A DNA stretch of 64,000 nucleotides from assembly GCA_963923955.1 (NCBI GenBank), contig OZ000552.1, positions 1,914,150 to 1,978,149 on the forward strand, given 5' to 3'. The first letter of the stretch is position 1, and each line of letters opens with the position of its first letter. Positions 1 to 64,000 of the stretch are shown here, one piece after another. The stretch comes from Gammaproteobacteria bacterium. Lineage in GTDB: Bacteria > Pseudomonadota > Gammaproteobacteria > Eutrophobiales > Eutrophobiaceae. The notes under the pieces were generated by a model. That model had not been told where the DNA came from and ran no database searches. It worked only from the letters and a program-made list of their open reading frames with translations. A program made the position numbers and the translations under genes.

Positions 1-301
1 GGCGCCTGGATGGATCAGCGAGATAGGCGCGGAAATAGACCAGCCTGCCGATAATAAAGACAAGGCCGATGGCAGCGGCTGCGATTGCGTTGACATAGAC
101 AGCAAAGATATAAATCGCCGGAATGAACACGATGAGTTGTTCGATGGTATTTTGCTGCACCCGAAAACAACGCTCAAAGCTCTCATCACCGCTGACCGCC
201 GGTGCCTTAAGGCCAGCCTCTGCCCGTGCCTTGCCGGTGCGCACCATAAAGAAAATATATTCCAACAGGGCCAGAGAGACTACCAAGGCTACATATTGCA
301 T
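1..301 (-). CDS. MAPEG-family membrane protein (microsomal glutathione S-transferase-like); C-terminal end lies outside the window
   Basis: It is absent from the ORF track because it has no in-window stop. Reverse-strand translation from the ATG at 301-299 reads MQYVALVVSLALLEYIFFMVRTGKARAEAGLKAPAVSGDESFERCFRVQQNTIEQLIVFIPAIYIF...GRLVYFRAYLADPSRR, open to position 1. The APA..G...FER..RVQ.NT.E and GR..Y..AY patterns fit MAPEG proteins. GAGAGGAAG lies just upstream of the ATG. Confidence 0.6.
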   Translation of the reverse strand, partial: MQYVALVVSLALLEYIFFMVRTGKARAEAGLKAPAVSGDESFERCFRVQQNTIEQLIVFIPAIYIFAVYVNAIAAAAIGLVFIIGRLVYFRAYLADPSRR

Positions 302-438
302 CGTTGTCTTCCTCTCATTAGACTGAGATGAATAATCTTCGCAGAAAATTATAGCGCAATTCGGGCGGGAATTATATCCGGCACCGGGCCTGATTGCCAT
401 GAAGAGAGCTTTATTGGCCTTTGTTGGCCATTAAATAC

Positions 439-460
439 GCGGCCTGCCGGAATAGGCCGC
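439..460 (-). terminator. Putative hairpin terminator downstream of rnd
   Basis: The inverted repeat GCGGCCT-N8-AGGCCGC sits directly after the rnd stop on the minus strand. Only a weak U-tract (GUAUUUAAU) follows it. Confidence 0.35.
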
Positions 461-465
461 CGACA

Positions 466-1314
466 TTACTTATGCTCCGCTATCGATGCTAACAAGACAG
501 CACCATAGCTACGCAACACGCGCCCGCTCATATCCTTCACTCTAGATAAATCATCGAGACTCTCCGGCAAGGTACGCGCCATTTCTATCAGGCTATGGTC
601 AGGCAATAACCATCTGCGCGGCCGGTTTTCTTTGCGCGCCGTCAGCTCGCGCCAGGCGGCCAGTTGTTTCAAGACCCGTAATGAGCTGCCTTTAAGATGC
701 CGGGCGGCCTTGATCTTCTTCCACATGCACATGGGATCAGGCGCATAGAGTCCCGGCTCTGCCAGGGCCTGAGAGCTTTCATTGAGCTGCGGCAGTTGTC
801 CGGATTCATCTAAGCTGGAACGCAGGATTTCATAGAGCTTGACCAGATAAACGACATCATCGGCCGCATACTCCAGCTGCCGCTTACTCAAGGGCCGGCG
901 CTTCCAGTTGGTGCGCGTCTGTGATTTCTCAAGCTCAACATTCAAGAGCGCCCTGACCAGAGCAGCATAGGCGATCTGCTCATTATGGCCCAGCATGGCC
1001 GCGGCAAGCTGGGTATCAAACAGGGGCAATGGCACGCGCCCCTTGCTATGAAAGAATAATTCCAGGTCCTGGCGGGCCGAATGAAATACCTTGGTAATCG
1101 ATGAAGCATAGAGCAGGCCATACAGGGCATCCAGATTGTCAATCGCCAGCGGATCGATCAATACCGTCCTCTCCTTATTCGCAAGCTGCACCAGGCATAA
1201 TTCAGGATAGTACGTTTTCGTCCTCGCAAACTCGGTATCGATCGCCAGCCAGGAACAGCCCCGCAAATCCCTGCATAACTGCGTCAGGGCCGCCTCGTTA
1301 TCAATAAATTCCAA
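466..1314 (-). CDS. rnd: Ribonuclease D (short form, DEDD exonuclease plus one HRDC-like region)
   Basis: 282-aa ORF with 3'-5' exonuclease motifs LAIDTEF, HSARQDLE and YAADDVVYL. An HRDC-like segment follows (LKQLAAWRELTARKENRPRRWLL). Confidence 0.8.
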   Translation of the reverse strand: MEFIDNEAALTQLCRDLRGCSWLAIDTEFARTKTYYPELCLVQLANKERTVLIDPLAIDNLDALYGLLYASSITKVFHSARQDLELFFHSKGRVPLPLFDTQLAAAMLGHNEQIAYAALVRALLNVELEKSQTRTNWKRRPLSKRQLEYAADDVVYLVKLYEILRSSLDESGQLPQLNESSQALAEPGLYAPDPMCMWKKIKAARHLKGSSLRVLKQLAAWRELTARKENRPRRWLLPDHSLIEMARTLPESLDDLSRVKDMSGRVLRSYGAVLLASIAEHK

Positions 1315-1334
1315 TGGCCTTCCTGCTCGTGATG

Positions 1335-2648
1335 CTATATGATCTTCACCAACAAGGCCGCCAGGAAACCGGCCAGCGTTGACAGCCCGACCACCGAGCC
1401 GCCCATCTCAAAGGCCTCCGGCAACATGGTCTCGGCGATCATCGTCAGCATCGCACCGGCGGCCAGGGCCTCAATCCCCACCATAAAATAATACAGGCCG
1501 CCGGTCGGATTCGGCGGGAAAATGACTGCACCTAAGGCCGCACCCAGGCCGGTCACCAGCGTAATCGAACCCCACATGAGATAGACCCGGGTCAGGCTCA
1601 AGCCATGGTCGTGCATGCTGACAGAGCTGGACATGGCCTCCGGCATGTTTGCCAAAAACACCCCGACGATAAAGGCGATACTGACCCCGGAGGGACTCAC
1701 CGCCAGCATACCGATGACCAGCGACTCAGGAATGCAATCGATAAAGATCCCCAGCCAGATCGCCAGCGCCGCATTGCCGCTGGAGCGGGTGTGGCCTTCC
1801 TGCTTTATGTCATCACGCGTAACCGCCACCTGCTCTGCGGCAAGGACATCAAAGGCCTCATCGCGCCAGCCGCTATCGAGCGGCGAATTCGTATTCAAGG
1901 CCAGATCATCCAGACGTGCGCCGGCAAGCGCCAGCACCTTTTGTTGCACCGAGCGATCTTCGGTAAGCAGCTTCGCAAAATCACTGCGCGAGATGTGATA
2001 GAGCTTGACCGGGCCCTTTGCAATGGCATCAGCCGTGCGCGGATGATCGCTTAAGATCCCCATCTCACCAAAACTGTCATACTGCTCCAGACAGGCCAAC
2101 CTCTTGTCGCGCTCATTTTCATGGTGAATAATATCCACCTTGCCCTCGACGATAAAAAACATCTCATCGGCCTCCTCCCCCTGACGACAGATATAGCTGC
2201 CGTCCTCATGCGTCTTTAACTCGACTTCGTGAATCAGGCCGACCATCAATTCGGGCTCCAGCTCGTTTAATATCTTAATCTGGCTCAGCTTCTCGATGAG
2301 CTTTTCAGAGCGTTTGCGTTTGACCCGCTCCAAGAAGGCACGCGCACTGGAGAAACGGCGCATGAAGGCGCCATAGTTATTAAGAATGCCGTTTAGGCCG
2401 GAGAAGATAAGACCGCCCAGTATGGCACCGGCAAACACCACCCAGATCACTGCTCGGCCGTGCGCTTCAACATGATGCGGCACATGGCCAAACAACTCGA
2501 TAGTCAGCACAAACAGCAGCGCACCGCCACCAAAGGCCATAAAAATGGAATTCATCTTGCGCCCCGGTCTTAACCACATACCGAGAAAGGCCCCTATCGG
2601 CAGGGCAATGGCACTGATAACCCCCCAGAAAAATGCATTAGCAGCCAT
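1335..2648 (-). CDS. ZIP (ZupT-like) metal transporter with an inserted cyclic-nucleotide-binding domain
   Basis: 437-aa ORF with N-terminal TM helices. The central cNMP-binding fold has the phosphate-binding cassette FGEMGIL..RTADAIA. The C-terminal helices are ZIP-type (DCIPESLVIG, ANMPEAM, ETMLPEAFE). Confidence 0.7.
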   Translation of the reverse strand: MAANAFFWGVISAIALPIGAFLGMWLRPGRKMNSIFMAFGGGALLFVLTIELFGHVPHHVEAHGRAVIWVVFAGAILGGLIFSGLNGILNNYGAFMRRFSSARAFLERVKRKRSEKLIEKLSQIKILNELEPELMVGLIHEVELKTHEDGSYICRQGEEADEMFFIVEGKVDIIHHENERDKRLACLEQYDSFGEMGILSDHPRTADAIAKGPVKLYHISRSDFAKLLTEDRSVQQKVLALAGARLDDLALNTNSPLDSGWRDEAFDVLAAEQVAVTRDDIKQEGHTRSSGNAALAIWLGIFIDCIPESLVIGMLAVSPSGVSIAFIVGVFLANMPEAMSSSVSMHDHGLSLTRVYLMWGSITLVTGLGAALGAVIFPPNPTGGLYYFMVGIEALAAGAMLTMIAETMLPEAFEMGGSVVGLSTLAGFLAALLVKII

Positions 2649-2845
2649 AGTTTTAATCGCAGCCCATTATGAGTCCGGTATGTCGTCCGGATATGGCAGA
2701 GCACCGCCGCATAAGAGTACAACGATATAGCTGCTGTGTCTTTAAGAGTTTAACGGCATCAAACCGGGAACATTCCTTAGCCCCGGTGCTTTCCTAAAAC
2801 GTCTTGCCGACGCTACAATGCCGAAGGCTTCCTGAGACATCTAAA

Positions 2846-5800
2846 ATGAATAATAAATTTTTCCACCAGCCCATCTTGAACTCGCCTTATGAATATCCGG
2901 CCCGGCATTGGGCTTTGGATGAGGACGGCTTGCCGATGCAGATTATTAAGGAGCAGCGGCGCAAGGCCGCGTTCATCACGCCGGTGCCGGGGCCGAGGCA
3001 GCGCGGACAACAGCGCCAAGCGAACATGACCCTGGACAGCGGCGATGGCTTATCCACCGGCGAGCAGGAATATAGCCAGATGCCCATCATCAACGAGCTG
3101 CGCCGGCATGTGGATGACTGGCGCCGGTTGCCCAATGTGTGCGACTGGCAGGTTACGTCGGAAACAGCCATGTTGCTCACGCACTGGCGGCATCACGCCT
3201 TCCACGACATCCGTCCGTTTTTCTGCCAGGTGGAGGCCGCCGAAGTGGTCATCTGGCTAACGGAAGTCGCGCCCAAGATAGGCAAACGCGGCAAGCGCTT
3301 TCTTGAACACCTGCATGCCGCGAATGCTGCGGCCAGCGATGCGACTGAACAGGCGCCGCCGGCCCTGCCGCGCCTGGCCTTGAAACTGGCCACCGGCGCC
3401 GGCAAGACCACTGTGATGGCCATGCTGATTGCCTGGCAGGCGATCAACGCCGCGCGCCAACCGAACAGCCGACGCTTTACCAAAGGCTTTCTGATCGTAA
3501 CCCCAGGCATCACCATCAAAGACCGCCTGCGGGTGCTGCAACCCAATGATCCTGGTAGTTACTATCAAAGCCGCGAACTTGTCCCGAACAACATGCTGCA
3601 CGCGCTGCAAGAGGCCCGCATCGTCATCACCAACTACCACGCCTTCAAGCGCCGCGAGCGCCTGGATATTTCCAAAGGCGGCCGCGCCCTGCTGCAAGGC
3701 AAGGGCGGCGCGCCGCCCGCCACGCTGGAGAGCGACGGCCAGATGCTCCAGCGCGTCATCCCCGAGTTGCTGGGCCTGCAGCAGATCATGGTGCTGAACG
3801 ATGAGGCGCATCATTGCTATCGGGAAAAGCCGGGCAACAGCGCCGAGGGCCGGCTCAAGGGCGATGACAAGGCTGCTGCGGCCAGCAACAACGAGGCCGC
3901 CCGCCTGTGGCTATCAGGGCTGGAGGCCATCGCCGCCAAGCTGGACATCGCCCGTGTGCTGGATCTCTCGGCCACGCCGTTTTTTCTGCGCGGCGCCGGC
4001 TATCCCGAGAACACGCTGTTCCCCTGGACGATGAGCGATTTCTCGCTCATGGATGCGATTGAATGCGGCATCGTCAAGCTGCCGCGCGTGCCGGTGGCGG
4101 ACAACATCCCCGGCGATTCGCCCATGTACCGCCAGCTGTGGGCGCACATCGCTGAGGCGATGCCACGCAAGGGCCGGCGCAAGGCCGGCAAGCTGGACCC
4201 GCAGCAGTTGCCGGCGGCGCTGCAGACCGCCCTGGCCGCGCTCTATGGCCATTATGAGCAGACCTCTGCGCTGTGGCAAAAGGCGGGCAAGGCCGCGCCG
4301 CCTTGTTTCATCATCGTCTGCAACAACACCGCCAGCTCCAAGCTGGTGTATGACTACATCGCCGGTTTTCAGCGTGAAAACGCAGACGGCTCGACCACGC
4401 TGGTGCCGGGGCGGCTGGAACTGTTTCGTAACTTCGATGAGCAAGGCCGACGGCTGGCGCGCCCGCATACTTTATTGATCGACAGCGAGCAGTTGGAATC
4501 CGGCGAGGCGCTGGATAAAAACTTCCGCCAACTGGCGGCGACGGCGATCGAGCAGTTCCAGCAAGACCGAGCGCGGCGCGGCATACAGGGCGAGCTGGGC
4601 GATGCCGAGCTCTTGCGCGAGGTGATGAACACGGTCGGCCGACCGGGCGCCTTAGGCGGCAGCATTCGCTGCGTGGTCTCGGTCGCCATGCTGACCGAGG
4701 GCTGGGATGCCAACACGGTCACGCACATCCTCGGTGTGCGCGCCTTTGGCACGCAGCTGTTGTGCGAGCAGGTGGTCGGGCGGGCGCTGCGCCGACAATC
4801 CTATGCCCTGAACGAGGCCGGCCTGTTTGATGTGGAATACGCCGATGTGCTGGGCATTCCCTTTGACTTCACCGCCGAGCCGGTGGTGGCGCCGGCCAAA
4901 CCACCGCCCGACACCGTGCAGGTCAAGGCCATGCGCCCGGAACGAGATGCCTTAGAGATTCGCTTCCCGCGCGTGGTCGGCTATCGCACCGAGCCGCCGG
5001 CGGATAAGCTCACCGCCACCTTCAATGCCGATCATCGCTTTGAACTAACGCCCGATCTCGTTGGCGCCACCGAGACCCTTAATGAGGGCCTCATCGGGGA
5101 AGCGATCGATCTGACCCTCGCCCACTTGGATAAAGTGCGCCGCGCCACCGTGCTGTTTGAACTCACTCGGCGCCTGCTGCTGAACCATTACCGGGACGCA
5201 GACGGCGCGCCGAAGCTGTATCTTTTCGGGCAGCTAAAACGCATCACGCGGCAATGGCTGGATGGCTATCTCGTTTGCAAGGGCGGTACGCATCCGGCGC
5301 AGCTGATGTATCAGGCGCTGGCCGATATGGCTTGCGAGCGCATCACCGCCGCCATCACGCAGGCGCAACAGGGCCAGGCGCGCCCCGTCAAGGCCATGCT
5401 GGATGCCTATAACCCGAGCGGCTCCACCGCCCATGTCAACTTCACCAGCTCCAAGCCGACGCGCTGGGCGGCGGCTGCGCACAAATGCCACCTGAACTGG
5501 ATCATTTGTGACGGCAACTGGGAGGCCGAGTTTTGCCGCGTGGCCGAGGCACACGAGCGCGTGCTTGCCTATGTCAAAAATCACGGCCTGGGGCTGGAAG
5601 TGCCGTATCGTTATCAAAACCAGGTGCACCGCTACCGGCCGGACTTCATCGTGCAGATTGATGACGGCCAGGGCCGGGCTGATCCGCTGAATTTGATCGT
5701 AGAGATCAAGGGCCGGCGCAATGAGCAGGACAAGGACAAGAAACTGGCGATAGAGGAGTACTGGATCCCGGGCGTGAACAACTTAGGCGGCCACGGCCGC

Positions 5801-5914
5801 TGGGCCTTCGCCGAGTTCACCGATGTCTATCAGATGCAGCAGGATTTTGGGGATAGGGTGGAAATTGAATTTGGTAAAATGGTGCGTAATGCAATGACAG
5901 GAGACAAGCAATGA
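2846..5914 (+). CDS. res: Type III-like restriction enzyme Res subunit (SF2 helicase plus PD-(D/E)xK nuclease)
   Basis: The ORF-track ORF opens at 2804. I chose the ATG at 2846, which gives MNNKFFHQPILNSPYEYPARHW. Motifs are Walker A ATGAGKTTVMA, DEAH-like box VLNDEAHHCY, and a C-terminal nuclease-like RPDFIV...LIVEIKGRR. Confidence 0.8.
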   Translation: MNNKFFHQPILNSPYEYPARHWALDEDGLPMQIIKEQRRKAAFITPVPGPRQRGQQRQANMTLDSGDGLSTGEQEYSQMPIINELRRHVDDWRRLPNVCDWQVTSETAMLLTHWRHHAFHDIRPFFCQVEAAEVVIWLTEVAPKIGKRGKRFLEHLHAANAAASDATEQAPPALPRLALKLATGAGKTTVMAMLIAWQAINAARQPNSRRFTKGFLIVTPGITIKDRLRVLQPNDPGSYYQSRELVPNNMLHALQEARIVITNYHAFKRRERLDISKGGRALLQGKGGAPPATLESDGQMLQRVIPELLGLQQIMVLNDEAHHCYREKPGNSAEGRLKGDDKAAAASNNEAARLWLSGLEAIAAKLDIARVLDLSATPFFLRGAGYPENTLFPWTMSDFSLMDAIECGIVKLPRVPVADNIPGDSPMYRQLWAHIAEAMPRKGRRKAGKLDPQQLPAALQTALAALYGHYEQTSALWQKAGKAAPPCFIIVCNNTASSKLVYDYIAGFQRENADGSTTLVPGRLELFRNFDEQGRRLARPHTLLIDSEQLESGEALDKNFRQLAATAIEQFQQDRARRGIQGELGDAELLREVMNTVGRPGALGGSIRCVVSVAMLTEGWDANTVTHILGVRAFGTQLLCEQVVGRALRRQSYALNEAGLFDVEYADVLGIPFDFTAEPVVAPAKPPPDTVQVKAMRPERDALEIRFPRVVGYRTEPPADKLTATFNADHRFELTPDLVGATETLNEGLIGEAIDLTLAHLDKVRRATVLFELTRRLLLNHYRDADGAPKLYLFGQLKRITRQWLDGYLVCKGGTHPAQLMYQALADMACERITAAITQAQQGQARPVKAMLDAYNPSGSTAHVNFTSSKPTRWAAAAHKCHLNWIICDGNWEAEFCRVAEAHERVLAYVKNHGLGLEVPYRYQNQVHRYRPDFIVQIDDGQGRADPLNLIVEIKGRRNEQDKDKKLAIEEYWIPGVNNLGGHGRWAFAEFTDVYQMQQDFGDRVEIEFGKMVRNAMTGDKQ

Positions 5915-6981
5915 AGGCAATACTGGTAAAATCAGAACAAGACGAGGCAGCGATTAAGGGCTTGACAGGCAAATCGATCCCTTCCTACCGGCAGGCATAC
6001 AGCGATAGAACCGCCTGGCTTATGGCCTGTATGTCGGAGTTGGCGTATTTACGCTTTAACCCTCTGTTGCCGAATAAGCAAAAGGGCGAACTGCTTAGCG
6101 CAGTGGCCGAGGTGATCAGCGAGGACAGTAAAAAATCACTGCTGACCCTGGTGAATAAATTCGACTATGACCATGAGGCGGAAAAGCAGGCGCTGGAAAA
6201 GGAATTGGGTTATCTGGATTATGAGCTTGTCAAGACCTTTGATCATGAAGGTACGCAGGCCATTCTGGTGGCGAATGAAAAATATGTAATCCTGGCCTTC
6301 CGGGGAACAGAGGCCACCAGCATGAAAGACATCAAGGCGGATGCCAAAGCCATGCAGCAGGCCTGCGAGAGCGGCGGGAAAATCCACGGTGGCTTCCAAG
6401 ATGCGTATGAGCAGGTGGCACGGGATATTGAAACGGCGCTTGCTGATGAGGCGCTAACGTCCAAACCCTTGTTTATCACTGGCCACAGCCTTGGCGGGGC
6501 GCTGGCCACGATTGCGGCAAAGAAAATAACCCACAAAGGCGGCAACGCCGGCTGCTATACCTTCGGTGCGCCACGGGTCGGCGATGAGGAGTGGATTTCC
6601 AACATAAAGACGCCTTTGCACCGGGTAGTAAATGCCGCTGACTGCGTGACCATGCTGCCGCCGGGCGATGAAATAATCGGGATTTTCGCATGGCTATGCG
6701 GCTGGATCCCGAACGTGGGAGAGCAGATCAGAGCGTTTATGCTGTCAAAATTTGGCGGCTATCTGCACGGTGGCAACATGCGCTATCTAACGAATTGTAA
6801 CAAGAATGCCTATGCGGATGTGAAATTGCTGTATTCGGTTGGCTGGGTTTATAGAATGAAGATGATTGTTATGAAAAAACTCCCCTGGAAAAAGATGCTC
6901 ACCGATCACTCCATCAGCGTGTACAGAAAAAAGTTGATGGTGGTCGCGCAACGAAGGAACAAACAGGACGAGAGTGGATAA
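5911..6981 (+). CDS. Class-3 (Lipase_3) alpha/beta-hydrolase lipase, no signal peptide
   Basis: 356-aa ORF with ILAFRGTE, HGGF, the nucleophile elbow GHSLGGA, FGAPRVG, VVNAADCV (Asp) and TDHSISVY (His). The N-terminus MKAILVKSEQDEAAIKG is hydrophilic. AGGAG lies 7 nt upstream of the ATG. The ATG overlaps the res stop (ATGA at 5911-5914). Confidence 0.8.
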   Translation: MKAILVKSEQDEAAIKGLTGKSIPSYRQAYSDRTAWLMACMSELAYLRFNPLLPNKQKGELLSAVAEVISEDSKKSLLTLVNKFDYDHEAEKQALEKELGYLDYELVKTFDHEGTQAILVANEKYVILAFRGTEATSMKDIKADAKAMQQACESGGKIHGGFQDAYEQVARDIETALADEALTSKPLFITGHSLGGALATIAAKKITHKGGNAGCYTFGAPRVGDEEWISNIKTPLHRVVNAADCVTMLPPGDEIIGIFAWLCGWIPNVGEQIRAFMLSKFGGYLHGGNMRYLTNCNKNAYADVKLLYSVGWVYRMKMIVMKKLPWKKMLTDHSISVYRKKLMVVAQRRNKQDESG

Positions 6982-7070
6982 ACGGAGCTGTAGTGCGGCG
7001 ACGAACAGCAGGACTTTGCGGATAAAATTGAACCTGATCAGATACCGGAAACGACAACAGAAAAGAAACC

Positions 7071-7843
7071 ATGCAAAAACTGGAATCTGCCAGCATAGGA
7101 ACAGCCATTATCGAGTTGCGCGGTCAGCGAGTCATTCTGGCCGCCGATCTTGCTGCCTTCTACGGAATTGAAACCAAGCGTCTTAATGAAGCGGTAAAGC
7201 GCAACCGACGTAAATTCGAACAATATGCTTTTCAATTAAGAAAAAAGAATGGAATGCTTTGAAGTCGCAAATTGCGACCTCAAACGGCGGCCGGGGAGGA
7301 ACCCGTTATCCACCCTGGACATTTACCGAGCATGGCATAGTGATGGTGGCGACCGTACTCAACACAGAAACGGCAATCAAAGCCAGCCGTCTAATCGTGG
7401 AAGTATTCATCGCCCAGCGTCACAGGATGCAGCAAGGCGATGGCCTGGTGTTGCCCGTTGAGTCACATCGAGATCACACTGATCGGGCAAGTAAAATACA
7501 GCAGATTATTGATCATGTACTGGACTCCATAATTGATCCCGGGCGCCAAGCCACTGTACAGCAAGAGGCACAAGAGATTATTGGCGAGTCTTTGCAATAC
7601 ATTAAGGATCATCTGCAAAAACAGGGCTATCAAAATCACGAACTCGCCGCCAGGGCGAGTAAATACCTGGCCGAGGCGGAAAAAGCCAGGGCTGATGCCG
7701 CCAAGACACGCACCGAAACCGAATCTCTGGAATTTACCGTTTTGATGAAAAAACTGCGCCTGGTACTGGAGGCGCAACGATTGATTGACACCGGCAATGA
7801 CCAGCAATTCTTGAAACTGCTGGCTGAACTGACACCAGAATGA
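7071..7843 (+). pseudogene. ORF6N (KilA-N-like) DNA-binding domain protein; reading frame split at 7241-7247
   Basis: ORF 7071-7262 reads IIELRGQRVILAADLAAFYGIETKRLNEAVKRNRRKF..FQLRKK. ORF 7259-7843 reads (KKEWNAL)KSQIATSNGG..YPPWTFTEHGIVMVATVLNTETAIKASRLIVEVF. Together they reconstitute one ORF6N domain plus a coiled-coil tail. One extra A in the A6 run, or a -1 shift, restores the frame. Confidence 0.75.
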
Positions 7844-10746
7844 AGGAACCAACCATGCCTAAAAAGAAAACTGCAAAGAAAACTGCCAAGCAAGTAGAAA
7901 GCCTCGCTCATAAACAAGCGCGGCGGCGGCATATTCCTACTGCCGAGTATCAGTCCTTGCTGGATGAGGAACAACGCCGACCGCAGACGGTGACCTATGC
8001 CCGCAACCCGGATCTCGACCCGCAGCTCATCTGGCAGTGCGCGGAGGTGCCCTTATCGCAAGACCAGATTGAGGAATTGAAAGAAGGCAAGCCGATCACG
8101 CTGGAGCAGGCGCAGCTCATCTGGCGCGGCAAGGACAAGGCGGACCTGGCCGATCTCATCGTGGATGCTCCGCCGCTGTACATCCAGGAAAAAGTCCAGC
8201 CTAAGGCGCTGATTGACGACTTGCGCCGAGAAAGCGAGCAGAGCGAGGCCGAGCGCGCGAACCAAGAGACCGGCTTCACCGAAGACTTCTTTGCCGATTT
8301 CAACGGCCTATCCAGCGAGGCCGCCAAGACGGAGTTTTATCAACATGAGGCCAACTGGTCGAACCGCATGATCTTAGGCGATTCCTTGCAAGTGATAGCC
8401 AGCCTGGCCGGACGCGAGGGCCTGCGTGGGCGGGTGCAGTGCATCTATCTCGACCCGCCTTATGGCATCAAATTCAACTCTAATTTCCAGTTCTCCACCG
8501 CCAGCCGCGATGTCAAGGACGGCAAACCTGAGCACATCACGCGCGAGCCGGAGCAGGTAAAAGCCTTTCGCGACACCTGGCGCGACGGCATCCATTCGTA
8601 TCTAAGTTATCTGCGCGACCGGCTGACTGTGGCGCGTGATCTATTGACCGAATCAGGCAGCATCTTCGTGCAGATCGGCGATGAGAACGTGCATCGCGTA
8701 CGCTGCCTGATGGATGAGGTGTTTGGGGATGAGAATTTTGTAAGTTTAATCACTATTCAAAAAATGGCTGGTCTAGGATCTCAGTATCTTAAAGGTGCTT
8801 GTGATTATGTGATTTACTTTGGCCGTGATGCTACACGGACGAAATACCGTCAACTATTTTTTCCTAAGGTAGTAGGTAAAGGGCATGGTTCTGGCGCAAG
8901 ATATGATCAGGTTATCGATCCTTTTGGCAATCGGCTACCTATTAAGAAGGTTATTGACAATCTTGCCAAGTTTGAACAAGAAGGCTGGCATGTTGCCCAG
9001 CCTACTACGCTTACAACTTTCGGCTCCGGCGGATCTTCATTCTTCCCTGTAAACTTTCAGGGAGTTGAATATCTGCCCGCTGTAAACAAGGGTTGGCTTA
9101 CTCATACAGAAGGAATAAAGCGTTTAGAACAAGCAGGACGTATAATCCAGACTGGTAATTCTATTCGGTATGTGAGGCGATTAGCAGACCATCCTAGCTA
9201 CGAAATAAATAACATTTGGACAGATATAGCCAGCCCTCCTGACTTGGCATATGTTGTGCAAACATCTAAACGGTTGATAGAACGCTGCCTCCTAATGACC
9301 ACCGACCCGGGCGATCTGGTGTTGGATCCGACCTGCGGTTCCGGCACCACCGCGTACGTGGCCGAGCAATGGGGGCGACGCTGGATCACCATCGACACCT
9401 CGCGCGTGGCGCTTGCGCTGGCCCGGGCGCGGCTGATGGGCGCGCGCTATCCGTACTACCTGCTGGCCGACTCCGCCGACGGCCGCGCCAAAGAACAAGA
9501 ACTCGCCGGCAAGGCGCCGTCCACTACGCCCGCCGGCGGCGACATTCGTTTGGGTTTTGTGTATGAACGGGCGCCGCATATCACGCTGAAATCCATCGCC
9601 AACAACGCCGAGATCGATGTCATCTGGGAACGGTTTCAGGAGACGCTGGCGCCGCTGCGCGCAGCGCTGAATGCGGCCCTGGGCGAGCAGTGGGAGGAAT
9701 GGCAGGTGCCGCGCGAAGCCGATGCCGACTGGCCGGCGGCAGCGAAGCAGACCCATGCCGATTGGTGGGCGGGGCGCTTGGCGCGGCAGCAGGCGATCGA
9801 TGCGGCCATTACACACGGCGCGGCGGTGGAGCGTTTATACGACCGGCCGTATGAAGATCGCCGCCGGGTGCGGGTGGCCGGGCCCTTCACGGTGGAGAGC
9901 GCCTTGCCCTATCGCGCGCTGGGCGTGGGCGCGGACGATGAGTTGCTCGACCCGCTTGCGGCGCTGGCCGATGAAGCGCCCGACTTTGTGGCGATGATCC
10001 TGGAGAACTTAAAGGCCGCCGGCGTGCAGCAGGCGCACAAGGAAGACAAGCTGGATTTCAGCGCGCTGGAGCCGTGGCCGGGCAAGTTAATTTGCGCCGA
10101 AGGCACCTACAGCGAGGCGGACGGGGCGCAGCGGCATGCGGCGGTGTTTATCGGGCCGGAGTTCGGCACCGTGGCGCGCCGGGACTTGATGGCCGCGGCA
10201 CGCGAGGCGGTTGAGGCCGGCTTTGATGCGCTGATCGCGTGCGCCTTTAATTACGATGCGCATCTGGCTGAGGTGAACAAGCTGGGGCGGCTGCCTATCT
10301 TAAAGGCGCGCATGAATGCGGACTTGCACATGGCCGGTGAATTGAAAAACACCGACAAGGCCAATTTGTTCGTCATCTTCGGCGAGCCGGATATTGAGAT
10401 TGAGACGACCGACAAGGGGCAGCTGCGGGTGCGGATCATTGGCGTGGATGTGTTTGACCCGGCCAAGGGGGAGATCCGAAGCGATAACACGGACGGCATC
10501 GCCTGCTGGTTTATCGACACCGATTATAACGAGGAGAGTTTCTTTGTGCGCCATGCGTATTTCCTGGGCGCCAATGACCCGTACAAATCGCTGAAGACCA
10601 CGCTGCAAGCCGAGATCAACGAGGCGGCCTGGGCGAGCTTGCACAGCGATGTCTCCCGCCCCTTTGATAAGCCCGCCAGCGGCCGCATCGCGGTCAAAGT
10701 CATCAACCGCTTGGGCGATGAAGTGATGAAGGTGTTTGGGGTTTAG
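7840..10746 (+). CDS. mod: Type III-like DNA methyltransferase Mod subunit (beta-class N6A/N4C)
   Basis: 968-aa ORF. Motif IV IYLDPPYGIKFNSNF precedes motif I VLDPTCGSGTTAYVAEQWGRRWITID, which is the beta-class order. ATG 7840 overlaps the ORF6N stop. An alternative ATG at 7855 is preceded by GAAGGA. Confidence 0.85.
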   Translation: MKEPTMPKKKTAKKTAKQVESLAHKQARRRHIPTAEYQSLLDEEQRRPQTVTYARNPDLDPQLIWQCAEVPLSQDQIEELKEGKPITLEQAQLIWRGKDKADLADLIVDAPPLYIQEKVQPKALIDDLRRESEQSEAERANQETGFTEDFFADFNGLSSEAAKTEFYQHEANWSNRMILGDSLQVIASLAGREGLRGRVQCIYLDPPYGIKFNSNFQFSTASRDVKDGKPEHITREPEQVKAFRDTWRDGIHSYLSYLRDRLTVARDLLTESGSIFVQIGDENVHRVRCLMDEVFGDENFVSLITIQKMAGLGSQYLKGACDYVIYFGRDATRTKYRQLFFPKVVGKGHGSGARYDQVIDPFGNRLPIKKVIDNLAKFEQEGWHVAQPTTLTTFGSGGSSFFPVNFQGVEYLPAVNKGWLTHTEGIKRLEQAGRIIQTGNSIRYVRRLADHPSYEINNIWTDIASPPDLAYVVQTSKRLIERCLLMTTDPGDLVLDPTCGSGTTAYVAEQWGRRWITIDTSRVALALARARLMGARYPYYLLADSADGRAKEQELAGKAPSTTPAGGDIRLGFVYERAPHITLKSIANNAEIDVIWERFQETLAPLRAALNAALGEQWEEWQVPREADADWPAAAKQTHADWWAGRLARQQAIDAAITHGAAVERLYDRPYEDRRRVRVAGPFTVESALPYRALGVGADDELLDPLAALADEAPDFVAMILENLKAAGVQQAHKEDKLDFSALEPWPGKLICAEGTYSEADGAQRHAAVFIGPEFGTVARRDLMAAAREAVEAGFDALIACAFNYDAHLAEVNKLGRLPILKARMNADLHMAGELKNTDKANLFVIFGEPDIEIETTDKGQLRVRIIGVDVFDPAKGEIRSDNTDGIACWFIDTDYNEESFFVRHAYFLGANDPYKSLKTTLQAEINEAAWASLHSDVSRPFDKPASGRIAVKVINRLGDEVMKVFGV

Positions 10747-10770
10747 GGGCTTCGCCGTTAGTATGGCGTG

Positions 10771-10945
10771 ATGAAGCCCGATATTCCTGATCGCTTGCCT
10801 CTTGAAGGGCTGGATTATGCCAGGCTGTTCCAATGGGCGGGGGCAGGCTGATGTAAGCCTTGGCGCGCTATGATGGCTTGTTGCAGGGTATTCCTAACCC
10901 GGCGGTGAGGTGATCGCCCCCGGCTACGCAAGCGGCCGGGCAAGG
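10771..10945 (+). pseudogene. Remnant of a Fic-family protein N-terminal domain
   Basis: MKPDIPDRLPLEGLDYARLFQW runs into a stop. A second frame then reads ALARYDGLLQGIPNPAV followed by a stop. This resembles the Fic N-terminal consensus (A.aLaryDG.L..iPNp..L). The remnant is cut off by the 3' end of the 10948-12240 gene. Confidence 0.55.
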
Positions 10946-10947
10946 GC

Positions 10948-12240
10948 TTATTTTCTGTAAATAAACGATGGTTCTGCATCCAGCTTCCGGTAACGCTCGC
11001 CCAAGCGGGTGGAACGCGATACCATGGGCAGCATTTGCCCGGCAATGATCACCTGCTCGGCGCGGGTCAGTAATTCCAGCGGGTCGCCGCTCCAGATCAC
11101 CAGATCAGCTTGCTTGCCCGGCTCGATACTGCCGAAGCGCTCGGCAAAGCCAAAGACCTGCGCCGGATACAGGCTCATCGCCTTGATCGCTTCCTCTATG
11201 GGCAGGCCATAGGACACGGCATTGCCGGCGGCTTGGCGTACCAAGTGGGCGGCATGGGTCTCCATGATAAAGTTCATGCGCGACAACAATATTTTCACGC
11301 CCGCCTCGTGTAACAAGCGGGCATTGTCAAAACGGGCACCTAAGCGATCAAAATTCGCCGGTAAGTTGGCCATGGGATTGAGGATCACGGGTACCCCGGC
11401 GCGGGCGATTTCCGCGGCCACCATCCAGCCCTCGGTGGCACCGGCCAGCACCAGGTTCAGCTGAAACTCTTGGGCCAAATCCAGCATTTTCTTTATATCA
11501 CTGGCCTTCTCGACCTTAACGACAAAGGGCTTGCTTGCGTTCAACACCGGCAGCAAGGCCGCCAGATCATGCAGCGGCAAACTCAGCGTGCGCCACTTGC
11601 CGGTGCGGATTGCCTGACGATTTTTGCCATACTCTCTTGCATCCAGCAGGGCATGGCGCATTTTTATATAGGCAGCCGCGCGTGAGCCGCCGGCCATCTC
11701 ACCACCAGCGCTGCCGAAGTTGGCGAATACGGCGACACTGTCATCGATCACCACCATATCCGGATCATCGCTTAAGCGAATGGCTGCGCCCTGACCGGCA
11801 AAGAGATGATGGCCGGAACCCGGTACCACGATCGCCTGCGTCAAGCCATGTGTGCGGTTATAGGGGATCAGGGTGGAATAGGGATTGATGCCGGCGGCGA
11901 TGGCAAAGGAAGCGCTGTACTGCTCGTCTTTGGTTGTGGCATCCACGGTTTGCGCAATCAGATTGATTTCCAGTAATCCCAGGCGCGTATAGGAGTTCAC
12001 CAATCCGGGGGTGATTTGCTTACCGCTTGCATCGATGCGCATGGCGTCAGGGCCGGCCTCTACTTGCTCCCCGACCGCAGCAATTCTGCCCTCCCGTATC
12101 AGGATACTGCCGTTTTCGATCAAGCCGGCATCCGTTGCCGTATAGACCTTGGCGTTTTGTATGAGAACATCCGCAGCAAACAGACCAAAGGATGCCAGGC
12201 CAAGCGATACAAGGGTGCTGAGATAAGCTAAGTTTCTCAT
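10948..12240 (-). CDS. Secreted amidohydrolase-family protein
   Basis: 430-aa ORF with the signal peptide MRNLAYLSTLVSLGLASFGLFA. It has amidohydrolase-type N-terminal beta-sandwich and TIM-barrel sequence. It overlaps its paralogous upstream partner by 4 nt. Confidence 0.7.
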   Translation of the reverse strand: MRNLAYLSTLVSLGLASFGLFAADVLIQNAKVYTATDAGLIENGSILIREGRIAAVGEQVEAGPDAMRIDASGKQITPGLVNSYTRLGLLEINLIAQTVDATTKDEQYSASFAIAAGINPYSTLIPYNRTHGLTQAIVVPGSGHHLFAGQGAAIRLSDDPDMVVIDDSVAVFANFGSAGGEMAGGSRAAAYIKMRHALLDAREYGKNRQAIRTGKWRTLSLPLHDLAALLPVLNASKPFVVKVEKASDIKKMLDLAQEFQLNLVLAGATEGWMVAAEIARAGVPVILNPMANLPANFDRLGARFDNARLLHEAGVKILLSRMNFIMETHAAHLVRQAAGNAVSYGLPIEEAIKAMSLYPAQVFGFAERFGSIEPGKQADLVIWSGDPLELLTRAEQVIIAGQMLPMVSRSTRLGERYRKLDAEPSFIYRK

Positions 12241-13658
12241 AGCCGTTCTCCTCCGGGGTCAACAATCCCCAAATCGAAATCCGTGACCGGCTGCCGGTTT
12301 TTGTTATTGCGGTCATACACCAGCACCCCGTCGATGAACACCTTTTCCGTCTTGGTGTAGATGCTGAAAGGATCGCCGTCCCAGATTACCAAGTCGGCCA
12401 TCTTGCCCGGCTCCAGACTGCCGGTCTGCTCGGCAATGCCCAAAGCCCGGGCCGGATTGAGCGTGATCCATTTTATCGCCTGCGCCCGGTCGATCTGATA
12501 ACCTGCCCCTCTGCCGGCCGCCATGATCTTCGCCGCCTCCTGATTTAGGTGCTGAATGGTAATGGCCGAATCAGAATGCACGATGGCACAGCCGCCGGCC
12601 TGGTCGACCATGACGACATTCTCCTCCACCATGTCGAAGGCTTCGTGCTTAAAGCCCCACCACTCCGGCCACATGGCCGCGCAAACGCCGTTCTCGGCCA
12701 GGATGTCGGCGACCTTGTAGGCTTCGATGGCATGATGAAAGGCCGTGATCCGGTAGCCGAACTCCTTGGCGATGTCCAGCATCACCGCCATTTCCTCGCC
12801 CCGGTAGCAATGGTTATGCACCAGAATATTCCCGCGCAGCACCTCAACCAGGGTCTCCAGTTGCAAATCCCGCTCCGGCTTGTCGGCTTCCTCGCCTTTG
12901 GCTCGTTTTTCCTCGTACTTCTCCCATTTGCGTTTATATTCTACCGCCTTTATCCAGGCCGCCCGATAACCGGCAACGTTGGCCATGCGCGTGGCCGGGG
13001 CCTTCTTCATGTCGCCATAAACCCGCTTCGGGTTCTCACCACAGGCCATCTTCAGGCCATGCGGTGCGCCGGGAAACTTCATCCCTTGCACCGTGCGCGC
13101 CGGTAAGTTTTTCAAGGTCACGCTGCGGCCACCGAAGAGATTCGCCGAGCCGGGAAGAACTTGCAGGGAAGTCACCCCGCCTGCTAGGGCCAGGGTAAAT
13201 TGCGGGTCTTGTGTCCACACCGAATGCTCGGCCCAGACCTGGGCGGTATTGGGACTGGTGATTTCATTGCCGTCCCGGTTGCCCTCATGGCTCGGGGCGG
13301 CATAGACGCCCATGTGCGAATGCACGTCAATGAGGCCGGGCGTCAGCCACTTGCCCCTTGCATCGATCACAACGGCCGCAGTGGGAATACGGATTTGTCG
13401 GCCAAGCGCCTTGATGCGGCCATCACCCAGCAAAATGGATGCATTATCAAGACGGGCACCGGTTCCGATCAGGATCGTTGCATTGGTGATCGCTACCGGC
13501 GCTGCGCGCATGGGCTGATACGTGCCGGGAAAGGCGACCCGCGTTGTTTTTGCTTCTTGCGCAGCCTCCGTCCGGGTACGCTGATCTGCGCAGGCAAGCG
13601 GAAAAACCAGCAAAAAAACCAACAGTCCCGCCAAACCTTTGCTCTTTGCTTTCATCAT
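12237..13658 (-). CDS. Secreted amidohydrolase-family metallohydrolase
   Basis: 473-aa ORF with the N-terminal signal sequence MMKAKSKGLAGLLVFLLVFPLACA. It has the metal-binding motif GLIDVHSHMG and a conserved C-terminal GSLEPGKMADLVIWDGDP. Confidence 0.75.
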   Translation of the reverse strand: MMKAKSKGLAGLLVFLLVFPLACADQRTRTEAAQEAKTTRVAFPGTYQPMRAAPVAITNATILIGTGARLDNASILLGDGRIKALGRQIRIPTAAVVIDARGKWLTPGLIDVHSHMGVYAAPSHEGNRDGNEITSPNTAQVWAEHSVWTQDPQFTLALAGGVTSLQVLPGSANLFGGRSVTLKNLPARTVQGMKFPGAPHGLKMACGENPKRVYGDMKKAPATRMANVAGYRAAWIKAVEYKRKWEKYEEKRAKGEEADKPERDLQLETLVEVLRGNILVHNHCYRGEEMAVMLDIAKEFGYRITAFHHAIEAYKVADILAENGVCAAMWPEWWGFKHEAFDMVEENVVMVDQAGGCAIVHSDSAITIQHLNQEAAKIMAAGRGAGYQIDRAQAIKWITLNPARALGIAEQTGSLEPGKMADLVIWDGDPFSIYTKTEKVFIDGVLVYDRNNKNRQPVTDFDLGIVDPGGERL

Positions 13659-13915
13659 TACTTCTCCGAAAAATGCTATTCACCAAAGACAATGCCGTCA
13701 TTCCAATCCGGCTCACAGGTGCGGCAGACCGGCAAGCCCGTGCCGCGAGATAAGTAGTCGGCGCATTCATCCAAGAGCGTACTCCGCATGTAAGAAGACG
13801 GCAACCTCGTTGTTTATAACTCATCATTAAAATTGTTGTCCATAACTCGTCATCTTCCAACAGCGTCTCTGTTCGCAGTGTTATACAATTCCCGTTTTTC
13901 ACCGCTTAAAAAAAC

Positions 13916-14536
13916 ATGGCCAAAGACCAACGCACCGTCCTGCGCCGGCTATTCATCACGTGCTACAAAATCTTGATCGATCGCCTGGTTGTGCCACAAC
14001 TTGCGCGCCTGGGCGGCGATGTCTTGGTGATCGGCGCGGGCAAGGAGTCGTATCGCAAACTGGTGCCGGGTGCGGCGACCCTCACCTGCACGGATATTGC
14101 AGCCAGCGAGCAGCTTGACTTGATGGCCGATGCCCACGCCCTGCCGTTTCGGGAGCAATCCTTTGACGCCGTCATCCTCATCGATGTGCTGGAGCACCTG
14201 CAAGACCCGCAGCAGGCGACAGCCGAGCAGCAGCGCATCTTGCGAGCCGGCGGCGTGGTCATGGCAGTGGCGCCCTTTCTGTTTCATGTGCATGGCGACC
14301 CGCTTGATTTCCAGCGATTTACCGAACACGGGCTGGCGGTGCTGTTCAAGGATTTCTCGCAGGCCCACATTCATCCCTTCGGTAATCGTCTGCATGTGAT
14401 CCTCGATATTTTAAGCACCGGCGGCCCTTTGCCTGCACTCGCCCTGCGGGTGTTTAGCCACCTCCTCACCCTGCCGCCCCTGCTGTGGACGAGCCGGGAT
14501 TGCCCCAGCGGCTATGTGGTGAAGGCGGTAAAATGA
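13916..14536 (+). CDS. Class I SAM-dependent methyltransferase
   Basis: 206-aa ORF. The motif I region is VLVIGAGKESY. The Methyltransf_11-like core is DAHALPFREQSFDAVILIDVLEHL..ILRAGGVV. Confidence 0.65.
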   Translation: MAKDQRTVLRRLFITCYKILIDRLVVPQLARLGGDVLVIGAGKESYRKLVPGAATLTCTDIAASEQLDLMADAHALPFREQSFDAVILIDVLEHLQDPQQATAEQQRILRAGGVVMAVAPFLFHVHGDPLDFQRFTEHGLAVLFKDFSQAHIHPFGNRLHVILDILSTGGPLPALALRVFSHLLTLPPLLWTSRDCPSGYVVKAVK

Positions 14537-14611
14537 ACAGCGCCCGCGGTCAAGCCATGAAAAAAACATCATCCGGCGCATGGGCATGAGATTGAGAATG
14601 AGGATAAAGCC

Positions 14612-15148
14612 ATGAAAAAACCCGGCCCTGTGAACCCCTTCGCCGCAGCTTTTTTAAGGGCTTGTTCCCATGCCCTGTTGGCCGCCTTTTTTGTCTGCAT
14701 AATCTGGTGGGTGCTCACCGCGGCGGGGGTGCCGGAGGCGCTGGCCGTTGGTATTGGTCTTGCCTTTGCGCTTGCGCCCGGGGCCTATGATTACCTGGGG
14801 CAGGACCTGCTCGGCCGACGCATTGATGAGCCTGATCCGCTGGAGAGTAATGATCCCTTTTTGAAGTTTCGTGAGGGGAAGTATTCCCGCCGCCGCGATG
14901 AGGGCCTCAATGCCAGCGACTTTGTCTTCATCGCCCGCTTGCTGAAACCGAAGTACCAGCCGCTGGCGGCGCTCATCGCCGAGTTGGACTTGCCGCAGTG
15001 GCGCAAGCTCAATCCGGACAGTGATCTGGTGGAGGCGGTGATGGAAAGCCTGAGCGATGAGATTGATGAGACGCCGCACTGGGCGCGGGACAAAAAGCTG
15101 CCCTTGTATCCGCTCTTCCTGCTGGACTTGCTGGAGTGCCTACACTAG
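14612..15148 (+). CDS. Hypothetical membrane-anchored protein
   Basis: 178-aa ORF with two predicted N-terminal hydrophobic helices and coding-like codon usage. I recognised no family. Confidence 0.45.
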   Translation: MKKPGPVNPFAAAFLRACSHALLAAFFVCIIWWVLTAAGVPEALAVGIGLAFALAPGAYDYLGQDLLGRRIDEPDPLESNDPFLKFREGKYSRRRDEGLNASDFVFIARLLKPKYQPLAALIAELDLPQWRKLNPDSDLVEAVMESLSDEIDETPHWARDKKLPLYPLFLLDLLECLH

Positions 15149-15369
15149 GAACTCGGTATTGATTACGTCTTTGATGAAGAAAAACGCGGCAGCCTGGCAA
15201 AACAAAGCAGCGAGCCGGGCGCGCAGTATCATTGAAATCTCAGAGTTTGATCTTGTCCGGTTGATGATAAAATTCAAAACTTGCGCAAGCGTTTCTTTTC
15301 TCTTGTACTGGAAAGCCGAAAGCTCTGCCCCGATAATGTGCCCACTAATGCCCGGAGAAAATTGCCGCT

Positions 15370-16908
15370 ATGAAGGCACTGCGCTTGCTACTCGGTGATC
15401 AGCTTTCAGAGTCTGTGTCCAGCCTCAAGGGATATAGGCCGCAGACAGACATCATTCTCATGTGCGAGGTTCGGGATGAGGCCACCTATGTTCAACACCA
15501 CAAGAAGAAGATCGCTTTCCTCTTCTCCGCCATGCGCCATTTTGCTCAGGAACTCCGGCACAAGGGCTATCGCATTCACTACACAAAACTGGATGACCCC
15601 AAGAATACAGGCTCATTCAAGGGCGAGGTAGCGCGTCTCCTGCACTATCACGCCTGTGAGCGTATTATCGTGACCCATCCGGGCGAATATCGGGTGTTGG
15701 CAGACATAAAGAGCTGGCAATCCGAACTCGGCCTGCCGGTTGAAATACTGCCCGATGATCGCTTCTTATGCTCACCGGAAACATTTGCAGATTGGGCCGA
15801 AGACCGTGCACAGTTACGGATGGAATATTTCTATCGCAAAATGCGCACAACATACAATATCCTGATGCAGGGGCATAAACCGCTGGGCGGGCGCTGGAAT
15901 TATGATGCTGAGAATCGCAAGCCGCCTAAAGAAGGTCTGTCTATTCCCTCTCCTTATGTGGGCTCCGTGGATGAGATCACACAGGAAGTAATGGCCCTTG
16001 TTGCAGAGCGATTCAGCACCCATTTTGGGGCGCTTGAACCGTTTTATTTTTCCGTCACCCGCGCCCAAGCCCTGCATGTCCTTGCGCAATTTATCCAACA
16101 GCGTCTTACGCACTTCGGGGATTATCAGGATGCCATGCTGCAAGGAGAGCCGTGGATGTATCATTCCCAGATCAGTTTTTATCTAAATTGTGGCCTGCTG
16201 CTGCCGCTTGAATGTGTGCAGGCTGCTGCGAATGCTTATGCACAAGGTACGGCACCGCTTAATGCTGTAGAGGGTTTTATCCGCCAAATCATCGGTTGGC
16301 GAGAATATGTGCGCGGGGTCTATTGGCTGAAAATGCCTGCCTACGCAGCTGAGAATTTCCTTGCGGCCACACGTCCGCTGCCGGAGTTCTATTGGACGGC
16401 CAAAACAAAGATGAATTGTCTGCGCCAATGTATTCTACAGACAAAACAAAATGCCTACGCCCATCATATTCAGCGCTTGATGGTGCTGGGCAATTTTGCC
16501 CTGCTTGCCGGCATTCACCCAGAGCAGGTCAATAAATGGTTCTTGATTGTTTATGCCGATGCCTATGAGTGGGTCGAGCTTCCCAATGTATCGGGGATGA
16601 TTCTCTTTGCCGATGGCGGCTATCTGGCGAGCAAGCCCTATGCCGCCGGCGGAGGTTATATCCACAAGATGTCTGATTATTGCCGGCGTTGCACCTACTT
16701 GGTGACAAAGAAGAATGGCCGGCAAGCCTGCCCATTCAATTATCTCTATTGGGATTTTTTAGATCGCAATCGGGAAAAACTGCAAGCCAACCCCCGCATG
16801 GGCATGATGTATAAAACCTTTGCTCGCATGAGCGACAGCAAGAAAAAGGCCATTCGTGATGATAGCCGCAGATTTTTAGCGCGCATGGCGCATGAAGAAG
16901 AAGTCTGA
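15370..16908 (+). CDS. FeS-BCP type cryptochrome/(6-4) photolyase family protein (PhrB/CryB-like)
   Basis: 512-aa ORF with an N-terminus typical of the photolyase-related family ([12 protein letters not shown]). It has a four-Cys set (NCLRQC, then C-x2-C-x12-C in [26 protein letters not shown]). The last three cysteines have the same spacing as the [4Fe-4S] ligands of PhrB. Confidence 0.8.
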
Positions 16909-17020
16909 ATTGCCGCAGAAAATATGCCCTGTTTGCAGGCGTTCCTTTCGCTGGCGCAAAAAATGGGCGCGGGCCTGGCATGAGGTGAAATACTGCTCAA
17001 AGGCCTGTGCCCGATCTTAA
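16892..17020 (+). CDS. DUF2256-type small zinc-ribbon protein (42 aa)
   Basis: It falls below the ORF-track size cut-off. The ATG at 16892 gives [42 protein letters not shown] with a stop at 17018-17020. The CPVC...W.KKW...W.EVKYCS..C pattern matches DUF2256. The gene overlaps the photolyase 3' end by 17 nt. Confidence 0.7.
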
Positions 17021-17112
17021 ACAAGGGAACTTGACTGGATAAGGGACACAAAGATGCCCCTTGCTCCTAACCGTATGAATTGGCGGCCGCCACCAATCCC
17101 GCACTCCGAACA

Positions 17113-17134
17113 GCGAAGGCGGAAGGGCCTTCGC
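17113..17134. terminator. Hairpin between convergent genes (possible bidirectional terminator)
   Basis: GCGAAGGC-GGAAGG-GCCTTCGC forms a perfect 8-bp GC-rich stem. No clear U-tract follows on either strand. Confidence 0.35.
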
Positions 17135-17190
17135 CCTGTGAAGCCTTGCGGGAATTTTGGCCAGTTTCAAGTCACAAACACTGCCGTCCC

Positions 17191-17961
17191 TTAATCCCCC
17201 TCGCCCAGCCGATATTCCCAGGCCTGTTGATTTTTCTTAGCATCCTGAATATAGGGCGAGCGGCGGATCAGGCCCAGCACCAGCCGGTTCAGCCAGGTGC
17301 CCGGAGGGCGCAAGGGGCGAATCACATCGATGAACAACACAACGCGTATGCCGTCGGTATTGTTCTGCACCTGATGCTTATAGGTATCATCAAACACCAG
17401 GCATTCGCCTTCCCGCCAGTGCGCCCGCGCACCGCCCACCTCGATCCAGCAGTCTGCATTCGGCTGCGGGATCATCAGGCCCAGATGACAACGCAACAGG
17501 CCCTTATACGGCCCGCGATGTAAGGGGATATGCTTGCCGGGCGATAAAACCGAGAAGAAGGCGGTGTACATGCCGGGCACGGATTCAATGATGCGGGTCG
17601 TCTCCGGACAGAGCCGGCAATTCGCAGCAAACTTATAACCATAGCCATGCAGGAAGAAGGTCTTCCAGCGATCATCGCGCGTGATGGTGGCCTGATCTTT
17701 GGAGATGTCCTGGAAGTTGGGGAGCTTCTCCGGGTGTTCCAGTATCTGCTCCAGCTCAGCGCGTATCTTTCGCCAGTCGCTCCTTAACAACGCCAGCCAG
17801 GCAAAGTCCCGTGCCTCCAGAAAGGGTTTGTCCGGCAGGGCGGAATAGTGCATTAACCATTTTTCTATGCGCTTGATGAACCACAGGCCCAGCGCCACGC
17901 TGAGCCGATGTTTCCTCTTCGGCCTGGCTTTCCCCCGCGCCCATCCGTTGTGCTCGCTCAT
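17191..17961 (-). CDS. Aspartyl/asparaginyl beta-hydroxylase family protein (LpxO/OlsC-like lipid hydroxylase)
   Basis: 256-aa ORF carrying HIPLHRGPYKGLLRCHLGL..W.EGECLVFDDTYKHQVQNN...RVVLFIDV, the Fe(II)/2OG hydroxylase signature of this family. Confidence 0.75.
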   Translation of the reverse strand: MSEHNGWARGKARPKRKHRLSVALGLWFIKRIEKWLMHYSALPDKPFLEARDFAWLALLRSDWRKIRAELEQILEHPEKLPNFQDISKDQATITRDDRWKTFFLHGYGYKFAANCRLCPETTRIIESVPGMYTAFFSVLSPGKHIPLHRGPYKGLLRCHLGLMIPQPNADCWIEVGGARAHWREGECLVFDDTYKHQVQNNTDGIRVVLFIDVIRPLRPPGTWLNRLVLGLIRRSPYIQDAKKNQQAWEYRLGEGD

Positions 17962-17982
17962 GCTGTTTTCTTTAAAGAGCGA

Positions 17983-18990
17983 TTAATGCAGTGCGCCCTT
18001 GTTCAGCAGCCGCAGCAGCACGCGCCAGCCCAGCAGCAAGGGATGCCGGCGTAATTGCGGCGTTACCTCAATGCGGACACCCGTATGCCGTTCTATCTTC
18101 CAGGCGGCGTAGTCCACACAATCGGCGAAGGTAAATGCGGCCTTTGCCAGCCGCATGAGCGACAAGAGCCGCCCCTGCCAGGTGCGCACACGCCAGCGCC
18201 GCAGCGTGCGCCGACAGCGGCGCTCGTCGCTTAGACCACGATAGCGCTCATGCGGCAGCACTTCGACCAGCCCGGCCAGGGCCGGGGCGGCGCCGGCGAC
18301 TAAGCGCTGGCAATCGCCCATGTTGAGATGCGTGAGCTGGCGGGCGCGATCTGCCGGTTCCGGGCGTAATTCGGCCGCATAGGAAAGCGCCAGCCCCCTG
18401 GTCCAGATGGCCTCGCTATCGACGATGCTGTTGCCCAAAACCGGGATGCTTTCTTTGAGGAAGGTTACGGTGGCGGCGGCCAGGATCTGGTGTAAGCGAA
18501 TGCGAGTAGTTTCATCTTGCGCATATACAATCCGCGTCGGCTGGGCAAAGCGCCCCCAGATGTAGGAATGAAACCAGCGAGTTGCGCCTTTTTCAAGGTC
18601 AGCCAAAGAGATAAGGCCATACTTGGCGCGCAGGCTCTGCCCCGGCTCTTGCCCTTGCCCTAGCCCCGGCCCCGGCAGTGCCAGGTAAAACACATTGGGC
18701 GGCAGGAGATGATTTAGTAATTGCAAGGATCTTTTCTTATAGGCTCGCCCATAATCATCAACCACGACATAGAGATCGACCACGCTTTCTTTGAGGGATT
18801 GAGTATGCAAACAAGAGCCGTACAACAATATCGCCTTGATCGTAGCGCCGTAGCGCTCCTCTAAAGCGGCGACAAAGGGGGCTGGGTCAATAGTTAATTT
18901 CCTGGAACATTGCGCCGCCCGCTCGCGGACAAGCCCCTGCGGCAGCGCCTCCGGCGTTGATATTGCAGCATGACTCATATTCATTTCCAC
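17983..18990 (-). CDS. Hypothetical protein, possibly a Tam41/Mmp37-like nucleotidyltransferase
   Basis: 335-aa ORF. The pattern LLYGSCLH...VVDLYVVVDDY...NVFYLAL......AKYGLISLADLEKG..RWFHSYIWGRFAQPTRIVY resembles the Tam41 CDP-DAG synthase family. It lies in an operon with a lipid kinase and a CDP-alcohol phosphatidyltransferase. Confidence 0.45.
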   Translation of the reverse strand: MEMNMSHAAISTPEALPQGLVRERAAQCSRKLTIDPAPFVAALEERYGATIKAILLYGSCLHTQSLKESVVDLYVVVDDYGRAYKKRSLQLLNHLLPPNVFYLALPGPGLGQGQEPGQSLRAKYGLISLADLEKGATRWFHSYIWGRFAQPTRIVYAQDETTRIRLHQILAAATVTFLKESIPVLGNSIVDSEAIWTRGLALSYAAELRPEPADRARQLTHLNMGDCQRLVAGAAPALAGLVEVLPHERYRGLSDERRCRRTLRRWRVRTWQGRLLSLMRLAKAAFTFADCVDYAAWKIERHTGVRIEVTPQLRRHPLLLGWRVLLRLLNKGALH

Positions 18991-18993
18991 GCC

Positions 18994-19998
18994 TTAACTC
19001 TGCGGAACCAGTATCTGGATGGTATCCGTCGCCGTGATTTCCAACTCGCCTGTGTCGTTATCGGCGCGGTAGATCTCGCCGTCAACGACAAATTCGCCCT
19101 GCATGGCAAGGGTCAATGTATGCAGGTTCTGGCTGTAATAACCATTGCTTTGCTGCAAGCGTCTTCCGTAGCCGGCCAATGCGGCGGGCAGTGCATAGAA
19201 TAAACCTTTAGGGGATTGTCTCACCATCGTCGCATGGATGGGGAGGGCTTCATCCCCCCAGTAGGGCCGGGTGCCGATCAATAAGCGCTCCAGGGTGCTG
19301 GCAAAGACGGTCAAATAATGCGTCCCCGGCAAGGCGATATGATCCGCCCTGAGCGATGCGGCATGACCATGCGGCGTGCGGTGAAACAACAGGGAGACAA
19401 GATAACGCAGCATCACCAGGCCTGAGGCGCCCTCGCCGGTCAGGCCGGTCTGCTGGATCTTATCTCTAAAAAACTTCACGCCCGCAACGATCAGGCCGGT
19501 GGCAAAGAACATCCCGTATAAGGGCCTGCCGCCGCCGCGGAGGATCTTCAAGACCGGGCGCTCTGTCAACCGGCCCATGGACGAATCGGCAAGCACGGCA
19601 GCGAGGGAATGCAATACTTTTAGCGGACTGCCGGCGATGCCGAGATCATGCGCCGTCATGTTTGTCGTGCCGGCCGGGATGGGACACAGCAGCGGCAGGC
19701 GGGTAAAAATTTTATTAGCGAATAGGTAGCTCAAGACCGCATGGAAGGTGCCGTCTCCGGCAATCACCAGCAGCAGTTGAATATTGCTGTCGGCAAACTC
19801 ATCCAGGATCTGCTGAAACTCTGCCGCATTGGAACCTTCTCGGTAGCGCACAGCGGGCAAGGCAGCGGAAAGGGCGCGGATAGCGGGTTTCCTTTTGACT
19901 CGCCCACTCAAGGGATTGCAGAGTACGCCCACTGTATCAAAAACCCTTGTCGAATTATCCGGGCTATGCGGGTTATGCGGGCCGCCGGGCCGCATCAC
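18994..19998 (-). CDS. Diacylglycerol-kinase-like lipid kinase (DAGK_cat, YegS/BmrU-like)
   Basis: 334-aa ORF with VLCNPLSGR near the N-terminus and the GDGT motif LLLVIAGDGTFHAVL. It overlaps the upstream gene by 4 nt. Confidence 0.7.
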   Translation of the reverse strand: MMRPGGPHNPHSPDNSTRVFDTVGVLCNPLSGRVKRKPAIRALSAALPAVRYREGSNAAEFQQILDEFADSNIQLLLVIAGDGTFHAVLSYLFANKIFTRLPLLCPIPAGTTNMTAHDLGIAGSPLKVLHSLAAVLADSSMGRLTERPVLKILRGGGRPLYGMFFATGLIVAGVKFFRDKIQQTGLTGEGASGLVMLRYLVSLLFHRTPHGHAASLRADHIALPGTHYLTVFASTLERLLIGTRPYWGDEALPIHATMVRQSPKGLFYALPAALAGYGRRLQQSNGYYSQNLHTLTLAMQGEFVVDGEIYRADNDTGELEITATDTIQILVPQS

Positions 19999-21188
19999 TG
20001 CACAGGCCTCCTGATGAACACACGCACCGCCAGTCTGTGCCGGTCCTGCTGCGGGTCAATTCCCTCCAGCCACGAGACCAGTGCGCCTGTGCGCTGCTTT
20101 TCCCGCCAGGCCAGCAGGGCGCGCCAGGCAAGAAACAGCGTACAGAGGCCATGCCAGAGGATCACCAGGTACAGCCCGACATCGGGCCGCCCGGCCATAT
20201 AGCCAAGCGTGAGCAATACCATGTTAGGGTTACGTCGGGCGGTGACCAGGCGATGAAAGGAATCCAGCTCGCGCCATATAAATATCGAGAAGCGCGCCAG
20301 CCATAACTCAAAGATGCCCTCGCACACCCTGCCGCCGATATAGCCCAAAAAGATCAGCCAGATGAGAACAGACAATGGCGCAGCCAGCAGGCCGCTTGCG
20401 CTCAAGCCCACCGCCCAGGCCCAGTACCAGAGGGGCGGGTGGATGAGATCCAGCCCATGATCCAGGACATTGCCCAATCTGCTTGCAGTAACCGTCACGC
20501 GCGCCAGTTTGCCATCCACAGTATCCAAAAAGGTCATGATCCAGCCCAACAACAGGCCGGGGCCGAAATAGCCATGCCAGAATAAAAGCCCGGCCAGAAT
20601 GGCCAATACCAGACTCGCCAGCGTCACCTGATTGGCCTGTATCTGGTGCTGCACACATAGCTTCGTAGCCAGCCGCGCCGGCAGCGGCCAGAGCCACTTG
20701 GTCACAAAATCCGTAACGCCCTTGTAGGAGCCGGAGAATAATTCTTTCTCTAGGGACTGGCGATTCTCTCGGCCAATAGGCAATAGAGTCAGCGCATCGT
20801 ATTTTCGTAATCTAAGATCCGGGACATGGGCCAGCTCATTAACAGACCTTATCGGCAGGCTCGGTTCGGCTTCTTCCAGTCGGCCTGAAAAGATCGCGGC
20901 GACCTTGTCGGCTATATCTCCGTGCGCCCGCACCGCCACCACAGGGCACCCGGTCTTCGTTGTCAGGATGAATGGCGCCTCGGTATCGACCAATGCCTGC
21001 AACAGACGTCCATCAAAGAGATAGTCGCCTCTTAGGTAAATGACGCTCGCATCAGGAGGGATGGAAGCCGCCGCCTCAATCAGCGCCACGCCAGCAAGCT
21101 GGCCAAGCTGGCGCTCTAAGCGCTGTTTGCCGCGTAAGCCCCACAGCGCCAGCTCACTGTCGCCCAGGATGTGAATATAGCTTGTCAT
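19995..21188 (-). CDS. CDP-alcohol phosphatidyltransferase with an N-terminal extra domain of about 150 aa
   Basis: 397-aa ORF with the signature DTVDGKLARVT....G..LDHGLDLIHP and multiple TM helices. The N-terminal domain is soluble and lacks a canonical GxGxR nucleotidyltransferase motif. Confidence 0.75.
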   Translation of the reverse strand: MTSYIHILGDSELALWGLRGKQRLERQLGQLAGVALIEAAASIPPDASVIYLRGDYLFDGRLLQALVDTEAPFILTTKTGCPVVAVRAHGDIADKVAAIFSGRLEEAEPSLPIRSVNELAHVPDLRLRKYDALTLLPIGRENRQSLEKELFSGSYKGVTDFVTKWLWPLPARLATKLCVQHQIQANQVTLASLVLAILAGLLFWHGYFGPGLLLGWIMTFLDTVDGKLARVTVTASRLGNVLDHGLDLIHPPLWYWAWAVGLSASGLLAAPLSVLIWLIFLGYIGGRVCEGIFELWLARFSIFIWRELDSFHRLVTARRNPNMVLLTLGYMAGRPDVGLYLVILWHGLCTLFLAWRALLAWREKQRTGALVSWLEGIDPQQDRHRLAVRVFIRRPVQ

Positions 21189-21274
21189 TTTGCTCAGGCT
21201 TTCCTTAAAGCAACTTGTGAGTCCGGCTGAAATCAGACACTATGACTTTACAACGAATAGCTTAGTAAGCGCCA

Positions 21275-22201
21275 GTGCCGGACAAGCTAAAATTAGTCCA
21301 TCTCTCTGATCCACACCTGAGCAGCCTGGAAGGGGTGCGCTGGCGTGAATTGCTGAATAAACGCCTGTTGGGCTATCTGTCCTGGCGTCTGCGCCGACGG
21401 CATGCGCATCGCCCCGAAATCCTGGCGCGGCTGCAAGAGGAGCTGCGTCGGCTAGGGGCGGAGCAGCTGATCATCAGCGGCGATCTCACGCACATCGGCA
21501 CGGAAGATGAATGCCGGCAGGCGCTTACCTGGCTACGCAGGCTCGGCGAGCCTGAAGATACCATGCTTGTGCCGGGCAACCATGATCGCTACGCACCGGC
21601 CAACTGGCAACGGACGCTTGGTCTCTGGCAAAAGTACATGACCGGCGAGCAGGATGCTGCTGATTCACCCCTCTTTCCCGCCCTGCGCCGCTTAGGCGCA
21701 GTCGCCTTGATTGGGCTATCAAGCGCCGTACCGACCCTTCCCTTCCTGGCCAGCGGCCGTCTTGGGCGCGCCCAGCTTGAGGCCCTGGATCGATTGTTGG
21801 ACGGGCTGAGAAAGGAGGCGCTGTTTCGCGTGCTGGTATTGCATCACGGCCCCGTGGCCGGCACCACAAGCCGGCGGCGCGGCCTTGACGATGCGAAAGA
21901 ACTTCGGGAAATCCTGCACCATCGCGGCGCGGAGTTGGTCTTGCATGGGCACGGCCATCATTTTTTTCACGGCCAGATAGAGGGCAAGATAGATTGCCAA
22001 GATAGAACCATCCCGGTATTTGGCGTACCTTCTGCCTCAGCAAGCAGCGATAAGCCTGAGAGACGCGCCGGCTATAATGTCTATGAAATAGAAAACGCCG
22101 CAGACCACTGGCATCTAGCGGCTTGCTCGCGGGTGCTGAACAAGGCAAAGGACCGCTTCGAGGTGAAAAAGGAATATGCGTTTGTGCTGCCGAAGATGTG
22201 A
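21275..22201 (+). CDS. Metallophosphoesterase
   Basis: 308-aa ORF with the calcineurin-like motif series HLSDPHL, SGDLTH, PGNHD, LHHGP and LHGHGHH. Confidence 0.8.
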   Translation: MPDKLKLVHLSDPHLSSLEGVRWRELLNKRLLGYLSWRLRRRHAHRPEILARLQEELRRLGAEQLIISGDLTHIGTEDECRQALTWLRRLGEPEDTMLVPGNHDRYAPANWQRTLGLWQKYMTGEQDAADSPLFPALRRLGAVALIGLSSAVPTLPFLASGRLGRAQLEALDRLLDGLRKEALFRVLVLHHGPVAGTTSRRRGLDDAKELREILHHRGAELVLHGHGHHFFHGQIEGKIDCQDRTIPVFGVPSASASSDKPERRAGYNVYEIENAADHWHLAACSRVLNKAKDRFEVKKEYAFVLPKM

Positions 22202-22353
22202 GCAAGCACGACCAGAGCCTGTCTCAAAATGAGAAATTTCTCCTCTGTGCAAGGCATACGCCTCTCCAGCAGCGCAGTTCACACGAAGTAAATGAGCATT
22301 TGAGAGAAGCGAGGACACAGCACGGGCGGAAAAGGGCAATTTTGAGGCAGGTT

Positions 22354-23418
22354 CTAGGCATATCGATCCAGCCACAACTTGGCAACAAGGATCAACAACA
22401 ATCCGGGCGCCAGGGCCACCAGCGGCAGGCTTAGCTCCAACAATAAACCCACATTGGAAATAATCTGATCCAGCAGATAGACACACAGCCCGGTTAATCC
22501 CGCCAGCACCAGCCGATAGGCAACGCCGGTACGCACCGAACCCAGCACAAAGGGCACTGATAGCAGCAGCATGGCAATGGTGATCAATCCGCTGCCCAGC
22601 TTGCGCCACAGGGCGAGTGAGTAGGGCGCATCCTGCTGCTCGGTCTCACGCAGGTGGCGGATGTATTGATAGAGCTGCAGCGGCGACAGGCTCTCTGGCG
22701 GACGCGTCAAGGTGGCCAGCTGCTCGGCATCAAGAAAGGGCCGCCACTCCAGCGCCTCAATGCTGCGCGAGCGAATGTCCAGATGGCTGATCGTCTTTAG
22801 CGTAACATTGCGCAAGATCCACTCTGTATCAGTAATAATGTTTGCATAATCGGCGTGGATATATTGCTCCAGCAGGCCGTCTTGACTAAAAAAAAATATT
22901 TCTACCCCGTCCAGCCGATAGAGACTGCCGGTCTCGCTGATGCGCAGTACATGCTTTTTATCCTTGCTCCATACGCCCAACTCCTGACCTAATTCCGTGC
23001 TCTGCTCCAGGGCCTGCGAGCGGCGCGCCAGGGCATCGTGCTGCAAGGGCGGCGCGATGAACTGCTCCAAGATCGCCAGCACAAGCACCAACAACAGGCC
23101 CACTTTGAGAGAGGCGAGACTGATCCGGGCGGGCGACAGGCCGGCGGCACGCAGCGTGATCAGCTCCTGGTTGATGGCCAATCTGCCTAAGGCGATCACA
23201 TTGCCCAGCAGGGCAATAAAGGGGGCGAGCTGGATCAAACGCCGCGGCAACAGCAGGGCGACATAGATGAAGGCATCGCGGCTGGTATAAAAGCCCTGCC
23301 CGACATCATCAAGCTGCTCGATCAGATCGAGAAAGCCAAACAAAGGCAGCAGGATGGCCGCGGCAATGAGCAGGCCCCAGAGGATCTGGCTGATCAGATA
23401 ACGCTCAATGGTCAGCAT
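22354..23418 (-). CDS. lptG: LPS export ABC permease LptG
   Basis: 354-aa ORF. MLTIERYLISQIL... with the LDLIEQLDDVGQGFY segment is typical of LptG. It lies directly downstream of lptF. Confidence 0.8.
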   Translation of the reverse strand: MLTIERYLISQILWGLLIAAAILLPLFGFLDLIEQLDDVGQGFYTSRDAFIYVALLLPRRLIQLAPFIALLGNVIALGRLAINQELITLRAAGLSPARISLASLKVGLLLVLVLAILEQFIAPPLQHDALARRSQALEQSTELGQELGVWSKDKKHVLRISETGSLYRLDGVEIFFFSQDGLLEQYIHADYANIITDTEWILRNVTLKTISHLDIRSRSIEALEWRPFLDAEQLATLTRPPESLSPLQLYQYIRHLRETEQQDAPYSLALWRKLGSGLITIAMLLLSVPFVLGSVRTGVAYRLVLAGLTGLCVYLLDQIISNVGLLLELSLPLVALAPGLLLILVAKLWLDRYA

Positions 23419-23421
23419 GGC

Positions 23422-24537
23422 CTATCTCAAAGAGGGGCGCCGCCGCAGCGCAGGTCGAAATTCGGGCCGAAGCGCAGGCCGAAGTTCGGACCGAAGTTCG
23501 GGCGACAAAAGTAGCAATACCACGATCAACAGCAGCGCCTGTAGCCACCAGACACCTGGGAATTGCGCCACCACGCCCTGCTCAACCCAGCTGCGCGCCA
23601 GGCCGCTTAAGTTGTAATAGATCGCAAAGGCGAGCGCGGCAGTGAAGATCTTTTCATTCTTCCCCTGCCGGGCTGAGGAGCGGCTGAGCGGCACGGCCAA
23701 CAGGGCTAATAATATGGTGGAAAAGGGACGCGACAGGCGCCACTGCAACTCGGCCACGTCCATAGGCTGCTCTGATTGCAACAGGACTAAGGTATTCGCC
23801 GCCTTGCGCTTATAGCCGATGCTGTCTTCTGGGTCTTCTAAGAAAGTCACCATCTTCTCAAAGCGGATGACCTCATCGGCCGCGGTATCCGCAGAAAGCC
23901 GATATATCATGCCATCGAGGAGATGAATTTCTCCGCGTTGCGCAAGTTCCTGTTGGAATTGTCGGCCCTGCCGGGCCACGATCAGCTCATTGGCAGCGTC
24001 CTTTTGCAGGTAGTGAAAGACTTGCTGCATCGTGCCTGATGTCTTGTCCTGGATGTAGATCACCCGGCCGTTCTCTTCATTGCCATAGAAACGTCCCGGC
24101 TGAAAACGATCCGTATTCAGATCCGCATCAGCCCGGGCATCGACAAGATAGCTGAGCTCATAGGCCCAGGGCCGGCCGCTGATAGACAAGGCACCAACGA
24201 GCACGGCTACCGGCACGGCGAGCAGCAACACCGCCCTGACAATGCACAGGCCATTCACCCCGGCGGCGCGCAGCGCCACGATCTCCTGATCGCGGTGTAG
24301 CCGGCCAAGACCGATGACAATGGATACATAAAACGAGATCGGGATGAGCACCTCCAGGGCGATCAGGGTCTTTAGCAGGACTAACTTCAGCATCATGACA
24401 AGCCCCAGGGTCTGGGTGATGCCGGCGGCGAGATAGCGGGCGCTGCTGAAGCTGGCAAACAGCAGGATAAGGATGCCTAACACCGCGGCCAGGGGTTTGA
24501 CGATCTCCAGAACAATGTAGCGTTCTATGTTTCTCAT
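23422..24537 (-). CDS. lptF: LPS export ABC permease LptF with a repetitive Arg/Pro C-terminal tail
   Basis: 371-aa ORF starting MRNIERYIVLEIVKPL, in the YjgP/YjgQ permease family and paired with lptG. The tail reads SPELRSELRPALRPEFRPALRRRPSLR. Confidence 0.8.
   Translation of the reverse strand: MRNIERYIVLEIVKPLAAVLGILILLFASFSSARYLAAGITQTLGLVMMLKLVLLKTLIALEVLIPISFYVSIVIGLGRLHRDQEIVALRAAGVNGLCIVRAVLLLAVPVAVLVGALSISGRPWAYELSYLVDARADADLNTDRFQPGRFYGNEENGRVIYIQDKTSGTMQQVFHYLQKDAANELIVARQGRQFQQELAQRGEIHLLDGMIYRLSADTAADEVIRFEKMVTFLEDPEDSIGYKRKAANTLVLLQSEQPMDVAELQWRLSRPFSTILLALLAVPLSRSSARQGKNEKIFTAALAFAIYYNLSGLARSWVEQGVVAQFPGVWWLQALLLIVVLLLLSPELRSELRPALRPEFRPALRRRPSLR
23448..23506. repeat. 24-nt imperfect tandem repeat (2.4 copies) inside the 3' end of lptF
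   Basis: GCGCAGGTCGAAATTCGGGCCGAA (23448-23471) is followed by GCGCAGGCCGAAGTTCGGACCGAA (23472-23495) and a partial GTTCGGGCGAC. It encodes the RPxxRPAL tail. Confidence 0.8.
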
Positions 24538-24745
24538 CGCTTACATGCGCTCTCTGTAATTTTAAGGAAGACGCTGCCGCGGCTCATTAGGATCTAAGGA
24601 CAAATTGATGATAGCAATATACAGCACTGACTGTATGATAGGCCGCTTTCAAGGCAATGGGCACAGCAACGGCGATGCCGACAGCGCTGGAGACCTGCTA
24701 TTGCGCAAGCTAAATCATGCAGCTATCAGTTGATCAATATAACAC

Positions 24746-25474
24746 ATGACGACGGCTATCATCCTAAGTGCCGGGCAGGGCAAACGCCTCCTGCCGCATA
24801 CCGAGCAGCGCCCGAAATGCCTCTTGCGTGTCGGTGAGAAGACGATACTGGAATGGCAGGTCGATACCCTGTTGGCGGCCGGCATTGCTAAGATCAATAT
24901 CGTAACCGGCTTTCATGCAGCGCTGATTGATGCCCTGCTTGCAGAGCGTTATGCGGGCCGGGCGCAGCTTGGGACCATACTCAATCCCTTTTTTGATGTC
25001 TCGGATAACCTGGCCAGTTGCTGGCTGGCGCGCCATGCCATGCAGGATGATTTTCTTCTCATCAACGGCGACACCCTGTTTGAGCAGGCGATACTGGATA
25101 AGGTCTTAGACTCAGCCAGCTGCCCCATTACCCTGACCATTGACTACAAGGATGACTACGATGATGACGACATGAAGGTGGCGTTGGCCGGCTCTTACGT
25201 TGCACATGTCAGCAAGAGTCTATCCGCCGCGCAGACACACGCAGAGTCCATCGGCCTGTTGTATTTTCGGGGCGATGGCCCGGCATTGTTTCGCCGCGCG
25301 CTGGAAGAGACCATCCGGCAGCCCCGGGGCTTAAAGGCCTGGTTCCTTGCTGTGATCGATGCGCTGGCCGGGAGGAAATTGGTCCGGCCCTGCTCGATCA
25401 AGGGGCTACGCTGGGCGGAGATTGATTTTATTGACGACCTGCAAGCAGCCGAGTCAATATTTACTGAGCAATAA
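24746..25474 (+). CDS. NTP-transferase (LicC-like sugar/phospho-alcohol nucleotidyltransferase)
   Basis: 242-aa ORF with AIILSAGQGKRL (the GxGxR nucleotide-binding loop), INGDTLF, and a C-terminal region typical of phosphocholine or phospho-sugar cytidylyltransferases. Confidence 0.7.
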   Translation: MTTAIILSAGQGKRLLPHTEQRPKCLLRVGEKTILEWQVDTLLAAGIAKINIVTGFHAALIDALLAERYAGRAQLGTILNPFFDVSDNLASCWLARHAMQDDFLLINGDTLFEQAILDKVLDSASCPITLTIDYKDDYDDDDMKVALAGSYVAHVSKSLSAAQTHAESIGLLYFRGDGPALFRRALEETIRQPRGLKAWFLAVIDALAGRKLVRPCSIKGLRWAEIDFIDDLQAAESIFTEQ

Positions 25475-25480
25475 AATTCA

Positions 25481-26290
25481 TTACGACTCTTCTCTGGCAA
25501 GCAGCCTCTTAACAAACTCTCGATCCTCAGGCGTATCCACATCAATGCCGGCGCGCGCATAGGGCAGCAAGACTGCGGATAGATTGAGCTCTAAGCGCCG
25601 GGATAATTGGCTTAGCACCTGCGGCAGAGCAAGCCGACCCAGGACATAGGCCAGCGTTGCCGAGAAGCCCATAATGCCGGCGACCATGCGCCAGGGATGC
25701 TTGCGGCGCTGCTCTACATTTTGCCAAAAGGGCACCAGCCTGCGCCCCTCTGCGGTCATAAAGGCGAACAGGTTACAAGAACAATAGTCCCCGTCCTGCA
25801 AGCGCATCACTGTGCGCTTAACCTCGGGAAAGGCCTGCTGAATAAGCTGATAGTCAATGATTCCAAAGCTCGCATCCGCCTCCTGCTCTGTTGATTGTTG
25901 AAGAAAATCGCGCACGATCTCTGCGTCCAACAGGGCATGGTCGGCGCTGGTCAGCAGCACCGGTGTCGCCGCATCGATCTGCATCAAGGCGGCCGCGGCG
26001 CTCCGGGCCGGCGAGTCCTGCGTAGCAATCCAGTGAATGTCATCATCAGCGATACGTTGCGCCAATTCCGGGCAGGCCGTAAGCGCTTCTTGCGCCGGCC
26101 CGCATAGGATAATCGAGCCAATCCGGCCGCTCTCCTGCAAGGCATCCAGCACCCGGAGGATCATCGGCCTGTTGGCGATGGGCGCAATCGCCTTGCATAG
26201 CGTGCCGGCGGCGAGCGCTACCGGATCGCTCGCCGTCCTGTCTCCAGCCAGGACAGTGGCGATGAAGCGCTGTTGTGGGTCCTCGCTCAT
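25481..26290 (-). CDS. Nucleotidyltransferase family protein (MobA-like NTP_transf_3)
   Basis: 269-aa ORF carrying VLAGDRTASDP...KAIAPIANRPMILRVLDAL and LLTSADHALL. Confidence 0.6.
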   Translation of the reverse strand: MSEDPQQRFIATVLAGDRTASDPVALAAGTLCKAIAPIANRPMILRVLDALQESGRIGSIILCGPAQEALTACPELAQRIADDDIHWIATQDSPARSAAAALMQIDAATPVLLTSADHALLDAEIVRDFLQQSTEQEADASFGIIDYQLIQQAFPEVKRTVMRLQDGDYCSCNLFAFMTAEGRRLVPFWQNVEQRRKHPWRMVAGIMGFSATLAYVLGRLALPQVLSQLSRRLELNLSAVLLPYARAGIDVDTPEDREFVKRLLAREES

Positions 26291-26297
26291 CGTTTAG

Positions 26298-27428
26298 TCA
26301 AAGCGACTTTTCATACAGGCGATAACGCTTATACGCCGTGCTGCCGATGCTGTCCATGATCTTTATCGTGCCACTATTATCTTCCAGCACCCAGGACAGC
26401 TCGACCTCCCTGATGCCCCGCTCCCACAGGGCGCGGCGTACCGCATCAACGAGCAGATAGATCATGGCCATGCCGAGCGGCCGGTTTTGATATTGCCGGC
26501 GCACGCCCATCAGTGGCACCCGGCCAGTCTTGATCCGTCCGCCCTTGATATGCCGGAGCAGTTTGAACAGACCAAAGGGGAAGAGCCGACCATCCAGCTC
26601 AGGTAAAACTTCATTCACATTGGGCAGGGCAACGATGAAGGCCACCGCCTGGCCATCCAGCTCGGCGATCTGGACATAATCATCCGGCACGAGCAGGCGC
26701 AGGCTGGTACCCAACTCGGCAAATTCGGCCTGGGTAAAGGGTACAAAGCCCCAGTTCTCCGCCCAGGCCTCATTGAACAACTCACGCAGCAAGGCCATTT
26801 CATTTTTCATGTCGCGGCGGCGCAAGGTGCGCAGGCGAACCCGCCGACCATATCTTGTTATCAGCCTGCGCATCACTGCAGGGCGCTCAAAATCAACCTT
26901 GACCCGATAGGCAAACAGATCCTTCGCCGGCAGATAGCCTTGTGCTTCCAGACATTGCCCATACCAGGGCCGGTGGTGCGGCATCATAAAAACGGGCGGT
27001 GTCTCAAAGCCATCAACCAAGAGACCGCATTCCTGATTGATAGAAAAGTTAAAGGGCCCGCTAATGCGCCGCGCCTGCTGCTCCAGCAGCCAGGACTCGG
27101 CGGTGTGCATCAGCGCCTTGAAGATGGCCGGCTCATGTTCCCCTTCCAGCAGGCCGAAGTGTCCGGTGTCCGGCCCGTATTGCTGCCGGTGTAAGGCATC
27201 GATCTGTGCGCTGATCCGCCCCACCGGCCTATCATTGCTATAGGCCAGCCAGGCCCGCCATTGCCCATGCTTAAAAAATGGATTTAAGGAAGAAAAGTGC
27301 AGGCGCCTCTCCAGGCGCAGGGGCGGCACCCAGGCCGGATCATCCTGGTAGATAGACCAAGGCAGCTTGATAAAGAGCTTACGCTGCCTGGAATTACTAA
27401 CCGGGCGCACACTGATATTCTCAGTCAT
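26298..27428 (-). CDS. Large GNAT-like N-acyl/acetyltransferase family protein
   Basis: 376-aa ORF. The conserved N-terminus is KLFIKLPWSIYQDDPAWVPPL. The C-terminal acyl-CoA N-acyltransferase-like fold reads RRQYQNRPLGMAMIYLL. Confidence 0.55.
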   Translation of the reverse strand: MTENISVRPVSNSRQRKLFIKLPWSIYQDDPAWVPPLRLERRLHFSSLNPFFKHGQWRAWLAYSNDRPVGRISAQIDALHRQQYGPDTGHFGLLEGEHEPAIFKALMHTAESWLLEQQARRISGPFNFSINQECGLLVDGFETPPVFMMPHHRPWYGQCLEAQGYLPAKDLFAYRVKVDFERPAVMRRLITRYGRRVRLRTLRRRDMKNEMALLRELFNEAWAENWGFVPFTQAEFAELGTSLRLLVPDDYVQIAELDGQAVAFIVALPNVNEVLPELDGRLFPFGLFKLLRHIKGGRIKTGRVPLMGVRRQYQNRPLGMAMIYLLVDAVRRALWERGIREVELSWVLEDNSGTIKIMDSIGSTAYKRYRLYEKSL

Positions 27429-27529
27429 GTGCTTATCTTAGCCCCTGCCCGCGATACAAATCAACAGCATAAGATACAAATCCTTACAAAAGGGGTGATT
27501 GGGCCTAAGCCTGTGCGCTCGATTCGGCC

Positions 27530-29437
27530 TTAGCTTTCTTTCTCTGCCGATAGCGCAAGCAGGATGGTATTCAAGCGATGAACGAATCCGGCCGGGTCTT
27601 CTAATTGGCCGCCTTCGCTTAACAGCGCTTGGTCAAATAATAGGTGCGTCCAGTCACCAAACTGTGCATCATCATCTTCCGCAGCGAGTTTTTCAACGAT
27701 GGGATGAACAGGGTTGACCTCAAGGATGGGCCGGGCGCCGGGAATATTCTGCCCGGAGGCTTTTAATATCTGCTCCAGATGACGACCCATGTCATGCTCA
27801 TCGGCCACCAGACAGGCGGGGGAGTTGGTGAGGCGATGTGTTGTACGAACCTCCTTGACCTTCTCATCTAAGACCTTCTTGATGCGCCCCATCAGCTCAT
27901 CGTGTTTTTTGGCGTCCTCCTTTGTCTGTTCCTTGCCTTCCTCTCTTTCTATTTCATCGAGAGACAGTTCTCCCTTGGTGACAGACTGAAAGGTCTTGCC
28001 CTGATATTCAGTCAGGTGCGTGGTCAGCCATTCATCAATGGGATCAGTCAACAACAAAACCTCAATGCCTTTTTTACGAAAGATCTCCAGGTGCGGGCTG
28101 TTGCGGGCGGTGGCAAATGTCTCTGCTGTTACGTAGTAGATCGCCTTTTGTCCGGCCTGCATACGCGCAATGTAATCATCCAAAGAGACATCCTGTTCTT
28201 CCTTGTCCTCATGCGTGGATGCAAAACGAAACAGCGCGGCCAGCGCCTCGCTCTTGCCGGTCGTCTCGATCACGCCCTCTTTCAATACCCGCCCAAACTC
28301 CTTCCAGAATGCTGCGTATTTCTCCTTGTCTTTGTTGGCGATGGATGAAAGCAGAGCTAATACCTTCTTGGTGCAAGCAGAGCGAATCGAGTCAATGGTT
28401 TTATTTTGTTGCAGGATCTCCCGTGAGACATTAAGCGGCAGATCATCCGAGTCCACCACGCCTCTCACAAAACGTAAGTACGGCGGCAATAGTTGCTCGG
28501 CATCATCCATGATAAACACGCGCCGGACATATAATTTCACGCCGTGGCGCCGCCCCCGATCCCATAGATCAAAGGGGGCGTGTGCGGGAATAAAGAGCAG
28601 GCTGGAGTATTCGGATTTTCCTTCGACCTTGTTATGGATGTGCGCCATCGGCGCTTGAAAATCATGGCTCACATGCTTGTAGAACTCGTGGTATTCCTCT
28701 TCCGTGATGTCCTTCTTATTGCGTGTCCACAGGGCAGTGGCGCTGTTCACGGTCTCCTCTTCCATCGGCGCCTTGTCCTTTTCATTGCCCTCTTTGCGCA
28801 TCAGGATGGGCAGGGAAATATGATCGGAATATTTGCGGATGATGGCGCGCAGGCGCAGGCCCTCCAGGAACTCTGCATTGTCATCGCGCAGGTAAAGCCT
28901 GACGCTGGTGCCGCGCTGTGGTCGCTGCACGGCTTCAATCGTGTAGTCATTCTCCCCGGTGGAACTCCAGCACACCCCTTCTGCATGAGGCAGCCCCGCC
29001 TTGCGGGTCAGCACTTCTACTTTCTTGGCAACGATGAATGAAGAATAAAAGCCGACGCCGAATTGCCCGATAAGCTGCGAGTCTTTGCTTTGATCGCCGG
29101 TTAGGGATTCGAAGAACTGTCTGGTGCCGGATCTGGCGATCGTCCCCAGCTGCTCGATCACATCATCACGCGACATGCCGATGCCATTATCAATCACGCT
29201 GATGCTCTTCTGTTCGCGGTCATACTCGACGAGAATAGTCAGCTCCGGCTCATCTTCAAACAGGCTGTCATCTTTCAATCCCTCAAAGCGCAGCTTATCA
29301 GCTGCATCTGAGGCGTTGGAAATCAATTCGCGCAGAAATATCTCTTTATGGCTGTAGAGAGAATGAATCATCAGATGCAACAACTGCTGCACTTCGGTCT
29401 GAAAGCCCAGGGTTTCTTTATTGGCATCAACACTCAT
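27530..29437 (-). CDS. htpG: Molecular chaperone HtpG (Hsp90)
   Basis: It carries ETLGFQTEVQQLLHLMIHSLYSHKEIFLRELISNASDA and the rest of Hsp90. I took the start at internal Met-12 (29437) because GAGG lies about 10 nt upstream. The ORF-track ORF extends to 29470. Confidence 0.9.
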   Translation of the reverse strand: MSVDANKETLGFQTEVQQLLHLMIHSLYSHKEIFLRELISNASDAADKLRFEGLKDDSLFEDEPELTILVEYDREQKSISVIDNGIGMSRDDVIEQLGTIARSGTRQFFESLTGDQSKDSQLIGQFGVGFYSSFIVAKKVEVLTRKAGLPHAEGVCWSSTGENDYTIEAVQRPQRGTSVRLYLRDDNAEFLEGLRLRAIIRKYSDHISLPILMRKEGNEKDKAPMEEETVNSATALWTRNKKDITEEEYHEFYKHVSHDFQAPMAHIHNKVEGKSEYSSLLFIPAHAPFDLWDRGRRHGVKLYVRRVFIMDDAEQLLPPYLRFVRGVVDSDDLPLNVSREILQQNKTIDSIRSACTKKVLALLSSIANKDKEKYAAFWKEFGRVLKEGVIETTGKSEALAALFRFASTHEDKEEQDVSLDDYIARMQAGQKAIYYVTAETFATARNSPHLEIFRKKGIEVLLLTDPIDEWLTTHLTEYQGKTFQSVTKGELSLDEIEREEGKEQTKEDAKKHDELMGRIKKVLDEKVKEVRTTHRLTNSPACLVADEHDMGRHLEQILKASGQNIPGARPILEVNPVHPIVEKLAAEDDDAQFGDWTHLLFDQALLSEGGQLEDPAGFVHRLNTILLALSAEKES

Positions 29438-29596
29438 ACTTGCATTACCTCGCATTAGCGGTGTATTCATCGTCTTAAGCTCGCCTATTTATAGCCATTG
29501 GCCGCAGATTTCAAGCCGTGTGCTTGCTTTCGTGTCTTGTTCGGAGCCATAATCAGGGCTGGATATATTGATACTGATTTCTCTAGACTCGAACGA

Positions 29597-30172
29597 ATGT
29601 CACCCGTTGCCCAAAAGACTCACTCCGTAGCCACCTATCAGGATGTGCTCAATGCGCCGCCGCACAAGGTGGCGGAAGTTATCTTCGGTGCCTTGCATAC
29701 GCATCCACGCCCGGCCTCTCGCCATGCCTGGGCAAGTTCCATCCTGGGGGATGAACTGGTTAGTCCCTTTGGTCGTGGCCGCGGCGGCCCGGGCGGCTGG
29801 TGGATTGTCTTTGAACCGGAACTGCATCTCGGCCAGAATATTCTCGTCCCCGACTTGGCCGGTTGGCGGCGGGAGACGATGCCGACTTATCCGGATGCGG
29901 CCTACTTCACGATTGCTCCTGATTGGGTGTGCGAGGTTCTCTCGCCCTCAACCCGTCAGATAGACCTGACTGACAAGCGTGCTATTTATGCCCGTGAGGG
30001 CGTGTCCTGGCTATGGTTTGTCGATCCCGATGCGCGCACTTTGGAATGCTTTCAGCTTAAGGAGGGCCTATGGGTGCTGATCGCCTCCCTCGCTGGTGAT
30101 GTCCAGGTCTCTGTCCCCCCCTTTGATGCGATTAGTTTCCCCTTGAGCGCCCTGTGGCCGGATACGGCATAA
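29597..30172 (+). CDS. Uma2-family (DUF820) putative endonuclease
   Basis: It carries PDWVCEVLSPSTRQIDLTDKRAIYAREGVSWLWFVDPDARTLECFQL, a PD-(D/E)xK type core. I chose the ATG at 29597 over the non-ATG ORF opening at 29498. Confidence 0.7.
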   Translation: MSPVAQKTHSVATYQDVLNAPPHKVAEVIFGALHTHPRPASRHAWASSILGDELVSPFGRGRGGPGGWWIVFEPELHLGQNILVPDLAGWRRETMPTYPDAAYFTIAPDWVCEVLSPSTRQIDLTDKRAIYAREGVSWLWFVDPDARTLECFQLKEGLWVLIASLAGDVQVSVPPFDAISFPLSALWPDTA

Positions 30173-30319
30173 AGCGCAAAGACGGGTTCTATTGCAGGAC
30201 TTCTCACAGGCTTAAGCAGCAGAGCCATTCATGCCTGAGCAGTCCAAAATCTAAGAGCGACAGTTGCGATTTATCTGCCGCTAGGCTATAACCCTTGAAA
30301 AACCAAATCTAACAGGGAG

Positions 30320-30601
30320 ATGAACATGAAAATCCTGCGGCATATACTCTTACTTGGCTTACTATCCGCCATGCCCGGCCTGCTGCTCGCCACCGAGCCG
30401 ATCAACATCAACACGGCGGATAAACAGACCTTGATGGAACTGAACGGCATCGGTGAGAAACTCGCCCAGGCCATCATTGACTACCGACAAGAGCACGGCG
30501 CCTTTGGCTCTTTGGATGAGTTGACCAAAGTAAAAGGCATCGGGCCGGTGATCTTGGATAAGAACCGTGAACGGCTCCGCACGGCCAGTCCACCGCAGTG
30601 A
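30320..30601 (+). CDS. comEA: ComEA-family helix-hairpin-helix DNA-binding protein
   Basis: 93-aa ORF with a signal peptide, then INTADKQTLMELNGIGEKLAQAIIDYRQEHGAFGSLDELTKVKGIGPVILDKN. Confidence 0.8.
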   Translation: MNMKILRHILLLGLLSAMPGLLLATEPININTADKQTLMELNGIGEKLAQAIIDYRQEHGAFGSLDELTKVKGIGPVILDKNRERLRTASPPQ

Positions 30602-31463
30602 AGCCTTAGACAAGGCCATGGCGCGCGCACTGGCGCCCATCTACACCCGCGCAGATACAGCCGGTGCCTATGCCTGGGCCAGAGCCAAGGTCAAAGAAGA
30701 GATTGACGATGGCTACCTGCGCATTGCCCGCATCAATCCCTCGCCGGATTCCTTTGCCGACTTTGGCGTATCGACGAAGGTTGGCGAGCCGTCCAGGAAC
30801 GTTCGCGTGATCCCGAATGACAACCTGATCTATCGCGGGTTAAGCCGGGGGCAAACTCCGAGCAGACCATCCAGGACGCCAACCTGCTGAAGATACAGGC
30901 ATGCTATTGCTTTGAAATGATCGTGCCCCTCGTTAATCGCATCATCTGGGCCATGCTGCGCTATACCCGCGGCGATGCCATGCCCACCACCTTGCCGGCG
31001 GTAAAGAGCAAGCATCGCATCGGCAGGACGGACAACGACAGCTTTAACAAGGAATGTGTCGTGAACAAAAACAAGGCAGAGAATTACTTCGGCATCCCCA
31101 TCCGCGCCCAGGCCATCATTCGCATGCAGTCTGCGGCGCTACGCCCTGATCCGTAAGGCTCCCTGCTGCTTGCCATACACGCAAGGGCGGAAGCACTCCG
31201 GCATGACACACCTGGAAGCGGACGGCGCACGACAACCCAACATGGACAGAAAAACCGGCAACGAAGACCAGCCTTTGTTATCAGCCGCCTGAACCTGCTC
31301 ACCTGCACTTTTTGTTATACTTAAAACTACCGGACTCGCCCTCATCTATCCGGGCATTCGCAGTGGGCCTTGAGATCAGATCATGGTCATTTTATAAAAA
31401 GAGGCCACGAAAAATATCCCAAGCGCATTATCTTCTTGTAAGTTAAGAGCAATAAACGCCTTA

Positions 31464-32106
31464 ATGAAGAATTTTTTGAAACGAGTCAAGTTCGGCTCAT
31501 CTGCCCGGTATTGGGAACGCCGGTATAGAAAAAACCGCAATTCCGGCGCCGGGTCCTACGGGCGTCTGGCACGTTTCAAGGCCGACATCATCAACAAGCT
31601 GGTAGCCGAGAAATCTATCCAATCGGTTATTGAATTTGGCTGCGGCGACGGCAATCAGCTTGGACTGGCCGATTATCCAAGCTATCTTGGGGTTGACGTC
31701 TCGCCGACCATTATCGAAAAAACCAGCGCCAAATTCGCCGCTGATGCAACAAAAAAATTTGTCAGCCTGGCTGATTATGCGGGGGGAGGGGGGGACCGCC
31801 GAGCTGGCATTGTCGCTGGATTTGATCTACCACCTTGTTGAGGATGAGGTGTTTCACGCGCACATGGAAAATATCTTCGATGCGGCGACCCGCATGGTGG
31901 TCGTTTATTCATCGAATGATAGATACATTGAGGAGTCGGCCGTGCATGTACGCCACCGTGTGTTCACCGACTGGGTGAGCGCACAGCGCCCGCGGTGGAC
32001 GCAGACCGGGTTCGTGAAAAATAAATATCCACGCGCCATCAACGGCGACCGGCAAAATGATGACGGTGAGACATCATTTGCCGACTTCTTTATCTTCGAG
32101 TCTTAG
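31464..32106 (+). pseudogene. Class I SAM-dependent methyltransferase, frameshifted in a G6-A-G7 tract
   Basis: ORF 31464-31841 reads YWERRY...SVIEFGCGDGNQL...VSLADYAGGGG. ORF 31630-32106 reads GGTAELALSLDLIYHLVEDEVF...VVVYSSN. The two join into one methyltransferase if one G is removed from 31781-31794. Confidence 0.7.
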
Positions 32107-32274
32107 TCGATGGTAAAGAACGGGCGCTGGATCCGTACCGCCGCCAAACGACAGGGCAAACATAACATCGCGCCCGGTACCCGCATACGGATAAAAGCCC
32201 GATCTTGGAGCCTGCCGATCGGCAAATTCTCTCTGCTACTCGCATTCATGGCCGGGCTTCATTAAAATTGCGCC

Positions 32275-34836
32275 ATGAGCTCCTCCGTCCAGGCCCGGCA
32301 GCAAAAGCACACCCCGGTGATGTTGCAATATCTGGGTTTCAAGGCGCAGCACCCGGACATGCTGTTGCTGTTTCGCATGGGCGATTTCTATGAGTTGTTC
32401 TATGACGATGCGCATCAGGCGGCGCGGCTGCTTGATATTGCCTTAACGACTCGGGGCAAATCCGCCGGCGAGCCGATCCCCATGGCTGGTGTGCCCTGTC
32501 ACGCGGTTGAGTCTTATCTGGCGAAATTGGTGCGCCTGGGCGAGTCCGTTGCCATCTGTGAGCAGATCGGCGACCCGGCCACATCCAAAGGGCCGGTGGC
32601 GCGCAGGATAGCCCGCATTGTCACGCCCGGTACGCTGACTGATGATGCCTTGCTGGAAGAGCACCGGGACAACCTGCTGCTTGCCATACATGCCGAGCAG
32701 GAGCAGTTTGGGATTGCCGCCCTGGAACTGGCCAGCGGTCGCTTTACGCTGATGCAGCTAAGGGGCATGGCCGCGCTGGAGAGCGAACTGAAACGTCTTC
32801 AGCCCGCCGAGCTGTTGCTCGCCGAAGACAGCGCCTTGCATTCCCGGCTTGAGCAGGCCGCCTGCAATACCACGCTACGCCCCGCCTGGCAGTTTGCTCT
32901 GGCAACGGCGACAGAGACGATCAAAGAGAAATATGCGGTGCGAGATTTACGCGGCTTTGGCTGCGAGGAGCTGCCCATGGCAGTGGCCGCCGCCGGCGCA
33001 GTGCTGCACTATGCGCGGGAAACGCAGCGCAGCAGCCTGATCCATCTACAGGCCATCCGCGTTGAGCAGAGCCATGAATGCATTGTGCTGGATGCGGTCA
33101 GTCGGCGTAACCTCGAACTGGAACAGGACTTATCCGGCAACAAGGCCCATAGCCTGCTGGGGGTACTGGATAATACCGCCACCGCCATGGGCGCGCGTCT
33201 GCTACGGCGCTGGCTACACCGGCCGCTGCGCACACGCCGGATGTTGAGCCTGCGTCATGATGCCGTCCGACAGCTGCTCAATGACAGAAAGTATGTCGCC
33301 ATCCGCAGGGCCTTAAGCGGCATAAGCGATGTCGAGCGCATCTTAACCCGCGTTGCACTCAAATCAGCCCGCCCGCGCGATCTCATTCAACTAAGAAATA
33401 CCTTAGGCGCGCTGCCGGCCTTAGGCAAAGAACTGCAAGCCATCGACAGCCCGCGCATTGCTGAATTGATCAAAGCGATACGTTGTCCGCCCGGGTTATC
33501 TTCGTTCTTGGCCAAGGCCCTGCTGGACTCGCCGCCAACCACGGTGCGGGACGGAGGTGTTATCGCCGACGGCTTTGATGCCGAGCTGGATGCCTTGCGT
33601 CGGCTAAGCAGTGACGCCGGTGAGTTTTTGATTGAACTGGAGGGCAAAGAAAGGCAACGCAGCGGCATTGCCAACTTAAAGGTCGGCTATAACCGCGTGC
33701 ACGGCTATTACATCGAGGTCAGCCGCCAGCAGAGCGGCGAGGTGCCGGCGGATTATCATCGGCGCCAGACCTTGAAAGCAACGGAGCGTTTTATTACCGA
33801 AGAGCTAAAGCGCTTTGAGGAGAATATCTTGAGCGCTCGTGAGAAGGCACTGGCCCGGGAAAAGATGCTGTATGAGTCGGTGCTGTGCAGGATCTGTGAT
33901 GATCTGGGTGCATTGCAGGCCTGCGCAACGGCGCTTGCTGAAGCTGACGTGCTGGCCTGTCTGGCCGAGAGGGCGGCGCAGCTTAATTTCAATCAACCTG
34001 AGTTCACGGACTCCCCCGGGCTTGCGATCATCGCCGGGCGCCATCCTGTTGTGGAGCAATTACAGGCCGAGGCATTCATCGCCAATGATACGGTCTTGGA
34101 TGATGCGCGGCGCATGTTGATCATCACCGGCCCCAATATGGGCGGTAAATCTACCTATATGCGCCAGACGGCCTTGATCGTGATCCTGGCGCACATCGGC
34201 AGTTTCGTGCCGGCGGAGAAGGCGGTGCTCGGCCCAGTCGATCGCATCTTCACGCGCATCGGCGCGGCCGATGATCTGTCCCGCGGCCAGTCCACTTTTA
34301 TGGTGGAGATGACAGAGACGGCCAATATTCTCAACAACGCCAGCGCACACAGCCTGGTGCTGATGGATGAGATCGGCAGGGGAACCAGCACCTATGACGG
34401 CCTGTCCCTGGCCTGGGCCTGTGCTGATTATCTGGCCAGAGGCACGCGCGCCTTTAGCCTTTTTGCCACGCATTATTTTGAGTTGACCGCCCTGCCTGCG
34501 CAGCTGGACAATGCCGCCAATGTCCATGTCGATGTCATTGAGCATGGCGACAGCATTATCTTCATGCACCGGGTGAAAGACGGGGCGGCCAACCGCAGCT
34601 ACGGCCTGCAGGTGGCGCAACTGGCCGGTGTCCCCGGCGATATTATCGCCCATGCCAAACAGCGCCTGCATGAAATCAGCCAGGGCAATATTTCTTTCTC
34701 TGCAAGTCCGTTGCAAGATGATCTGTTTCCGCAACAACACCCGTTGCTGACAGAAATGCAGGCGCTCGACCCGGACCAGCTCACGCCGCGAGAGGCGCTG
34801 GCTGTTCTGTATAAACTTAAAAATCTACTGGACTAG
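32275..34836 (+). CDS. mutS: DNA mismatch repair protein MutS
   Basis: 853-aa ORF with [34 protein letters not shown], Walker [10 protein letters not shown] and [12 protein letters not shown]. Confidence 0.95.
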
Positions 34837-34853
34837 GCACTGCTCCTTTTTAT

Positions 34854-35690
34854 TTGCTCGTGGATGTCCTTAAAAAGATGAACTGGCAACGAATTACTCT
34901 AATCGCCGGCTTTGACCTTCAGTATTCGCTGTTAAGGGCAAAGGGGCTGTTTTTTCTCGCCCCGTTTTTGCTGTTCTGGGGCCTGCTCCTCTATCACACA
35001 GACGCCGACATCATCGCCCGGCTCAAGTCCGTAGAAGTATTCACGGCACTCTCGGCCTGGCTAGGTGCCGAGACGGCGAGGACGCTGCTGTGGGAACATC
35101 CGGTAATGCTCTCGGCGTTCCTGCTTATTAGCCTGATGACGGCGCCGGCCTTTATGCTGCTGGCCGGCAATAATCAATTCTCCTCCGCGCTGTCATCGGG
35201 CTACTTTCGTTTCCTCTGTACGCGTTGCAGGCGGCTGGAAATATTTATCGGCCACTATCTGGGCAGCCTTGCTCTGGCGGGCATAGCCCTGCTGCTCATC
35301 GGCATCTATTGCCTTGGCCTGTCCGCCAGCCACGAGTCCTACCCGTTCTCATTTGTATTCCTCTATTTCCTTAAAATTATGCTCATTGTGATGCTCTACC
35401 ATGCGGCCCTGCTCAGCTATACCGCCATCATCTCGGCTGCGCTTGGCTCGCCGCTGGGCAGCCTGCTGCTGGCCGCTGTCGGCTATGCGGGCCTGCTGGT
35501 ATTTGCCTCCATAGCAAATACCATGCACGGCGACACGCAGCTGTTCTCTTATGTCTTGCCGGGCAGCTTGAAACCCTTGTTGCTGGATATGAATACGCTT
35601 GGGTTCATGTGGGCGAGCCTGGCGCTGCCGGTCTATATCATGGCCTATGGACTGCTGGCCTGGGCTATTTTTAAGCAACGAGACTTTTGA
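34854..35690 (+). CDS. Polytopic membrane protein, probable ABC-2-type permease partner
   Basis: 278-aa hydrophobic ORF whose stop overlaps the start of the ABC ATPase gene. The start is uncertain, with an in-frame ATG at 34878. Confidence 0.55.
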   Translation: MLVDVLKKMNWQRITLIAGFDLQYSLLRAKGLFFLAPFLLFWGLLLYHTDADIIARLKSVEVFTALSAWLGAETARTLLWEHPVMLSAFLLISLMTAPAFMLLAGNNQFSSALSSGYFRFLCTRCRRLEIFIGHYLGSLALAGIALLLIGIYCLGLSASHESYPFSFVFLYFLKIMLIVMLYHAALLSYTAIISAALGSPLGSLLLAAVGYAGLLVFASIANTMHGDTQLFSYVLPGSLKPLLLDMNTLGFMWASLALPVYIMAYGLLAWAIFKQRDF

Positions 35691-36619
35691 TGAGCAGGCT
35701 GATTGAAATTGAGGGCCTGACGAAACGGTATGGCGCAAGGCGCGCAATCAATGACATCAGTCTCTCGCTGGATAAGGGCGGGATCATCGGGCTGGTAGGC
35801 AAAAACGGTGCCGGCAAGACCACCTTGCTGTCGATGCTGGCGGGCGCACTGGCGCCCACGTCCGGGAGCGTCCGCATCCTGGGTCACCCGGCCTCTGCCC
35901 CGGCGCTGCTCGGCAAGATCAATATCCTGCTGCAAGATGCGAATTTTACAAACGGCATTCCTGTTAATAAACAGCTTGTTCACTTTGCCCGCCTGCAGGG
36001 CATGAACAAGACCGCGGCCAGAGAGGAAGTTACGCGCCTGCTTGCCCGGCTCAGCAATGCCGCATACGCAGAGAAGGCACCGGCGGCGATGAGCCACGGA
36101 CAGCGCAAACAACTTGGCATCATGCAGAGCCTTATCGGTGCGCCTGCGCTCATCCTGCTTGATGAGCCCACCGCCGGCCTTGATCCGGTAGCCGCCGGCG
36201 CCATACGCCGGATGATCCAGGATCTTGCCGAACGCAGCACCTTCATTATCAGCTCGCACAACTTATATGAGCTTGAAGACATCTGTACGCGCATCTTGGT
36301 GCTGGATGACGGCCGGCTGAAGATGAATACCACCCTTGCTGCGCTGGGTAGGGCAAGCAACTGCATCCATGTTACGCTCGATGGCAGTGCGTCTGAGGCA
36401 TTGTTATCGGCCTTGTCCCGGCTGCCCGGCATCATCGAAGTCAATGTAGATCAGGCCGCTGCAGAGAAGATCGCCCTGCATTTTGCCGGCCCTGAAGTCG
36501 ATAAGCTGCAACTGCAGATCCAGGGCCTGGTAATAGAACACGGTTATAGTGCGCTGCAGCTGGGCCGCGGCGAGAACATGCTTGGCAGTCTATTATCCGA
36601 TCTCACCGAAGGCACTTAG
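35687..36619 (+). CDS. ABC transporter ATP-binding protein
   Basis: 310-aa ORF with Walker A GKNGAGKTT, signature-like SHGQRKQ and Walker B LILLDEPTAGLD. Confidence 0.85.
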   Translation: MMSRLIEIEGLTKRYGARRAINDISLSLDKGGIIGLVGKNGAGKTTLLSMLAGALAPTSGSVRILGHPASAPALLGKINILLQDANFTNGIPVNKQLVHFARLQGMNKTAAREEVTRLLARLSNAAYAEKAPAAMSHGQRKQLGIMQSLIGAPALILLDEPTAGLDPVAAGAIRRMIQDLAERSTFIISSHNLYELEDICTRILVLDDGRLKMNTTLAALGRASNCIHVTLDGSASEALLSALSRLPGIIEVNVDQAAAEKIALHFAGPEVDKLQLQIQGLVIEHGYSALQLGRGENMLGSLLSDLTEGT

Positions 36620-36715
36620 GCCGAAAATAGCCCGGCGAAAAGGCACTTTTTCCAAGGGCGTTTAAGCGCTATGATGTGCGCGGTTTTTATAAAATTATAA
36701 ACACAGGAAGAGGCC

Positions 36716-37039
36716 ATGCCATTTATCGTCACTGAAAACTGCATCAAGTGCAAATACACCGATTGCGTGGAAGTGTGCCCGGTGGACTGCTTTCATGAAG
36801 GCCCGAATATGCTGGTGATCGACCCGGACGAGTGCATCGATTGTACGCTGTGTGAACCTGAGTGCCCGGTGGAGGCGATTATGTCTGAGGATGACGTACC
36901 GGAAAGTATGCAACCATTTATTGAGCTAAATGCCGAGTTGTCGAGAGACTGGCCGGTCATCAATACCATAAAAGATGCACCGGCGGATGCCGATGACTGG
37001 AAGGAAGTTACGGATAAACTAAAATTTCTGGAGCGTTAA
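36716..37039 (+). CDS. fdxA: 7Fe ferredoxin FdxA
   Basis: 107-aa ORF reading [29 protein letters not shown]...[25 protein letters not shown] lies upstream. Confidence 0.9.
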
Positions 37040-37076
37040 TCAAGCGTTTGCCTATTCTTAAGAACCCTAAAACATG

Positions 37077-37104
37077 CCCGGCAGTGTCCGGGGGGTTTTT
37101 CTCT
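37077..37104 (+). terminator. Rho-independent terminator after fdxA
   Basis: CCCGG-CAGTGT-CCGGG hairpin followed by GGGTTTTTCTCT. Confidence 0.5.
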
Positions 37105-37296
37105 GGAGCAGACCTTCCAAAACCCGCTGCAAGCATCCGAGTTTTCTTATGAATAATTCGCCATTGCGGGTGAATCTGTGGCAACATTTTGCTAAATTTG
37201 AGTTGATATACAAAGGCGAGACTAAGGACATGCACCGGCGGGATTAGGCCCGGGTTGTATCTCTAACTATATGAAAAATATAGAAAATAATCATCA

Positions 37297-38067
37297 ATGA
37301 GCCTATCCGACAGACTGGAAATCGCAAACTTCTCCGATACCGGCCGGCGCCGGGAACACAATGAAGACAGCACCTTGAGTGACTGCGCTCAAGGTCTGGT
37401 CGTGCTGGCCGATGGCATGGGCGGCTATGAGGCGGGCGAGGTGGCCAGTGCTATTGCTGTGACCGCCACCCATCATCAGATAAAGGCGGGCCTGCCCCAT
37501 TTACCGCCCGGCCGGCTTGACAAAGAAAGCGGTCTCACGCATGAGTCAATTCTGGTCAAAAAGGCAATAATTCAAGCAAATTCAGGCATTTACAACACCG
37601 CCCAATCCCATCCGGAATGCCAAGGCATGGGCACAACCATCGTTGTCAGCCTGTTTCGTCAGGCTCAGATCATCTTTGCGCATGTGGGCGATTCCAGGCT
37701 CTATCGGCAGCGTAACAATGAATTTACTCGGCTGACCCGGGACCACTCCCTGATCGAGGAGCTCATTGCCCAAGGCTTCTATACCCCGGAAGAGGCCGCA
37801 CAAAACACGCCCAAAAATCTGGTGACCCGCGCTCTAGGGATTGATCCGGAGGTGGAGGTTGATGTAGCCGAAGAGACGATAAGCCCCGGGGATATTTACC
37901 TGCTGTGTTCAGATGGATTAAATGATATGGTAGAAGATGAAGAAATTCACTTAACCCTGAGTAAATATAGTGCTAATCTTGCACAAGCCGGGCAGGAATT
38001 GGTGGACCTGGCCAATAAAAAAGGAGGTAAAGATAATATCTCCGTTGTGTTAATCCGGGTGCGCTAG
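37297..38067 (+). CDS. PP2C-family Ser/Thr protein phosphatase
   Basis: 256-aa ORF with TGRRREHNEDS, LADGMGGYEAGEVAS, VGDSRLY, CSDGL and GGKDNISVVL. Confidence 0.85.
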   Translation: MSLSDRLEIANFSDTGRRREHNEDSTLSDCAQGLVVLADGMGGYEAGEVASAIAVTATHHQIKAGLPHLPPGRLDKESGLTHESILVKKAIIQANSGIYNTAQSHPECQGMGTTIVVSLFRQAQIIFAHVGDSRLYRQRNNEFTRLTRDHSLIEELIAQGFYTPEEAAQNTPKNLVTRALGIDPEVEVDVAEETISPGDIYLLCSDGLNDMVEDEEIHLTLSKYSANLAQAGQELVDLANKKGGKDNISVVLIRVR

Positions 38068-38149
38068 GCTTTTCTCGCATCGTAAAACGGCTTTTTTAAG
38101 CAATAATTTTAGTCGCTTTTTTAGTGTCAGGGGAAAACAGGACAAAGCA

Positions 38150-38857
38150 ATGGCAAAGTTAGTTCTAAGCTTAAGTGGCGTCGTCCAGGGTGAATATGAG
38201 CTCAACAAAGAGCGCCTCACCATCGGGCGGAAGGCTGAAAACGATATACCCATCGATAATCTGGCGGTGAGTGGCAAGCACGCGCTGGTGCTCACCATCC
38301 TGGATGATTCCTTTCTGGAAGACCTGGGCAGCACCAACGGCACCTATGTCAATGGCAAGCTGGTGAAAAAACACGCTCTGAAAGACGGCGATGTCGTGGC
38401 CATCGGCAAGCACGAGTTGAAGTACGTGAATGAGAATGCGGGGGCGGAAGATGACGATGAGGAGGATGATTTTGAGAAGACCATGATCATCCGGCCCAGC
38501 TCCGCCAGCGCCGCAGTCGCCGCCGCAAAGGCTGCGGAAAAGGCCGGCGCCGCCCCGCCGCCGGCGGCCGCATCGGGCATGCCCTTGGGGCGCCTGACGG
38601 TCTTAAACGGCCCTATCGCCGGCAAGGAGCTGGAACTCACCAAGGCACTGATCACCTTGGGCAAGCCCGGCACACAGGTTGCGGTCATTTCTCGGCGTCC
38701 ACAGGGCTATTTTCTTACCCACGTTGAGAGTGACGGGGACGGCAAGCGTTATCCGACCGTGAATGGCGAGGCCATCGGGCCGAAGGCGCATCTGTTGAAA
38801 GAGGGCAGTTTGATTGAACTTGCCGGTGTAAAGATGGAGTTTTCCATCGCCTCATAG
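38150..38857 (+). CDS. FHA-domain protein (canonical N-terminal FHA, acidic/Ala-Pro linker, second FHA-like module)
   Basis: 235-aa ORF. It reads LTIGRKAENDIPIDNLAVSGKHALV...LGSTNGTYVNGK, then the linker EDDDEEDDFE...AAAKAAEKAGAAPPPAAA, then LITLGKPGTQVAVISRRPQGYFL..VNGEAIG. Confidence 0.8.
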   Translation: MAKLVLSLSGVVQGEYELNKERLTIGRKAENDIPIDNLAVSGKHALVLTILDDSFLEDLGSTNGTYVNGKLVKKHALKDGDVVAIGKHELKYVNENAGAEDDDEEDDFEKTMIIRPSSASAAVAAAKAAEKAGAAPPPAAASGMPLGRLTVLNGPIAGKELELTKALITLGKPGTQVAVISRRPQGYFLTHVESDGDGKRYPTVNGEAIGPKAHLLKEGSLIELAGVKMEFSIAS

Positions 38858-38919
38858 CAGTCCCTTCACGGCACTCTCTTCACGGCACTCTCTTCACGGC
38901 AATCCCTTCACGGCAATCC
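38857..38919. repeat. 14-bp tandem repeat, about 4.5 copies
   Basis: A partial unit GCAGTCC is followed by CTTCACGGCACTCT x2 (38864-38891) and CTTCACGGCAATCC x2 (38892-38919). The array starts at the last base of the FHA gene stop codon. Confidence 0.9.
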
Positions 38920-39255
38920 GCAAGGCCGGGATGCGCCGACATAGCTCCCCTCTCCCCTCCCGACCGCCAAAGCCAGTTTTACGCTATGCCTGCCTATATG
39001 CCGTCGGTGCCTCCGCCGCCCTGCTGACCTGACACATCAAGCCTTTTAAGGTTGGTGGAGCCGGACTCAGGGCCGACATTTAGCTCATCGGTGAGAAAAT
39101 ATCCCTAAAGCCGTAATCGGGCGGCGGCTGATTGAAGTCATTGTGATCTCCTTATGTCATGCAAAAATCATAGCGGCAGGTGGTTTGTTAGGACGCATTG
39201 GTTTTCAACTATACAGGGAAAACGGGCAACGCAGAAATTCCACTATTAGCTCGAC

Positions 39256-39941
39256 TCAAGACACCTTCTGTCGCTCGGTATTGTTGGCATGGGCAGCTTG
39301 AGCCTGATAAACACCATTTACCAGTACCATCATAACAAGAGCCAAAAAAATAGAAGCAATGTCAAATGCTTGGTATAAAAGATTTGCAGCCTTTAACACG
39401 GACATCTCTTCCGTTCCCAGGGACATAAGCCCAGCATAGTAACTCAAAATATTATATGTCAACCAAAAGAACCACCATAAAGGTAGAATTGAGCTCACTT
39501 TTACCTCGCTCCAGTTATCTGGGTTGCTGCTTGCTTTCCATATTTCTTTCATTGCCTGGTATGGCTTATAAAGCAAAAAACTGGAACAAAATACCACCCA
39601 ACAGACCAACCTGGCGTGAACCTCATGTCTTTGGCACCAAGTTGTCTGGCATTGTAATTGGCGCGATATATCCATTTGAGGATAAGAATAGCGGAAACAA
39701 TAAATACGGTTAGATGTATGCTTGCGATAATTCCTTGCCTCCTATCACTAGCCTCAGCATCGGCAACCACCTGTTCTTGAGACGCATATACGCCTTTTTC
39801 AAAAGCAGTTAAGAGTTGGTATTCCATATTCCCAGAGATAAGCGAAATTACCGAGACGATAATTTGGGCATATAAGAACCACCTTACCCATTGAGTAAGT
39901 TTCTCTGAGTCGATAAAACCGGTTTTCTTCTTTTGAGGCAT
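39256..39941 (-). pseudogene. DUF4328-family membrane protein, frameshifted at a T6 run
   Basis: ORF 39549-39941 ends ...WIYRANYNARQLGAKDMRFTPGWSVGWYFVPVF. ORF 39256-39675 continues ...LLYKPYQAMKEIWKASS. The two frames join if one T is added to the run (plus strand A6 at 39575-39580). Local GC is low (35% in 39421-39480). Confidence 0.65.
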
Positions 39942-40027
39942 ACTCTTAATTCTCCTTGTCAGATTTAGCTAGATTGTAACAGGCTTGCCAGCTAACAGAT
40001 TGTAGACTCTAAAAAAGCCAGCATGCT

Positions 40028-40055
40028 GAAAACCTTGCCTGTTTCAATCAGGCAA
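40028..40055 (-). terminator. Rho-independent terminator after the 40083-40838 gene
   Basis: On the minus strand, a TTGCCTG-ATTGAAA-CAGGCAA hairpin is followed by GGUUUUC. Confidence 0.5.
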
Positions 40056-40082
40056 ACGACAAGCAAGAGCACAGTCAGCACT

Positions 40083-40838
40083 TCACGCCGCCGCCGCCAA
40101 AATAAAAATATCCTTATAAGCTAGATAGATACTGGCGGTGAACATCGGTGCCAGGATCAGCCAGCCGAGCAGCAGGGGCAGCGAGGCGATGAGCCCCAAC
40201 ACGAGGCCGACCAGGCCATAGACCAGCAGCGGGATGACGTTCATCAGGCAGCCCTTGAAGCTGAGTTTCAGGGCGGCAAGGAGCGGCTGATCGGCCAGCA
40301 CGATCAGCACCGGGGCAAACCAGAGCGCCATCAGGGCGGGAATGTAGGCGGCCAGCCCGATCAAAATGGCCAGCAGGATGTTGCGCCCATCGCCTATGAC
40401 ATCGAAATCCCCGGCGGCCAGATTGTTGAAGAATTCGAAATCAGCGAATAAAACCAGCGCGGCGAGCACCATCACGACACCGGCCAGCAGGGCAAAGACC
40501 ACATACAGCAGGCCGAGCAGGGCCAGGCGCCCAAGCCTGTGGGAGAAGCCGGCGAAGAGATGGGCGATGCTAAAGGCTTCGCCCTCATCTTGGGCCTTGC
40601 AACCCAGCATCAGGCCGGCCACAAACACCGGGGCCAGCACGCTGAAGATGAGATCGCCCAGCGGCGCAAAAGTCAGCGCAATCATGATCAACAGATAGAT
40701 CACGGTCACGCCGAGCCAGGCCGACCAGTCGCGCTTGAAATAATCAAAGCCGCGCAAGAGCCAGGCGGCGCCCGCCGCTGCATTGTTCGTTTGGGTCTTG
40801 ATGGTATTTGTCTGCTCACTCATTGGCGTCTCCTTCAA
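40083..40838 (-). CDS. BPSS1780-like polytopic membrane protein
   Basis: 251-aa ORF. AAWLLRGFDYFKRDWSAWLGV...LAPVFVAGLMLGCKAQDEGEAFSIAHLFAGF matches that family's pattern. Confidence 0.55.
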   Translation of the reverse strand: MKETPMSEQTNTIKTQTNNAAAGAAWLLRGFDYFKRDWSAWLGVTVIYLLIMIALTFAPLGDLIFSVLAPVFVAGLMLGCKAQDEGEAFSIAHLFAGFSHRLGRLALLGLLYVVFALLAGVVMVLAALVLFADFEFFNNLAAGDFDVIGDGRNILLAILIGLAAYIPALMALWFAPVLIVLADQPLLAALKLSFKGCLMNVIPLLVYGLVGLVLGLIASLPLLLGWLILAPMFTASIYLAYKDIFILAAAA

Positions 40839-40993
40839 TTAGCTGTGCTGGTTTTTAGCTTGTTGAACATTGACCGGCCTGCATAAAGCGATTACTGTTC
40901 ACATCCGCCGGGCTTTAAGTATTTACGTTACTTTGTAAGAACAATTATACAGATTTTTCAGCAACTACCATTTTGCAATAAAGGGGAACAAGC

Positions 40994-43534
40994 ATGTCGA
41001 AAAGAGTATCAACCTTCTCTCGCCTTATCTTATCTGTCCTTGCGTTGGCCATGCTGCCGCCGGTGGGCCTCGCCCAGGGCCGCAGCGGGGCGCTGCTTGA
41101 AGAGATCATCGTAACTGCACGCAAGCGTGAGGAGAGTCTCCAGGATGCACCGATTGCCGTGTCCGCGTTCACGGGGGAGCAGCTGGAATTTCGCGGCCTG
41201 AGCGACATCGACAGCCTGGATCAATTCACGCCCAATCTGGTGCTGAATCGATCACCGACCTATTCCAATGTAACCAATGCCGCGGTGTACATTCGCGGCA
41301 TCGGCCAGAATGACTTCACGCCGGTGATCGACCCCGGCGTCGGGATTTATGTTGACGGGGTATATCTCGGCCGCTCTGTGGGTGCGGTGCTCGATATCAT
41401 TGATATTGATCGGATTGAAATCCTGCGCGGGCCGCAAGGCACCTTGTTCGGCCGTAACACCATCGGCGGTGCGATCAGCCTGCATAGCAAAAAGCCTGCT
41501 GCGAAATTCGGCGGCAAGATGGATATAAAATACGGCACCGATGACCGCACTAACCTGCGCGGCACGGTCAATATTCCCATTACGGAAAATCTATTCGCGC
41601 GTTTTAATGCGGCTTCCTTCCGGCAGGATGGCTATGTTACCCGCATCCACGACGGCGTTCGGCTGGGCGATGACGACACGCTGGCCGCACGCCTTGCCCT
41701 GCGCTGGTTGCCGGCGGACAATCTCGAGGTCAACTTCTCCGGCGACTACAGCCGCGACCGCGAGCATGGCGGCGCCTCGATAACGACCGGCATCCAGCCC
41801 TTGAGCCTCGGCCTGTTGAACCCGGGCGGTGCGCCCTCGCAGGTGACAATGGCCAATACCTTGGCGGCGCAGTTGGCGACTAACCCGGCCGCGATGGGCA
41901 CCGGCGGCGGCCGGTTTTTTGATACCTCACAACTCCCCAATGGTTTTCCGTTCAAGTTCCTGGCCTGCTTTGAAGAAGCGAACCGTGATAACCCGGCCTG
42001 CTTTAACCGGCGTTATATTGCGGACGGCCCCGCGGAGGTGAATTTCGGTGTTGACCCGCATCAGGCCGACTTGGATGTATGGGGCGCGGCACTGACGATC
42101 GACTGGACTATCAATCCCGATCTCAAGGCTAAGTCGATCAGCGCCTGGCGCAGTTTTGAAGGCCAATTCAGCAATGATGGCGACGGCAGCCCGGTGCGCG
42201 TGGCCTGGTACATCGACATCTACCAGCAGGAGCAGGTGAGCCAGGAATTGCAGCTATCAGGCCGCAGCTTTGCCGAGCGGCTGGACTGGATCTTAGGCAT
42301 CTATTATTTTCACGAAAAAGGCAAGAACATCAACCCGGTGCGCTTTGCTGCCGTGGACATCCAGTCCGGCGGCTATTTCGACAATCAATCCTGGGCAGTC
42401 TTTGCGCAGGGGAGCTGGCATGTGAGCGAGAAGCTGGATCTGACCCTCGGCCTGCGCTATACCGAAGACAGCAAGGATTATCTGCCGGATCAGTATTTCC
42501 AGAGGCTGCCGGTCGGGCTGCTGCCGCCCAGAGGCGCAAATGAGCGCTTGGGCGGGGTGAACTGTCCTTCGCTTGCGACCGGCGTGGCCGGCCCCGGCAA
42601 GCCCTGCGGCCTGGGCGATCGGGTACTGCCCTTTGAGACGGTCAATCGCAAGACCAGCGAGCTGGTGCCGATGGTGAACCTGAGCTATCGCTGGAATGAA
42701 AGCCTGATGAGCTACTTTACCTATGCCGAAGGCTTCAAGTCCGGCGGCTATACGCAGCGCATCTTCCCACCCGAACCAAGCCTGCCGGATTTCGATCCGG
42801 AATTCGTCACCTCTTATGAAATCGGCGGAAAATTTGACGGCTGGGATGAGCGGCTGCGTTTTAACCTGGCGCTCTTCGTCACTGATTATAGCGACCTGCA
42901 ACTGCTGGTGACCGATCCGTCCCGGCTCGGCCCTTTTGTTTCCAATGCCGGCGATGCGGAGGTGGTGGGGCTGGAAATGGAGGTCTTGCTAACGCCGGCA
43001 CCGGGCTGGTTTCTCTCCGGCAGCGCCGGTATGCAGGATTTGAAACGTACCGCACTGGCGGACAATGTCGATGGCCTGAGCCTGGACAGCCCCTTCCAGC
43101 AGGTCTCTAAATGGAGCGCCAACATACAGCTGTATAAGGAAATCGCACTGGGCGAGTGGGGCTATGTGACGCCGCGCTTTGAGTGGGCCTATCGCAGCGA
43201 ATGGGGCACGAATGCGAACAACATCCCGCGTGAGCCGCTTGCCGGTCGAAATGTTGCCAGCCCCCAGGCGCCGCCGAATATCGCCAACCGGAACCTGAGC
43301 TTCGGCATCCCGAATCCGCGCCTGGTGGAGGGCGATCTGCATCTGTTCAACGCCAGTGTGCGCTGGGATGTGAAAAACACCGGCCTGTCGATTAGCGCCG
43401 GCGTGGATAACCTGACTGATGAGCGCTATGTGATCTTCAGCAACTACCAGGACGGCTTCGCCTTCACGCGCCAGACCTTCCACCGCGGCCGCGAGTGGTA
43501 CTTACAGGGCAGTTATGAGTTCGGTGGTGACTAG
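40994..43534 (+). CDS. TonB-dependent outer-membrane receptor
   Basis: 846-aa ORF with a signal peptide. The plug region reads EEIIVTARKREESLQDAPIAVSAF...IDRIEILRGPQGTLFGRNTIGGAI. A long beta-barrel follows. Confidence 0.85.
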   Translation: MSKRVSTFSRLILSVLALAMLPPVGLAQGRSGALLEEIIVTARKREESLQDAPIAVSAFTGEQLEFRGLSDIDSLDQFTPNLVLNRSPTYSNVTNAAVYIRGIGQNDFTPVIDPGVGIYVDGVYLGRSVGAVLDIIDIDRIEILRGPQGTLFGRNTIGGAISLHSKKPAAKFGGKMDIKYGTDDRTNLRGTVNIPITENLFARFNAASFRQDGYVTRIHDGVRLGDDDTLAARLALRWLPADNLEVNFSGDYSRDREHGGASITTGIQPLSLGLLNPGGAPSQVTMANTLAAQLATNPAAMGTGGGRFFDTSQLPNGFPFKFLACFEEANRDNPACFNRRYIADGPAEVNFGVDPHQADLDVWGAALTIDWTINPDLKAKSISAWRSFEGQFSNDGDGSPVRVAWYIDIYQQEQVSQELQLSGRSFAERLDWILGIYYFHEKGKNINPVRFAAVDIQSGGYFDNQSWAVFAQGSWHVSEKLDLTLGLRYTEDSKDYLPDQYFQRLPVGLLPPRGANERLGGVNCPSLATGVAGPGKPCGLGDRVLPFETVNRKTSELVPMVNLSYRWNESLMSYFTYAEGFKSGGYTQRIFPPEPSLPDFDPEFVTSYEIGGKFDGWDERLRFNLALFVTDYSDLQLLVTDPSRLGPFVSNAGDAEVVGLEMEVLLTPAPGWFLSGSAGMQDLKRTALADNVDGLSLDSPFQQVSKWSANIQLYKEIALGEWGYVTPRFEWAYRSEWGTNANNIPREPLAGRNVASPQAPPNIANRNLSFGIPNPRLVEGDLHLFNASVRWDVKNTGLSISAGVDNLTDERYVIFSNYQDGFAFTRQTFHRGREWYLQGSYEFGGD

Positions 43535-43649
43535 GTTAGGCTTTTCTATAACGCGCCAATGCCAAGCAAGCGCAGGAGTATCAGGAGGAGCATTCAACAC
43601 GCCTCCCTCCTGCCATCTTTATCATTCCCTGGCCTGACCTGAATTGGCC

Positions 43650-44232
43650 ATGAATACCTGGACGCAACGCAGCATTGAATACGCCAATCAACGATCCTAT
43701 CTGGACGATTTATTTCAGGTCTATCCTACAATTCCCGAAGGAATAAGGGAGATAGATGAAACCATTTGGCAAGCAGCTGAGATCGCATTCAGACAGAAAG
43801 ATAATCACGCTCTGATCAGGAAATTGTTAAAACTTGATCTTTTTCCAGCAAAGGACAGTTATATCGCCTATCTTAAAAGAGACAAATCGGCGATTGACAG
43901 AAATCCAAGAACAATTAACAGGATTTGTGGAAGAATCTATGAAATGGGCTTGGATAAGATTTTTGAGAAATGTAGTGAACCGAAAGAAACAAACAGGCAA
44001 ATCGGGCCGATGTTCAGAAATTGGCTAAAAAATAAATCACTTGGCATTGCGCCGGTTGCGCTTGAATATTTCCTGGCCAATGACAGGGGTTAATACGATC
44101 AAGATAGCGATTTTAGATGGCGTACTTTTTATTGAAGGTCAAAGTAAAATGTATCAAGCAATAACACAAAGCTATAAAGACGGTAACATTTTGAGCGCAT
44201 TGGTCTTGAGAGAGTTTTTATATTCGCTATAA
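43650..44232 (+). pseudogene. Frameshifted ORF abutting the methyltransferase; possibly the decayed cognate restriction endonuclease
   Basis: The frame opening at 43650 ends ...EYFLANDRG* at 44093. The +1 frame continues NTIKIAILDGVLFIEGQSK...REFLYSL to 44232, which is 2 nt before the methyltransferase ATG. Deleting one G from the G4 run at 44086-44089 fuses the two frames. I could not assign a family by eye. Confidence 0.4.
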
Positions 44233-44234
44233 GC

Positions 44235-45302
44235 ATGAAAAACTTGCTTATTAAAGGCGACAATATTGCCGGGCTGCATTATCTTTTAGCGGAAAAAAAC
44301 CTAAAGGGTAAAATTGACCTGGTGTATATTGACCCGCCCTTTGCTACGGGCGATAATTTTACCATAACTGCTGAGAGAGCCGCAACGATAAGTAATTCAC
44401 GAGATGGAGAAATCGCGTATTCGGATAAATTATCAGGCAATGATTTTTTGAATTTTATAAAAGCTCGCTTGATTATTCTAAAGGATTTATTATCCGAGCA
44501 GGGGTCTATCTATCTACATATCGACTATAAAATCGGGCACTATGTCAAAGTCATCATGGACGAGGTCTTTGGCATTGAAAACTTCAGAAACGATATTACA
44601 AGAATTAAATGTAACCCCAAAAACTTTAACCGAACAGGCTATGGCAATATAAAAGACTTAATTCTTTTCTATTCAAAATCTGCTAAACCGATATGGAACG
44701 AGCCAATAGAAAAATATACGGAGAAGGATTTAGAAAAACTTTTTCCAAAAAAAGATAAACAAGGCAGACGCTACACCACCGTACCCATTCACGCCCCGGG
44801 CGAGACCGAACGTGGAAAATCAAATCAAACATTCAAAGGAATGATGCCACCGACAGGCAGGCACTGGAGAACGGATGTTGAAAGCCTGGAGCAGTGGGAT
44901 GAAGCCGGTTTAATTGAGTGGTCTGCAACAGGAAATCCAAGAAAAATAATATTTTCCGACGAGCGGGAAGGAAAGAGAGTTCAAGACATTTGGGAATACA
45001 AAGACCCGCAATATCCTAGCTACCCCACTGAAAAAAACGCGGCACTATTAGACTTGATCGTCAAGACTTCATCCAATGAGGACAGTATCGTGCTGGATTG
45101 TTTTTGCGGCTCGGGTACCACTCTGGCAGCAGCGCGCACCAACGGCAGGCATTGGATAGGCATGGATCAATCTGACCATGCAATAAGGGCGGCTAAAGAG
45201 AAAATTGAATCCATCGACGGCGACTTGTTTGCCGCCAAGCCGGATTATGAATTTTTGGATTTGGAAAAAGATACGATCACCAACACGGCCTGCAGCGCCT
45301 AG
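44235..45302 (+). CDS. Beta-class N6A/N4C DNA methyltransferase (N6_N4_Mtase family)
   Basis: 355-aa ORF. Motif IV VYIDPPFATGDNF lies near the N-terminus and motif I VLDCFCGSGTTLAAA near the C-terminus. Local GC is low (30% in 44401-44460). Confidence 0.85.
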   Translation: MKNLLIKGDNIAGLHYLLAEKNLKGKIDLVYIDPPFATGDNFTITAERAATISNSRDGEIAYSDKLSGNDFLNFIKARLIILKDLLSEQGSIYLHIDYKIGHYVKVIMDEVFGIENFRNDITRIKCNPKNFNRTGYGNIKDLILFYSKSAKPIWNEPIEKYTEKDLEKLFPKKDKQGRRYTTVPIHAPGETERGKSNQTFKGMMPPTGRHWRTDVESLEQWDEAGLIEWSATGNPRKIIFSDEREGKRVQDIWEYKDPQYPSYPTEKNAALLDLIVKTSSNEDSIVLDCFCGSGTTLAAARTNGRHWIGMDQSDHAIRAAKEKIESIDGDLFAAKPDYEFLDLEKDTITNTACSA

Positions 45303-45453
45303 TGGCTAAGTTAGAAAAACCCGACCCCGAAAGTCCGCCCCCCGTCCTCTACTTTCACCGCAAGCCGCTGGGATAAGCGACATGAAGCACCGGCAAGCAA
45401 AACAGGTGGTTGGTTTTAAGGTGTGGTCTTGCCATGCTGTCCGCAGCCCTTGC

Positions 45454-46092
45454 CTACGCCCACTGCTTTTTTCCCCGCCACTCACACCATTCATAAATTT
45501 TGCATGTAGCGCATTTCGGCCGGCGGGCGATGCAGGTGTAGCGGCCGTGCAGGATCAGCCAGTGATGAGCATGCTGCTTAAATTCATCAGGAACGAACCT
45601 GAGCAATTTATTCTCCACTTGAAGCACGTCCTTGCCCGGGGCAATGCCGGTGCGATTGGACACACGAAAGATATGCGTATCCACCGCAATGGTCGGCTGT
45701 CCAAAGGCGGTGTTTAAGATCACGCTGGCGGTCTTCCTGCCGACACCGGGCAGGCCTTCCAGGGAAGCACGATCCTGCGGCACCTCGCTGTTGTGTCTAT
45801 CAATCAACAAGCGGCAGGTCTTGATGATGTTAGCAGCCTTGGTGTTATACAGGCCGATAGTCTTGATGTATCGCTTCAGCCCGCCCACGCCCAATTCGTA
45901 TATCGCCTCCGGCGTGTTGGCAAGCGGAAACAGTCGGGCGGTGGCCTTATTCACGCTGACATCGGTCGCCTGTGCCGATAAGATAACTGAGACCAGTAAC
46001 TCAAAGGGGTTGTGATAGGTCAATTCCGTTGTCGGCCTCGGGTTCTGTCTTTGCAGGGCCTTGAAGATCTTTGTGCGCTTGTCTTTGTTCAA
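45454..46092 (-). CDS. nth: Endonuclease III
   Basis: 212-aa ORF with the HhH-GPD motif LPGVGRKTASVILN, catalytic VDTHIFRV, and a C-terminal Cys cluster C-x6-C-x2-C-x5-C (CIARRPKCATCKIYEWC). Confidence 0.9.
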   Translation of the reverse strand: MNKDKRTKIFKALQRQNPRPTTELTYHNPFELLVSVILSAQATDVSVNKATARLFPLANTPEAIYELGVGGLKRYIKTIGLYNTKAANIIKTCRLLIDRHNSEVPQDRASLEGLPGVGRKTASVILNTAFGQPTIAVDTHIFRVSNRTGIAPGKDVLQVENKLLRFVPDEFKQHAHHWLILHGRYTCIARRPKCATCKIYEWCEWRGKKQWA

Positions 46093-46113
46093 AAGAATCG
46101 ACAGCCCGGCCAG

Positions 46114-46785
46114 TCAGTGATCAATCTGTTCTGCCTTGACGCTGAATTTTTCACCCAGCCAGCTTACTCCGGCAACAAACAGCCCAAGACAGATAAAGGC
46201 ACCAGCGGCCTTGTTAAAGAGCAAGGCACCATGATCGATGAAGTAAATCGGCCGCACTGATGCCGTGATGGAAGGAAGGGGCAAGAGCGCAATGTCGGTC
46301 AACAGGCCGCCGCTCGCCAAAAGCTCACGCAGGCCGCCCAGGAGCAACAGGCCGAGTGCAAGCGCCAGGCCGGTTGCCGTTGCCCTTTGCATCGTGAGCC
46401 ATGTCCTTTGCTTTAGGGCCTGATGTTCCAGGATGAGCATGAGCACGACATTCACGGCAAGCAGGGGGATGTAGATGCCTAGCTGTTGGCGCATTTCATA
46501 CAGCCATGCCTGCAACAGCAGGTCAAGGACCGTCACCCAGCCGGCATTGATCAGCAGCAGAAACACAAGCCGGGCCTGATGCGGTATGAAATAACGATAC
46601 AGGGACACCGTGATGGAACTTAGCAGCAGGACGGACAATGCCGCCGCGCCCATTACCAAGCCGCTGAGCAGGGTGGTGCTGTTAATCAGCAAAGGACAAC
46701 AGCCGAAGAGGCCGAGCGCCAGCAGGTCTTTGTCTGGAATATTCGAGGGAATGTTCAAGTGCCGTTTAGCCACGCCGCGCAACAT
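46114..46785 (-). CDS. Orphan, divergent RnfE/RsxE-like membrane protein
   Basis: 223-aa ORF that aligns by eye to E. coli RsxE. LGLFGCCPLLINSTT matches LLGLCPLLAVTST, LGIYIPLLAVNVV matches LGIFIPLIVTNCIV, and GGLRELLASGGL matches GSLREIIGNGTL. No other rnf genes are in the window. Confidence 0.65.
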   Translation of the reverse strand: MLRGVAKRHLNIPSNIPDKDLLALGLFGCCPLLINSTTLLSGLVMGAAALSVLLLSSITVSLYRYFIPHQARLVFLLLINAGWVTVLDLLLQAWLYEMRQQLGIYIPLLAVNVVLMLILEHQALKQRTWLTMQRATATGLALALGLLLLGGLRELLASGGLLTDIALLPLPSITASVRPIYFIDHGALLFNKAAGAFICLGLFVAGVSWLGEKFSVKAEQIDH

Positions 46786-46800
46786 GGGAATAGATTATAA

Positions 46801-47391
46801 TCAGTCCGCTGCGGAAGAATCAGCCGAATGCACTATCAAGCCGGTAAGCAGCCGCAAGCGCTCGGTCGGATCCCTCAACTCCAACAGCTCTTGTTTGATC
46901 ACATGCTCCAGCGGCAGCAACTCGGACAGACGATTGCCGAGCCAGCTCATGTCCGCGATCTTTTCCAACTCTTGCCCATAGGGCAATTCATAGTGTTCGA
47001 TCGCCTTCTCCAGTAATCGTTGCAGCACCTGATGCTCATCCTGGCAACTTAGTCCGGGTTCTTGCTCAATGCGGCTTACCTCGCCTTCCAGCAGATTGTT
47101 ATCACGCACGGAATAGCTGTGCACCTGATAGCGATGCCGCCCACGCACAACGATGCCCAACAGGCCGTCTTCCAGCCGGTTCCAGTCAATGATCTCGGCG
47201 TAGGTGCCCACATCAAAACACTGCGCCACCTTGCCGGCCTCACCCTCTCGTATCAGGTTAATGCCAAAGCCCTTCTGCGCGCGCAGACACTCACTTACCA
47301 TGTCAATATAACGGATCTCGAATATTCGTAACGGCAAAATGCTGTCCGGGTACAAGACCAGGTTCAGAGGAAAGAGCGGGATCTTCTCCAT
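46801..47391 (-). CDS. LON substrate-binding (LON N-terminal/PUA-like) domain protein
   Basis: 196-aa ORF. IPLFPLNLVLYPDSILPLRIFEIRYIDMV is typical of stand-alone LON-domain proteins. Confidence 0.75.
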   Translation of the reverse strand: MEKIPLFPLNLVLYPDSILPLRIFEIRYIDMVSECLRAQKGFGINLIREGEAGKVAQCFDVGTYAEIIDWNRLEDGLLGIVVRGRHRYQVHSYSVRDNNLLEGEVSRIEQEPGLSCQDEHQVLQRLLEKAIEHYELPYGQELEKIADMSWLGNRLSELLPLEHVIKQELLELRDPTERLRLLTGLIVHSADSSAAD

Positions 47392-48740
47392 CAGCCTTCC
47401 AGGCGCGCCAGCAGTCGCTGCTGCATATTTTCAAAACCGCCGTTACTCATAATCACGATATGATCTCCCGCTTTGCGCATACGCCAGACCGCCTCGATGA
47501 TGGATTGCGTATCCTCATGGATCTGGCAGCGCTCGCCCAGCCCCGCCATGCCGGCAGCCGGGTCCCATTGTAGATTGTCCGGCCGGTAGAAAAAACTCTG
47601 ATCAGCCGGCGCCAGTGCCGCGGCCAGCGCGTCCTTGTGTACGCCCAGCTTCATGGTGTTAGAGCGCGGTTCCAGGATCGCGATCAGTCGGCCCCGGCCG
47701 ACATGCCGCCGCAGGGCCTCTAATGTCGCCCGGATCGCGCTTGGGTGATGGGCAAAATCATCATAGAGCGTCACCGACCCGATCCTCGCCAGCACCTGCA
47801 AGCGCCGCTTCACGCCCCGAAAATCGCCTAAGGCCCGACAGGCAAGCTCGGCGGCCACGCCAACATGACACCCGGCGGCGATTGCGGCCAAGGCATTCTC
47901 GGCATTGTGTCGGCCGATTAGCGCCCATTCCACCACGCCCAGTTCTTCGCCGGAGCGAAGCACTCGAAATGCGCTGTAATCCTCGCGCAGGGCTTCTGCC
48001 CTCCATTCGCCTTCAGCACCAAAGGAGACCACCGGCGTCCAGCAGCCCCGACACAGAACTTCTTCTATTTCGCTATCTCCCTGCCGGGCTATGATGCGGC
48101 CGTTGCCGGGCACAGTTCGTAGCAAATGATGAAATTCACGTCTTATGGATGCCATGTCGGCGAATATATCCGCATGATCAAACTCAATATTATTCACGAT
48201 CAGGGTCGTTGGGCGGTAGTGGATGAATTTTGCGCGCTTGTCAAAAAAGGCGCTGTCGTACTCATCCGCCTCGACCACAAAGAAGCGCGACTCACCCAGA
48301 CGCGCCGATACGCCGAAATTCTCGGCCACCCCGCCGATGACAAAGCCCGGCTTCTCCCTGGCCGCCTCCAGCAGCCAGGCCAAGATGCTGGCCGTTGTCG
48401 TCTTGCCGTGTGTGCCGGAGACCGCCAGCACATGTTTGCCCGGCAGCACGTTCTGCGCCAGCCATTGCGGCCCGGATGTATAGCCAAGCCCCTGCTCCAG
48501 GATATATTCGACACTGGGGTTGCCCCGGCCCAAGGCATTGCCGATGAGAATCAGCGCCTGCGCATCCAGGCCATCCGGCGCATAGCCATCTTGCAGCGGG
48601 ATGCCGGCGGCCGCCAGCTGCGTACTCATGGGCGGATAGATGTTCGTATCAGCACCGCTAACCTCATGCCCCAGCGCCTTAGCCAGCAGAGCCAGGCTGC
48701 CCATGAAGGTGCCGCAGATGCCCAAGATATGCAGCTTCAT
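47391..48740 (-). CDS. mpl: UDP-N-acetylmuramate:L-alanyl-gamma-D-glutamyl-meso-DAP ligase
   Basis: MKLHILGICGTFMGSLALLAK..., the Mur ligase P-loop VSGTHGKTTT, and a length of about 449 aa. I took the start at 48740, which forms an ATGA overlap with the upstream gene's stop. Confidence 0.85.
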   Translation of the reverse strand: MKLHILGICGTFMGSLALLAKALGHEVSGADTNIYPPMSTQLAAAGIPLQDGYAPDGLDAQALILIGNALGRGNPSVEYILEQGLGYTSGPQWLAQNVLPGKHVLAVSGTHGKTTTASILAWLLEAAREKPGFVIGGVAENFGVSARLGESRFFVVEADEYDSAFFDKRAKFIHYRPTTLIVNNIEFDHADIFADMASIRREFHHLLRTVPGNGRIIARQGDSEIEEVLCRGCWTPVVSFGAEGEWRAEALREDYSAFRVLRSGEELGVVEWALIGRHNAENALAAIAAGCHVGVAAELACRALGDFRGVKRRLQVLARIGSVTLYDDFAHHPSAIRATLEALRRHVGRGRLIAILEPRSNTMKLGVHKDALAAALAPADQSFFYRPDNLQWDPAAGMAGLGERCQIHEDTQSIIEAVWRMRKAGDHIVIMSNGGFENMQQRLLARLEG

Positions 48741-49279
48741 TCCCATTCCTCCGGCACCGCCTGCGGGAAAAGCAACTGACTAACTCCCACCATCCACCAG
48801 ATAAGGAGAATGGCTGCCAGGACTCCGACCGCAAAGGGCACGGACAGGGCGTGTCTGAAGATATGCGCCATGACGGCGATACTCCACAGGATGAGAATAA
48901 TCAGCAACAAGTAGAAGGCATGGTTATCAAAGGCCACCGGATGCTCGCCAGCGGCCCCCCAATAAAACAAGGGCAGGACGATGATATTAAAGACAATGCC
49001 GGTGCCAAACAGCGCCGTGCAGCTTTGCACCCAGCGCGGCACTAGCTTGCGCGCGGCCAGCAGCACATAGGTGAAGGCAAGCGCCAGCAGAGTATCCACG
49101 CCGGCCATCCCGAGCGCCACCCGCAGAGAATGCTCCGACAAGTACACCAGGATGCTCGAGGCCACATAAACCAGCACCACCAGGCGCAGGAAGGCCACCG
49201 ACCTGGGCACGTCCTGCGGCCCCTTGCGCAATAGGCAGATGTCAAAGAAGCTCTTTGCGATGATGAACAGCGCCTGCAT
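48737..49279 (-). CDS. Hypothetical polytopic inner-membrane protein
   Basis: 180-aa ORF with about five hydrophobic helices. It is translationally coupled to mpl. I recognised no family. Confidence 0.5.
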   Translation of the reverse strand: MQALFIIAKSFFDICLLRKGPQDVPRSVAFLRLVVLVYVASSILVYLSEHSLRVALGMAGVDTLLALAFTYVLLAARKLVPRWVQSCTALFGTGIVFNIIVLPLFYWGAAGEHPVAFDNHAFYLLLIILILWSIAVMAHIFRHALSVPFAVGVLAAILLIWWMVGVSQLLFPQAVPEEWE

Positions 49280-49289
49280 GACTTTTTTA

Positions 49290-49307
49290 GTACTTTAAGT
49301 AAAGTAC
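49290..49307. repeat. Perfect 18-nt palindrome GTACTTTA-AG-TAAAGTAC
   Basis: It was read directly from the sequence. It lies 11-28 nt upstream of the ATG of the 48737-49279 gene and downstream of mdh. Confidence 0.8.
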
Positions 49308-49380
49308 ATTTACACGCGAAACCGTCGTGAGCAATGCGTGATTTTCTCCGCCCGGGGCTTAAGCCGGAATAGGCGCAGCT

Positions 49381-50361
49381 TTAGCCCGCTAACCGCTCGA
49401 TGCTGTCCATCTCTTCTTCAAGCTCCTGTTGCGTTGCCAGCATCTTGGTACGGCTGAAGCTGCCGATGTTAAGACCCTGCACAATCTCATAGTCGCCGTC
49501 CTTGCAGATGACCGGAAAGGAATAGACCAGGCCGGCAGGGATGTCATAAGAGCCATCGCTATAAACAGCCATGCTCGTCCAGTCCCCCTTAGGGGTGCCC
49601 AGGACCCAATCACGCATGTGCTCCAGCACGGCACTGGCCGCGGACGCCGCGCTGGAGGCCCCACGCGCTGCGATGATCTCCGCGCCGCGCCCGGCAATGG
49701 CCGGGATATAGGTGTTTTCATACCACTGCTGATCAACCTGCTGCAGGGCCGGGCGCTCGTTGATGGTGGCGTGATGCAGGTCTGGGTATTGTGTGCCGGA
49801 GTGATTCCCCCAGATGCAGAGCTTGCGGATGTCCTGCACCGCAACACCGGCTTGGGCCGCCAGCCGCGCCAGCGCCCGATTATGATCCAGACGCATCATT
49901 GCGGTGATGTTGCGCGGATTCAGATCCGGGGCGTTTTTGATGGTAATCAGGGCATTGGTATTGGCCGGGTTGCCGACAACAATCACCTTCACCTCACGCT
50001 TTGCATGCGCATTCAGGGCCTTGCCTTGGACATTAAAAATCGCGGCATTGCCGGCCAGCAGATCAGCCCGCTCCATGCCCGGGCCGCGCGGTTTGGCCCC
50101 GACCATGAACACATAATCGGCCTGCTCAAAGGCGACATTCGGATCAGCGCTGGTTTCAATGCCGGCGAGCAATGGAAAGGCGCAGTCTTCCAATTCCATG
50201 ACCACGCCGCCCAGCGCATCCATGGCCGCAGGCACTTCCAGCAGCTGCAGGATCAGCGGCTGTCTTGCGCCAAGAAATTCGCCCGCGGCAAGCCGGAATA
50301 AGAGGGCATAGGCGATCTGGCCGGCGGCGCCGGTTACCGCAACACGTAGCGCTGAGTTCAT
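49381..50361 (-). CDS. mdh: Malate dehydrogenase
   Basis: 326-aa ORF with [12 protein letters not shown] (Rossmann fold), MERADLL, and a GNPANTNA and IWGNHS pattern. Confidence 0.9.
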
Positions 50362-50408
50362 TTTATACGTTTCTCCTTAGGCTAGATTATTAGAAAGCGC
50401 CGGGCACT

Positions 50409-51701
50409 TCATCTCTTGTCGATCGGCACATAGTCGCGCTGATTCTCGCCGATATATAGCTGGCGCGGACGGCCGATACGAAAGTCCTCATCGGCCATGA
50501 ACTCCATCCATTGCGCGATCCAGCCGGCACTCCGGGCTAAGGCAAACATAACGGTAAACATACTTGATGGGATTTTCAAGGCCTGGTAGATCAGGCCGGA
50601 ATAAAAATCGACATTTGGGTACAGCTTGCGCTCTATGAAATACTCATCTTCGAGTGCGATGCGTTCTAATTCCATGGCAATCTCAAACTGTGGCTGGTTC
50701 AGGTTCATCTCTTGCAATAGCTCATGGCAGGCTTGGCGAATGATCTTCGCGCGCGGGTCGTAATTCTTATAGACTCGGTGCCCAAAGCCCATCAGCCGGA
50801 AGGGGTCGTCCTTGTCCTTGGCGCGGGCGATAAAGCCGGCAATGTTCTTCGGATCTTCGATCTCGGCCAGCATGTCGATCACGGCCTCATTTGCACCGCC
50901 ATGCGCCTTGCCCCACAGGGTGACAATGCCGGCGGCCACACAGGCAAAGGGATTGGATTCCGAACTCGCCGCCAGCCGGACGGTCGAGGTGCTCGCATTC
51001 TGCTCATGGTCGGCATGCAAGATGAACAAGAGCTCCAGCGCCCGCACCGCCACCGGCGAGGGGCGGTAGGCTTCCGTCGGCCAAGAGAAGGTCATGTACA
51101 TGAAATTCTCAATATAGCTGCGGGAATTATCGGGATAGACAAAGGGCAGGCCGGAGGCATAGCGGTAGCACTTGGAAGCAAGGCTCGGCATCTTGCCCAA
51201 CACCCGTCGGGCGGTCAGCAGGCGGTTCTCGGGATTGCGAATATCGGTGTGGTCGTGATAGTACGAGGCAACGGCATTAACCGCACCGGCCATGATCGAC
51301 ATGGGGTGCGCATCATAGCGATAGCCCTCATAAAAACTGGACAGGTGTTCGTGCGTCATGGCATGCATCTTGAGCGAATGCTCCCACTCCCGCATCTGCG
51401 GCGCGCTCGGCAATTCGCCGTGAATGAGCAAATAACAGACCTCGGTGAAACTGCTGCGCTCCGCCAGCTGTTCAATGGGGTAGCCTCGATGCAGCAGCAC
51501 CCCGTTCTCACCATCGAGATACGTCACTGCGCTGCGGCAGCTGGCCGTGGTCGCATAACCGGGATCAAAGGAAAACATGCCCAGTTCCCTGTATAAGTCC
51601 TTGCTGTCGATGACCGGCGGCCCCAGCACCCCTTCCATGACCGGGCACTCAAGCTGTTTGCCCGTTTTGTTATCAGTAATCGTAACCGTTCTGGACATCA
51701 A
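50409..51701 (-). CDS. gltA: Citrate synthase (type II)
   Basis: 430-aa ORF with LHADHEQNASTSTVR, GFGHRVYKNYDPRA and SRSAGWIAQW. Confidence 0.9.
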   Translation of the reverse strand: MMSRTVTITDNKTGKQLECPVMEGVLGPPVIDSKDLYRELGMFSFDPGYATTASCRSAVTYLDGENGVLLHRGYPIEQLAERSSFTEVCYLLIHGELPSAPQMREWEHSLKMHAMTHEHLSSFYEGYRYDAHPMSIMAGAVNAVASYYHDHTDIRNPENRLLTARRVLGKMPSLASKCYRYASGLPFVYPDNSRSYIENFMYMTFSWPTEAYRPSPVAVRALELLFILHADHEQNASTSTVRLAASSESNPFACVAAGIVTLWGKAHGGANEAVIDMLAEIEDPKNIAGFIARAKDKDDPFRLMGFGHRVYKNYDPRAKIIRQACHELLQEMNLNQPQFEIAMELERIALEDEYFIERKLYPNVDFYSGLIYQALKIPSSMFTVMFALARSAGWIAQWMEFMADEDFRIGRPRQLYIGENQRDYVPIDKR

Positions 51702-51979
51702 TTCCTCTCCCTTTGCTGAGGCTTTGCGTATTATTTAGCCGCTGAGTCAGGCACCTGTCCGGTGCTTAGTCCCGGGCGTGAAATGCCGCGGGCTTTTAGA
51801 TGCTTAATCTCCCTAGCATACAGGCGAGAGCGAAGTTCCCGCAAGCCTTTGGCAGAAAAAGCCCGTAAAAATGTGCACGCGGCTATGACAAAGCCGTACA
51901 GATCCTATAAACTTAGACGCCAATCATTTACGTAGATTAGTTAAAGCAATATCAGTTGATTGATGGGCGAAAGAGCAAA

Positions 51980-54829
51980 ATGGGGAAATCAGAATTCTCT
52001 TATCTATATAGCGGCAATGCAGATTTCATCGAAGACTTGTACGAGTCTTTTTTGCAAGATCCGAAGCAGGTGGATCAGAACTGGCAGGAATATTTCTTAA
52101 CGCTACAGCAGGAGGAAGCCAGGCAGCCGGCGGATGTCCCTCATTCCAAGGTGCGCCAGGCCTTGTTAAAGGCAACAAAAAACCGGCGCGGCCGCACCAA
52201 CGGCGAGGCCGGCACACAAGGCAACGGCGATTATCAAAAGCAGGTTGCGGTCTTGCAACTCATCAACGCCCATCGCTTTCGCGGCCATCAGCAGGCGGAT
52301 CTCGACCCCCTAAGACAATATGCCAGGCCCGCAGTGCCGGAGCTTGACCCTGCCTTCCACAAGCTGACAGAAGCCGATAAGCGTTTGTCTTTTAATACCG
52401 GTTCGCTGTTTGCGCCGGACAAGCTGCCGCTTGCCGACATCCTGGCCCTGGTGAATGATACCTATTGCTCCACCATCGGTGCGGAATACATGCACATCAA
52501 TGAAACCGAGCAGAAACGCTGGATACAGCAACGCTTAGAAGAATCCCGCGCAAAACCTAAATTCAGTAATGAGCAGAAAAAACGCATCCTAAACCGCGTC
52601 ATCGCGGCCAATGCCTTGGAAGAATATCTCCACACCAAGTATGTCGGCCAGAAACGCTTCTCGCTTGAAGGGGGGGAATGCCTGATCCCCCTGCTGGATG
52701 AGATCGTACAAAAATGCGGCGGTGAGACACTGCAGGAGATCGTTATCGGCATGGCGCATCGCGGCCGCTTAAATGTGCTGGTGAATATCATCGGCAAGCT
52801 GCCGGATGAGCTCTTTGGTGAATTTGAAGGCAAGAATGTCGGCATCTCCAGTTCCGGCGATGTGAAATACCACTTGGGTTACTCATCGGATATCCAGACG
52901 GAAAACGGCGTCGCCCACCTGACCCTGGCCTTTAATCCCTCGCATCTGGAGATTATCGATCCGGTTGTGGAAGGCTCGGTGCGGGCGCGCCAGGACCGGC
53001 GCAAAGACAAATCCCGCGACCAGGTATTGCCCATTCTCTTGCATGGCGATGCCGCCTTTGCCGGTCAGGGCGTGGTGATGGAGACCTTTAACCTGTCACA
53101 GGTGCGCGGTTACACCACCGGCGGCACCGTGCACATCATCATCAACAACCAGATAGGCTTCACCACTAGCGACCCGCTGGATTCACGCTCTACGCTGTAC
53201 TGCACGGACATTGCCAAGATGGTGCAGGCGCCGATCTTTCACGTCAATGGCGATGACCCAGAAGCCGTGGCCTTTGTTGCGCAGCTGGCGCTGGATTTCA
53301 GGATGACCTTCAAAAAGGACGTGGTCATCGACCTGGTGTGCTATCGCAAACACGGGCACAGCGAGGCCGATGAACCCGCTGCCACGCAGCCGGTGATGTA
53401 TGAGCACATACGCAAACACCCCGGGGTGAGGCGGCTCTATACTGAGCGACTGATCGCAGAAGGCGTGGTATCGGAAGCGGAGGCCGAGGCCATGGCGAGG
53501 AGCTATATTGACTCGCTCGAATCCAATCATGCCGTGGCCGGCCCCAAGGCGGTCAATGTGAATACCACCCACCTGATCAACTTTGATCCCTACATAGGCA
53601 CTAGCTGGGACATGGAGACAGACACCAGCATCTCCGCAGAGCAGGTGAGCAGTCTAACAGCCGCGCTGACAACGATCCCGCCCGCGTTTAGCCTGCACAA
53701 GGCCGTTAGCCGGGTGATACAAAGCCGGCAGCGTATGGGCCGCGGAGAGATGGAAATGGACTGGGGTTATGCAGAGAACATGGCCTATGCCTCGCTGGTG
53801 AGCCAGGGCTTCCCGGTGCGGCTCTCCGGCCAGGACAGTGGCCGCGGCACCTTCTTTCACCGCCATGCCGTCATCCACAATCAGGAGGACGGCGACACCT
53901 ACCTGCCCTTGCAGAATATCCGCGCCGGCCAGGCGCCCTTCCTGGTGATCAACTCAACCTTATCGGAGGAGGCGGTGCTGGCCTTTGAATATGGATATAG
54001 CAGCGCCGAGCCGAAGGCGCTGGTGATCTGGGAGGCACAGTTCGGGGATTTTGCCAATGGCGCGCAGGTGGTCTTCGACCAATTCGTCAGCTCCTGCGAG
54101 GCCAAGTGGGGGCGCTACTGCGGGCTTGCGGTCTTCCTGCCGCACGGCTATGACGGCCAAGGGCCGGAGCATTCCTCGGCCCGATTAGAGCGCTATCTGC
54201 AACTGTGCGCGGAAGAAAACATGCAGGTCTGCTATCCGAGTACCGCAGCGCAGATGTTTCACATGCTGCGCCGCCAGGCGCTCCGGCCCTATCGCAAGCC
54301 ATTGATCGTGATGAGTCCCAAGAGCCTGCTGCGCCATAAATTATCCACCTCGCCGGTAGAGAAGTTGATCCACGGCAAATTCGAACTGGTCATTGATGAG
54401 ATAGACGACCTGGACAAAGCAGCCATCACCCGCCTGCTGGTGTGTAGCGGCAAGGTCTATTTCGATCTGCTCGAAGCACGCCGCGAAAATCAATTAGGCA
54501 ACATTGCCATTATCCGGCTGGAGCAATTATTTCCTTTCCCGACGCAAGAGATGACCGCGCTGATCAATGCCTATCCAAATGCGCGGGAAGTTGTGTGGGT
54601 GCAGGAAGAGCCGAAAAACCAGGGCAGTTGGTATTATATGCAATCACGAGGCACCATGATCGGCTGCCTGACTGAGCGTCATGTCTTCGGCTATGCCGGA
54701 CGCTTTTATTCGGCCTCCCCGGCTGCTGGTTATATGAGCCTGCACCAGAGACAACAGAAACAATTAATACACGATGCCTTACAGCTGGATACCCTGGAAG
54801 TAACGACACACAGGAGTGTCTCCGGCTAA
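51980..54829 (+). CDS. sucA: 2-oxoglutarate dehydrogenase E1 component
   Basis: About 950 aa, starting MGKSEFSYLYSGNADFIEDLYESFL, with HRGRLNVL and LHGDAAFAGQGVV. I chose the ATG at 51980 over the non-ATG opening at 51956. Confidence 0.9.
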   Translation: MGKSEFSYLYSGNADFIEDLYESFLQDPKQVDQNWQEYFLTLQQEEARQPADVPHSKVRQALLKATKNRRGRTNGEAGTQGNGDYQKQVAVLQLINAHRFRGHQQADLDPLRQYARPAVPELDPAFHKLTEADKRLSFNTGSLFAPDKLPLADILALVNDTYCSTIGAEYMHINETEQKRWIQQRLEESRAKPKFSNEQKKRILNRVIAANALEEYLHTKYVGQKRFSLEGGECLIPLLDEIVQKCGGETLQEIVIGMAHRGRLNVLVNIIGKLPDELFGEFEGKNVGISSSGDVKYHLGYSSDIQTENGVAHLTLAFNPSHLEIIDPVVEGSVRARQDRRKDKSRDQVLPILLHGDAAFAGQGVVMETFNLSQVRGYTTGGTVHIIINNQIGFTTSDPLDSRSTLYCTDIAKMVQAPIFHVNGDDPEAVAFVAQLALDFRMTFKKDVVIDLVCYRKHGHSEADEPAATQPVMYEHIRKHPGVRRLYTERLIAEGVVSEAEAEAMARSYIDSLESNHAVAGPKAVNVNTTHLINFDPYIGTSWDMETDTSISAEQVSSLTAALTTIPPAFSLHKAVSRVIQSRQRMGRGEMEMDWGYAENMAYASLVSQGFPVRLSGQDSGRGTFFHRHAVIHNQEDGDTYLPLQNIRAGQAPFLVINSTLSEEAVLAFEYGYSSAEPKALVIWEAQFGDFANGAQVVFDQFVSSCEAKWGRYCGLAVFLPHGYDGQGPEHSSARLERYLQLCAEENMQVCYPSTAAQMFHMLRRQALRPYRKPLIVMSPKSLLRHKLSTSPVEKLIHGKFELVIDEIDDLDKAAITRLLVCSGKVYFDLLEARRENQLGNIAIIRLEQLFPFPTQEMTALINAYPNAREVVWVQEEPKNQGSWYYMQSRGTMIGCLTERHVFGYAGRFYSASPAAGYMSLHQRQQKQLIHDALQLDTLEVTTHRSVSG

Positions 54830-54862
54830 CACACACCCAACAAATATCAGGAGAAGAGTTAA

Positions 54863-56176
54863 GTGTCTATCGATGTCAAAGTGCCAGTCCTGGCAGAATC
54901 CATCGCTGAGGCCACGCTGATGAGTTGGCACAAGCAGGTTGGTGATCAGGTCAAACGTGGTGATAATCTTATCGATATCGAAACGGACAAGGTGACGCTC
55001 GAAGTCGCCGCCTTGGGCGATGGCGTGTTGGTGGAGATCCTCAAAGGCGATGGGGAGAATGTGGAAAGTGATGAGGTCATCGCCCGTATCGAGACCGGCG
55101 CTGCCGCCGCAGCAGAGTCGGCAACAGCAGAACCGGCCGCAGCCGCTGTTCCAGAACAACAGAGCCTGGTTGAGGAGGCAGCAGCGGCTGAGTCAATGAA
55201 GCTGAGTCCTGCGGTCCGAAATCTGTTGGAAGAGAATAAACTCAATGCGAGTGACATAGCCGCCGGCCATAAAGATGGCAGGCTGACCAAGGAAGATGTC
55301 TTGGATCACTTGGAAAAAAGTACTGCCGACGCAACACCGGCCGCGGTCGAAAGTGCAGCGCCCACGGTCCCTGAGCCGGAGCCGACACCGGCCGCCCCCA
55401 CACCGGCTACCCCGACACCCGCCCCCGCTCCCGAAGCGGCGGCACCGATAACGGCACCAACAACACCGGGCGGCCAGCGCTCAGAGCAACGTGTGCCCAT
55501 GACCCGCATGCGGCGCCGCACCGCGGAAAGGCTCCTGGCCGCACAACATGAAAATGCCCTGCTAACGACCTTTAACGAGGTCAACATGCAGCCGGTCATG
55601 GCGCTGCGCAGCCGCTACAAGGAACAGTTTGAAAAGACCCATCAGGCACGGCTTGGCTTTATGTCCTTTTTCAGCAAGGCCGCGGTTGCGGCGCTGAAGC
55701 AATTCCCGGTCATTAATGCCGCCGTGGACGGCGATGATATTGTCTATCGCGATTATTTCGATATCGGGATTGCGGTGAGTTCGCCGCGAGGGCTGGTGGT
55801 GCCCATCGTGCGTGATGTTGATCTTATGTCATACGCCGAGATCGAGGCGAAAATCGCCGAGTATGGCCAAAAGGCGCGGGATGCGAAGCTCACCATTGAA
55901 GAGCTGACCGGTGGCACCTTCACCATCACCAATGGCGGCATCTTCGGCTCCTTGCTGTCAACGCCGATCATCAACCCGCCGCAGAGCGCCATCTTAGGCA
56001 TGCACAAGATCCAGGAGCGGCCTATGGCGGAGAATGGTGAGGTCGTCGTTCGCCCGATGATGTACCTGGCCTTGTCGTATGACCATCGCATCATCGACGG
56101 CCGCGATGCGGTGCAGTTCCTGGTGGCGGTAAAGGCAGCCCTGGAAGACCCGGCAAGACTGCTGTTGCAGATTTAG
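54863..56176 (+). CDS. sucB: Dihydrolipoyllysine-residue succinyltransferase (E2o)
   Basis: 437-aa ORF with the lipoyl site [10 protein letters not shown], an Ala/Pro linker, and catalytic [17 protein letters not shown]. It starts at a GTG preceded by CAGGAGAAG. Confidence 0.9.
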
Positions 56177-56216
56177 GACAAGCGTTCAAGACGGACTTGT
56201 TTAAGCGCTTTGTTAA

Positions 56217-57662
<1,446 letters not shown>

Positions 57663-57843
57663 TTCTTGGAAATATATCTATTAAATCAATACGTTAATTA
57701 TTTTGGCCTGGGGGCTGGTTTCACTGCTCAGTTTTTGCTACCATGCAACATAAATTGTGCACTGCAGCGCAACCTTTGTGGGCAAAAAAGTCCCTATGTC
57801 GCCGCTTGCTACGCCGGATAATAACAACGGGAGGATAAAGCTG

Positions 57844-59025
57844 ATGTCAGAACATGCCGTGATCGTTGCCGCTGGTCGTACCCCAATCGGTGCTTTTGGC
57901 GGGAGTCTCGCCGGCATTCCCGCCCACAGCCTTGGGGCGCGGGTGATCAAAAGCCTGCTGGAGGAGATAAGCCTGGCCCCGGAACAGGTTGATGAAGTCA
58001 TTTTAGGCCAGGTCTTGACCGCAGGCGCTGGGCAGAACCCGGCCCGACAGGCGGCGCTGGCCGCCGGCCTGCCCTATTCCATCCCGGCCATGACGATTAA
58101 CAAGGTGTGCGGGAGTGGCTTAAAGGCGGTGAGCCTTGCGGCCCAGGCGATCAAATGCGGCGATGCCGAGGTGGTCATCGCCGGCGGCCAGGAAAACATG
58201 AGCCTCGCCCCGCATGTGCTGCCAAAATCGCGCCAAGGCACAAAGATGGGCGCGTGGCAACTGGAGGATTCCATGATTGTCGATGGCCTGTGGGATGCCT
58301 TTAACGATTATCACATGGGCATCACCGCCGAGAACGTGGCAGCGGAATACCAGGTCTCGCGTACGCACCAAGACGCCTTTGCCGCCGAATCACAACAGCG
58401 CACGGCAGCGGCAATAGAGGAAGACAGATTTGCTGATGAGATCATTCCGGTGGAGATCCCGCAGCGCAAGGGCGAGCCCGTCATCCTTGACCGGGATGAA
58501 TATCCCAAGTCAGGCGTAACAGCTGAGAGCATCGCCAAGCTCCGGCCCGCCTTCAAGAAAGACGGCACCGTTACCGCGGCGAATGCCTCCGGCATTAATG
58601 ATGGCGCGGCCATCGTGATCGTGATGTCGGCGGCAAGGGCAAAGGCATCCGGCCTTGCCGTACTCGCCACCATCAAGGCCTATGCCAGTGCCGGGGTTGA
58701 TCCGGCAGTGATGGGCACCGGCCCGGTGCCGGCCTCACAAAGGTGCATGGAAAAGGCCGCCTGGAAGATGGAAGAGTTGGATCTGATTGAGGCCAACGAG
58801 GCCTTTGCGGCCCAAGCCATCTGTGTCCGCAATGCGCTCGGCTGGGATGCGGCAAAGGTCAATGTCAACGGCGGCGCGATCGCCCTGGGCCATCCCATCG
58901 GTGCATCCGGCTGCCGCGTTTTGGTTACGCTGTTGCATGAAATGCGCCGCCGCGATGTTCACAAGGGCCTTGCCACGCTGTGCATCGGCGGCGGCCAGGG
59001 CGTTGCCCTAGCCGTGGAGAGATAA
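57844..59025 (+). CDS. phaA: Acetyl-CoA acetyltransferase (beta-ketothiolase)
   Basis: [20 protein letters not shown], the active-site Cys in [11 protein letters not shown], and C-terminal [13 protein letters not shown]. The ATG at 57844 is preceded by GGGAGGA. Confidence 0.9.
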
Positions 59026-59028
59026 GCT

Positions 59029-59766
59029 ATGCACATAGACCTCGGCGATAAAGTGGCGCTGGTAACCGGCGGCATCAGTGAGATCGGCACGGCCATCTGC
59101 AGGCAACTGGCCGCATCCGGCGCACAGGTCGTGACCAATTATGAAGACCGCAGCGAGGCAAAAAGCTGGCAGTTGCGGCTCAAACGCCAGGGCATAATCG
59201 TCAAGATAATGGCCGCTGATCTGACTGAGGCTGATAGCTGTAATCGATTGATCGAAAAAATAGAGGCCAGCCTGGGCGCCCTCGACATCGTGATTAACGG
59301 CACTGAGCTCACCGATGACTGCCCATTCAGCAAGATGAGCCCGGGGCGATGGCGCAAGGTGCTGCATCACAACCTGGGCAGTGTCTATAATGTCTGCCGA
59401 CACGCTGCCCAGAGGATGAGCGCGCGCGGCTTCGGGCGCATCATCAACATCTCTTCCGTAGAGGCCCGCAGGGGCAAGCCCGGACAGGCGCATTATTCGG
59501 CATCCAAGGCGGCCATGCATGGCTTCACCATGTCGCTGGCCCAAGAAGTCGCCCGTGATGGCGTGACCGTGAATACGATCTCGCCGGGGCTAATTGCCAA
59601 CAGGGACGCTGGCGCAGCAAACACTGACCAGGTTGCTCGTATCCCGGCGGCAAGGCCGGGGGCGGCGGAAGAGGTGGCCTATCTGGTGGACTTTCTCTGC
59701 TCTGAGCAGGCCGCCTACATCAATGGCACGGATATCGCCATCAATGGCGGTTATTACATGCACTAG
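59029..59766 (+). CDS. SDR-family oxidoreductase, acetoacetyl-CoA reductase-like
   Basis: 245-aa ORF with VTGGISEIGTAICRQLA and the catalytic SS...YSASKAA motif. Its position between phaA and phaR suggests a PhaB-like role. Confidence 0.7.
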   Translation: MHIDLGDKVALVTGGISEIGTAICRQLAASGAQVVTNYEDRSEAKSWQLRLKRQGIIVKIMAADLTEADSCNRLIEKIEASLGALDIVINGTELTDDCPFSKMSPGRWRKVLHHNLGSVYNVCRHAAQRMSARGFGRIINISSVEARRGKPGQAHYSASKAAMHGFTMSLAQEVARDGVTVNTISPGLIANRDAGAANTDQVARIPAARPGAAEEVAYLVDFLCSEQAAYINGTDIAINGGYYMH

Positions 59767-59782
59767 ACTGCGGGAGAGGATC

Positions 59783-60253
59783 ATGGCCAAACGCATCATA
59801 AAAAAATATCCCAACCGGCGCCTGTACGATACCGAGATCAGCCAATATGTAACTCTGGAAGATGTGAAAAGGCTGGTCTTGAGCGGCGTTGATATCTCGG
59901 TAAGGGACGTCAAGACGGATGAAGACCTGACCCGCAGTATTTTATTGCAGATCATCTCAGAACAAGAACACGATGGCGATCCCATGTTCACCACGCAGAC
60001 CCTCACACAGTTCATTCGCTTCTACGGGAACGCCTATCAAGCGGCCTTTTCTGACTACCTGCAAAAGAGCCTGGAGATCTTCGCCGCTCAGCAAGAGCAA
60101 TTCCGGGCAAAGATTCAGGAAAGCATGCAAACCAACCCCTTCTCTGCGGTGACCAAGATGACCGAGCAGAATTTACAGATGTGGCAGCAGGTACAGGATA
60201 ACTTCTTCAAAGCGGCCGGCGTATCGTCCAAGCCGAAGGATGAAAAAGAATAA
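59783..60253 (+). CDS. phaR: PHA synthesis repressor PhaR
   Basis: MAKRIIKKYPNRRLYDTEISQYVTLEDVKRLV is the PhaR N-terminal signature. The ATG at 59783 is preceded by GGGAGAGGA. Confidence 0.85.
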   Translation: MAKRIIKKYPNRRLYDTEISQYVTLEDVKRLVLSGVDISVRDVKTDEDLTRSILLQIISEQEHDGDPMFTTQTLTQFIRFYGNAYQAAFSDYLQKSLEIFAAQQEQFRAKIQESMQTNPFSAVTKMTEQNLQMWQQVQDNFFKAAGVSSKPKDEKE

Positions 60254-61268
60254 ATCCATACAATCGCCAATCATCTTTCTAATAAAAAACTCTCCCATGA
60301 CCAAGACAACAAAGAGCATAAGCCTGCCGACATACCTTGATGTCTTTGGCTGGAACAAGGCCCAGGCGCAGCTTATGGAAAACTGGTATGCGGCCATGGA
60401 TGCCACCTTCGACTCATTCCAGCAGTTACTCGAGTTGCCAGATAATGCGGTGCGGGGCATCGCCCGGCGGCAGGACGATAAACATAAGACAAAGGCTATA
60501 GAAAAGCCCGGCCGCGCTAAGGCGCAGACAATGGGTGTCGGCATCGTCAGCGGCGGCAGCGGCGGGATTGGAACCGCGATCTGCAGGCAACTCGCAGAAG
60601 CCGGCAACCAGATCATTGCTACCTATCTGGCCGGAGAGAGTGAATACGCCAGGGGCTGGCAGGCCGAGCGTGAACGGGAGGGCCTTGATGTAGAACTCTA
60701 TGAATGTGATGTCACCGATTTCAATGCCTGCAGAAGGATGGCGGCGGCTATCGAAAAGAAACACGGACGCATAGACATCTTGGTGAACTGCGCCGGCATC
60801 ACTTGGGATGGCCTGCTGAAGAAGATGGATGAGAAACAATGGGAGGCGGTGATGAACACCAACTTAGACGGCGTCTTCAACCTTACGCGCAACCTTATCG
60901 ATGGCATGATCAAACGCGGCTATGGGCGCATCGTCAACATCTCATCGGTGAATGGTCAAAAGGGCCAGTTCGGCCAGACCAACTACGCCGCCGCCAAGGC
61001 CGGCATGATCGGCTTCACCCGTTCGTTGGCCTTAGAGGTAGCGGCAAAGGGCATTACTGTCAACTGCGTCTGCCCCGGCTATGTCGGCACCAGCATGGTG
61101 GAAGCAATACGTACAGACATCAGGCAAAGCATCATCGATCAAATCCCCATGCAACGCCTGGCCAGAACAGAAGAAGTCGCCAATGCCGTCGCCTTCCTTG
61201 CCAGCAAAGACAGTGCTTACATCACCGGCACTGAAATCGCCGTGAACGGCGGCCTGTGGCTGGGATAG
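60240..61268 (+). CDS. SDR-family acetoacetyl-CoA reductase-like protein with an N-terminal extension of about 100 aa
   Basis: The SDR core runs from about MGVGIVSGGSGGIGTAICRQLA, with NISSVNGQKGQFGQTNYAAAKAG (YxxxK). The N-terminal part (..TYLDVFGWNKAQAQLMENWYAAMDATFDSF..) is not SDR-like. The true start is uncertain. Confidence 0.65.
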   Translation: MKKNKSIQSPIIFLIKNSPMTKTTKSISLPTYLDVFGWNKAQAQLMENWYAAMDATFDSFQQLLELPDNAVRGIARRQDDKHKTKAIEKPGRAKAQTMGVGIVSGGSGGIGTAICRQLAEAGNQIIATYLAGESEYARGWQAEREREGLDVELYECDVTDFNACRRMAAAIEKKHGRIDILVNCAGITWDGLLKKMDEKQWEAVMNTNLDGVFNLTRNLIDGMIKRGYGRIVNISSVNGQKGQFGQTNYAAAKAGMIGFTRSLALEVAAKGITVNCVCPGYVGTSMVEAIRTDIRQSIIDQIPMQRLARTEEVANAVAFLASKDSAYITGTEIAVNGGLWLG

Positions 61269-61367
61269 TGCCCTTCCATAAACCCTGGCTGAATACAAGA
61301 ATAGGCAAGGCCGGTTTCAGTGACGCCCATCGGCACAGCCCGCCTGGCAATCCCTGTTCGCCTTGTG

Positions 61368-62078
61368 CTACATCGCTAGATCTTCGGGCCAGACAAAGTA
61401 AGGTCCGAATCGTTTGCTGTATTTGGACTCCCCGCCGGCATCTTTTCCTTTCTCAGTGAGGGTATGTTTCCCATCTTCATTTTTCAGGTAACCTTTAAGC
61501 GCCAGCTTTTCAAGTAACTCTCCGGTCTTCATTCCATGCTTCTTCGCGAGCCTTGAAGAGCTTAGCTTTGTATATTTTGATTCGTCTTCGCTTTCCTCCT
61601 GTAGGCCATCATCTTTCGAGTCTTCAACCTTTTCAAGGGAGATACGAACTTCATCGCTTATTCTTATTATCCGTTGTGACTCTTCATAGGCATCCTTATA
61701 AATTTCCGAGTCTTCGTCCCTGGTAATATGGATGCCCATTTCGTTATTATTTACTTGGCTGAATTCGTACAGATTAAGACTGGTAATAATGCAGGTATTC
61801 TCGTTCAGATAGCACTTGGCATGTAGATTTTTGCAGAAGCTCGTTCTTACGAACGACAACTCTTTCAGCCAGTTTATCTCTTCCGGTTGCAACTCGCTTT
61901 TGCCATAGACAATTCTAACGTCAATTTTTAATCTATCCTTATCTTCAAGCAACTCCTTGATCCTGTCGTTTAATTTCAGGAATGGACTGATCAAGATCAA
62001 ACGATCAGATGCGGACTTTATCAATTCTTCGAGATAATAATTGGTAGCACTTGTGTTTAGAAATTTTGCCATACTCAC
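61368..62078 (-). CDS. PLD-family (single HKD motif) nuclease-like protein with an acidic linker and basic C-terminal domain
   Basis: 236-aa ORF with the HKD-type motif NLHAKCYLNENTCIITSLNL. An acidic stretch follows (EDSKDDGLQEESEDES), then KLSSSRLAKKHGMKTGELLEKLALKGYL...GPYFVWPEDL. GC is low (33-42% in hand-counted lines, against 60% in the flank). Confidence 0.7.
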   Translation of the reverse strand: MSMAKFLNTSATNYYLEELIKSASDRLILISPFLKLNDRIKELLEDKDRLKIDVRIVYGKSELQPEEINWLKELSFVRTSFCKNLHAKCYLNENTCIITSLNLYEFSQVNNNEMGIHITRDEDSEIYKDAYEESQRIIRISDEVRISLEKVEDSKDDGLQEESEDESKYTKLSSSRLAKKHGMKTGELLEKLALKGYLKNEDGKHTLTEKGKDAGGESKYSKRFGPYFVWPEDLAM

Positions 62079-62569
62079 CTCGATATTTGGCCGATGCCCG
62101 GATTATAGTGAGGCTCCGGCCAAGATGCCACTTTGGTGTTCTCAATAGAGGATGGAGTCATTCCCCACCACGCAGCAGGGGACAACGGTATCGCAGGCCG
62201 AACTTACGGCAGATAATCGGGGTAGATGAAATCCGGTTTGACCGGGTAATAAAAACTGTGAAAGGCGGATAAATCCGGGCATCCGGCTTGCACCCAGGCC
62301 AGTTTCCAGAGTTGCGAGAGCACGGCGCTGCCCAGGGCCAGGCGGGAAGTAATAAAGGCGGCGTACTGCGCCCCTTCGCCATGTATCGAAACAAGGCTGA
62401 TCTGGACGAATGGGATGATGCCGATGAGAAGCCGGGCGCATGGAAGGCCGCCTTTACCACCGATACCACCAAGCCCTCCGGCAAGCTGCCTTGATGTCTG
62501 CTTTTAGTGCAAGGGGATTGGCGGCGTATTACTCAAGCCCTCTCTCTTCAAGCTGCGCCGAGTCCATAT

Positions 62570-63472
62570 TCATCGCCGATGTGCCAGTTTTTCCCGGCAA
62601 ATGCCATCGACCAGGAGCATGTGTGGAACGGTCAAGGCGGCGAGTCCGATGAATAAAACACGTAACACAGCCTGCTGCGGCGATGCCTCACCAGACAGTC
62701 CGATGAAGATGAGGCCGGCGCAGAAGATCGTGATCACCGTGAACCCGACCGTATGCAGGACGGCCTTGAAGCGATCCGCGCGTGGCACCAGTTTCAACAC
62801 ACGGGCGAGGTGCAGGGGACTGTGCAGGGCACAGAAATACAGCACAAAATAGACGAGCGGCGGCAGCAGCCAGGCAAAAGCGATCAGTGCTGAGACGACT
62901 GCCAAGTCCTGCCATCTTTGTGGTCGTGGTCGCAGTCGCGGGAAAACAGTGATCATGGCGATCACGCCGAGTGCTGATACGGGTGCCAGGATCTGCAAAA
63001 AGGATGGGATGACACGCGCGGACGCCCCGGATAGTGTTGCAAAAAGGGCCGCCACCGCTAAGGGGTCAAAACAGGCCGGCAGACTGAGCAACAGGCTGCC
63101 AAACAACCAGCGTTCGAGGCGGTTCAAGGCACCGGCATCTGCGCCGAAGTGCCATGCCGAGATGATAAGAAACGCAACCAATGACAGCACTGGCAAGACG
63201 CTCCAGATAGCAATCACGCCAAAAGCGATAAAGAGATAGGCGCAGGCGAATGCGGCAAGGCCGCCGGGTGAGCGCCAGAGTCCGCTGCGCCGCGCGATGT
63301 AGGCATCAATCGCCCCGTGTGGCAGTCCCAGAGCCGCAACCGCGATAGCGAGCACCAGGATTTGAACCGTCATGCTGGGCGCGGGAAAGAGCAGGAAAAT
63401 GAGTGAGACAACCAGGCCGATTGCAAGAAAACCCGCTGGCGCCTTTTGCCAGGTCATATCATCATCTACCAT
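62570..63472 (-). CDS. blh: Brp/Blh-family beta-carotene 15,15'-dioxygenase
   Basis: 300-aa polytopic ORF with the four conserved His contexts GLPHGAIDAY, SAWHFGAD, LHSPLHLARV and TVPHMLLVD. Confidence 0.8.
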   Translation of the reverse strand: MVDDDMTWQKAPAGFLAIGLVVSLIFLLFPAPSMTVQILVLAIAVAALGLPHGAIDAYIARRSGLWRSPGGLAAFACAYLFIAFGVIAIWSVLPVLSLVAFLIISAWHFGADAGALNRLERWLFGSLLLSLPACFDPLAVAALFATLSGASARVIPSFLQILAPVSALGVIAMITVFPRLRPRPQRWQDLAVVSALIAFAWLLPPLVYFVLYFCALHSPLHLARVLKLVPRADRFKAVLHTVGFTVITIFCAGLIFIGLSGEASPQQAVLRVLFIGLAALTVPHMLLVDGICREKLAHRR

Positions 63473-63487
63473 TTTGCCCGGTCAGTC

Positions 63488-64000
63488 TCACGGCGTCCGC
63501 GCAAAGATCGCACACAGGAATGGGGCCTTCGGCAAGGCAGAGACGACTTTCAACCACAAGCCCAGCGATGGCGATTGTGACATGAAACGACCAAATTCGT
63601 CACCGCTCAATGTAGCGGCGATGTCGGCAAACCAGTCCGCAGCGGCACCGGGCGAGCGCACCAGTGCCTTTAAGAATATCGCGTCCATCTTGCGCTCCAG
63701 CCGAGAAGCAAATGGCCTTGCAAGCGGAATCCGGCCCCGGGCCAATTCCTTAGCGGTCGTCCGCGCCCAGGCTTGAATGCGCAAGAAGCCATAGCCCGAA
63801 GATGCCCGCAGCGCCCCCGCTGCCTGGCCTGCACACACCACTCGGGCTGAGAGCCTCGCTCTTTGCTGCGCTTGGCCCATTGGCAGACAGCCTCGTTCCC
63901 AGCGTTGCAGTTTCACGCAGCCTTTGACCAGCCGGTTCAGATCGGTCTTAAATTCACCGTCGAGCTTCTCAGGCGGATAGCGGGTCAGCGCAAAGCGCGT
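63488..64000 (-). CDS. crtY: Lycopene cyclase family protein (CrtY-like), N-terminal part outside the window
   Basis: The reverse-strand frame is open from 64000 (TRFALTRYPPEKLDGEF...) to the stop at 63488. It contains PMGQ...VCAGQAAGALRASSGYGF, reminiscent of the CrtY C-terminal region. It lies directly upstream of blh, as in crt-blh clusters. Confidence 0.55.
   Translation of the reverse strand, partial: TRFALTRYPPEKLDGEFKTDLNRLVKGCVKLQRWERGCLPMGQAQQRARLSARVVCAGQAAGALRASSGYGFLRIQAWARTTAKELARGRIPLARPFASRLERKMDAIFLKALVRSPGAAADWFADIAATLSGDEFGRFMSQSPSLGLWLKVVSALPKAPFLCAIFARTP

What the first reader, a model, noticed from the sequence alone, without database searches (positions are those of the whole stretch)
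2846..10746. Type III-like R-M operon with a class-3 lipase and an ORF6N gene embedded between res and mod
Seen in the sequence:
- Four co-directional ORFs form one tight unit.
- res (2846-5914) has Walker A GAGKTT, an NDEAHH box and a C-terminal RPDF..VEIKG nuclease-like motif.
- The lipase (5911-6981) has an ATG that overlaps the res stop (ATGA) and its own AGGAG.
- The ORF6N DNA-binding gene spans 7071-7843.
- mod has DPPY ... CGSGTT. Its candidate ATG at 7840 overlaps the ORF6N stop, and an alternative ATG at 7855 is preceded by GAAGGA.

Established knowledge:
- Canonical Type III systems are two-gene mod/res units.
- A precedent for a passenger effector kept inside an R-M operon is the anticodon nuclease PrrC in the EcoprrI Type Ic locus.
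- Lipase or phospholipase effectors occur in other defence systems, such as the patatin CapV in CBASS and lipase-type Lamassu effectors.

Inference: the lipase may be a membrane-directed backup or abortive-infection effector coupled to the R-M complex, with ORF6N acting as regulator or sensor. I know of no described system with this architecture.
Basis: partly seen in the sequence, partly recalled or inferred. Interest (0 to 1): 0.8.

Follow-up and report, generated by a model that had tools for sequence, protein, structure and literature searches.

The report
Lipase cargo inside Type III restriction operon
An intact restriction-modification operon carries two unrelated guest genes, a lipase and a broken DNA-binding gene, in a slot between its two enzyme genes that often holds defence-type guests in related operons; the same lipase family also sits inside a second, unrelated Type III operon family, which makes it a candidate new anti-phage gene.

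Summary
The "ORF6N gene" is not one ORF: a 1-nt frameshift in an A6 run (7241-7246) splits it.

- **R-M backbone.** res and mod belong to a very large, annotated but uncharacterised Type III-like family (NCBIfam "BPTD_3080 family restriction endonuclease" plus a ~970-aa Mod). The order was res then mod in all 69 loci that held both genes.
- **The slot.** In those 69 species-level loci the two genes abut in 22. In 41 they are separated by 0.6-4.6 kb of mostly co-directional genes: HepT/MNT, PIN, Fic, GmrSD, Bro-N, Schlafen/AlbA_2, a PDDEXK nuclease, and an ATPase with a protease.
- **The lipase.**
  - It behaves as a one-gene cassette with an invariant Ser-Asp-His triad.
  - dN/dS between embedded copies is 0.11-0.16.
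  - Its three closest relatives are also embedded in this R-M family.
  - More distant relatives lie between mod and res of a second, canonical Type III family (7 of 71 loci).
  - About 85-90% of the family lies outside R-M loci.
- **ORF6N.** It matches PADLOC candidate PDC-S05 and never co-occurs with the lipase elsewhere.

Verdict: this is a new variant of the known "defence genes embedded in defence systems" pattern. Any lipase role in defence, or coupling to R-M, is inferred and untested.

The parts
2846..5914 (+). res: BPTD_3080-family Type III-like restriction subunit (1022 aa). It has an SF2 helicase region (GAGKTT, DEAHH) and a C-terminal PD-(D/E)xK-like nuclease motif (RPDF...VEIKG).
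   Evidence: ORF and motifs. Pfam ResIII 2.4e-10, with weak RE_endonuc. NCBIfam NF046055 at 1270 bits against a cut-off of 800. About 68% identical to thousands of proteins from many phyla. GC3 0.78, against 0.64-0.71 in the flanking genes.
5911..6981 (+). Embedded cargo 1: a class-3 lipase (356 aa) with no N-terminal signal peptide apparent by eye. Its start codon overlaps the res stop codon (ATGA).
   Evidence: Pfam Lipase_3 3e-26. Ser193 (GHSLGG), Asp244 and His333 are invariant in 18 homologues. ATGA overlap and AGGAGA. DNA homology to L086, L088 and L004 begins 0-11 nt before the ATG or runs on from res, and ends about 25 nt after the stop codon, so it behaves as a one-gene cassette. dN/dS 0.11-0.16. 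No PADLOC match.
7071..7262 (+). Embedded cargo 2, 5' part: the N-terminal half of an ORF6N-domain gene, ending at a premature stop codon caused by the frameshift.
   Evidence: Pfam ORF6N 2e-16, profile positions 2-51. PADLOC PDC-S05 4.6e-18.
7241..7246 (+). A6 homopolymer run where the ORF6N reading frame breaks (a 1-nt frameshift).
   Evidence: Sequence. Inserting one A restores a 257-aa ORF that aligns through the junction with the L083 ORF6N protein.
7259..7843 (+). Embedded cargo 2, 3' part: the rest of the ORF6N domain plus a C-terminal tail that looks helical by eye, in another reading frame.
   Evidence: Pfam ORF6N profile positions 55-86. PADLOC PDC-S05 1.4e-16. GC3 0.54.
7840..10746 (+). 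mod: Type III beta-class N6-adenine DNA methyltransferase (968 aa). DPPY precedes CGSGTT, and a C-terminal extension of about 430 aa follows.
   Evidence: Pfam N6_N4_Mtase 7.7e-30. PADLOC MTase_III PDLC03632 at 1251 bits over the full length. It lies downstream of res in all 69 loci that hold both genes.
8596..9345 (+). Target-recognition region of mod. It has low GC and is unrelated to the same region in homologues.
   Evidence: GC 0.46 and GC3 0.42, against 0.72-0.80 in the rest of mod. Only 22-34% identity to any homologue in this stretch, against 84-92% in the catalytic regions.

Best explanation
**What it is.** Window 2846-10746 is an intact Type III-like R-M operon of the BPTD_3080 family, in the order res then mod. 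It is flanked by housekeeping genes.

**The slot.** The junction between res and mod is, across the whole family, a slot that accumulates co-directional accessory genes of defence or toxin type. In this genome the slot holds two independent cassettes:
1. A catalytically intact class-3 lipase with no signal peptide apparent by eye, read through from res by a 4-nt stop/start overlap.
2. An ORF6N (PDC-S05-type) gene disabled by a 1-nt frameshift.

**The lipase.** It is a self-contained one-gene module. Type III R-M operons of two unrelated architectures have captured it repeatedly, and selection maintains it there.

**Most likely mechanism (inferred, not shown).** The lipase is co-transcribed with the R-M genes and acts as a second-line, stand-alone effector. 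When triggered during infection, this phospholipase/lipase would damage the cell's own membrane lipids and abort the infection. Embedding would give it co-regulation and co-transfer with the R-M system, not obligatory physical coupling to it.

**Shown:** family memberships, the slot, recurrence, cassette boundaries, purifying selection and mosaic composition.
**Inferred:** co-transcription, defence function, membrane substrate and trigger.
For: **Backbone**
- NCBIfam NF046055 scores 1270 bits. PADLOC MTase_III scores 1251 bits.

**The slot in the BPTD_3080 family**
- 80 species-level loci were fetched. Of the 69 with both genes, 22 have a gap under 150 bp and 41 have a gap of at least 600 bp, up to 4.6 kb.
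- 61 of 70 cargo ORFs of at least 100 aa are co-directional. In 11 of 46 loci the first cargo ORF overlaps the res stop by 4 nt, as it does here.
- Cargo families found: HepT plus nucleotidyltransferase, Bro-N, Schlafen AlbA_2, Fic, PIN, YhcG PDDEXK nuclease, NYN, GmrSD, AAA plus subtilase, AAA_21 plus DUF4276, M78 peptidase plus HTH, and a ClpP-like protease.

**Lipase recurrence**
- L086/L087 (79% identity): res-lipase-59 aa-DUF3800-mod.
- L088 (74%): res-...-lipase-...-mod.
- L004 (69%): lipase-2 ORFs-mod.
- A second Type III family runs mod-lipase-res, with the lipase stop abutting the res start, in L097, L098, L113 and L130. The lipase is present in 7 of 71 loci of that family.
- PADLOC calls those flanking genes REase_III (4.9e-227) and MTase_III (6.1e-192).
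- ResIII/DEAD (5) and N6_N4_Mtase (4) were the most frequent Pfam families among the 146 immediate neighbours of 80 lipase genes; every other listed family had two members or fewer.

**Lipase is functional while embedded**
- The catalytic triad is invariant.
- dN/dS is 0.11-0.16 between embedded copies.

**Modularity**
- Homology blocks end at the edges of the lipase ORF.
- GC3 is mosaic: res 0.78, lipase 0.63, ORF6N 0.41-0.54, mod recognition region 0.42, mod C-terminal part 0.80.

**Transcription and precedent**
- No plus-strand terminator-like site lies between the genes.
- Embedding of defence genes in defence operons, 96.7% of them co-oriented, is described in Payne et al. 2024, bioRxiv 10.1101/2024.01.29.577857.
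Against: - No experiment links this lipase family to phage defence. It has no PADLOC match, and no paper was found.
- Most homologues are outside R-M loci. About 70 of the best 80 species-level loci and 6 of 6 metagenome loci are not embedded.
- Several sit next to plain housekeeping genes, such as an alanyl-tRNA synthetase, dehydrogenases, and hslU/ubiE in L005.
- The family is unusually well conserved for a defence gene: 57-63% identity across genera, with mean column identity 66%.
- No immunity or regulatory partner is conserved next to the embedded copies. How a cytoplasmic lipase would be kept harmless is therefore unexplained.
- Several lipase-bearing R-M loci are degraded while the lipase stays intact (L088, L092, L113, L004). 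This argues against dependence on R-M. It fits a non-defence role as well as it fits a stand-alone defence role.
- Co-transcription is inferred only from spacing and the absence of predicted signals.
Confidence: 0.5

Rival explanations
1. PrrC-like guardian. The lipase binds the Res/Mod complex and is held inactive by it. It is released when a phage anti-restriction protein disables the R-M enzyme, and it then kills the cell by degrading the membrane.
For: - The lipase start overlaps the res stop.
- In the second Type III family the lipase stop abuts the res start in four loci. The lipase therefore usually lies next to res in two unrelated architectures.
- It is recurrently embedded specifically in Type III systems. 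No Type I, BREX or other system recurs among its neighbours.
- Guardian precedents exist: PrrC/EcoprrI and PARIS (PMC12707154).
Against: - About 85-90% of the family is not in R-M loci. PrrC, by contrast, is reported to be almost exclusively embedded.
- The lipase stays intact where res or mod is frameshifted, truncated or absent (L088, L004, L092, L113).
- In L178 it lies next to mod, not res. In L088 it lies 600 bp away from res.
- Adjacency to res is partly forced when the lipase is the only cargo.
- There is no evidence of any interaction.
Confidence: 0.17
2. Non-defence passenger. The lipase is an ordinary accessory lipid-metabolism or host-interaction enzyme of marine and sponge-associated bacteria. 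It landed in a permissive "genomic sink" inside R-M operons and hitch-hikes with them, with no role in immunity.
For: - Most family members lie in non-defence or housekeeping neighbourhoods.
- Sequence conservation is high across genera.
- The recurrent non-R-M partner is a lipoprotein-like ORF of about 217 aa plus a 94-aa ORF, neither with any Pfam match.
- In the second Type III family the slot also holds TPR proteins and kinases, which are not obviously defensive.
- Payne et al. themselves raise the genomic-sink explanation.
Against: - The lipase was captured at least twice independently by two unrelated Type III families and kept under purifying selection.
- The most frequent annotated neighbours of the family are Type III R-M genes.
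- It is translationally coupled to res.
- The other cargo in the same slot is dominated by known defence or toxin families.
- Neighbourhoods elsewhere are highly variable (198 of 286 neighbour ORFs are singletons), as expected for a mobile accessory gene.
Confidence: 0.28
3. Dedicated four-component system. res, lipase, ORF6N and mod co-evolved as one machine, with ORF6N as its DNA-binding sensor or regulator.
For: The genes are tightly spaced and co-directional in the window.
Against: - ORF6N is frameshifted here.
- No ORF6N match was found in any other lipase-bearing locus searched.
- Only 1 of 80 other family loci has ORF6N, and it has no lipase.
- Codon composition differs between the two inserts.
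- 22 of 69 family loci have no insert at all.
Confidence: 0.03

Closest known systems
Defence genes embedded in defence operons ("guilt-by-embedding"; Payne, Hughes, Fineran and Jackson 2024, bioRxiv 10.1101/2024.01.29.577857). Examples: TgvAB in the Vibrio cholerae VPI-2 Type I R-M locus (PMC11411939) and BrxU in BREX.
   Same: - Accessory genes are nested between the genes of one known system.
- They are almost always co-oriented with it.
- The cargo is variable from locus to locus and includes GmrSD, PIN, ABC/AAA ATPases and ORF6N (PDC-S05).
   Different: - That work covered Hma, BREX, DISARM and Type I R-M.
- Here the hosts are two Type III families. The guest of interest, a class-3 lipase, has no PADLOC match and was not found in that paper's text or in its supplementary files held as text.
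PrrC anticodon nuclease in the EcoprrI Type Ic locus (an R-M guardian)
   Same: A single effector gene sits inside an R-M operon and would be expressed with it.
   Different: - PrrC is an ABC-ATPase/tRNA nuclease, found almost only inside Type I loci and shown to be silenced by the R-M complex.
- The lipase is an alpha/beta hydrolase, lies mostly outside R-M loci, and persists in degraded R-M loci.
- Coupling is untested.
Canonical Type III R-M (EcoP1I/EcoP15I type)
   Same: - Mod is a beta-class N6-adenine methyltransferase with its recognition region between DPPY and FxGxG-type motifs.
- Res has SF2 helicase motifs plus a C-terminal PD-(D/E)xK nuclease.
   Different: - Gene order is res then mod.
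- Mod is about 970 aa, with an extra C-terminal region of about 430 aa.
- The operon is interrupted.
- No family member with published biochemistry was found, and the family has no sequence-detectable relative in the PDB.
Lipase or phospholipase effectors of defence systems (the CBASS patatin CapV; lipase-type Lamassu effectors). This comparison rests on my own knowledge.
   Same: A serine hydrolase acting on lipids is a plausible cell-killing effector.
   Different: - The fold family differs from patatin.
- No PADLOC model matches.
- No sensor or signalling partner is present.

Membership tests
Type III restriction-modification | Mod is a beta-class N6-adenine methyltransferase: motif IV (DPPY) lies upstream of motif I (FxGxG-like), with the recognition domain between them. 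| tested here: met
   YLDPPYG, then a variable region, then DPTCGSGTT. Pfam N6_N4_Mtase 7.7e-30. PADLOC MTase_III 1251 bits.
Type III restriction-modification | Res has SF2 helicase motifs and a PD-(D/E)xK nuclease. | tested here: met
   GAGKTT, DEAHH and RPDF...VEIKG. ResIII 2.4e-10. The nuclease-domain Pfam hit is only sub-threshold at 1e-3.
Type III restriction-modification | A contiguous two-gene operon in the order mod then res. | tested here: not met
   The order is res then mod in the window and in all 69 family loci with both genes. The operon is interrupted by 1.9 kb here.
Type III restriction-modification | ATP-dependent cleavage that needs two inversely oriented unmethylated sites, with hemi-methylation by Mod. 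| not testable with these tools
   This needs biochemistry and methylome data.
BPTD_3080-family restriction endonuclease (NCBIfam NF046055) | Whole-protein score above the curated cut-off. | tested here: met
   1270.4 bits against a cut-off of 800. Model positions 2-968 of 970 are aligned.
Embedded defence cargo (sensu Payne et al. 2024) | Flanked on both sides by genes of one known defence system and co-oriented with them. | tested here: met
   res and mod flank the lipase and ORF6N, and all are on the + strand.
Embedded defence cargo (sensu Payne et al. 2024) | Confers anti-phage protection. | not testable with these tools
   This needs plaque assays.
PrrC-like R-M guardian | Found (almost) exclusively inside R-M loci. 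| tested here: not met
   Only about 8 of the best 80 species-level lipase loci, and 0 of 6 metagenome loci, are in R-M operons.
PrrC-like R-M guardian | Held inactive by the R-M complex and activated by anti-restriction proteins. | not testable with these tools
   No interaction or activity data are available.
Class-3 lipase (Pfam Lipase_3) | Profile match above the cut-off and a Ser-Asp-His triad with a GxSxG nucleophile elbow. | tested here: met
   92.4 bits against a cut-off of 22. S193, D244 and H333 are invariant. PDB profile hits to fungal class-3 lipases reach 2.8e-18.
ORF6N / PADLOC PDC-S05 | Profile match and an intact reading frame. | tested here: not met
   Both halves match, but the frame is broken in the A6 run at 7241-7246.
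Known lipase-type defence effectors in PADLOC | Match to any PADLOC-DB v2 model. | tested here: not met
   0 families at E <= 0.01.

The most novel reading that the evidence does not exclude
The lipase is a dedicated partner of Type III restriction enzymes: a membrane-destroying guardian that Res holds in check. It would fire when the R-M enzyme is blocked or stalls on phage DNA. The res-mod (or mod-res) junction of Type III systems would then be a general docking slot for such second-line effectors. This would be the first lipid-targeting guardian of an R-M system and the first effector class specifically tied to Type III enzymes.
Probability: 0.15. Interest if true: 0.8.

Novelty: new variant of a known kind. 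Interest (0 to 1): 0.55.

Why it matters
- **Extends a known pattern.** Embedding of defence genes has been documented for Hma, BREX, DISARM and Type I R-M. This extends it to two large Type III families, where 60-80% of the sampled loci carry cargo. That opens an unmined pool of candidate defence genes, especially in environmental and sponge-symbiont genomes.
- **Nominates a testable candidate.** A conserved one-gene class-3 lipase of about 350 aa, absent from PADLOC, could be a new single-gene abortive-infection effector.
- **Offers a question to test.** The recurrent Type III context provides a natural system for asking whether embedded effectors are functionally coupled to their host R-M enzyme or merely co-transferred with it.
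- **Corrects annotation.** ORF6N should be annotated as disrupted, and the operon as R-M plus cargo, not as a four-component system.

Tried and rejected
- **Exact-sequence look-up of the window lipase.** Not on record.
- **Single-protein scans for close lipase relatives.** Genome contigs gave 5 loci and metagenome contigs gave 6. The metagenome loci were all 52-61% identical and none lay in an R-M operon. The two closest embedded relatives came only from look-ups of protein-search hits.
- **AlphaFold2 model of the lipase from 18 sequences.** Mean pLDDT was 62 and the C-terminal third fell below 50. I judged it too poor for a fold search and did not use it.
- **PDB sequence search with the res profile.** No hit.
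- **Integration scars.** A search for flanking direct or inverted repeats around the island found only short chance-level matches. No tRNA or Rfam match occurs in the window, and no integrase was seen among the Pfam-scanned flanking ORFs.
- **A conserved small partner gene downstream of the lipase.** The 59-aa ORF of L086 and the 65-aa ORF of L088 are unrelated to each other and to the window. Rejected.
- **The res C-terminus travelling with the lipase as a recombination unit.** Only a weak signal: 68-74% identity against a family median of 59-65% over the last 250 aa. Not relied on.
- **Literature searches.** "BPTD_3080", Lipase_3 with defence, and Type III with embedded genes returned nothing relevant. 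The held supplementary files of the Payne et al. preprint contain none of the search terms (lipase, PDC-S05, ORF6N, RM_type_III).
Full report
**1. What is in the sequence**

The plus strand of 2846-10746 carries five mechanical ORFs, not four.

- **res (2846-5914).**
  - The longest ORF starts at TTG 2804. ATG 2846 gives MNNKFFHQPILNSPYEYP, which matches the consensus N-terminus of 19 homologues.
  - The Walker A motif GAGKTT, the DEAH box NDEAHH and the nuclease-like RPDF...VEIKG are all present.
  - Pfam gives ResIII at 2.4e-10, plus a sub-threshold RE_endonuc match.
  - NCBIfam places it in NF046055, "BPTD_3080 family restriction endonuclease", at 1270 bits against a cut-off of 800.
- **Lipase (5911-6981).**
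  - Its ATG overlaps the res TGA, and AGGAGA lies 8 nt upstream.
  - Pfam Lipase_3 scores 3e-26.
- **mod (7840-10746).**
  - It has DPPY, then a variable region, then CGSGTT.
  - It matches PADLOC MTase_III model PDLC03632 end to end at 1251 bits.
  - ATG 7840 overlaps the upstream TGA. ATG 7855 follows GAAGGA. Homologues align only from residue 18-19 onward, so the true start is open.
- **ORF6N.**
  - The claimed gene (7071-7843, 773 nt) is not one ORF.
  - ORF 7071-7262 carries ORF6N profile positions 2-51. ORF 7259-7843, in another frame, carries positions 55-86 plus a tail.
  - The break is in the A6 run at 7241-7246. One extra A restores a 257-aa protein that aligns across the junction with an ORF6N protein in locus L083 (E = 1e-20).
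  - I cannot tell a real pseudogene from a homopolymer sequencing error.
- **Signals and surroundings.**
  - No plus-strand terminator-like site lies between the genes: the only two predicted lie inside res and inside mod. No convincing internal plus-strand promoter is predicted either.
  - The flanking genes are housekeeping: RNase D, a cNMP-binding ZIP transporter, amidohydrolases and a photolyase-related protein.
  - No integrase, tRNA or flanking repeat was found.

**2. The R-M backbone is a known, very widespread family**

- The res protein is about 68% identical to thousands of proteins from Bacillota, Pseudomonadota, Planctomycetota, Acidobacteriota and other phyla. Many of them are named "BPTD_3080 family restriction endonuclease" or "type III restriction enzyme".
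- A profile scan of one genome per species found at least 593 relatives, and I fetched the best 80.
- In all 69 loci that hold both genes, mod lies downstream of res on the same strand. This is the reverse of the canonical EcoP15I order.
- No paper mentions the family name, and it has no sequence-detectable relative in the PDB.

**3. The res-mod junction is a cargo slot**

- In those 69 loci the estimated distance from the res stop to the mod start is under 150 bp in 22. It is 150-600 bp in 6 and 600-4600 bp in 41.
- The intervening ORFs fall into many unrelated families.
- Pfam identifies the following:
  - HepT with its nucleotidyltransferase partner
  - Bro-N proteins of about 280 aa
  - Schlafen AlbA_2/HATPase_c_4
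  - Fic/DOC
  - PIN
  - YhcG PDDEXK nuclease
  - 23S_rRNA_IVP
  - NYN
  - GmrSD
  - AAA ATPase plus subtilase
  - AAA_21/AAA_15 plus DUF4276
  - M78 peptidase plus HTH
  - a ClpP-like serine protease
- Of the cargo ORFs of at least 100 aa, 61 of 70 are co-directional with res and mod.
- In 11 of 46 loci the first cargo ORF overlaps the res stop codon by 4 nt, exactly as the lipase does here.
- This is the pattern Payne et al. (bioRxiv 10.1101/2024.01.29.577857) describe for Hma, BREX, DISARM and Type I R-M, where 96.7% of embedded genes are co-oriented. That paper's only mention of "type III" refers to DRT type III, not Type III R-M.
- The PDC-S05 model that both ORF6N halves hit belongs to the set of phage-defence candidates that paper added to PADLOC.

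**4. The lipase is a recurrent guest of Type III operons**

*Size and conservation of the family*
- The lipase family is large: 4678 hits at E <= 1e-5, and 421 species-level relatives.
- It is well conserved. Ser193, Asp244 and His333 are invariant, and mean column identity is 66%.

*Embedding in the BPTD_3080 family*
- The three closest relatives of the window protein are all embedded in this R-M family.

| Locus | Identity to window lipase | Gene order |
|---|---|---|
| L086 (partial duplicate L087) | 79% | res (frameshifted)-lipase-59 aa-DUF3800-mod |
| L088 | 74% | res (frameshifted)-two small ORFs-lipase-small ORFs-mod (truncated)-transposase remnants |
| L004 | 69% | lipase (frameshifted)-two unknown ORFs-mod, no res |

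- None of them has ORF6N.
- Relatives at 59-63% identity (L001, L002, L003, L005) are not in R-M loci.

*Embedding in a second Type III family*
- Among the best 80 species-level lipase loci, seven lie in or beside a second, unrelated Type III system in the canonical order mod then res (L092, L097, L098, L104, L113, L130, L135).
  - Its mod is 577 aa (N6_N4_Mtase) and its res is 844 aa (ResIII/DEAD).
  - PADLOC scores these as MTase_III at 6.1e-192 and REase_III at 4.9e-227.
- The lipase stop abuts the res start in L097, L098, L113 and L130.
- A scan for that res family returned 71 loci, mostly sponge-symbiont genomes. The mod-res gap is at least 400 bp in 49 of them, and the lipase is present in 7.
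- Other cargo in that slot includes PIN (11), TPR proteins (about 10), DUF1828 (7), ORC/CDC6-like ATPases and protein kinases.

*Phylogeny and neighbours*
- In a neighbour-joining tree the four BPTD-embedded lipases form one clade. The lipases embedded in the second family fall in at least two other places. This implies at least two independent captures. It is a rough tree.
- Across 146 immediate neighbours of 80 lipase genes, ResIII/DEAD (5) and N6_N4_Mtase (4) were the most frequent Pfam families, and every other listed family had two members or fewer. The most frequent PADLOC hits were Type III R-M models.
- 198 of 286 neighbour ORFs are singletons.

**5. The lipase is a self-contained, selected module**

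- DNA homology between the window and L086 runs continuously from the res 3' end through the lipase and stops about 25 nt after its stop codon.
- Against L004 it starts at the lipase ATG. Against L088 it starts 11 nt upstream.
- The small ORFs downstream are not conserved.
- dN/dS between embedded copies is 0.11-0.16, with dS above 1.
- Codon composition is mosaic, which indicates assembly from different sources.

| Segment | GC3 |
|---|---|
| res | 0.78 |
| lipase | 0.63 |
| ORF6N | 0.41-0.54 |
| mod catalytic parts | 0.72-0.80 |
| mod recognition region | 0.42 |
| flanking genes | 0.64-0.71 |

**6. Interpretation**

- *Shown.* This is an intact BPTD_3080-type R-M operon whose junction slot holds two independent cassettes. 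The lipase cassette recurs in Type III operons of two architectures and is maintained by selection. ORF6N is an unrelated, frequently embedded gene that is disrupted here.
- *Inferred.* The lipase is co-transcribed with res and mod. It serves as a second-line effector, probably a phospholipase that causes abortive infection. It most likely acts on its own.
- *Why stand-alone is more likely than a PrrC-like guardian.* Most of the family lies outside R-M loci. Embedded copies also stay intact where res or mod is broken or missing (L088, L004, L092, L113).
- *Status of the rivals.*
  - The guardian model is not excluded, because the lipase usually lies next to res in both families.
  - A purely non-defensive passenger remains a serious rival. 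The family is strongly conserved, often has housekeeping neighbours, has no PADLOC match, and has no evident means of self-protection.

**7. Caveats**

- ORF calls in fetched loci are mechanical, and gaps are estimated from tblastn coordinates.
- Only the best 80 of at least 593 BPTD_3080 loci and the best 80 of 421 lipase loci were examined.
- Many loci come from metagenome-assembled genomes, where single-base frameshifts may be errors. Large deletions are not.
- The lipase structure model was poor (pLDDT 62) and was not used.

**8. Verdict**

- This is a new variant of a known kind: embedded defence-type cargo, now seen in Type III R-M, with a class-3 lipase as a new candidate.
- Interest is moderate, at 0.55.

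Noticed in passing
window 43644-45302: A second, small R-M-like patch with low GC (about 0.47). It holds a 355-aa N6_N4-type DNA methyltransferase (DPPF...CGSGTT; 26-28% identical to both Type III Mods), preceded by an unannotated 149-aa ORF. It lies between what look by eye like a TonB-dependent receptor gene and an endonuclease III gene.
   Followed up: partly
window 8596-9345: The recognition region of mod has GC3 0.42, against 0.72-0.80 for the rest of the gene. It is only 22-34% identical to any homologue. This fits swapping of the specificity domain.
   Followed up: partly
L169-L239 (for example L180:301-6893, L185:2180-6844, L201:592-5220, L234:2221-6880): The second (canonical) Type III family, mostly from sponge-symbiont genomes, also has a heavily used mod-res slot. 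A conserved three-gene cargo (about 378, 820 and 365 aa) recurs in four loci. Across the slot cargo as a whole, PIN, TPR, DUF1828, ORC/CDC6-like and protein-kinase domains are the commonest Pfam hits.
   Followed up: partly
L135:8001-13411 (the same place as L186): The lipase is followed by a 122-aa N-terminal fragment of res, then two unrelated ORFs, then a full-length res. This looks like a scar of cargo insertion or exchange by recombination at the 5' end of res.
   Followed up: no
L090:9073-9726, L093:7106-8054, L094, L096, L117 and others: Outside R-M loci the lipase is often followed by an ORF of about 217 aa that looks by eye like a lipoprotein (16 family members among the neighbours, 12 of them immediately downstream). 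A 94-aa ORF follows as the second downstream gene in 8 loci. Neither has a Pfam match. They may be a functional partner or an immunity pair.
   Followed up: partly
L088:6340-14400; L004:10001-16271; L092:7086-9373; L113:6801-7922: In several loci the lipase ORF is intact, or nearly so, while the surrounding res and/or mod is frameshifted, truncated or missing. The guest seems to outlive its host system.
   Followed up: partly
L089:6391-7944: One non-embedded lipase homologue sits directly downstream of a PD-Lambda-1 defence gene (DUF4041/T5orf172; PADLOC 3e-120).
   Followed up: no
L060:13102-14357 and seven or eight loci of the second family (for example L174:5715-7000): A two-gene cargo (about 150 aa plus about 260 aa, not individually annotated) occurs in the slots of both Type III families. 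Like the lipase, it is shared between the two.
   Followed up: no
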